Position numbers and translations under genes: made by a program. A stretch of DNA of 45,432 nucleotides, from the NCBI GenBank assembly GCA_020536535.1, contig JAHLWZ010000178.1, positions 1-45,432 of the forward strand, given 5' to 3'. The stretch's first letter is position 1. Each line of letters begins with the position of its first letter. The notes beneath the pieces are model-generated. The model worked only from the letters and a program-made list of their open reading frames with translations. It was not told the origin of the DNA and did no database searches. Shown one piece after another: positions 1-45,432 of this stretch. Source of the DNA: Pelomyxa schiedti. Its lineage: Eukaryota > Protista > Evosea.

Positions 1-118
1 GCCCCGGGCAGTGATTTTTCACAGCTTTTTGACTGGATCACCGCCCAAAAAAACGGGGCAGAGCCGTTTACAGGAACTTGATCGGGAAAAAAAATCACCG
101 CCCATTGATCCAGATATG
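1..118. repeat. End of an ATCACCGCC-motif repeat element (MITE-like), truncated by the window start
   Basis: 79-118 is the near-perfect reverse complement of 6333-6371. ATCACCGCCC occurs at about 37 and 94. Confidence 0.65.
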
Positions 119-424
119 CATACAATCGAACCCACAATAGGAAACCGCTTTTATGGTACAAATTTCCAAGATTTTTCCTTTGAGATTTACAGGTCATTAC
201 AGAGCAAGGAACCTGCTACCCTCCAATACAATGCCATCCTCCAATACAAAAAAAGCCGCGATCTGAGGCCCAGTTCCCCAGCCGAGACTAACACCCAAAG
301 CAATAACAATGCACACCATAAGTAGCCCTTTGGATGTGGTTCCAGACAACAAAGACAGGTGCCAGAAAAACAAAGCTAGAACGAAAAGATTTTTGTCCAT
401 TGATTTTATCCATTTTTTGCCGGG

Positions 425-2212
425 ATGGCGGCAAACGACGACAAAATGACATCGTTGAGGAAGTTGTACGAGACAATGAACAACCGGTACTACTGGTCAC
501 TATTGCTTAAAACCAACACGGCCAACTCCACGGCTCCTTTTCCGCAGCCCCTCCTCCCACACGGTGGCAGTACAGATCCGAGCAACAGTTCGGCCCATAA
601 TGATAATGACACTACTTGTGCTGGAACTCTCTGTGAACGAGAAGCGATGATTGCGCGAATGGTCGGAGCAACTACACTGAGGAATGTTAAGAGGGGGGAG
701 AAGTACACAAGCGCCGATGCAGGCATAACCGGTGTGTGAGGGTGCCATTACATATCCCCCTTATGGGACTCATCTTTCGCTAGATTCGAGGAAGCGCCTT
801 GTCAATGGAAACTTTGGCAACGGAAACTCTAATGGCAACACGCAGGAGCCAGAGGAAAGTCAGGAAGATTCTCACAGTAGCAATGGTGAGCAGCAGGGCG
901 AAAGTGGGGAAAGTGGTGGCTTCGTTGTGCCTGATGGCGATGATGGGAACGAATCAAGCAGTCAAAGTTCCTCTTACAATGAGGACAGGGCCTCGGCGGA
1001 ATCACTAGAGAATACTGGCGATAGTAACGCTGATGAATCGGGATCGTGCAGTGGCCGGGATGGGGTTGACTATCAGAGTGACTATGAGGAAGACGTCAAT
1101 TCAGGCAGTGATTCAGGGGAAGATTGTAGTTCTGAAAGTGATAAGGAGTCTGAAGAAGATTCGCATGAGAGGATGGAAGACAAAAGTTCATCTGTGACAA
1201 CCACTCGGCAAACAAGACGAGAGAAACGGGAAAAGCACACACCAGAGGAACTTGAAAGGAAGAAAAGGTCCAAGTTTATGCGAGAAAGAATAGCTCTTTC
1301 CAGAGAGATCTTTAAAAAGGCCAACCACCTCGTTTTTGGGAACAAACTTGCTGGAGATATGGCAATTATTTGGTAACCTGACCTGTTCCATTTTGTCAAT
1401 TTATTTCAAATAGGTCACCAAAACTCGTAAGAGCAGCGGGCTATTGCTGTCACAGTAAAACCAAGAAAACTTTTATCAAACTGTCACCAAAAATTCTTAC
1501 TACATACGGTACCTCCTTCTGCCTAATTGCCTGTTTTTCTTACAAAAAAAAAAAATAGAGAAACTCCGGGATACTCTTCTTCATGAGATGTGCCATGCAG
1601 CAGTTAGTGATATTGACAACAACTTACATGCCAAGCCGCATGGAAAAGAGTTTAAGCAATGGTACAAAAGCCGAACAACTCACTTTTAAAACATGCACAG
1701 GGGGAGAAGAGTGGAACAAGCCTACGGTGGTGTCAAAATCACTACTACACACCGGTACTCTCTCAACTTCAAATACATGTTCAAGTGCACAAAATGTTCA
1801 AATGAGTAAGTATATTCCCATCACTTTTCAAGATTAATCTGTGTGCAGAATTGGAAGACACTCCAAGTCGATAAACACCAGCAAGGAGACATGTGGTGTT
1901 TGTGGAGGTACCCTTGAGCTTGTTGATCTTCGAAGCAAAACTACCACCGCCGCCGCATCAAGAGGCACAACCTTGGCTAATGATCCATCAAGCTTCCTAT
2001 ACTTTGCCCGTGAGCAAACGCCATCAGTTCGAGCTCAGCTAGAAGCCAAAACCGGCCGGAAAGTTACACAAAAGGAGGTCATGCAGACACTTGCAAGTAT
2101 GTGGCCCGCCGTAAAGGCTAAACGAGCACTCGCGGCCATTACACCCGCACAAACCACCACAACAGCCTCTGCCACTGCATCATCTACAACCAAATCACCA
2201 ACAGACACATAA
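425..2212 (+). CDS. GCNA/ACRC-like SprT zinc metalloprotease (acidic disordered region, SprT, Zn ribbon, HMG-like box); multi-exon
   Basis: D/E/S-rich region at about 840-1200. Spliced SprT motifs: LRDTLLHEMCHAA...HGKEFKQW (about 1560-1660), then THRYSLNFKYMFKCTKC|IGRHSKSINTSKETCGVCGGTL. HMG-like segment FLYFAREQTPSVRAQL...EVMQTLASMW. GT-AG introns join the ORFs. Confidence 0.85.
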
Positions 2213-2281
2213 TAGAAACATCCACTCCATTCCGAACAAAAAAAAAGCAACTTAATTAAGACTTACTCTTTTGTCTTACCC

Positions 2282-2951
2282 AAAAAAAAACACTCACATT
2301 AACATACAGGGAGACCCCATTGTGCTTGCACTCACCATAAAGCACCACTGAAGGTGTGGTTACTGCATAACAGACGGAGAGACCGCTAAGTCACAGGTGG
2401 CTATTGAATCATTCAGAAGCAAGTCAGAATATGGTCAAATGACGGGAATGGGGGTGGACTCTGTGAGGATTGTTGTTGGGGTTGTTGTGGCGGGAGTTGG
2501 TTCTGCTGTGTTTGTTGCAACTGCTGGAGTTGGTGAGGTTGGTGTTGGAGGAGGAACTGTGTTTGGAGTTGTTGCTGTTGTAGCAGTTGCTGCTCAAACT
2601 GCTGGTTGAGGAGAGCGCATATGTCTGAGAGCAGATAATGCTGTTGCTGTTGCTGCAGGGAGGCATCATCTGGGATTGGGAATGATGGAGAGAATGAGGG
2701 TAGGTGTGCGTGAGAAGAACTCGGTCTTGTGGGTAGCTGTACTGCGGCGGGCGCTGGTGATGGGGCTATTCTCTGTTGGAGAAGGTAGAGCTCTTGTTGG
2801 AATGCCTGCTGTTTGAGTTGCTGAAGTACCAGCTGCGACTGGAGGGCCTGGTCTGAGTTGGGGTATGATAGTTCTGTGTTATCCAAGCTGAACAGCTGCT
2901 CTGTTGTTGGTGCTGCGGATGGTGAGCCCTGTGGCTGCGGCAGAACAAGTT
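2282..2951. repeat. Direct duplication, copy 1 (of 6627-7285)
   Basis: Near-identical to 6627-7285 from aaaacactcacattaacatacaggg to gcggcagaacaagtt, with a few substitutions and indels. Confidence 0.95.
2413..2886 (-). pseudogene. Orphan Q/P-rich C-terminal fragment duplicated from the gene at about 6700-8129
   Basis: 157-aa poly-Q-rich ORF inside the duplication. The upstream domain found next to copy 2 is absent here. Confidence 0.5.
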
Positions 2952-2957
2952 ACCCAC

Positions 2958-3077
2958 TCACCACCACCACAAGCACACCACCATGAGCACTGCCACCATG
3001 AACACCACTACAGGCACTACCACCACAAGCACTGCCACGAGCACCGCCACTTAGGGCTCCACCACGAGCACTACTGG
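2958..3077. repeat. Degenerate 12-15 bp minisatellite (consensus about CACTGCCACCACGAG)
   Basis: About 7-8 imperfect units: caccaccatgag, cactgccaccatgaa, cactaccaccacaag, cactgccacgag, caccacgag. Confidence 0.7.
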
Positions 3078-3121
3078 ACATATTCCCACTGTGCCACGGT
3101 GATGGGAGTTGTGATTAGCTG

Positions 3122-3609
3122 ATGGTGATTAGGCCTAATCAAGTGCGATTCACCGACTGTGAAGGCCCTCCGCCCCCTCTCTCCCTCCGCTCTCCTTCTA
3201 AGGTTCTCTGCTTCTATGGACCTTTCACACAAAAATGGTGTGCAGTCCATGATAAACATACTTCCACTCCTTGTTTTGGTATTTTAGTTTTGCGAGTTTT
3301 CTGTGTATACTTTTCGTGGGCGCTGCGTGGATCTCGTTTCAGGAGCCCATCAAGGTGTTAGCTGTGGCAGTTGCAGTGTTCCTCATGAGTGTGTGCATTG
3401 TGTCTCAAGGTTCGTCACAGTACCTGCGATTCTTTGAGCCACTTCTGGTGGCAAGCGGTGTCCTAGTGCTATTCACGCTGCTTTCTTCTCTCCCCTTGTT
3501 GTGGGGTGTCAATGCGAAAATGATTCTGTGTGCTGTCATGCTTATGCTTATATTCGGGTTTCTTAGCATGCTCGTATGGAGAGCCAACCAGGTCCGCCAG
3601 AAGCAATAA
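3122..3609 (+). CDS. Small hypothetical multi-pass membrane protein (probably 2 exons)
   Basis: ORF 3271-3609 has 3-4 hydrophobic stretches. A plausible GT-AG intron at about 3238-3287 joins it in frame to the ATG at 3122. Confidence 0.4.
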
Positions 3610-3786
3610 TAAATGTATAGTAAAGGGCAAAACATGAAGGAAATTACTTTTCATTTTTCAATCATGATGTTTCTTCGAGGTATAAATTGAATTACAGTAA
3701 TTGACCACGATGCTCAATATTGGATAGGGTGCACGAAGCATTGAACATATTTTGCCCTTTACTATACATTTATTATTTATTTATCT

Positions 3787-4796
3787 TCAATCAGTCAGAA
3801 ACCTTGTTTCTTCTGCCCTCCTCCGTACCATTCCCATTGTGGCCATGTACTCAGCCTCCAGTGCTGCATACACTTCTACCTCCACAAGGCCCTTGATGAA
3901 GACCACTGATGCTGTGGGTGGTGCCTTCTGTATCACCTGACTTATCTCCATGTCTGCGTGTGGGTGAGAATGCCAAAGAAAATTTTGGGATTTTACCATG
4001 GTGGAGGCACCCAATGTCACGCAGGATGGATTGCGGGAGTGTCCTGGCAGGGCTGTTGGCACCACACCTTGCATTGGTGGCACAGAGCCATGATATCAAC
4101 TGTGCAGTGCAGTCATGGAAAATAAGGGAGGTCAAGTTGTCATCTCCGTGGTATTCGAAGATTATATCTTCTGAGGAGCTTGAGGACAAGCAAGGATGAA
4201 TGTCCACCTGAATTAGCTCCGATTAACTCTAAGTTATAGAAAAAAAAGTAGGGTAGATCCACAACCCTTCGCGGCCAAGCCCCAAACTTTGCAATCTCGT
4301 GGTTGTTGTTCTTCAGGATGCATGCCCTCATGTAAATACCGTCGTTCATAAAGGTAATAAACACCTGTCACAAAAAGAAGGTGAACAGGAGCCTCACGGA
4401 ACAGTCTCACACCAAAGAGTTATTTGGGAGCCTCTGGCAGGTCACTCCGTTCCTCTTCTCCAGTTTGATTCCCTCTATAGACCACCAGCCCCCCGGTACA
4501 TGGACACCCACTTTGGCGCTCGGGCCAGATACGGCTGCCCCTGGCGGCGGCGGCGGCGGGGGCTCACTCACTCGCGTGACTTTGGAGACTATTCGGTCCC
4601 ACAGTGAGGTGGGTGGGGGCCCTGTGTTGTTGATTGTTTTGGCGGGCGATGATGGTGGCGGGTCAGGGGGATACTGGCGGGTGTTTGTGTGGGCCTCTTC
4701 CAGCCTGTTGTTCAGCCACGTGAACCCTGCCACACTAGTATCATTGAGCATAACGGCTGTGGAGGACGAATTTTCGTTTGGTTTTTTTTTTGACAT
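3787..4796 (-). CDS. Lineage-specific hypothetical protein, tandem paralog A (internal RCGANSPA motif)
   Basis: Exon by exon it resembles 4800-5995: FMNDGIYMRAC, FHDCTAQLISWLCATNARCGANSPA, KGLVEVEVYAA. Confidence 0.65.
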
Positions 4797-4799
4797 CAA

Positions 4800-5995
4800 T
4801 TAGGCAGAAAGGAGGAGAAGGGAGAGGGTGACACAGCCGCCAGTCCTGTCACATGACGTTGTGTCTGCTGCTCTCCATCCAATTCCCATTGTTGCCCTGT
4901 AGCGGCCGGCCTGGGCGGCATACACTTCCACTTGTATCAGACCCTTCACAAGTGTAACGGAAGGTTTGTCTGTGACCTGGAATACGGGTTGCACTTCCAA
5001 GTCTGTGGGTGTGGGAGTGGGAGTGAGTAGGATTGGAATAGTGGGAATGGGAGAGTACCGTGACTAAGGCATGCAATGTCATGGAGAGTAGATGGTGAGA
5101 GAGTACTGGCGGGGCTGTTGGCACCACACCTTGCGTTGGTGGCACAGAGGAATGATACAAGTTGCGCGGAGCAATCATGAAAGAACAGAGTATTACCTTT
5201 CTCGAAGAAAAATGACAGAGTTATCTCCTCTGATGATGGCTCGGACAAACGTTGGTGGATTCCCACCTATATCGAGTTACAAGGATGTTGGAGGACAACA
5301 AGTGTGGTGATATACCTTCCCCGGAGCGGCACCGAACTTGCCAATCTCCTTGTTGTTATTCTTCGCAACACAGGCCCTCATATAAGTGCCATCATTCATA
5401 AAAGCCAAAGACAACTACAATTCAGTAATCAATTGGGAAAAAAAAAAAAAAGCAAATCATTACCCAAGAGTTATTTGGCACTACCTGGCACGTCGGCCCT
5501 TTTCTCTTACGTAATTTGGTGCACTCTATCATTCGTAAGAAGAGGAGGACTTACTAATCAAACGCTCTATCAAAATATTAATGTTATAATTACAATGTAA
5601 TAATGTCAAACGCACTCACCCAGTAGCTTTGCAAAGTGGTCCCAGTCCCTGACCAGTCTCTCAGTTATAAATACAAATCCCAGTCTCTCGTCGTCTCCCA
5701 TACCTGCATCCCCATCCCCATCCTCAGCCTCGGCCTCGGCCTCAGCCCTGCTGCTGTTGATCAACAGCATCCCACCACGGCCCTCTCTTCCCCTTCCCCT
5801 CCGCCGTGCGTGTGCGTGTGCCGACCACCCCGTGGACGACGTGATGTACTTTGATGGCTGCAGCCACCACGACCTGGCACTGTGCCCGTGCCCGTGCCCG
5901 CGGCCACGGCCGTGGCTGTGCTGTATGGCGTTGGTGTGGCCCTCCCCAACCACCCGGTTGAGCCACATGAACGCCCCTGTGTTGTCCTTGATCAT
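4800..5995 (-). CDS. Lineage-specific hypothetical protein, tandem paralog B (internal RCGANSPA motif)
   Basis: FMNDGTYMRAC, FHDCSAQLVSFLCATNARCGANSPA, KGLIQVEVYAA. Start codon uncertain. Confidence 0.65.
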
Positions 5996-6332
5996 CCTCC
6001 TCTTTTGTGTTGCTGCCCCTGCCTTAGTTTAACGGCCCCTGTTTCTCTGAGAATTGTTGTTGTTTTTCTTTCCCCAAAAGACAAAGAAGGCAGGACCAAT
6101 CGATCATGATGTCGCCCACGGAAAGAAGAAGCCTTGAGCACATCGATGACCATTTGACCCTTAAGCACCGTAAACACTATCCTCACAACACCAGGATTTC
6201 CATCGGTGCCGTCGACGAGCACAGGTCCCTTGGATGTGATGAATAGAATGATGATGATACTAGAGGTGATGACGAGAACAACGTGAGTTGCGTGACTGCA
6301 ATTGGGGGATCCGGTGAATCCTCTTTCCAGGT

Positions 6333-6513
6333 CATATCTGGATCAGTGGGCGGTGATTTTTTTCCCTATCAAAAAGTGTATCATCACCGCCCAAAATCAC
6401 CGCCTGGGCGGTGATTTTGGGCGGTGATGATGCACTTTTTGCAGTCAAATCTGATCACCGCCCTGGGCGGTGGTTGAGCACATAAGCCAGTCAGTAAAAT
6501 CACCGCCCTGGGT
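6333..6513. mobile_element. Palindromic ATCACCGCC-repeat element (MITE-like), ending just before the assembly gap
   Basis: Its terminus catatctggatca..gggcggtgatttt is shared with 79-118. Hairpin at 6371-6440 has 34-bp arms with one mismatch. Several further ATCACCGCC/GGCGGTG units follow. Confidence 0.6.
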
Positions 6514-6526
6514 TAACCACAAGAAA

Positions 6527-6626
6527 NNNNNNNNNNNNNNNNNNNNNNNNNNNNNNNNNNNNNNNNNNNNNNNNNNNNNNNNNNNNNNNNNNNNNNNNNN
6601 NNNNNNNNNNNNNNNNNNNNNNNNNN
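6527..6626. other. Scaffold gap (100 N)
   Basis: Run of N. Confidence 1.
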
Positions 6627-7285
6627 AAAAAAAAACACTCACATTAACATACAGGGAGACCCCATTGTGCTTGCACTCACCATAAAGCACCACTGAAGGT
6701 GTGGTTACTGCATAACAGACGGAGAGACCGCTAAGTCACAGGTGGCTGTTGAATCATTCAGAAGCAAGTCAGAATATGGGCAAATGACGGGAATGGGGGT
6801 GGACTCTGTGAGGATTGTTGTTGGGGTTGTTGTGGTGGAGCGTTTGTTGCAACTGCTGGAGTTGGTGAGGTTGGTGTTGGAGGAGGAACTGGGTTTGGAG
6901 TTGTTGCTGTTGTAGCAGTTGCTGCTGCTCAAACTGCTGGTTGAGGAGAGTGCATATGTCTGAGAGCAGATAATGCTGTTGCTGTTGCTGCAGGGAGGCA
7001 TCATCTGGGATTGGGAATGATGGAGAGAATGAGGGTAGGTGTGCGTGAGAAGAACTGGGTCTTGTGGGTAGCTGTACTGCGGCGGGCGCTGGTGATGGAG
7101 CTATTCTCTGTTGGAGAAGGTAGAGCTCTTGTTGGAATGCATGCTGTTTGAGTTGCTGAAGTACAGTTGCGACTGGAGGGCCTGGTCTGAGTTGGGGTAT
7201 GATAGTTCAGTGTTATCCAAGCTGAAAAGCTGCTCCGTTGTTGGTGCCGCGGATGGTGAGCCCTGTGGCTGCGGCAGAACAAGTT
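6627..7285. repeat. Direct duplication, copy 2 (of 2282-2951)
   Basis: Sequence identity with copy 1; begins exactly at the gap edge. Confidence 0.95.
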
Positions 7286-8129
7286 CCGCCATGGAAACTG
7301 ACCGCCCCGGAGGTAGTTCTGGTGACAGCACGAGCTTGGATGGTGAGGACTGTACTTGCACTTGCACTTCTTGTCTTGGAGAATTTCCCGGAGGAAGGCA
7401 TCTTTGGGGTATGAGCCCGCGGCCGTTTACTTGGCGGGCATTCTGGGGAAGTGCCCACAATATCCGGTGAGGAATCTCCACCAGAGCTTACCGAAGGAGA
7501 CCGCTTGTTCTTCTTATGATATGTCTTTGCTGCAGAAAATGTATTAGATAAAGACATACACAATTCTAACTCACCAGTCAGAGCACGCGCCTGTAGCTGG
7601 AACTGACCGCTAATGACTTTCAAGTCTCTGAGAGTAACAACTAAGAAAAGTGCAGAGACCTGTATAAACGATAAGAAAGACATGAAACAACTTTCCGCAA
7701 AGCAAACCTGTAAGCGCATTCTCGACGAAGAGCAATTCCCTTTGATTTCAAACTGATATTCCTCAGATTTTGAATCGGGCACATTGTGTGAGGTACTCTG
7801 TGTATCGGCGTAATCTTCACCAATGGCCGATGATCCGGGCAGCACTGAGGGCACTCCACTTCTGCCGAAAAGTTCAGCAAAACCAGCAACAGTTCAAAAA
7901 TGGTACAAACCTTTCTGTGTTCTCCATGAGCAACCAGTAGTGCAGGCCGCACACTTCATCGTGTGTGATTCCATTCATCTCCCTCCATTCCCTATTCACC
8001 ACCAGGCACATCTATTTTCAAGAAACATTAGTTCTCGTCCATTGCACCAAACACAATTGCCAGCCAGCTATGTACCGTTTGCAAGCAACATCGATACCAA
8101 CTTGGATTTCTGAGCTTTTCCGGCTCCAT
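6700..8129 (-). CDS. Putative transcription factor (Cys-containing domain, basic NLS-like stretch, Q-rich tail); possibly a pseudogene
   Basis: Spliced reading VECPQCCPDHRPLVKITPIHR|EYQFEIKGNCSSSRMRLQ|VSALFLVVTLRDLKVISGQFQLQARA, then KKNKRSPS and a Q-rich tail. The tail has frameshifting indels relative to copy 1. Both ends are uncertain. Confidence 0.45.
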
Positions 8130-8159
8130 GTGAGAAAGAAAAAGAATTTTTTAAACAAG

Positions 8160-8231
8160 GGGCGTTTAGCTCAGTGGAAGAGTATCTGACTCCGGATCAG
8201 AATGTCATGGGTTCAACCCCCATAACGCTCG
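8160..8231 (+). tRNA. tRNA-Arg(CCG)
   Basis: Cloverleaf: acceptor GGGCGTT/AACGCTC, D arm GCTC..GAGT, anticodon arm TCTGA-CTCCGGA-TCAGA, T arm ATGGG-TTCAACC-CCCAT. A T5 Pol III terminator follows at 8236-8240. Confidence 0.93.
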
Positions 8232-8681
8232 TACCTTTTTGATTTTGTTCACCCTTCTCGTGGGTGATTCCAAAAGTTTTCTTGAGTTTATAAATTCCGA
8301 ACAATTTACACAATCCCGCTCCGGCCGAAGAAACGGAACAGGGAAATAGAAATTGCTGGGGGTTTGGTCGGGTGGGATTGCCAAGGGGAGGGCGCGGTGA
8401 TGAGTGAAGCCAAGAGGTGCGCATTGGAGCGGGTTTTCCAGGCCACCTCATATCGCCCCGCGCCGAGTCGTCACGTCTCCTCGGTCACCCCTCTCTCCTT
8501 TCTCACGGCAATTCCCTTCCCCAAAAAAAATCAGTGAACACCCGGAGTATGATGAGAACCCGAGAAAATGGAGAATAACGGACACCCAAAGTTATCCCAC
8601 TTGATTCCATAGAAGACCGTCGACTACAGCACAACCGCAGGCTGGAAGCTCCAACATCACCAAAAACCGAATAAAAAGGTA

Positions 8682-8753
8682 CGAGCGTTATGGGGGTTGA
8701 ACCCATGACATTCTGATCCGGAGTCAGATACTCTTCCACTGAGCTAAACGCCC
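8682..8753 (-). tRNA. tRNA-Arg(CCG), identical inverted copy
   Basis: Exact reverse complement of 8160-8231, with a T5 terminator at 8673-8677. Confidence 0.93.
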
Positions 8754-8779
8754 CTTGTTTAAAAATAACATCTTCCCAT

Positions 8780-11700
8780 CTAACTTGTACTGCCGAAGAC
8801 CACATCCTCTGGCGTGAAATGAAAGGGGGCGGAATTAAGGCCAAGTCAAAAAAAGAGCTCTCGTGTCTTGAACATTACCTCGAGAGCATTGGCTGTGCAG
8901 TGCGGCACATGAAGTTTTTCCAGGTCTAAATACAAGTGAGGAAAACGAATTGAAAAGAGGATACGGGACTTGGTGGCAGCAAAGATATTCCCAAAGACTC
9001 AAGGACTGGACGCAGAATTGCTGTCAGTTTGGGTAGTGAAAGTAACTGTACACCAACTAAGTTCCCGTGGCAAAGAGTTTGTTGCATCATTGCCCATTTA
9101 TGTGGATGGTCAAGGTTCAAATAAAGGTTCACTTCCATCAAGTCGAACGTACCTGTTTTTTTGTTTTACAAAACCAAGGAGAAGATAAATCGCACCTTTT
9201 GTTGTAAAAGATCTACCTTTCTAGAAAATCCAATTAGATTCACCCTTCCAAGAGCAGATACCTTAGATGCATTGCATCGTGTTTCTTCTTCACGTCTGGT
9301 TAACAGAAAAAAATGTAAGGAAATAGGCTCCTCATATCCTTCTGGTAGACTATTAGAAGTAGGAAGAAATGCAAATTCAACTCTGACCCTGAAGATCGCA
9401 AGTCATGTTAGATTTCTCTTTAATCTGTAGGAAGAGGTGTTTAATGTGGTTTTTTGGTGACGAGCAGCAGGGACCTCGCACTAGAGTGGTTTAAGAAGTA
9501 AAATATGGACGACGTGGGGTTCTAACTTGGTGCAGTCATGGCGTCATATAGAACTACTCTTGGGGGTGGGTATGGCAATTGTGCCACAATATTTGCAGCA
9601 TAAGAGAAGAAGGAGAGAATATTAGGTATGTTCTTTGCACATGATTCCAGTGGGGGATTGATTAAGGTTGGAATCATCTCACCTATTTCTACTCTTACTA
9701 GGGAAGCAAGAGTGTCCTGACTGGGCAAGCTCATGATTGGGAGCTTATAACTTTTACTTTTCCCACCAAGTGCGATAGGGATGGGGCAGAGTGTATTTTT
9801 CTGAGGAGAACATGCCACTGCTAGAGCCACCGCAATCCAGTCCCGTTGCATACTACTAATGCGTGGACATCTCAGCAGTCGTATCAGTTCTATTGTTACT
9901 GCTTGGTGCAGTGGGATATAGGAGGAAGCTTTAGGAGCGGAAACTGAAACATTACTTGCAAGGCACTCAAAATTCTCTGCAGTAGTTGGATTGCCTGTTG
10001 GAGGTGTAGATCTGGACTGCTGGTTGCTGAGTTTAACCCGCCTGTAGTGACTACTGGCTACCCCTGTAAGCAGCCCAATGACGCGAATTATCCTGGAACA
10101 TATTTCCCATGAATCTGGGTTTCCGTGGCTCTCATTACCATGCACAAGTAACACTAGTAAAGGAATATATATGGCATATTCATGAAGTAGGAGTTTTCTG
10201 GCTCCGAATGAACGCTCACACATTACACATTTTACTTCCCCACAATTTGCAACTCTCATTTCAGTGGTGGTGAAAAAGGAATCGATTGTTATATTCTTTG
10301 TACCAATTAGTGAGAACGAGAAAAAAAAGAGAAAAGTAGTAGCTATGCCTGAAATGACGACGCCATTCCATCTAACAGGTCAGGAATTTCCCAGTAGGCC
10401 AAGTTCTTTGCAGTCTCACTCAAAGAACAGTCACTAAGTAAGTCCAAGAGAAGAACCCATTGCTGATTTGTATTAGGTCGAACATTGAGTCTCCAGAGAT
10501 TTATCTCCAGAAAAGGATTTTCGTAATCAGAGAAGGTACAAGGTGGGGTCAGTGGCTTGGGCTGTTGGGCCAAAATCGCCCTCAGCTTCGAAATTGCTAT
10601 TGGAAGTGTGGCTTCGAGTGCATCATTCTGTGCAGAGGAGAAATTTATGAACTCCTGAAGTGCCTCTCTTGTTTCCCGCAGCTTATTTGCCGGAATTTTA
10701 GACTCAAGTTGTTGAATGACCGTCATGAGGGGTAGGTAGTTACTACCCATAAACAGGCACAGATTTCGACTAAGTTCTAAAACTGTTCTTAACACAGACT
10801 CTGAAAATCTTTGTGGATCTTGATTCAGAAAGTTCAGCACAATGGCCTCAATACGAGACGCAGAGCCTTGCATTCTTGTCACAAATTCTCGGAAAAAGGA
10901 AATTTGGAGCACAACCCATTTATACATGTTCAAGTACGAGCACAGCAACGTTGAGGCAATGGCATCAACACTCTTGTCGAAATTGATGGCATCAATTCGG
11001 CAACTCATAGTAGAAATAAACACTGCAAAAAGCTTCGCAGCTCTTTTGGCACACATGACAGTAACCCTTTTTGGGGAGGTCGGCAGAAAGGCACACAACA
11101 AGTTGTATGCTTCCGAGAAATTGAATTGCCCAAGAAGTGTACGAGTTAGGCAAGTTCCATTAAGCAACTGGAGTGTGCCATCATCTACAAGTTCCTCATT
11201 TGCGTCAGGAGTACTGGACGAAGATACTTCCTGTGTTCCGGGAGCAGTGATTTCAGTTTTGACTGGTGCAGGAGCCCAGCAAGTCTCCCTGAAAAAAGGA
11301 GTCGTCCTTACCTTCAACTCACAGAGAGGATCATAGCTGGAAGCAATGTTCCCGGATTCTTTGGAAGTCGCACTCCTCTTCTTTCTGCTGCCGAAACAGA
11401 GGTCGATAGCGCCAGACATCGCAATCAACCAAGCGTCATATTGTTTGTCCACAAATGCACGCCAGTCTGGTCGCTTATGAGAGAGTCTTTCCACGTTCAA
11501 AAAGTACATAAGTCCTACCTCGGCAACAAGATCTGCAAGAACACAACGCTCCTGGTGCCGCTGACGCCACAAGACAAAAAACCTCGTTCATTACCGTCGG
11601 CCATCTCGCACACACCCAAGCGTCCATTCTCAAGTTTTTTTTAAGTTGGAATTCTTTTTTACCCGTTGTTTTCGAATCCGGGAATTGATGCCTCCGACCA

Positions 11701-13625
11701 AGAGCTAAAAAACCACGAAGTAAGTAAAAAAATGTCAAAATTTTTTGTTTCTATAGGTTCTCATAGTAATACGTAATATCTTCCTATCTGAGGGTCCCTG
11801 CTCTCACCAGTTTGTGAATTTGGCAAAACAGCAGCATTTCTCAGGCAGGGCATCAAAGAGAGCCAGGGTTCGGCAATACATGTCTGGGAATATATCCATT
11901 GCTTTAAGAGCTTCAGCCGGGTTGCTGTAGCTAATCCACATCACACAGTATCTTACAGTAACCCCTTCCAATATGAGGTGCATATTTTTAGGGTCCTCGA
12001 TTGGGCAAATATTACATGTCCCGCACAACTTTTCAGAAGCCAGGAACTTTGCAGCTGCTGAAAAGCGTTGCGTAATTTCCGCACTATAAGTTGTGGCGAA
12101 TAGCCGGATTACAAGTGCTGGAACTGTGGCAGCAATTTATATGATGCAATGGAATGGCGATAGAGACGCTACAGACGGATAAGAGTGCATACCTTCGGTG
12201 AATAACATGTTTCTGAATACAGGTGTTGTTGGACTATGTGGGGGAAGAGGGGGCGAGACTGACAACTTGTTGTTATTCTTGTTGTTAGAGGTGTGGCTCC
12301 TCGTTGATTTTAGACAGAACTTGTACAGTCTTGCTAACAATCGGAATTTATCAGTATACACTTTGAACCCCCTTCCAAAGTCCAGCATTAATAACAGTTC
12401 CGTTTCGCAGATGTGTGTCCTATTACCGCTGTTTGATGAATGGCATAGAAAGTACAACTACGCACTTGGATGATGAGCAGAATTGCTTCACGAGGAAGGA
12501 AAAAGTTTCTGTTCCATCCATGTTACAATGGTCCTGCGCGACCAAGTCCAGCACCTTTCCACCTGGGCCCTTGCACCTTTTACATGTAACTTCTAGTTTC
12601 GCTGTGATTCCAGTGATTTGATTGAGATAAAATGTACCACTAAGAGTAACACAGTTGCAACACTTGGCCGACGAAACAACATTCAGTATGTCATTCTCAG
12701 ACAAGTTTCTCGTCACCCTCCACAGGTGGTCAATTGAGACTGTCAACTAGAAAAAAAAAAACGAAGAAAAAATTGTAAGTTACTAGTGCGCAACCACTGC
12801 ACCAACATCAACAATGACAGAAGAAGAATACACTCTCACAAAACAGTACAACTAACGATATATGTCGTTTGCAATAACGACAGACAAGAATGGCATTCCA
12901 GGATTCAGTGCATACCATGGCGTTGCACCTTGGCCAAATTTCGGCAGTAGAAAGCTTGGCAGACACAACACTATCCGCAGTTAGAACAGAGAAATATCCA
13001 CAGTCCATTGTATGGTGTTGGCTGGTGGGGTGGTGCTAATAAATAGAGGACTTCGGCCAAAGAATAAATAAACGGTCTTTGTGGTGAATGAACTGTGAAC
13101 TGTCTGGTGCACTTCTTCTCTCTCAACAGTCTGTATAACTGCTTTTTTATTGTGGAACAAGAGACCGAAACGAAGGAAAAAAAGCGAAAAATGCCCTTCA
13201 GTTTGCATACAAAGAAGATGCGCAACACCTTGAACCTGCCTTATTAGTGGCGCCATAAAATTACCCTGTGTTTTCTCATGAAGTTGTTGAACAATGGAAT
13301 GTTTCGTGTTCCCGACTTCGATCACAACGTAGCTCTGCCAAAATTCCCATTCTCCGAAAGTCCAAAATCTTGGAGCTTTCCAAGCAAAACTTGGGACATC
13401 TCACGTTTGGTCATGTCCATTTCACGCACAAGAATTTCGCAGCGCACAACAAAGAAAGGTCTACTCAATCTGTAAGAGGAAAACATGACGCGCAAGAACA
13501 TCATTGAAAGAATCACCGGCGATTAGTGGGTCCAACCGTCACTTCGGTGCCCGATCTCACAAAAGGGGACACGGTAAAAAACCCTTGAGAGAACAGTAAT
13601 TAAGGGAGACCTTAGAGCAGGTCAT
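8780..13625 (-). CDS. Large multi-exon hypothetical protein: Cys-containing putative DNA-binding domain followed by a long helical region
   Basis: Chain of minus-strand ORFs (12423-12746, 12137-12457, 10343-11572, 9522-10259, 8926-9141) separated by GT-AG intron-like gaps. Contains EVTCKRC...FSFLVKQFCSSSK|HICETELLLMLDFGRGFKVYTDKFRLLAR. Ends are approximate and it could be two genes. Confidence 0.5.
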
Positions 13626-13686
13626 TTACTTTGTTTGACTTGTGTGCTTGTTGTTACAGCGTTGTTGTGGTACTTGTGATTGCAAA

Positions 13687-14805
13687 TTAGCCGGGGCAGC
13701 CCTTTGCGGTCATTGTGGGGAAATTGGGGATCCAGACAGACGATGCACAGTTCATTTCGGAGCTGATGATTGTTGATGGGCAATCAAACAGTGGTGGATC
13801 GGTCTTTTCGGTCTCGTTGCGTGTGACACAGATTCTTATGTCCGAGAGTTGAGTGGTATCTGAGGAATCACATGTTGCGAATGCTGTGTTTGTTTTGTTT
13901 CCATTCATTAGTTGCTATAGAAACGTTGGGAATGAAAAGAATTCTTACGGGTATAGCCTAGTGCCTTCTCAAGTGCTGGTATAATTACTGTCGAAAGACT
14001 GTACTTGACCTTGTTGCTGCTTGTGCTTGTTTTTACACCGGCATCCAGAAGGATTTGATACAAATCGTACTTGATCCTACGAGGGTTAGTGAGTCCTGAT
14101 TGTGAAGGGAACATGATATAATATGTACCTGAGATTAAGTGCAACGTTCCAATAATCCACGGGTCCATTGGTGCCACTGTAAACGGAGGCAGCGCAGGTT
14201 CCGTGCTTCTCGTACTCGTACTGAACAAACTCGCAGTTCTTCATCGCTGGCCAGTATCTGAAGCGATGTAAGTAACAAACAAGAAGAGAGTTCCATCAGA
14301 TACGTGTCAAGTTGTTTCCTGAGTGTTGGGTTGCTGTCAATCAAATTCATGATTTCATCTTCGGTATAATCACAGGTGCAGCAGCTTGGGTAACTAGATG
14401 CCGATAAGTACTCCAGTACAAAAGGATTTATCCGAACCTGTTGCCATCGTAGTTGGGCCACAAGCCGTGAATTGTGAAGCCTGTGGGTATGCTCGAAATG
14501 GTTGCTGGCACACGGCAGCACCCATCATCACAAAAAGTACCCGGCCATGACTGGACGAACCTGTCGAGAATAATAAACAACAAAAACAGGGATGGGGAAA
14601 AAAAAAAAAAATCCGTTTGAACGTGATTTTTTATTATTATTATTATCACGAAGCGTTGTGTATTTATTTGGTTTTTCCCCTTCACGCACATCATCCAAGT
14701 CCATTCAGGCTGAGTAGTATATTTGCACGAAGCAGACATGTTGCTGTAAGAGCAACAGCTGGCCGTCGCAACAATCAACGCAATCACGAGCACCCCCCTC
14801 AACAT
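13687..14805 (-). CDS. Ribonuclease T2 family, secreted
   Basis: Signal peptide, FVQSWPGTFC, CAS I FTIHGLWP and CAS II FVQYEYEKHGTCA. Confidence 0.93.
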
Positions 14806-14996
14806 CGTTTGTGTATTCGGTGGGTTTTTTTGTTTTTATTTATTATTGCTGGAATGTTTTTTCCCTTTGTTCGGATCTTTTTTAAGGGAACGCCGAGACT
14901 GCGAGCCCCACAACCCCAACGAGCGAAACTTTGGTGGGTTTTTGTTTGGCCTATCAGAATCGTCTGTTTTGTTTGTTGTGTTTGAGTTGTTTGTTT

Positions 14997-17900
14997 TTAC
15001 AGCTGGTTTTGGTGATGAGCACTGAGGGGCACCACAAGGCCTTCGCCCTGGTACTCCTGGTAGTCGAATCGGATGCGCCCATAGCCTCCCAACCCCCCAT
15101 TGCCTATCCCCACATTCACCACAGCTTCCTCACTGCCAGATAGGTCCGATGCTCTGGTGATGTTGCAGGAAAGCCGGGGTGATGAGGTGCTCGGCGCTGG
15201 CGCGAAGGGTCCGCCGCTGTTGCGGGTTGTTGGCGGGGTGGGTTGTTGGAAGGAGCCGGAGAGCCTTGCGGAGATGGCGTGAGGCGCACAAGCTCCCCCA
15301 AATCCTCCGAGGCAGTGCACCTCCCCTTCGTTCAGCAGAAGGGTATCGGCTTGAAGGAGTATGCTCCCGCCGGCTCCTCCGCCACCTCCTCCGCCGCCGC
15401 TAGTCTTGGTGGTGCTTTGGGTGCACACCTCGGACGGCACAGCAGGGGCTCCATTTTCTCCATCTGATGAAATGGTACCACAGTTGAGAATGGTTTTGGC
15501 ACAGATGTGAATTACACCCCCGCCTCTTCCGCCTCTTCCACCTCTTCCACCTTCCGCGGCCTCTTTGGTACAGTCTTTCTCTGCAAACAGAGTAAACGGA
15601 GGCAATAAAGAAAGTTTACCTTGACTGAAAATGAAGCCTGATCCGCCACCCGAACCCATCCAGGGAGGAGATAATTCCTCGTTTCCGTAAATAATCCCTC
15701 CCTGTGGTATACTTGCTGAATCTCCTCCGGGTGTTCCAAACCCACCCCCTCCACCTCCACAGCAGTGTCTTGTGAAGGAGCACATACATCCACCCCCACC
15801 TCCACCATTGGCTTCTTTAGATTCCTGCCCACTTCTAGTTGGGGAGTCACCCTGAATGCATACTAAAACGACCAGAATTTCGTAGAGAATTTACCTGAAA
15901 CCCAACTCCAGTGGTTCCTGTAGCACTTGTGGGAAGGCCACCAGCATAACCTTTAGCAGACATGTCAATTGTTCCGCCTTTGTCCACAGTTACACTTTCA
16001 AGAACCTTATTCACAGTCTTAGTTACGGTGAGGATAAGAAGAATTTCTTACCCTTAACTTTAGCCAGCCCCCACAATGGCCATCCCATGCAGGAGCTGTG
16101 AGGATTCCTTTTGCCTTAACGTGGACAGTTTTAAATTCATAGACTCGCCCAGGGTTGAGAACAATTTGCCCCTCAACAACCTGGAACACATAAAAAAGAT
16201 AAGCATTATTAGGAGTACCAACCAAGTTTCCGTCGGAGCCGCAGCCTGTGTCAATTTTTGTAGAATGATAGGATATAGATCCGAGAGATTGTATCACGTG
16301 TCTCAGATCAGGAAGATCGATGACAGGAACCTCTGTGCATTGTGACTTGTAAACTAAAAACCTTTTTCCCTCCAAATTGGTAGTGTACAAACGTGTGATA
16401 CATGGTTCCCAGTTGTGACTCCGCATTCCAGTGTCGATCTCTTGAACTATAGTATTTTTCTCCCACAATAATTCTATATCGCTGATGCTGAGGGATGCTA
16501 ACTTATGCCCTGACAGTAAGTCTTTCCTTCTACGAATACTTCGTGCTAGATTCTTGCATTGGCACTGCAGCTCTTCAATTCTTGACTTCGCTATTACTTC
16601 TGCAATTAAAGATGCTTCTCTGTCTGATGCAGCTCGGTGTAATTCGTGAAATGCGATCTAAGCAGGTTTTAGTCACAGAACACTTGAATCCTCAACCTGT
16701 ATGTGTAGAGCGGCTCTTTCAGTTGATAGTTCAGAACTGGCAGACATGTCAGATAGTAAAGCATATGAATTTGTTAGTGCAGTTAATTGTTGGCGGGCTG
16801 TGTTGAGTCTGCTTCTAGCAATCTGGCGGAAATCCGCCACCGCTTCCTCTATAGTTACAATGTTGTGTCCTTTGTGCGAACTGCCTCATGTTAAGCCATA
16901 CTAGAATTAGTTTCTGAGGGAGTGAAAAACTGACCCCACAACAGAGCACATCGGACAAACAAGAGATTCCTCATCTCTGCAATACAATTCGAGGGAATAT
17001 GAGGGATGTTCTGAACAAGCAGAAGCTCCCCTGGGTAAGTGTTGAAGTGGTACCTAATTAAAATGAGAGAAGAAGAAAATTACGTCAGCAAACCCTCTTG
17101 TGTTTTTGTTGCAATTGTGTTGTGTGGGAGTTGGCGAAACACTGGCTGCAGAGTGACCCAGGGCAGTTCATACAATAAACTGTAGCGTGAGTTTTCTCAC
17201 ACTCTTCGCAGATTGTGGCTGATGATACTCCCTGAGGAAGAGTTGCAATTAACTCTTCCTCTGCAGTATCAGGGGAGTCAATCTTAGTTTCCACCCCTGA
17301 AAGAGGTCACTGTCCAACGTTAAGTGCGTTTTGTACCTTGACTTTGAATAACTTTCAATACTTCCCCATCCAGTGCTAAACCAACTGCACCATTTTCTGG
17401 TCGGGTTGTTTGCAGTTTACATTTCTGACAAAAAAAGGTGGTGTTACTTGCTTTGCATACGAGGTCAATGCACTCTTGGAAAATTAGAAGGATGTGGGCG
17501 AGGGGTTGGACATAAAAAAAACCTTGGCAAAATGTATGATTACATGCCAAAAGTCTGGGAGCTTTTTCGCCAGAGGTCTTATATTTTTCGAAGCATATGG
17601 GGCAGGAAATAAAATCTGGCATTTGGTTACACATGTATCACAACTGACGACCCCACTCCTCCTTCGTTTGTGAAAAGGAGTTATGGCATGCCTTCTACAG
17701 TTAGATCCCTTTTGGGAGGTGGCATCGACAACCTGGCTGACAAAACAGGTGGAGAACTTGTTGGCGCCGGTGACTTTGACCTGTGCTTTCTTCGCAGCGA
17801 CTTGAACAGATCGCCCCTTTCCTTCTTCTCCGAAGCAACTGCGGAATGTTGAGGGCGCATGAGCTGGGGTGCAAGAGACTGTTGTTGACAAGCCAGGGCC

Positions 17901-18076
17901 GAATTCGGAACGAACATGGACGACGAGACAAGGGCCGGGGACGAGATCACGATGTCGTCAGATCCGCTTTTCATCTTGCCGCGGTCTTTTTCTTTGTGTT
18001 TCTTGTGCGACTTGTCGTCGTCTTTGCCGACGAGCGTCGCATCGTCCTTGTGCCTGTCGTGTTTTAATAATTTCAT
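14997..18076 (-). CDS. TRIM-like protein: RING, two B-boxes, coiled coil and glycine-rich C-terminal domain
   Basis: RING CPICFEKY..PRLLACNHTFC|ECI..CQKC; B-box CEECE..ATVYCMNC..LCSQC..H..KH; second B-box CSEH..LELYC; tail GGGVIHICAKTILNCGTISSDG and GGGAGGSILLQA. The first exon (17681-18076 ORF) probably joins through a GC-AG intron. Confidence 0.8.
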
Positions 18077-18401
18077 GTTTGTTGTTTTCTACGGGTTTCC
18101 GCGAACTCCAGTTCTCATCAAGCCTGATGCTCCATCGGCAGACTCTCAGGAAGCCCAGGTGCGCATCAAGAACCTTTGTAGAGTGCTGTGCCGTGATGGC
18201 CCAGAGAAAAACTGGGACTGGGAGCTTCTTACAGTTGCACTCCAAGAGGAAAATTTTGTTTGCTCCTTTTAAAATCTGTTGGTGGTGGGCCACATTAGGT
18301 GCGAAGGGCGACACCCAACAAAATATTTTGTTTGTTCTCCCAAATTGACACTCTACAAAGACATCTAACACCGGGTGCATTGTATTAAAAGTCCTTCAAA
18401 A

Positions 18402-18944
18402 ATGGCGTCGGGAGGTAAACTTCAGAAAGTTATGACACAGCCCATCGTGTGTAGATTCACTTTAACTGGTACCTTTTGACATGTTTGTGCAGAATTTGAT
18501 TTACAGATATCTACAAAATGTACGTGGACTCCTTCTTTTATTCCTTACATAAACCAACTCCACACCTAAAGAGAGCAATCATTCAAATTTGGTTGTATGA
18601 AAACACCGACATCCGCATTGAAGGCAGAATTATTGTACTGATTTCCCGTACCCTTCCAAAGTGTAAACTATAACAGGGCTTTGACGAGTACATGAACTTG
18701 GTTTTGGATGACGCAGAGGAGTTGTCTTTGAAGAAAGGAACTCGCAGGAAACTCGGTAATAAACACATTTTACCTCAGACAACAGTATTCCAGAACTTAC
18801 ATTCGTCAAGGAAGAACACTTCTTAAAGGCGACAACATTACACTCATGCTCAACACGTACGTTGCATGCTTGTTTTTATTTATTTATTTATTTTTTTTTT
18901 CTCCTTGTGGGACTTCTTATACTCTTTACAGGGGACGATCATAG
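18402..18944 (+). CDS. SNRPE: Small nuclear ribonucleoprotein Sm-E
   Basis: Spliced [15 protein letters not shown]|NLIYRYLQN|[21 protein letters not shown]|[15 protein letters not shown]...|[13 protein letters not shown]. Five short introns; not visible in the ORF track. Confidence 0.93.
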
Positions 18945-19122
18945 TGAACAGACTGCATTTCGGCAATGAACCTAAAGATGCACTCTCTTGTCGGAGGAAA
19001 GTGCCCTGGAAAGATAATTTGCAAATAAAAATGCCCAACAATACTTCAAATAAGAATGGGGATTCTCCCTGTATTTTTATGGGAAAAAAGCCTTTAGGTA
19101 ACCAATCATTCACATTCTCTGG

Positions 19123-20367
<1,245 letters not shown>

Positions 20368-20888
20368 TGTCGTTAGTTGTTTATTGTTTCTTTCCCTTTC
20401 GTTTCACGGGATTTGATTGATCCCCAGGAAAGCCAAAACCCCAAGACTTCAACCAGGAACTGAAGGAAGATACACAAGCCTCAACAGCCCCTCCTGGAGA
20501 TGTACGGAGTATACGAAGGAATGGGAATTCCTTTGAAGCCTTTCCCATGGAACGTTGGCACTAAAGGGGGAATGGTCACAGAAGAGGAAATAACCCTCAG
20601 TGAGGGAACAAATCTTAAAAGCACTGGCCAAAAAATATAAGAGTTCGGACGGCGAAATCGCCCGTGTTTGTGCGTCGAATCTGCAGCGAGACTGCCTCCC
20701 AACTGTGGTTGTCATCAACCCTCGACGTCCAGAGTCCCGTCAACCACTCCAGCACATCCAATCCACAGCCAACAACCAACCAACAATCATCAACAGTCCT
20801 ACCGACAACAACAACAAGAGCCATCGACCGCAATTGTGCACCGAGCACAAAATCGCAACTAGCTTAGTAAGCTCGGCTGAGTAATACA

Positions 20889-23800
20889 ATGGCGTCGTAC
20901 GGCCGTACCACGAGGTCGTCCACGCGCTCGTCCACGTCGCGCGGGGCGGCCGCCGCCGCCGCCGCCTCCTCGTCGTCGGCCTCGTACCTGTCCTCGACGG
21001 TGTGCCCCTCGGCCACACCCTACTCCACGAGCCCCTGCGCCGCCGTGAGCTCGGGCAGCAAGCACTTCCTGCAGTGGCACAAGGCCTTCACCGCCGAGGC
21101 CGACGACGCGGAGGCCGCGGCCCTGGCCGCCTCCGAGGCCTCCCTGGGCGCCGCCGCCGCCGCCGCCTCCACGGGGGGCAGGACAGGCACGGGGCAGGGA
21201 GGACAGCTCCAGGCAGAGGCGAGGTGAGGACGGGGAAGCCGACGCGGAGGGGCGCGAGGAGGAGCGGGAGGGCGAAGGCAGGCGCGGGGGGGCGTCCCAC
21301 AATGGCGAGGCGGGCGGGGCCGGGGCGTCGGCGAGCGGCGCGGCCGAAGAGGGCGCCGAGGCGGCGCAGAGCGAGGAAAAAGTGGAGAAATCCGCCGGCG
21401 CCGGCGCCGCTTCGTCCGACGAGAAGCCCAGCCACTCGTCCTCAACACCGCACGGGCGAGAGAAGGGCCCAAGGGGGGGTACCAGGAAGAAACCCGCCGC
21501 CAGCCACCAGCGCCACGCGCGACGCGTCGCCAGCAGCTCCTCCAGTTCCAGCTCCTCCTCGTCGTCCTCGTCCTCGTCCTCTGGTGATGAGAAGCCGGAT
21601 TCCCGCAGCTCCTCCTCTGCTGCTACAGCTGCCTCTGGGAGTTCTCTGGGTTCATCGCACACTAGGCATCAATCTGCGGGCGGCGGCTCAGTTAGCTCCG
21701 CTGTTGTACCTGCCGTGGCTGAGAGTAAGGTGCCTCCACGTCGCACTCACTTCCGGCGAAAGGTCGTTGCTGCACAGCCGGGTGCTGCGTCACCAGGTAC
21801 ATTGAAATTCACTCTTCAAAGGTAAATTGACTTTTTTGTCCTAGGTGCATCAAACAAAATGCAAGTGGCATCCTCAAAACCAGCATTAGCAGTACCCTCT
21901 TCACCAGAAGGTCCCAAACTGGTAGAGGATCTTGGAGCTCGACTGGAACAAAGGCGTAGACACCACAAGGGAGAGAATGCATGGGGTGAAGTGTGGTTAC
22001 TGTCCCGTTGGTCTGTCTTTGAGGCTGATAAAAGATTCACAGTGCGCGCTAAAAACACAACTTTTGGGAGGTGTGGCTACATTTATTATGTAGTATAAGT
22101 TGATGAAGGCACTCATATTTGTCTAACAGTGACCCTCACGCTGATGTTGTTATTAATCGAATTGGTGTTGCACCAAAGCATGCAAAACTCTCAGTAAATA
22201 CCAACACTGGATCTGTCACACTTCACAATCTGTGCCCAACAAATCCGATCGTTGTTAATAATGTGGAAATCGTTCACCTTGCTGAACTGTTTGACAGAGA
22301 TGTCTTCTCTATAGGAACAAGGGCATTCTGTTATCGAGGTTTTTTGTACGGGTGCAAGCAATAAGTCTAATATGCTTCACCTTAGATGAGTATTATCGCA
22401 AACATAGACAGAAACTAGCTCCGTTGGGGGTGTATGTGCATCCAACATTTGTGTAATTACTAAAAAAAGCAAAGCCTGAATTCCAGATTCCCCAATTTAG
22501 AACTTAAGGCAGTGTCAACCAAGGAAATTCTTCCTGCAGGTGCTAATTCCAATGCATTATATTATTGTATTAAGTCAAGTCAACCTCTTCATAGACACCA
22601 AGAAAACAGCCACTGTGCAAACAAGTGTCACCGGAATTTCTCCTGATTCCGAAACCTGGAATTCAATTGAAGATTCTGACACAATTCAGCACAGTCCACC
22701 AACAAGTCCTCAAAAACGAAAACCATCACCTCACAGAGGGGATACCTCGGTCCCATATACTGAACCACTGCCAAAAGCTCCCAAAATAAGTGATAAACCA
22801 TCTAAAATCCCAAATCACCCTCCCATCTCTTTAGAGTCAACAGCCGTACCCAAAAGCGTTCAGTCCACAACCTCTGACACCACATCACTACCAAAAACCA
22901 CAGATAACACCGAGCAAAACCAATCCTTGGCACCCTGCACCATCGTCCCTTCCGAATCAGTCACTAATCCCGTGCCACCCAGTATAAATGTTACAGCTTC
23001 TCCAGTAGCCCCAACGACGGTACCTCGAACGCCTCCCACGCATAATGCCCCTGCATCAGCTTCCAGCTTGGTCTCCGATATAATGGAAATGCTTGATGAA
23101 CCACAACCACTTGACGAGATCGATCGTCCACCTACACCCGAGAACGCTTTTCCGTCATCAAATTCCCTTTCTCCCCAGCCCACTCGCCCGCCATCTCCAC
23201 ATGTAATTTCGCCAGTAGTTTCACAGGCTGCCTCACCAACAGTTTCACCATCAACCTCAGTAGTATTGTCACCTCACGTGCAACACTCCTCGCAACCTGC
23301 AACCTTATCTCCGGCTCCATCTCCTCCATCACTTAAAAGTAGTGAAACAGGCACCACAAGAAGTAGGACTCCTACTGCAAGCAGTGGCGACGGAAAAATC
23401 CAGGCAAGTGCAACTGCTAGTGCAATTTTCCTCAATTCCTAACACAAAACTAGAAACACTCGTTTCCTAGCAAAATTAGTAGTCGAACCAAAGCCAGGAA
23501 CAGTACGAAGAAGACTGAAGAAAAATCTTCAAAGCGGAGCACAAGTAAACCCTCCAATCCGAGGCACAGAAAAGATAAGAGTACCAGCAAAAGCAGGAGT
23601 AAGAGCAGGAATAGGAAAAGGAAGAGGAGCAAGAGCAAGAGTAGAAGCAGGAGCCGGAGTAGAAGTAGGAGTGGGAGTAGCAGCAGTAGTAGTAGTAGCT
23701 CTAGCAGTAGCCGGAGTAGGAGCCGGAGTAGAAGTAGGAACAGGAGCCAGAGTAGAAGCAGTAGAAGTAGGAGCAGGAGTAGAACTAGAAGCAGAGGGAA

Positions 23801-25337
23801 AGGTACGGTTAGGGGAAGAAGTCGAAGTGAGAATAGGAGCAAGAGCAAGACCTCCAGAAACCATGCACATGGGTTGCATGCACACAGTCACATCAGGGAA
23901 CCCCACCATACACCCTCACACTCGCACTCACACCCACATTCGCGTTCACGCTCAACTTCGGTGGGCGTTTCACCTTCTAAACAGGCAACACGTTCAGAAA
24001 CACCACCTCCAACACTTCGTGACCCTGGTAGATTGAAGGAAAAGCGAATATCAGCGTGTAGTTCATTGATGAAATCCTTGAAGGCATCAGATAACATCGA
24101 GGAGGGTGCTCATATACCAAATGAAGCAGCCAAGGGCACCATTAGCCCAAATCAAAGCCGAAGTAAAGCCCCCAGCAACAAAAGCCAAGAGAATAGTGGC
24201 CACGTTTCACATCATACGAGTGGAAAGACAAAGGAGAAAAAGTCAAGCAATCATGGACCTGAAAACTCTCTCAATAAGAAGAGGGAAAAAAGAACTAGTT
24301 CAAGCAGAAGCCCCAGTAGGAGCCAGAGTAAAAGTAACAGCAAGAGCAGCAGTCCTACTAAAGACAGGGGCAGTTATAAACATAGGAAAATAGCTCAACG
24401 AATCTCCGATGCCAGTAGTGTCACAACCCCAGTCAACCCACCAATATCAACTGGAAAAAAAGAGTCTAGTGATGCACCAAAACTGGGATCTTCACCAAAA
24501 GAAAAATCTGAGAACAATTCTCAACCCCCATTAACACCAACCAAAGACAACCGGGTCCAGCAGGCTAACTCTGGATTGACTGGTGATGCTAGCGTAAAAG
24601 ATTCCCCTCTTAAAAATGATGCCACTTGTTCAGGAAGTAGCGCCTCAAGTTGCTCAGTGAACGACACTCCAAGTTCAGTATCCCGAGGAAAAGATCTCGA
24701 TGCGGACAAAACCACTGAAGTTGAGCATACTCTGAATGTGAGTGTGCAAACGACAGCAAAAGAAGTCACTTGTGGGACGAACAATGATGCCAATGCCTTA
24801 AAACAAGCGGAAGCATGCACAAATAACACCAGCACTCTTAGCTTAAATGAGAATAGTGCTGCCACAACACCATCAACGTCGCCTCCCACAACACCCACTC
24901 CCAGTGCTGAACATACCGTTTCTCACACCACCCCCCACAAAATTTTGCTCAAAAATCCCCCGCTTGCAGCACAGCGGAAGCAACTCATCCAGCGAGACAA
25001 ACAGCAGCAACCACACGTGCCAGCTATAGTTGAATCACCATACATCCCGCAATATCAGCTGATTCCTGTACAGATAACACCCGCCATTGTACAGAATGCT
25101 CCGAGCACTCCCCCCGCACACAAAATACGCTCACAGAAACAGCAGAAGCAGCACGCACAGCACCAACCTCAACCACCACAACCACAACCTCAACCACCAC
25201 AGCAACAGCAGCAGTTCCTTGTTCCCGGAACACTGTTTCCACCAGGGTTCTATGTAGTAGCATCACCGCAACCATCGGCCCAACTACAAACAGCCACTAT
25301 CCCTAAAAGCGTCAACACAACTACAACCTCTTCATAG
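20889..25337 (+). CDS. Large low-complexity protein with an FHA domain and an RS-rich region
   Basis: FHA fold at about 21980-22340 (TTFGS|DPHADVVINRIGVAPKHAKL..NPIVVNN..LFDRDVFSIG). RS repeats at about 23560-23855; S/P/T/Q-rich elsewhere. The 5' part changes frame near 21175. Confidence 0.7.
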
Positions 25338-25911
25338 GCTGCAATTATCACACTGGGAAGAGCTAATTGTGTGACGAAATCGTACTTATATTCCTCCCAA
25401 GACCGCAAACGAGAAGCCCGTCACCGCTTCAGCCAAATGACCATTCCTCACTATAATTGCACAACAAACCATGGATGTGCAGCAGTAGCCCTCTCACAAT
25501 ACCAAAACCCCAACTCAAAAAAACTTTTCAGTTCACCTGAAAATTCCGAACTTATGTCTACGAACTTATGTTGGAGCTTTTTGCCTTCGTCACTTTGCGG
25601 GACAGTTGGAATTCCGGTAACCAGATTGCGGCCGCAGGAGCCCGTCAGTCCTCAGGATTTAAAAAAAGGCACAATGTTTTCATTTTCACCCTTTCGGGGA
25701 GAATCAACCAAAACAGCTCTTTCAAGAAAGAAAAAAAAAAAAAAAAAAAACAAACCAAACACACCCGGCGTACTTGTTGACCGTAAGCGACACTATAAAA
25801 TAATACACAAATATAAAAAAAATCAAGCCACACAAGACACCCATCTAGGGTCCTGTACAAACCTGTAAACAAACATAAAAATCAAACCAACAAGAAACAG
25901 GAGTACGAGAA

Positions 25912-26480
25912 ATGGCAGCACAACCAGCTCCGGAACTCATCGAGGACGTTTTCAAGATCTTCGACACAGACCATGACAACAAAATCGGCAAGGAGTTTCT
26001 CGCTCCAGTAATGCAAGCGCTGGGTAAAGCCCCCACGAAACAAGTGCAAGCCGCTCTTGAGAGCGAAATACCAGGCGCAGCTTTCGATCTTCCTCAGCTC
26101 AAAAAAATGCTTGCAAAGTCTACCCTCAGAGCACCTGCTGACCTCGAAACCGACATGCTGAATTGCTTCCGAGCTTTGGATAAGGTATACACCTATTTCA
26201 ACCTTCGGTTTTTCTTTTAACTTAACACAAAACCTGTCACCACCATTTCCACCCCGCCAAACGACATTTGATGCCTGTCACCAACTTACTTTTTCCCTAA
26301 TAGGAAGGAAACTGTCTCATCCACGAAGTTGAGCTTCGACAGATGCTCACCACACTGGGTGACTACCTCCTCCCCTCTGAAGTCGATGTACTTTTGAAGG
26401 ACACTCCAGTAAACCGAGACGGCTTTATTGAGTACGAGAAGTTTGTTGACAAGCTCATCCACGACGACCCACTTGATTGA
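25912..26480 (+). CDS. Calmodulin-like / myosin light chain EF-hand protein
   Basis: VFKIFDTDHDNKI, CFRALDK|EGNCLIHEVELRQMLTTLGD, NRDGFIEYEKFV. One intron at about 26184-26303. Confidence 0.9.
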
Positions 26481-26656
26481 GTGTGCCTCTATTCCTGTTT
26501 GTCTGACCGGCTAGTCCATACCATAGAGAAGCATCCCTTTCATTTTTCCAAAAGAAAATAAAGAAAGCTCTATAACAAACCTGCACTCTTCCTTGCCTAG
26601 ACAACAAGAAAAAAACCTTGCAACAAGTGCAAATAAGCCAGTCTTTTTTTTCTTTG

Positions 26657-28657
26657 TTAGTACCTCCCTGGTGTTGGTGTTCTGGGAGGCAGTGGTTGTT
26701 GTCTTATTATTGACTCCCGTAACTGTTGTAATGATTCCAGAACGTGTGAGGATGTTGGGCTGGTTGTTCCTTTGTGTGTTTGTTGTTGTGGAGAGTGAGG
26801 GGATAAATGACATGTGTTGTATCCAGAGGAGTGTGCACTTCTGGGTCTGAATTGTTGCTGCTGCTGTTGTGGGGAAGAGAATGATGGAATTCCTTGTTGC
26901 CGGCTGGTGTTGGGAAAATGTGGAGAATTTGTTCGGGAGATTGGGCGTTGATGTGGGTGTGAGGTGGAGGGCGAGGGCGGCAGTGGTGATGCGGCCATCG
27001 GTGGGGGTTTTTCGGGTGTGGGAGGTGGTGTGGGAGGATGCATTTTGATTATGGGTTGTTGTGTGGGAGTATCGGCTGAAAGGGTGGTGGTTCTGATCGG
27101 ATTTTGGGTATCAGTACATGTGGTTTCTGTTGTAGAGTGTGTACAAAGAGAGTTTTCAGAGTTGTTGTAATGACTTTCATCAGTAGCCTCAGTGTCAGTG
27201 CATGGGGACTTTATAAAGTGAGCTGTAGAATATGTCAACAGAGTTACTTTGTAGCTTGGTTGTATTTCTTTTGAACTCGTTGCAGTAAGTCCAAGACCTA
27301 AAATAGGTGTATTTGATAATCTTTTTTTTAAAGTGAGATTTATTTTTTTAGTTCTAGGGCTAGAACCTTGAGGGTAAAGAGTGTTGCGGTCTACCCCTCT
27401 GAAGATCTTTTTCTGACCTGAGATTATCAACAACAGAGCGTAAATGTGCATTGTCTTGCTGTAGTTCGGAAACCTGTATCAATAAATAAAGGGTTGCTGT
27501 GTAGAAAAGACCAACTTGTTTCCTCAAAGAGTCATTTTGGGAGAGTAATAGAGACTTAACTTCTTGAAATGACGTGATTGTGGCTTGCTGCTCCTTAACA
27601 GTTCCAGAGAAAGAAATAAGAGATGCCTGATGCGTTTGACATTCTTTCCGTTGTAATTGCAATGCGGAAATTAATGCTAAGCACTGCGATGTGTAAAAGT
27701 GGGTAACTCTTTGTCAATCACAGTTGAAGGGAGAGAAGGACATCGAACCTTGTTTTGTAGTTTATTCAATTGCTGCTGAAGGTGGGAGATGGTACTTTTC
27801 AGTGATTTATTTTCTTCAGTGAGTTGACATTCCTACTTCATTCAGTTGTCCCGAGGGAAGGCTATGAGAAGACATAGGAAGAATAGTATGCTACTGATTG
27901 TTGCAATCTAGCCACGGAGTCGGACAGAATTGCATTCTCTTTGGTCATCTGCTGTAGTGCATTTATGGTTTTATTCAATTCTTCAGATGTTTTGGCCTAA
28001 TAGAAGGTCACTCATAAGAAGTAGAAGTAGATATTATAAGGCAACATCAGCATTCTCTGGGTGCTCTTTAGCTCGGACTTCACTTTGAAGGACTTCGTCT
28101 AAATGAAGCAGTTCCGATTCCAGGAGCTCAGAGAAAGTCTGAATAGAACAGTGGTAGGATTTGATATTCTCATGCTAAAATAGGACTACCTGTTGTGACT
28201 GCTTCCTAGTGTGTTCTTGTAAACTTTTCAACTTGGAAGTTAAGTCTTTTACTTTCTCTTGAAGAGTGGCCTTTTCAGCCAGCTCTACACGAAGTTGCTC
28301 CATCTTACCAGTGGTGACGTCACATTCCAACGCCATTTCAAATGAAGGGAGGTACCTGCATTTTCAAGTCTGCAATCGTTGCTTGTTTTTGGGAGATCTT
28401 TTTTTCATTGTTAACGAAACCAGGAGGCAATCTCCCTCAACCTTCTGATTTAGGAGGTGCACTTGAGTTCTTAGTATTTTCTATGCGAACCCAAGAAAAA
28501 GAGAGGGAGAGAAATTAAGTGTGCGAAAACAAGAAGAGTCTGGCAACATTTTCTGTGACTGACTCAAGGGCAGCCTTGGGCGCCTAAATGTCTTGTTGGT
28601 TCGTTTGTTTCATCAGAGAATAATCAAAACCTGTGCTGCCTTCACACTCATTGACAT
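26657..28657 (-). CDS. Hypothetical coiled-coil protein with a P/Q/S-rich tail
   Basis: Multi-exon; L/Q/E/K heptad-like exons at about 27360-28480 and a low-complexity final ORF. Confidence 0.6.
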
Positions 28658-28966
28658 GTAACACAAAACTGTACGTTGGCCCAACGTACCCGCAACAAAA
28701 CAAAGAAAGAATTCTTGATGGTTGATTGGCACAGCTCTTGGAACAAACCTCCTTGGACACCAAACTAGCCTACTTGTTTCTCCCTGAGATTCTGAGAGTA
28801 TCCACCCGGGAGGTGCTTGCTGAGAGACAGTCGATCGCTTTCCTTCTGTGTATCTCGTTTAGGTTTTCTCACTAAAACCAACCGATTTACGGTTTGAGAG
28901 TTGTCTACAACAAGCAAAAAAAAAAAAAAAAACACAAGACACACCCACCTGCTTAGATTTTTCCCA

Positions 28967-31900
28967 ATGTCTAGTACGGTGACAATCAACGTTGTGGGGT
29001 TGTCGTGTGACACGACCATCACCAAGGGATTCCGCAACGACCAAGAGAATCCCGTGGAGGTTGCCCTTGCCCCCATTTTTCAATTTGTTACTGTTGCTAT
29101 TTGTTCAAACTCCAACGCTGCAGTAAGGTTGTTGTTAACTGGTTCCACTCTCGAGCTAATGTCTACTCGTTGGTGGCACAAATTGGTGACAAAATCATTG
29201 AAGGTTTGCTTCGTTTGGCTTTGCTTGTTCATATTCATATATGTACATATTAAGTTTAAGTGATAACCGCGTTCAGGGAAGTCCGTTGAGAGCTCTAAAG
29301 CAAACGACACCTACGATGACGCTGTGGCATCATCGAGGACTGCACTTCTTGGAGCACTCGAAAACGATCCGCTTCTGAAAGAGCGGTTGTCCTTTTCTTT
29401 GGGGAATGTGCCTCCACATTGCGTTTGTAGCGTTAAGCTGTCATATGTGGAAGAATTAGTTGTGGGAGCAGGGTGTTTGGTGAAGATAGAAACTCCGCTC
29501 ACTGCACTCACATTCTCTGGGGGACTTAAAAATACAACTGGGGAGACGACAGTCAGTTTGAACTTGGCAATGCCCCGGGCCATAATTGGTGTCAACTCAA
29601 CAAATGAGGAATTCATAAAAAGCAAAGAAGGGCTTGTGGGGGAAACTCTTGGTATGGAATTCATTTCCTCCAAAGCGGATGGATCGTTCTCGGCATCTGT
29701 ATTGCTTACACCTAGCGTTCCCGTTATGCTTACTGCTGTCCGCCTTCCCTCAACTCCAAGCCCCGAAGACACAAATGCAGTTGTTTGTGAACTTTCCTAT
29801 TCAAAACACCTTGCTATCAAGGATTCTTCAGTCAGTACAATGGATACTGATGTTGACATTATTTTCATAGGTTTTTTCCCCACTCTTTTTTTCCCCTTCT
29901 CAAAGTATTCCTTACAGTTGACCAATCTGGTTCCATGGTGCGATTAATTTTTCCTTTCTTTGCGTCTGATTGCTTCAATAAAGAGTGGGAAAAAAATTAC
30001 GCAAGCTAGCAATGCGGTTGCACTAATGCTAGCAAGCTTACCCATTGGATGTCAGTTCAATGTTGTAGGATTTGGTTCTGACTTTGGCTCTGTGTTTGAG
30101 ACAAGCAGGTAACTGACGGTCATTCAAACGCCACTAAATGCCGCAGGGCATACGGCGATGAAACTCTAGCTCTTGCCCGAGAGTACACACTGCAAATGGG
30201 AGCTACTAGAGGTGGCACTCGACTACTTCCTCCCATTCAATTTGTATTCAACACGTGTAAAGAATCAAGTAACCTTCCACCCAAGTAACCGCTAATCTAA
30301 TCTTCGTCATATCACAGTGAGACAGCGCCCTCTCAAACTGTTTGTTCTCACCGATGGTCAAGTGGATGACACAGTGAGCCTTTTGCAGTTTGTTGTTCAA
30401 CAAACACACAATACCCCAGCTTGTGTCTTTTCGTTTGGGATTGGAAATGATGTAAGCAGAAACCTTGTCAGTGGGTTAGCCAGTGCCAGTGGAGGGAAGG
30501 CAGTTTTTATAACAGACAAGGACGAAATTGAGGGACCGGTTCTTTCTCAACTAGCTGCTGCTCTGGGTTCTACTACAAGGAATCTTGGCATTGAATGGGG
30601 TTCTCCAATGGATAAAGTGATACCAGCAGCAATGCCATCCGTTCTTACCGAGGAAATGACCGCAACCCAGCATACAATATCGAGAAGTGAATCTACCATC
30701 AGTGCTACAATCACATATACAGGCTTACAAACGCCACTACAGATAAATGCCACTGCTCTATCTCCAATGTTTTCTTCATTACTTGGCCGCATCGCCGCAG
30801 CAAGAGAAATTAAAGCACTCACCGATCTTGACAACGAAACACCTCAAGAAGACATCAAGCGAAAAGTTATAGAGCTTGCAACAAAGCACAATTTTGTGTC
30901 CCGTTACACTTCACTTGTTGCCGTAGAGAGATCTTCAACGGCATCTGTGGATGGAAGTATGACGAGCGTGGTCATTGCTGTTCCCGTTGTTGCCTCTCAA
31001 ATTGTGGTGCCGACAAGTACTTCCTCCTCATCCTCTCAAGCCTCCCGTAAACACCATTGTCATAAACATAAGGCACTACGAACTGCGCCTGACTCTAGCT
31101 CGTCCATTCCCGCCTCAGCAGTACGAAAAGGAAATTTTGTTGTAATGAACGGCCACATAGTGCAAGTAACAGAAACCAGCACAAGCAAAACCGGGAAGCA
31201 CGGCCATGCCAAAATGCACATCACTGCGATAGATCCAAGCACTGGTAAAAAATATGAAACCATTGAAACAACCTCCAGCAATATTGATCAAGGTGATATC
31301 CAAACTCAAGAATACGACTTGCTCGATGCTGTATGCGTAACGTCTGCATGTCATTACCTGATTTCCCTTTTAGGATAGCAGCAGTGATTTAATTACATTA
31401 CTCGAATCAGATGGCAACACTAGGGAAATCATTCTGAAAGGCGCCCTTCTTGAGAAGGTACGACAATTTTCCTCTTCCGGCATTCTGATTGTTGCACAGG
31501 CAAGACGAATCGTTCAAGCAGGAGGAACGGCCCAAGTGAGAGTTGCCCGGTCAATTTCTATCCCAGATTTAGAGACCGTTCTCAGTATTACATCTACTGA
31601 TACACCTGATGATGTACTATCTCAACCTACTCCACAACCACAGCCCCAAGTACAGTCACAACCACAACCACAACCGCAAGTACAAGTACAACCCATTCCT
31701 GTACCACAAACGCAGCCACAAGTACATTCAAGTTCTGCAACATCTTCGCGAATGAGTCCTCTGAACAAATTGTGCTTCCTACAAAAAGCACAAGGCTACT
31801 GGGAGCTTAATTCCACACTCACTGATATTCTGGAAGCTGCACTTTCTGATGCAACTAGTTGTGGGGACACCATTATAACACAGATAACAGCCCACTTTGC

Positions 31901-32123
31901 TCCATCAGTATCTCAGCAAACAAAACACAACCTATGGGCAACAGCTCTTGCCATTGCTGCCCTCGAACTTCTGCACAAAGACCAGGAAACCCAATGGAAA
32001 CTAATCAAAGCTAAGGCTGTGCAATTCCTACAGGCAAACATTAGTAGTCCCACAGCACTGGAGCAGTTCATTACCAATGCAACAACATTCCTTACAACTC
32101 ACAGTCCCCGGTGCAGACACTGA
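28967..32123 (+). CDS. VIT-vWA (VWA5A-like) protein with an inserted eIF5A-like module
   Basis: VIT: KGFRNDQENPVE..FSLGNVPP..VKLSYVEEL. vWA MIDAS: IIFI|VDQSGSM, GGT, LFVLTDGQV, VFSFGIG. Then FVSRYTSLVAVE, an eIF5A-like segment at about 31095-31595, and C-terminal LQKAQGYWEL..WATALAIAAL..WKLIKAKAVQFL. Start uncertain. Confidence 0.88.
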
Positions 32124-32308
32124 ACAAAATGTGTTTTGAGAAAAAGAACAAAAGGAACCCCTTTTTCCCTTATTTTTTCCTTTCTTCCCTCGCTTCTTCG
32201 GCTGCGAAAGGAGCGACTTCTGCTTCCCCAAACAACTTCGGTGATGACTTCCCAGAAGAAGCCCAAGACAAAAAAAAAAAAAGGAAAAAAGACGAAACCA
32301 CGAGTGTG

Positions 32309-33529
32309 ATGAGGCGGAATCGTGGAAGCTTCACCTGCCTGTGGTCATTCCGCGTGAATTCCGCAGGCGGCACCGCCGTCGTCACGTGCCGCGAGCAGTT
32401 CGCGAGCCTGGCGGCGGCCTCGCACCCCCGCTGCGGCGCCGGCAGCCCCGCGCGCCCCGTGGCCTCCCACGCCCCCCTCATGTCCCACCTCTGGCGCTCC
32501 CTGGTCCTCGACTGCTCCCCCTCCTTCTCCCTGGTGGCCGACGACCGCGTGCGCCGCAGGCTCTCCCACGTGCTGTCCCTGGGGCTGTCCCCGGCCACGC
32601 TGGGGCTCACCGGCGGGGTCGGCGCGGACTACTGCACCAGCAGCGGGGGGAACCGCCCGCTGCGGGGGAGGTTCTTTGGCCCCGAGCTGTGCTTGACGGA
32701 GGAGACGGACGGGGAGAAGCACGCCGCGCTCGTCGTGTCCACGCCCAGGGGGGACAGGGTGGGCCTCAGGACCAAGGAGACCCCCTATGTGTATGACGTG
32801 AACAGGAAGTGGCTCATTGTGAGCGAGTGGGGCATGGAAATCCACCGGCTGGTGATCGTTGACATTCACGATGTTGTGCGGTCGGGCTCGGCTGCAGCGG
32901 AACCGGGTTCTGTTTGCGTTGATGTACCCAGCTTCTATGGGGTTGTAATTACCAAGGGGAGCAACAACATGGACGAGGCACTACTGTATTGCATTGAGAG
33001 TGGCGTGAACTTCACTCTGATTGATGTGGAGCAGACTCACAGAACCCATAAGCTGGTTGTGCTGAGCTCTGCTCGGTTCCGCATTCCCCGAGATGTGGCA
33101 CCATTCAGGAATACCATCACAATGAAGAAGCGCAGCGGCGCCCCAGTCTTCATTTCCGACAGCCGCGATGGCGCAGTCCACAAATTCGAATCTGGAACCG
33201 GCGGCGATAATTCTGATGAAGCGTCGTGGGTGCAGATTGCCTCAGGCTGCACTGAGCTGTCGCAGGTGAATTCGTCAGTGTTCTGCACGTGGGGGATACA
33301 GGCAAGGTCATATCAGTTATGGGACTGCCACAACACTGAGCGGCCGCTGAGGACACTGCACTACGACTCATGTGATCAGGTTATTTGCGGGAGTGGGTTC
33401 CTGTTCCAGATCAGCTGTGCCAACAACGAGATAGTGGTGAGAGAAGCGCACTCTGGTGCCGTTGCTCTCCATATTGTACTTACCTTGGAAATCGGCAGGA
33501 TCAACAGGCTGGCATCCTGCTTGTGGTAA
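32309..33529 (+). CDS. Intronless lineage-specific protein with N-terminal HPRCGAGSPA motif and beta-rich C-terminus
   Basis: Single long ORF; ATG at 32309 preferred. Family resemblance to the next two genes (NRKW, DEALL, DxxxT..T.KL.V). Confidence 0.75.
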   Translation: MRRNRGSFTCLWSFRVNSAGGTAVVTCREQFASLAAASHPRCGAGSPARPVASHAPLMSHLWRSLVLDCSPSFSLVADDRVRRRLSHVLSLGLSPATLGLTGGVGADYCTSSGGNRPLRGRFFGPELCLTEETDGEKHAALVVSTPRGDRVGLRTKETPYVYDVNRKWLIVSEWGMEIHRLVIVDIHDVVRSGSAAAEPGSVCVDVPSFYGVVITKGSNNMDEALLYCIESGVNFTLIDVEQTHRTHKLVVLSSARFRIPRDVAPFRNTITMKKRSGAPVFISDSRDGAVHKFESGTGGDNSDEASWVQIASGCTELSQVNSSVFCTWGIQARSYQLWDCHNTERPLRTLHYDSCDQVICGSGFLFQISCANNEIVVREAHSGAVALHIVLTLEIGRINRLASCLW

Positions 33530-33567
33530 ATATCATAAAAAGTGTTCTTTGTTTCTTCGAACCTCGC

Positions 33568-34824
33568 ATGAGGCCTTCTGTCGAGCCTGACAGCGAAGCC
33601 CCGCCGGCGTCGCACGTGCTGTGGGCCCGCGAGCAGTCCCAGGCGCTGCTGCTCGGAGGTGCCGGCGGCCGCTGCTCCGCGAGCACGCCCCCCTCGCTGC
33701 TCCCCGCGCTGCCCCGCTTCCTCCTGGCGGACTGCATCCTGCGGCCCTGGGCCATGTCTGCGGCCGCGGCCCTCGTGGCGCGCCTGCACTACCTCGGGCC
33801 CACGACCCTGACCGCCTCCTCGCACGAGAGCTCCCACGAGGCCAGCTGCGTCGCGGCCCTCTCGTTCACCGGGGGGGTGCTGGCCGTGAGGCAGGTGCGC
33901 GTCTCGCGGTGCCTTTCCGACTGGCTCACGGGCCGCCTGCTCCTGGTCTCGAGCCGCGGGCCCATTGCGCCGCTGCTCGTGGTGGACTCGCTGGACGGGT
34001 CCCTGCCCCAGTCTTGGTGTGTGTGGCACTGCGGGTCTGGGTGTATCAGGCCCAGTGGCATTGTGTATAACAGAAGGTGGATTATAAAGAACGAGTCTAT
34101 ATCTCGCGGCATGCTGTGTATCTGGGATTTGCAGGGTGCTGATGAGCACCCTGCTGCTGCCACTTGTCTCACTTGTGCCCCGCCTGCTGCGGAATTCCGG
34201 GAGCAAATGCATGTTAACTGGAGGCTCTGCGTCCGTGTGGACACGAGCAGTGAGGGCGAAGTGGTGGAAGCTAATCTCCTGGATGACGAGGACGAAGCAG
34301 CACTGTTTGTTGTCAAAGACTATCCCAAGACGTCCGTTGTATTCGTTGACATCCGTGAATCCCATTCGACTGGAAAGCTCTGCGTCAAGTCACGACTCCG
34401 CGGCTGCAGGGGCGTTCAGAATCAAGTGCTGCACTCTGGCAAACACCCAGTGATGCTATCTGTTCTAATTCCACCGGATTCACACCCAAGATACATGCTG
34501 ATAGACGCCGAAACCGGTGTGCTTCTGCGCAAGTGCCAGTCATGGCCACACAAGGTGGACTCGCGGCACTTTGTCGAAGTCACACACCACAACAGCAGGC
34601 TTGAGGTGTTCTCAACAGAGGACCTTACGAAGCCGTGCCACGTGATTCGCAATGATACAAGGCTTGAATTCATGTGTGGCGGTGATGGACACATCGCGTT
34701 CCTGGAAGAGGACAATAGAATCGACGTTGTTGACGCTATCTCTGGCTCCCTGACTCTCAGCTTGTCTGTTCGCCCTGGATTTTGTGAGCATTCCTTCCGC
34801 TTTTATGTTGTTCCTGCTGCCTGA
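33568..34824 (+). CDS. Intronless lineage-specific paralog
   Basis: Long ORF. Shares LRKCQSxPHKVDSRHFxEV, LEVFSTEDLxKPCHVxRND and DGxIAFLxE with 34997-36322. Confidence 0.8.
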   Translation: MRPSVEPDSEAPPASHVLWAREQSQALLLGGAGGRCSASTPPSLLPALPRFLLADCILRPWAMSAAAALVARLHYLGPTTLTASSHESSHEASCVAALSFTGGVLAVRQVRVSRCLSDWLTGRLLLVSSRGPIAPLLVVDSLDGSLPQSWCVWHCGSGCIRPSGIVYNRRWIIKNESISRGMLCIWDLQGADEHPAAATCLTCAPPAAEFREQMHVNWRLCVRVDTSSEGEVVEANLLDDEDEAALFVVKDYPKTSVVFVDIRESHSTGKLCVKSRLRGCRGVQNQVLHSGKHPVMLSVLIPPDSHPRYMLIDAETGVLLRKCQSWPHKVDSRHFVEVTHHNSRLEVFSTEDLTKPCHVIRNDTRLEFMCGGDGHIAFLEEDNRIDVVDAISGSLTLSLSVRPGFCEHSFRFYVVPAA

Positions 34825-34996
34825 AATACAGTTTCTCCCACGACCCAGTGGCTAGTGAGATCCACTTAAGTTTTGTCTTGACTGGTCGTTTGATTTCTCA
34901 AAGAAAAGACACAAATATTGAGGTGGGCTATTACGAACGATGTAGTCACCCGAACCCGACGCCAATTTACCAAGCACCACCAATAGTAACACGACG

Positions 34997-36322
34997 ATGG
35001 CGATGTTGGTCTCGTTTAGACTGGATAGGTACTACCGCTGGCTGGGCCGGCGGCAGAGGCAGTGCCTGCCCACCGACCCCTTGATGCGCGCCCTCCCGGG
35101 CCTCCCGGCCGCCGACGCCCGCGTCTCGGCCCGCGGCCAGCTCCTCGCCCTGTGCGCCGGCGCCTCGGTCCCCCGCTGCGGCCGCGGCAGCCCCGCCCGC
35201 GGCCTCCCCGCCGCGGTCGTCGCCGACTCGATCGGGCGCCCCTGGGCCCTGTCCCTCGCCGCGGTCGTCGTCGCCAGCCTGCAGTACCCCGCGCACAACT
35301 GCACGCTGTGCTGGCTGGTCCCGCTGTCCCACACGTGGGGGCTGCTGGGGCCCCCCGCGGTCGTGCCCGCCAGCGCCTATTTCCTGAGCTGGATGTCCCC
35401 GCGCCTCGTGATGCTCTACAAGACGCAGAACCACGTGCTGGCCTACAGCAGCGGGGAGGGCGGCGCTTATGACCTGAAGACTGTGGGGACGCTCAACTCT
35501 GACATGGGAATGTACCTGGAGAACGGGTTCGTGTGCAACTGCAAGTGGGCGATCAGGGTTGAGGAGAGCAACTGCCTGCTGGCGATTTGGAAGCTGGACG
35601 TGGATTTCCCGCTCTCGGATAAGTTCCAGTTCCGCCTGGAATTCCGCGAAAGAAGCACCGGCGAGGTGAAGAAGGGTGTTCCCTGTACGAATGTGGACTC
35701 AAGGGCTATGGAGGAAGTAAACTGCAGGTTCCAGTGGGTTGACTTTACTGATGGTGGAGAGGATGAGGCGGCACTATGTGTGGCAAAGGGAAAAAAGGAG
35801 GGTTTTCTGCTGGTAATTGACATACTGAAAACTTATCAAACTGGAAGACTGTTCGTCAAGGAACGCTATCGCGGCTACAGGCGGCTCGAGAAGAAGATTC
35901 TTTGCTCATACAAGTATCCAGTCATAGTATCACTACCGCGTCCACCGGAAGGATCCCCATGCTACGAACTGAGAAGCCTCAAGCCACACAAGACACTGCG
36001 TAAGTGCCAGTCACAGCCACACAAGGTGGACTCACGGCACTTTATGGAAGTATCATCCAAAGACAGAACCTGGCTGGAAGTCTTCTCCACAGAGGACCTC
36101 CAGAAGCCGTGCCATGTGTTTCGCAATGACAGCTGGACTAGCTTTGTGTGCAGTGGTGATGGGTTCATTGCGTTCCTGGATGAGGAGCAAAGGATTGAGA
36201 TTGCTGACGCATTGTCTGGCACTGTGATTGTGAGCATCCCTGTTCCCCCTGATTACCAGGACGATACATTTCAATTTGGTACGGTGGCACACAAGGGTTC
36301 TGGCTTCCCTTTGAATAAATAA
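34997..36322 (+). CDS. Intronless lineage-specific paralog with VPRCGRGSPA motif
   Basis: 441-aa ORF, close paralog of 33568-34824. The true start may be a later ATG. Confidence 0.8.
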   Translation: MAMLVSFRLDRYYRWLGRRQRQCLPTDPLMRALPGLPAADARVSARGQLLALCAGASVPRCGRGSPARGLPAAVVADSIGRPWALSLAAVVVASLQYPAHNCTLCWLVPLSHTWGLLGPPAVVPASAYFLSWMSPRLVMLYKTQNHVLAYSSGEGGAYDLKTVGTLNSDMGMYLENGFVCNCKWAIRVEESNCLLAIWKLDVDFPLSDKFQFRLEFRERSTGEVKKGVPCTNVDSRAMEEVNCRFQWVDFTDGGEDEAALCVAKGKKEGFLLVIDILKTYQTGRLFVKERYRGYRRLEKKILCSYKYPVIVSLPRPPEGSPCYELRSLKPHKTLRKCQSQPHKVDSRHFMEVSSKDRTWLEVFSTEDLQKPCHVFRNDSWTSFVCSGDGFIAFLDEEQRIEIADALSGTVIVSIPVPPDYQDDTFQFGTVAHKGSGFPLNK

Positions 36323-36413
36323 ATTGAATAGAAAGTCTCTTTTGTTGGAAGATGGTTTTTCTGTTTCCGGCTTTTTTATTCGAGTCTACAGGAATACAGG
36401 TTCTTAGTTGTAG

Positions 36414-38016
36414 CTAAGTAGTAGAATGTCTTGAGCGGTGTGTTTGTTCTACTTTTTCCCATATAGCATCCAAGAATTTCTGTGGTTCCTTTGTGTTGGT
36501 TTTGTCGAAGTTAGCGTCTGGTTTTGGCTTAGGTGAGGATTGTACCACATTGGAGTCAGGGTATGACACATCACAAGCAGTACTGCTGAGTAGGTTTTCA
36601 TCACTTTGCACAATGATTTGAAAAATGTCAACGGAGTCTTGAAGTTGCAATGGGTGCGAGGGAATGTGTGGAAACCGCGGCTTCTCCGGCTCTGTTCTTT
36701 ATGCCGGTATTTGTTAATGTTTTCACAAGAGTGGACTACATACGATGAGAGGTAAAGTGGTGGCTTTTCCTTCTTTGTTCCCTTGGTTATCTATTCATAG
36801 TTTAAAAACTGTATGGTACATAACTGTGGGGAAATACCTGCTTTATGAATTGAGCAACAAGAGAGGAGTTGCAGGGTGCTGCTTTTGGTGGTTGCGGTGG
36901 TTGTGGTTCAAGTTTCGCTGTGTCCACTTGAGATCGAAATCTAACTTTTACAACTGCTTTGCCGCTGCTTTGAGATGGTATACTATTCAGAGGAGTGTTC
37001 ACGGAGGTATTTGGGGGTGTCTTTATAGTCGTTGGACTGTTTGGTTGTGCTGTTGGTTGCGCCATATCGCTGGGAAGTGTAGAAGTCCTCACGGTCGGGT
37101 CAGATGCAACAGTAAGTGAGGCTACAAGTGCCGCCTGAGCTGTTCGTCTTGTGCTGGCCCTGGTGTTGGGCTTTTTTGGTGGTTGAGAAGAGGTAGGGCT
37201 CGTTTTAGCAGTTCTGGGTCGCTTTGCAGTTGGTGGCTTAGGTAAAGTAGTGGTAGTATCTTGTGCAACAGGATATGACAAAGGTGACTGCGGTGAGAGG
37301 TCATTTGGAGAATCCGGATATGAAGTGTCATCATTGATTGGTGGTGAAGGCGAAGCAGTATCATTGCGGCCTAATTTAATCTGCAGCTGAGGAACAGTAG
37401 ACATTGACACGGGAATTGGTGGCTGTTCCTCTTTATCAAAATCGCCCATATCTTTGTACTGCTTTCGGCTGCTCCGTGTGGATGCTGATGTGGCGTTGGA
37501 TGTAGATATGGAATGCAGTAAAGGGTGCTGCAGTAGAGGTTGTGATGATTGCGTTACTGTCATTGATTGAGTAGGTGCCTGTGACTGAGAATGCTGTGTG
37601 GAAGTTGGAGTTGTTGTGGGAGCAGTAGGAGGAGACGAAGGAGGAGGTGAGTGTGGCTGCAGCGGCGGGGACCGTGTAGTAACTGTAACTGCAGGCCTGG
37701 TCTGCAACTTAGCCTGAAGGTCCATAACTGTGCGCAATAGCTATCTTCCACAAGCACAATTTATTGAATAAGCAATTCCAAAAAGAAATTTAATGCGATA
37801 TTTAATTTGTTTTGTGAAAGGAAAAACCCATAAAAAAAAAAGGAGGGCTTGGTTATTGACAAAGAAACAAAACGGTGGGGGAAGGGGGGCGTTTACCAGG
37901 TCATCATTGCTGTTCTGGTTCCTCTTCCTTTTAGGCTTCTTTTTACCTGCCACTACGGTGAGGGAAAAAAACCCAACACTAAGCCACACACTCGCCGACT
38001 TCCGTGAGTCCGACAT
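36414..38016 (-). CDS. Hypothetical S/P/T-rich protein with basic NLS-like N-terminus
   Basis: MSDSRKSA..KKKPKRKR, the 311-aa low-complexity ORF 36802-37737 and terminal ORF 36414-36650. Confidence 0.55.
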
Positions 38017-38323
38017 TTTTGTGGTACAACTTTGTGTTGATTGGCTCCCCCAGATCAGATCGGCCCAACAAACTGACAAGGAGGCTCCTGAGAGCAACAA
38101 CGTTGTACCGTGCGCTGTAACGGCGAAACTGGGAGGGAGGAGTAAGGAGTCTCTGATGAAGATACTGTAGTAACCCGAAGTTGATTCCTGTTGTGCGAAT
38201 GATGCCGCGCGGTGGTGCAACGGCGAATCGGGGTACTCCTGGTTCAACTAGTAGTGAATGTCAAAGGAACAGCGAAGCAGGCAGTGAACATGGTGGGGGA
38301 GGGGGAGGGGGAGCGCGGCGGAG

Positions 38324-41300
38324 ATGGTGTTGTGGGAAACGCGGCAGGCCGTTCTTTCGGTGGCTTTTTTCATTTGCAGTTGTGGGAGCCATCTCGTGCC
38401 ATTTGTGGTAACGCCAACTCCGTGCACGTTGTTGTTTGGTAATTGTGGGATGGGGCACCAAAGGTTCCTCAGTCGGGACCGCATCCCGAGAGAAGGCCCC
38501 ATTGATGTATTTTTGATTCCTCATTCACATTGTGACCCTGGGTGGATTTTCGCGTACGAGGTTTGTTTCCAAACTTTCCTTGGTTCCTGTTTTTTGTTTT
38601 TTTTTTTGTTCCCCCAGAAAAACCTCTTTTGTAACTTGGGATAGAGCAAGCAATATGTAACTAGTACTGGAAAGATTCTGGATTCAGTGTACCATTTTTT
38701 GAATAATTCCCATGACTCTCGATTTGTCTGGTCGGAAACGTGTGCACCCCTCCAATAATAAAAATAACGTTACAATTGTCTTTAGTTGTTACTTTGCAAT
38801 GTGGTATGATCGTCAGCCTGTCAATGTTCAGAATAGTATTAAAGAATTTGCCCACTCTGGTCGGTTGGAGTTTGTGGGAGGTGGATGGGTGCAAAGTGAT
38901 GAAACACTATCTACAACGCCCGCTATTGCTAATCAGGTGAATAAATAAGGCTTGTGCCTTCCATACATATTGATGCTTCACTTCAAGATGACACTTGGCC
39001 ACGACTACCTGTCATCGAGGTTAGGAGTGATCCCAAATGTGTCCTGGCAGGTATCTTAGCTTCTTCCTACATTGTTTGGTGAAACACAAAAAGATAGATG
39101 TTTTTGGACACACACAGGCAATGGGAAAACTCATGGCAAGTATGGGCTTCAACACAATAGTTCTTAACCGAGTACCTGTTACAACAAAGGTATCAAACAG
39201 AATTCTAACTATTTTAAACCTAAGAATAGAAAAGGAAGCTTTGGCTAGGGCTCGTGCACTAGAATTTCTATGGGAAACTGGTTCTGAAACTGCGATTTTG
39301 GCTCATATATTGCGTTACCCATATTTCGTACCATTGTGCCTGACATTGCTCTTAACTCTTTGCTAATTTGTTTCTAGTAAGCATATCATACACCAACCTA
39401 TTCCTATTGCTGTACAACGGGCAGCTAAACTTATCATTGTATTTATACTACCTTCAATTTATCTCTTAACTGTTCCTAGGATCTATCTCATTTATATCGG
39501 TCCAATAGCATTGCCATACCCTGGGGGGACGATTTTGCTTTTAGTACTTTTTTTTCCCCCTCCTCCTTCTTATAACTGTTCCCAGGTGATGCAGATCACT
39601 TGTCAAAATCCAAAAAAATCCTTGGTACACGAGTCCTTCCTTTTCACCCTAAAGAAAGAACTACCAACCAAAAACAAACAGATCAACTCAATATCCAATA
39701 TGCCAATCAGATCCATGCGCGATTTTCAACGGCCTCTGAGTACATATGTGGAAAGACTTCTTCCCAAATAGACCTGCCGCATTTGAACACTAGCTTTATG
39801 CCCTATGCAGATAACATAGGGGATTGGTGGACTGTAACTCCCTCTATTTTCGTCATTTTTTAACGTTTTTGAAGGGCTTCTTTACTTCAAGACCAAAGTT
39901 AAAGGGTCTTACTCGAAGTTCTGAAGCTCTCCTGCAAGCTACCGAAGTTTTCACGGTTTTATCAAATCGAAGTAAGATTCCATTCTGTGAAGTGTTCTGA
40001 GGAGTGTTAGGGCTGAATTCAGTTGAAATAGACAACTTGATGTTTGCAAGACAGGTTGTGCCTTTGTTTTTCTGCAAATTTAACTTAAGGGAAAGCAATC
40101 TGCACTTCTCACACACCACGATGCCATTACTGGAACAGCCAAACCTGGTGTCGTACATGACTATGAAAAAGTGTTCCACTATTTTGTTCACATATCTTGG
40201 TTACTCACCTCTAGTGCAGCGTCTCACACAAGCAGAAAAATTGCTAGCTCCCCTTCTCTTGGGGAGTGTCAGTGTCATTCTTGGAGTTAATGGTAATGAA
40301 AAACTGCATCTTTTCTCACCAGAAGAGATTATGAAGAATGGGGTTGGACTCAGTGTTCAGATGTCTTTTTATTCACAACTCACACAGAATTTCGAAGTTA
40401 GCGTTGCCAACTCTCTCATATGGGAAAGGAATGAAGTTGTATGCTTGAAGCTTCAACACTCTCTTAGTGCTTCCATTTTTGACATGGAAACAAACGAGCA
40501 AGTGCAGGCACAGGTTGTTCTTCATTTTTTCTCATTCCATTCATCTATACAAACAGCTGGTACCAGTCATCAAATCCAACCAGAAGGGCAATCTTTTGGT
40601 TGATAATAAAGAGCAAAAAATATGCTGGATGGTTGTTGTCCCCGGCCTTGGTTTTAGACAGTACCTTGTGCAGACATCCAATTCAGTTGTTCCTTTGACA
40701 TCTTCATCCTCCATCCATGAAGGTTTTCAACTGTCCCTTGTAACCGTTTCATCTTTTCCAGGCTGTGAGGCAATCGAGAACAGAAATCAGTTGGTGGAGT
40801 TTGACAATGATGGATATCTCTCGCGTGTACATTATCTTGATTCTGGGGAAATTCATCCCATTTCTCACAAAGTACACTGTAACTTGTGAGAACTACCACA
40901 CTCACTTACATAGTTTGTTTTATATCCGGGTGATGAAGGAGGGGCATATTTATTCACAGTCCGACTACACTGGTCTCGGAGATGGCTTGTTCAAGCGGCA
41001 ATTAACTTTGGTTTATGGGTGGTTCCAAGGTTGAAGGAAACATAGTTCTCAACAGTAACAGAAACACAGTTTTTCAAGTGAAAAAGGCATTCCTGTTGCT
41101 CCCTCAGTATTCGGACTCACCATTGGAACCTTATACTCAAGTTTGATCCTCACTCAGGCAATTTCGGAATATCATATTGGGTGAGCTAAAATATGGCCGT
41201 CTTTAGTAATTTACAACGTACCTCAGGGCTCGGCTCACCTATGCCATGCTTACTTTTGTTACTCTATGGCTGGTATCAAAGCTTGTATCATTACGTAAAC

Positions 41301-42694
41301 TTGTTCGAGTTTTTGAAGCTGCTCTATCGTTCCTACAGTTTTTCACATCCAGCGTTCTAATAACCACCATCTTCTTCATGACAGTTCTTCCGTCATTTCT
41401 TTCTTCAACGATTCACCACAACACTTCCACACTAACTATTAGTGGACCTGTTATTCAGTCAGTTTTCCAGGTACCCATATCACGACTTTTTTTTTGTCTA
41501 AAGGGAGTATTAGAGTGGTACACCCTACTTTGTTCAACAAGTGTCAGTTTTCAATATGTCAACTTCAACTCCATTCAGTCACATTACCGAATTGAGGCAG
41601 ACTGTTTGGGTAGAAGAAAGTGAACAAATATCTGTAAGGTAGGAGTTACCAAAAATTGGTCCTCTTTAACGTGTTTTCTATAAGATATTCAACATCAATT
41701 TCAAACCATGGAAGAATATGTACTGACCCACTTGGCACAAAGGAGCTCTCTTGTCATGATTACGATTTTAGTCGCATGTCATCTGGTAATGTCATGCCAT
41801 TAGTAACGACAGCTGTAATACCTGAGAGCAGTGGGCATGGAGATTTCTATGTCTTCCTTTCACAGGTATGTTCTCATTTTGCAACTCCACGATCAATCTC
41901 TGATTAAGAGTGCTGGTGTAGCATCTCTACAGTCAGGGCAAATGGAAATAATGCTACATCGGTATAATTTCATCCACCCTATCCTATTATTACTCACGAC
42001 ATCTTTTCCTTTTCTTTAGACGAACAATTAATGATGACGAGAAAGGTCTAAAAGGAAGCCTGGAAGATGACGATTCTAAGGTACTGCACTCTGATTATGA
42101 TTCCATTTTAAAAGGGAAAAGGTTTCCTATACTACACACATGGTATTTCACAAAGACCAAGACGGTGAAACCAAGAAAATGGCCCTCCAATTAAATCATC
42201 CTCTGCTAATATTTGTAAAAAGAAGTAGTATGTCTCCCTTTCCAATAGAAGACCTGACCGGTCTACTTTCAGCTAGCAGGCCTGCTGCTCTTCCTGTAGT
42301 TTCCTTTGTTCCAGAGAACTATCCAACAGGGTAACCTTCCCGTAAATAGGCAAAACGAATTTACCCCTGCAGTGTTCATTTGGACACTCTTCAGTGGCAC
42401 TTCAATTCTTCTGCACATAATGTTTTGCTGCGGCTACACCCGCTATCACACATGGCAGCAACATATTCTGTAGACACTAAGGCACTGTTGAAACCAGTGA
42501 CAAACCTCACTGCCCAGACAGAAATGTCCCTTTCCCTGTTGCACCCACGTAAGTACCTCCTTCCAACTCAAATTCCTAATTCCATTCACAACGCAGGTAG
42601 TGCAGCTACACCTCTTGGCCCCATTCAACTCACCCCTACTGATTACAAAACTTATCTAATAACCCAATCACCCATAGACTTGTCCACCCATTGA
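38324..42694 (+). CDS. Glycoside hydrolase family 38 alpha-mannosidase; many introns
   Basis: VFLIPHSHCDPGW, GRLEFVGGGWVQSDE, WQ|IDVFGH, WT|GFFTSRP, HHDAITGT, GAYLF, GQMEIMLHR|RTINDDEKG. Confidence 0.93.
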
Positions 42695-42801
42695 AAAAAA
42701 CCATTTTCAAGGACTGATGGTCAACCGAAAGAAAATGTGTTGATGTGTCATACCAGGGCACTGCACCATAAGTTATTTTTTTTAATTTATTTTTTTTGGT
42801 G

Positions 42802-44583
42802 TTATTCCAGGGTTACAATGTGTTCACCACAACAAGCAGAGAAAGCTACCCAGAGGTGTGATGGTAGTCCAGTGCAGAACACCCCCCTGTCAATGCCATT
42901 CACTGCGAACTGCATTGACCTCTGGTTCATGTCCACTGTCATCCTCACAACTGTCCCATCTGGTGTGTCATCATACCCATACATGTCAGCTTCTTGCAGC
43001 ACTTGACCACCATTGCGATAGCCTCGGTATCTATGGCACAGGTTGAACCCCCAGAACCCTTCCAAATTGAAAATGGAACAAGTTGGTGTCCCACGTGATA
43101 TGCATGATGGTCCCACCACACCAAAACATGGATTGCTACAGCCACTGCGCCTTTTGACAACCCTCAGGTTCACTGTGACAACACCACCCGTGATTGTTTG
43201 TGATGACCAAATAGCGCAATGGCGGTCACTCCCTTCTGTGCCTCTTGCAGTGCAGTTTGCATTACTGAGTTCCACCTTATATGCACTTGAGGGTTCCCAG
43301 GAAAAATGTGCTGCTCGTTGTAGGCGAGAGAGAGGAGAGGGGAGAGGGGGGGCTGAACACACATGTTAGCAGGTCAAAGAAAGAGGTTTACACACGAAAT
43401 GTACACTGCACTCTATTGATTTCCTCTTGCAATGCTGAAATTGCTCTTCTGTTCTGTGCACACTCTTCTACCACTCTCAATAAGGTCGCTTCGTTCTTGT
43501 CTGACACAACCCGTATTCTATAATCTTCCAGTTGCAACGCTAATATCTCTTCCTCCTTCTTTTTTAACACACTCTGTATTCTCTTGTTTTCTATGTGCAA
43601 TGCCACTATCTCCTCGTCTTTCTTAGTATTCTCTTCCTCTTGCTTTTTTAACACACCATGTATTCTATTGTTTTCTTCAATCAACATTGTCAACACAGGG
43701 TTCATTTGAACGAAGACACATGACGAAGTGTGACCCTGTGAGTTGCATCTTGGTCCAGACCACTTGCAGAACAGTGACACTGCGCACGTTACCAATTTCT
43801 TGGTGCATGTTGCATCATGTTCAGTCAATTTTTTGGGCTTCACTTTCTCACCACATCCATTTGGGCAACCTGCGGAACAAAATTCGTTCAGCACACTCTG
43901 CAAGCTTACTATTTGAAACACACCCACAGGGCAATCAAGTTTTTTGTGTGACAGGTCTTTCAACAGCCTCCTTTGAACGGATTCATTGCAAGAAACACAT
44001 GTGACCATCGTGTTCAAGCACTCATCTCTCTCGTGTGATGCTTGATTGCATGGAGGCACCTTCATTCCGCAATTTCTGGGACAATCTTTTGGAAAATGTT
44101 CCGCTTTAGTATTTGAGGAGAGTGGGAAAAAAAATACCAACAGGACACTGTGAAATGTGGGAATCAACAAGGAAGTCCCGCTTGAATTTAAAGTGGCACA
44201 CTGGACAGTGCACATCGATCAGTGACAACTTTGTGAGGACTGGTTTTACTGCAAGTGGTTTTGTTCTTCCTTGGAGTGGTTCATCACACATGGGACACAC
44301 TCCACTCTGTCAAGACACCATCGTAAGGAAAACAGACATTTCTTCACTCTGTGGGCACAAAAGAAGGCAGGTACAACTTTACCAATGCACAAGCATAGCA
44401 GCACCATCCCGTGCAGTCGTGCAGAACCGGAATGAACAAAGGCGCCTTGCACACGACACAAGTGCACCTTGGGTCCCACTGTGACTCGTCAGCGTACTTG
44501 AACCACGCCCCACTGTGTGCCTCCGCTACCACCGCGTCTTTCTCTTCGTCCCCCGCCGTGGTTGCCGTTGTTACCCCTGCCAT
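42802..44583 (-). CDS. RING, TRAF-type zinc fingers, coiled coil and SPRY/B30.2-like domain (putative E3 ligase)
   Basis: RING CVVC..PVLHDC..CYAC|..CPMC; TRAF fingers CPRNCG..H..C and CPNGCG..H..C; SPRY-like VVRMTVDMNQRSMQFAVNGIDRG..LP..LWVAFS. Confidence 0.85.
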
Positions 44584-45072
44584 TCTTGGTAGTTCCACTT
44601 GGTTTTTTTTTTTTTTGGTTTTATGCGTAAGGCGACTACTGTTTTCGTTGTTCCATACATATCTGGAGGGCAGGGGTGGTCATTTTACATAGAGGAAAAA
44701 CCACATGATGTAATTTAGGGTGGTCACCTATCATTGGACACTGTGGATCCTGCAGTCAAAAACTCCATCCAGAGGTCCCACAGAGTGTTAAACAGGTTAA
44801 AAAAGTGTTTCCCCCCATTTTCCAGCCGTCGGTGCGCAGGACAAGGCACCCAGACCCATCAGTTCTCAGAAAAAACGATCTCGGCTGTGCGGCGAGACAC
44901 GTCGGGGCAGTGGACGACGGATGGGTTTCCATCCACGAGGTGGTGTCCCGGCCTGTGGGGAGGGGGGGCCGAGGAGGGGGGGGGCGGGGTGCAGAGCGCT
45001 GGGCGTGGGCCGTGGTGCGTGGTGCGGTGCGTGGGCCGTGGGGTGCAGGGTGCAGGGCGGCTTCTGCCAACA

Positions 45073-45205
45073 GTATATTTATTTGTTTATCTATCTATTT
45101 TATTTAAATAAAATTAAATACATTTAATTAATTTTATACCGTTTAATTATATTTATTTATTTTGTTTTTTATTTTATTTTATTTAGTTACTTATTTTCTT
45201 TTTAG
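45073..45205. other. Very AT-rich low-complexity tract next to a GC-rich tract (about 44950-45060)
   Basis: TTTA-type repeats after GGGTGCAG/GGGCCGTGG repeats. Confidence 0.6.
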
Positions 45206-45432
45206 TTGTATTGTTATACAATGCAATGGACACAGTGGTATGTTTCCGTTTGTGTTAAGTCTTCCTCTCTCCCACTAGGGCCGTCCATGGTTGTCACACT
45301 TCAATGGATGGCTCAAGCCGGAACCTGTGTGTATGTTTTGTCTTCTCTGTTTTTATTTTTCGATTTCTCACCCCAAAAACCAGGTGGTGTTGTGGGTATC
45401 ATGGAAGCATCGCCGGCCTTCTGATCTCCAGC

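Follow-up and report, generated by a model that had tools for sequence, protein, structure and literature searches.

Why does a VIT-vWA protein of the protist Pelomyxa schiedti carry, in its variable linker, a copy of eIF5A with an intact hypusine loop? The gene lies in a stretch of 45,432 nucleotides (contig JAHLWZ010000178.1, positions 1 to 45,432; the window in the following). eIF5A is routinely called the sole hypusine-containing protein (PMC11637365, PMC7864902), and the fusion is a natural candidate exception to this single-substrate rule. A Pfam scan of ten other long ORFs in the window gave no match.

The gene has nine exons. All joins are in phase, and the product of 916 aa has the same length and register as the deposited protein KAH3765998.1 (P0001; the query corresponded to residues 344-681). 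Exon joining was checked for phase and length, exons were searched individually, and full-length searches were done with the deposited P0001. The domain order is VIT-vWA-VITpt2-[eIF5A]-CTD, with VITpt2 and core named according to PMC10539598.

28967..32123, + strand: nine-exon gene for the 916-aa protein KAH3765998.1 (in-phase exon joining, deposited protein)
28967-29059, 29128-29203, 29277-29870, 29918-29937, 29984-30108, 30147-30268, 30318-31330, 31374-31457, 31500-32123, + strand: exons 1 to 9
28973..29446, + strand: VIT domain, aa 3-113 (Pfam VIT, 52.1 bits; cut-off 26.5)
29855..30523, + strand: vWA domain with intact MIDAS, aa 250-412 (Pfam VWA_3, 76.2 bits)
30899..30928, + strand: end of the ITIH-like core, a VITpt2-like strand, aa 538-547, from which the variable linker runs (conserved column block, T541 invariant)
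30929..31105, + strand: N-side tether, predicted disordered, Ser-rich, aa 548-606 (pLDDT <50 at 541-605; alignment)
31106..31598, + strand: eIF5A module, modelled with both domains, aa 607-742, split by two introns (Pfam, PDB match, Foldseek)
31187..31213, + strand: hypusine loop K634-K642 (human K47-K55), with the modifiable Lys637 at 31196-31198
31331..31373, + strand: intron 7, 43 nt, GT..AG, removed in an RNA contig
31458..31499, + strand: intron 8, 42 nt, GT..AG, in frame and stop-free, removed in two RNA runs
31599..31754, + strand: C-side tether, predicted disordered, Pro/Gln-rich, aa 743-794 (pLDDT <50 at 743-794)
31755..32120, + strand: VWA5A-type helical CTD (conserved Q..G.W and W.T.LA blocks; helical in the model)

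The fusion was found on a single RNA contig. Record 18 of run X3 is one piece of 1202 nt (30857-31330, 31374-31455 and 31498-32143) that starts in the last helix of the core and runs via eIF5A into the CTD, indicating that introns 7 and 8 are both spliced and that the contig joins the scaffold to eIF5A and the CTD. A second RNA run (X4) confirmed intron 8 and two upstream introns (5 and 6). Introns 5-8 are thus spliced in RNA contigs, and intron 4 is suggested by a 12-letter loose end; introns 1-3 were placed by frame and homology only, and exons 1-2 are without RNA cover. Contigs of DNA type are unbroken across the junction (X1 record 2, 28997-32141; X2 record 10, 29178-31311). All four runs (X1-X4) come from one study with at most two samples, the genome was derived from single-cell material, and the contigs show presence only, so that minor isoforms may exist. 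At five positions (29654, 30288, 30763, 31861 and 31906) a single base differs between runs or from the assembly; none of the five is within the eIF5A module. With the RNA contig spliced and the DNA contigs unbroken, neither a chimeric assembly nor intron retention nor separate transcription found support.

An earlier reading made from the sequence alone (the sequence-only reading) had looked to one transcript and contiguous DNA across this junction, and contigs now support both, from 30857 to 32143 in RNA and from 28997 to 32141 in DNA. Its placement of the lysine codon and of the two GT-AG introns was exact, the introns being absent from the RNA contig. Its vWA-to-eIF5A reading frame (30317-31378) stands as a fusion, and Pfam places both parts in one exon and one frame, but not in its borders: the GTG at 30317 is an intron/exon border, exon 7 starting at 30318, and the last 15 codons are intron. 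Exon 7 (30318-31330) encodes in that frame the C-terminal half of the vWA domain (VWA_3, E=3e-5) and the eIF5A N-domain (IF5A-like_N, 75.8 bits; cut-off 27.1).

The modifiable lysine is encoded by AAG (31196-31198) within the STSKTGKHGHAK loop. On full-length P0001 the IF5A-like_N score was 74.2 bits, against the same cut-off. The module matched eIF5A in the PDB (E=1e-17), gave a BLASTP alignment of 37% over 142 aa, and aligned with eIF5A chains in Foldseek over about 140 columns (TM by target 0.66-0.76). The Pfam profile for the OB half (eIF-5a, PF01287) gave no match in P0001 and E=0.011 in the homolog from Mastigella. Although Pfam misses the OB half, the extent of the Foldseek alignment indicates that, in the model, the insert is the full two-domain fold, with both eIF5A domains present. 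The proposal of a two-domain eIF5A fold in the linker is supported in this form, the N-domain by Pfam and the OB half by BLASTP and the model. Reuse of this fold outside translation has a precedent in fungal Hex-1, which forms peroxisomal crystals as a stand-alone protein and lacks the hypusine loop; in the insert, by contrast, it is the loop that is conserved.

The insert loop is identical to that of the host's canonical eIF5A at nine of nine positions, compared with 20 of 43 in the flanking beta-strands. R26/K27 are kept, whereas K34, P37, K39 and F64, among others, are lost. Across eight fused inserts, 67 of 72 residues of K47-K55 were identical to the host canonical eIF5A, with only H53 varying (H/S/L), against 118 of 344 in the surrounding N-domain. 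The comparison supports selection on the fused loop, as had been suspected from a loop kept while the rest diverged: the loop is near-invariant in the eight copies, and five free Pelomyxa paralogs have rewritten theirs. Free viral eIF5A shows an equal pattern (loop 176/180, flanks 362/854). The pattern thus shows selection but not which partner selects, and loop conservation alone cannot choose among explanations.

Elsewhere the Pelomyxa genome has two canonical eIF5A genes and five divergent free paralogs (contigs C937, C4, C627, C1163 and C796 of the genome G000; loci L004, L005, L030, L025 and L032). The loops of these paralogs are altered or rewritten, and two or more of the five have lost the modifiable Lys. 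It also has an intact-looking DHS gene with the EAVSWGK motif. The separate canonical eIF5A and DHS that the sequence-only reading had looked for are therefore present, as two genes and one, and the insert, an internal part of a spliced 916-aa product compared with about 155 aa for stand-alone eIF5A, is not the cell's working eIF5A.

The MIDAS of the vWA domain comprises D256-x-S-x-S (D256, S258, S260), T327 and D356. Met1 leads straight into the VIT domain (aa 3) without a hydrophobic leader, exons 1-2 being free of RNA cover, and the protein looks cytosolic by this feature. The model of the full protein is weak overall (pTM 0.32), with pLDDT of 67-82 in the insert outside the hypusine loop; its best Foldseek match is ITIH1 (E=1e-18), and contact between CTD and vWA is not visible at this pTM. 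In the alignment the N-side tether has a His/Lys patch in common with Mastigella. A VWA5A-type helical CTD had been expected after eIF5A and was recovered there, with the conserved blocks listed above; it is the counterpart of the MVP-interacting domain of PARP4 (PMC10539598, PMC10450202).

By the sequence and fold features tested, P0001 is a VWA5A-like family member, and not an eIF5A, an NLR or a PARP4. With VWA5A/BCSC-1 and Dictyostelium Vwa1, which are intracellular VIT-vWA-CTD proteins (PMC10539598), it shares the domain order, an intact MIDAS and a CTD that ends a long disordered loop, but its loop holds a folded eIF5A module, and neither PMC10539598 nor the other literature found has such an insert. 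With eIF5A/aIF5A it shares, in the model, the two-domain fold, and further a loop identical to the host's and an N-domain above the Pfam cut-off. Unlike these, the insert is embedded in 916 aa, lacks the acidic N-terminal tail, has diverged flanks and an OB half below Pfam detection, and is truncated in relatives. ITIH4 (PMC7793589) likewise has a VIT-vWA core followed by a variable region, and its bait logic with vWA-dependent trapping serves as our working model; ITIH4 is secreted, however, with an unstructured, protease-susceptible bait, whereas P0001 looks cytosolic, its bait would be a copy of a specific host protein, and trapping is presumptive. PARP4, the vault PARP (PMC4038475, PMC10450202), has the same core and CTD and a positively selected segment in the same linker, but P0001 is without the BRCT and PARP catalytic domains that precede VIT there. 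The integrated domains of plant NLRs (PMC4759884) offer a parallel, in that an expanded family of scaffolds has diverse host domains fused to it at a single site. That scaffold is unrelated, P0001 having no Pfam match to NB-ARC or LRR, and immune output is a conjecture here.

The fusion is not unique to Pelomyxa. As the sequence-only reading had suggested, profile searches recovered the architecture elsewhere; with the Pelomyxa copy, there are at least eight fused copies among the matches listed in the HMMER scan. The same domain order occurs in Mastigella eilhardi (P0151) and Arcella intermedia (P0152) and in environmental sequences, namely an ENA contig (P0003), two JGI proteins (P0011, P0015) and P0020, whose intron-poor contig is probably from a ciliate. 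A PARP4-like protein from the Entosiphon sulcatum transcriptome in EukProt (P0030; transcriptome contamination is possible) reads PARP-VIT-vWA-14-3-3-eIF5A, with a PARP domain matched by Pfam and a 14-3-3 fragment plus eIF5A N-domain after the vWA core. The inserts of Pelomyxa, Mastigella and one JGI protein appear to have both eIF5A domains; the C-domain is absent from the Arcella, P0020 and P0030 inserts. The most reduced candidate, L065 (ERZ842401, 116-2215, + strand, AT-rich), has VIT and vWA domains, and directly behind the core only the nine loop residues follow; Pfam matches 14 residues there. It came from a pattern search, but the probability that chance alone would place such a match there is, roughly estimated, far below 1/1000. 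The contig ends in adapter 24 codons past the loop, and any CTD would lie beyond the read sequence.

Pelomyxa, Mastigella and the ENA contig form one starred clade in the scaffold tree. That tree requires 4-5 changes in all, and the AU test does not reject a single clade (p=0.168). In the insert tree (60 columns, long branches) seven of the eight inserts group weakly and only the PARP4-like copy stands apart. Several independent origins thus found no firm support, and given the AU result and the weak insert tree we claim neither one origin nor many. An ESM Atlas search returned nothing above 0.82, and a search of the open literature, subscription journals being outside its reach, found neither the fusion nor the insert pattern described. 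What is new here is a VWA5A/PARP4-type scaffold with an eIF5A insert, conserved across distant protists.

Is the linker specific for eIF5A? A Pfam scan of 112 post-core linkers of VIT-vWA proteins found about 18 with an insert at this position, namely synaptobrevin six times and ubiquitin, calmodulin, eIF4G, Hsp70, mu-adaptin with Cdc37, FHA, IBB and zf-UBR as single cases; about 85% of linkers had no Pfam domain. Carriers include Balamuthia, Luapelamoeba, Clastostelium, Acytostelium and the mussel Mytilus. The Pelomyxa genome alone has 43 VIT matches on about 33 contigs, and at least mu-adaptin (C1153, C238), R-SNARE (C824, C399) and FERM (C869) occupy this site among its roughly 33 loci. On a contig from Logan SRR25018408, a VIT-vWA-histone H3-CTD gene (L169:5990-8542, - strand) lies two genes from a VIT-vWA-eIF5A gene. 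Some single-case inserts could be merged gene models, but the H3, ubiquitin, calmodulin and eIF4G modules each have the core on one side and the CTD on the other, as would be expected of insertions. Across the family, eIF5A thus looks like one of many interchangeable host-protein modules at the linker, and the idea of a device specific for eIF5A gives way to this more general pattern. Bacterial effectors and viral proteases often target SNAREs, ubiquitin, calmodulin, histones, eIF4G, Hsp70 and 14-3-3, or use them as cofactors.

Several observations adjoin these data. Two genes with IBR domains (RBR ligase-like) lie beside the VIT-vWA-histone H3-CTD gene, and in an environmental protein (P0045, JGI 3300012689) the VIT-vWA linker has, by eye, repeats like the histone H3 tail. 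The ubiquitin domain lies in the VIT-vWA linker of a Mytilus californianus protein (P0038), so that the insert pattern reaches animals. In Pelomyxa an open frame of 1308 aa (L015, C841) leads from a vWA domain through an unassigned middle part, which by eye resembles longin, to a further VIT domain.

By analogy with ITIH4 and the integrated domains of plant NLRs, we lean towards the eIF5A insert being an integrated bait: it would draw a foreign factor that attacks eIF5A, and the vWA scaffold would provide the readout. The VWA5A-type scaffold, presumably cytosolic, would display the tethered eIF5A copy between its two disordered tethers. The foreign factor might be a protease, a modifying enzyme or a binder, and might come from an intracellular bacterium, a symbiont or a virus; recognising the eIF5A loop, it would engage the bait in place of genuine eIF5A or in addition to it. 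Cleavage or binding in the linker loop might then release the CTD, and the MIDAS-bearing vWA might trap the attacker or pass it to SCF or vault machinery; these are the weakest steps. Host DHS may modify the bait, matching it to mature eIF5A.

The bait proposal is favoured by links of this linker to conflict or switching in related proteins. ITIH4 is a bait whose cleavage leads to a vWA-dependent inhibitory complex (PMC7793589). PARP4 shows recurrent positive selection on a segment (PMC4038475) that is the disordered link from the ITIH-like core to the MVP-interacting domain, the latter common to VWA5A (PMC10450202), and PMC10539598 predicts for this family a CTD that packs against the vWA domain and autoinhibits it. 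In line with a bait, the module is folded in the model and lies in the stretch between ITIH-like core and CTD, it is transcribed and spliced, and its hypusine loop is kept across distant protists; paralogs carry other host modules at the same linker, and some eIF5A copies are cut to the N-domain or the bare loop. Against it, conservation from Pelomyxa to Mastigella is long-lived, slower than a typical arms race, and the large majority of linkers lack a Pfam domain. The literature search found no effector or other attacker of the eIF5A loop.

Whatever its function, could the insert be modified? DHS binds eIF5A through the N-domain alone, almost the whole of which it requires, and makes no contact with the C-domain (PMC10042821). 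On this basis the Pelomyxa insert could serve as a substrate and bare-loop L065 could not, and we regard deoxyhypusination of the Pelomyxa insert as plausible, with its chances a little short of even. That modification is the main point, the protein being a second DHS substrate with deoxyhypusination as a spermidine- or NAD-dependent switch of the scaffold, strikes us as quite improbable. The whole N-domain, the loop identical at nine of nine positions and the long tethers, which leave it free, would suit such a switch, as would the lack of DHS contact by the C-domain; the diverged flanking strands, the variation of H53 among fused copies and the remaining insert types, which are unrelated to polyamines, argue against it. 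The suggestion of a DHS decoy or regulator survives as a decoy, though one that more probably lures a foreign attacker than the host DHS: a role confined to DHS is weakened by the existence of L065, given that DHS needs almost the whole N-domain.

A host-facing adaptor is unlikely, but has a concrete basis. Here the insert would mimic eIF5A and recruit the host's eIF5A partners (DHS, exportin-4) to a VWA5A-SCF or vault hub for sequestration or turnover, each paralog serving another pathway. Dictyostelium Vwa1 associates with FbxwD and SCF (PMC10539598), what is kept of eIF5A, the N-domain and loop, is the DHS interface (PMC10042821), and Pelomyxa itself encodes an intact-looking DHS as well as major vault protein at six loci. 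Such an adaptor leaves insert turnover and the positive selection on the PARP4 linker unexplained, and L065 cannot present the roughly 1050 A2 N-domain interface used by DHS. Docking to the ribosomal E site or RNA, by which the module would bring the scaffold to stalled ribosomes, appears very unlikely to us. Both domains appear retained in Pelomyxa, Mastigella and one JGI protein, and Pelomyxa has R26/K27; the C-domain, however, is below Pfam detection in Pelomyxa and lost in the Arcella, ciliate-like and PARP4-like copies, which weakens the ribosome targeting proposed in the sequence-only reading, and K34, P37, K39 and F64 are gone while two canonical eIF5A genes exist. A neutral passenger in a long and tolerant linker, or an artefact of chimeric assembly or gene model, might be entertained for a single-cell genome with all runs from one study. 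It is hardly credible in view of the spliced RNA contig, the unbroken DNA contigs, the orthologous fusion in the Mastigella transcriptome and the ENA contig within one starred clade, and a fused loop that stayed invariant while free paralogs rewrote theirs.

The VWA5A/PARP4 scaffold is poorly understood; in humans it occurs in a candidate tumour suppressor and in the vault PARP. The integrated bait would give this scaffold a testable function, with the linker as bait display. If this reading is true, the list of inserts would predict the host proteins attacked by protist pathogens, as with plant NLR integrated domains, and the eIF5A loop would be among the targets. Only tentatively do we extend this to the full proposal that VWA5A/PARP4-type VIT-vWA proteins are an undescribed integrated-bait immune system of protists, and that this member may be a second natural (deoxy)hypusinated protein whose loop would reveal microbial or viral attack on the hypusine loop of eIF5A.

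A viral origin of the insert was also considered and dropped, as none of 22 viral eIF5A loci lay in a long fused ORF and the tree gave no link to the insert. Many giant-virus contigs in IMG/VR (L037-L058) encode a stand-alone eIF5A with intact loop. In the Pelomyxa genome, major vault protein repeats were found at six loci (C810, C516, C352, C518, C850 and C93).
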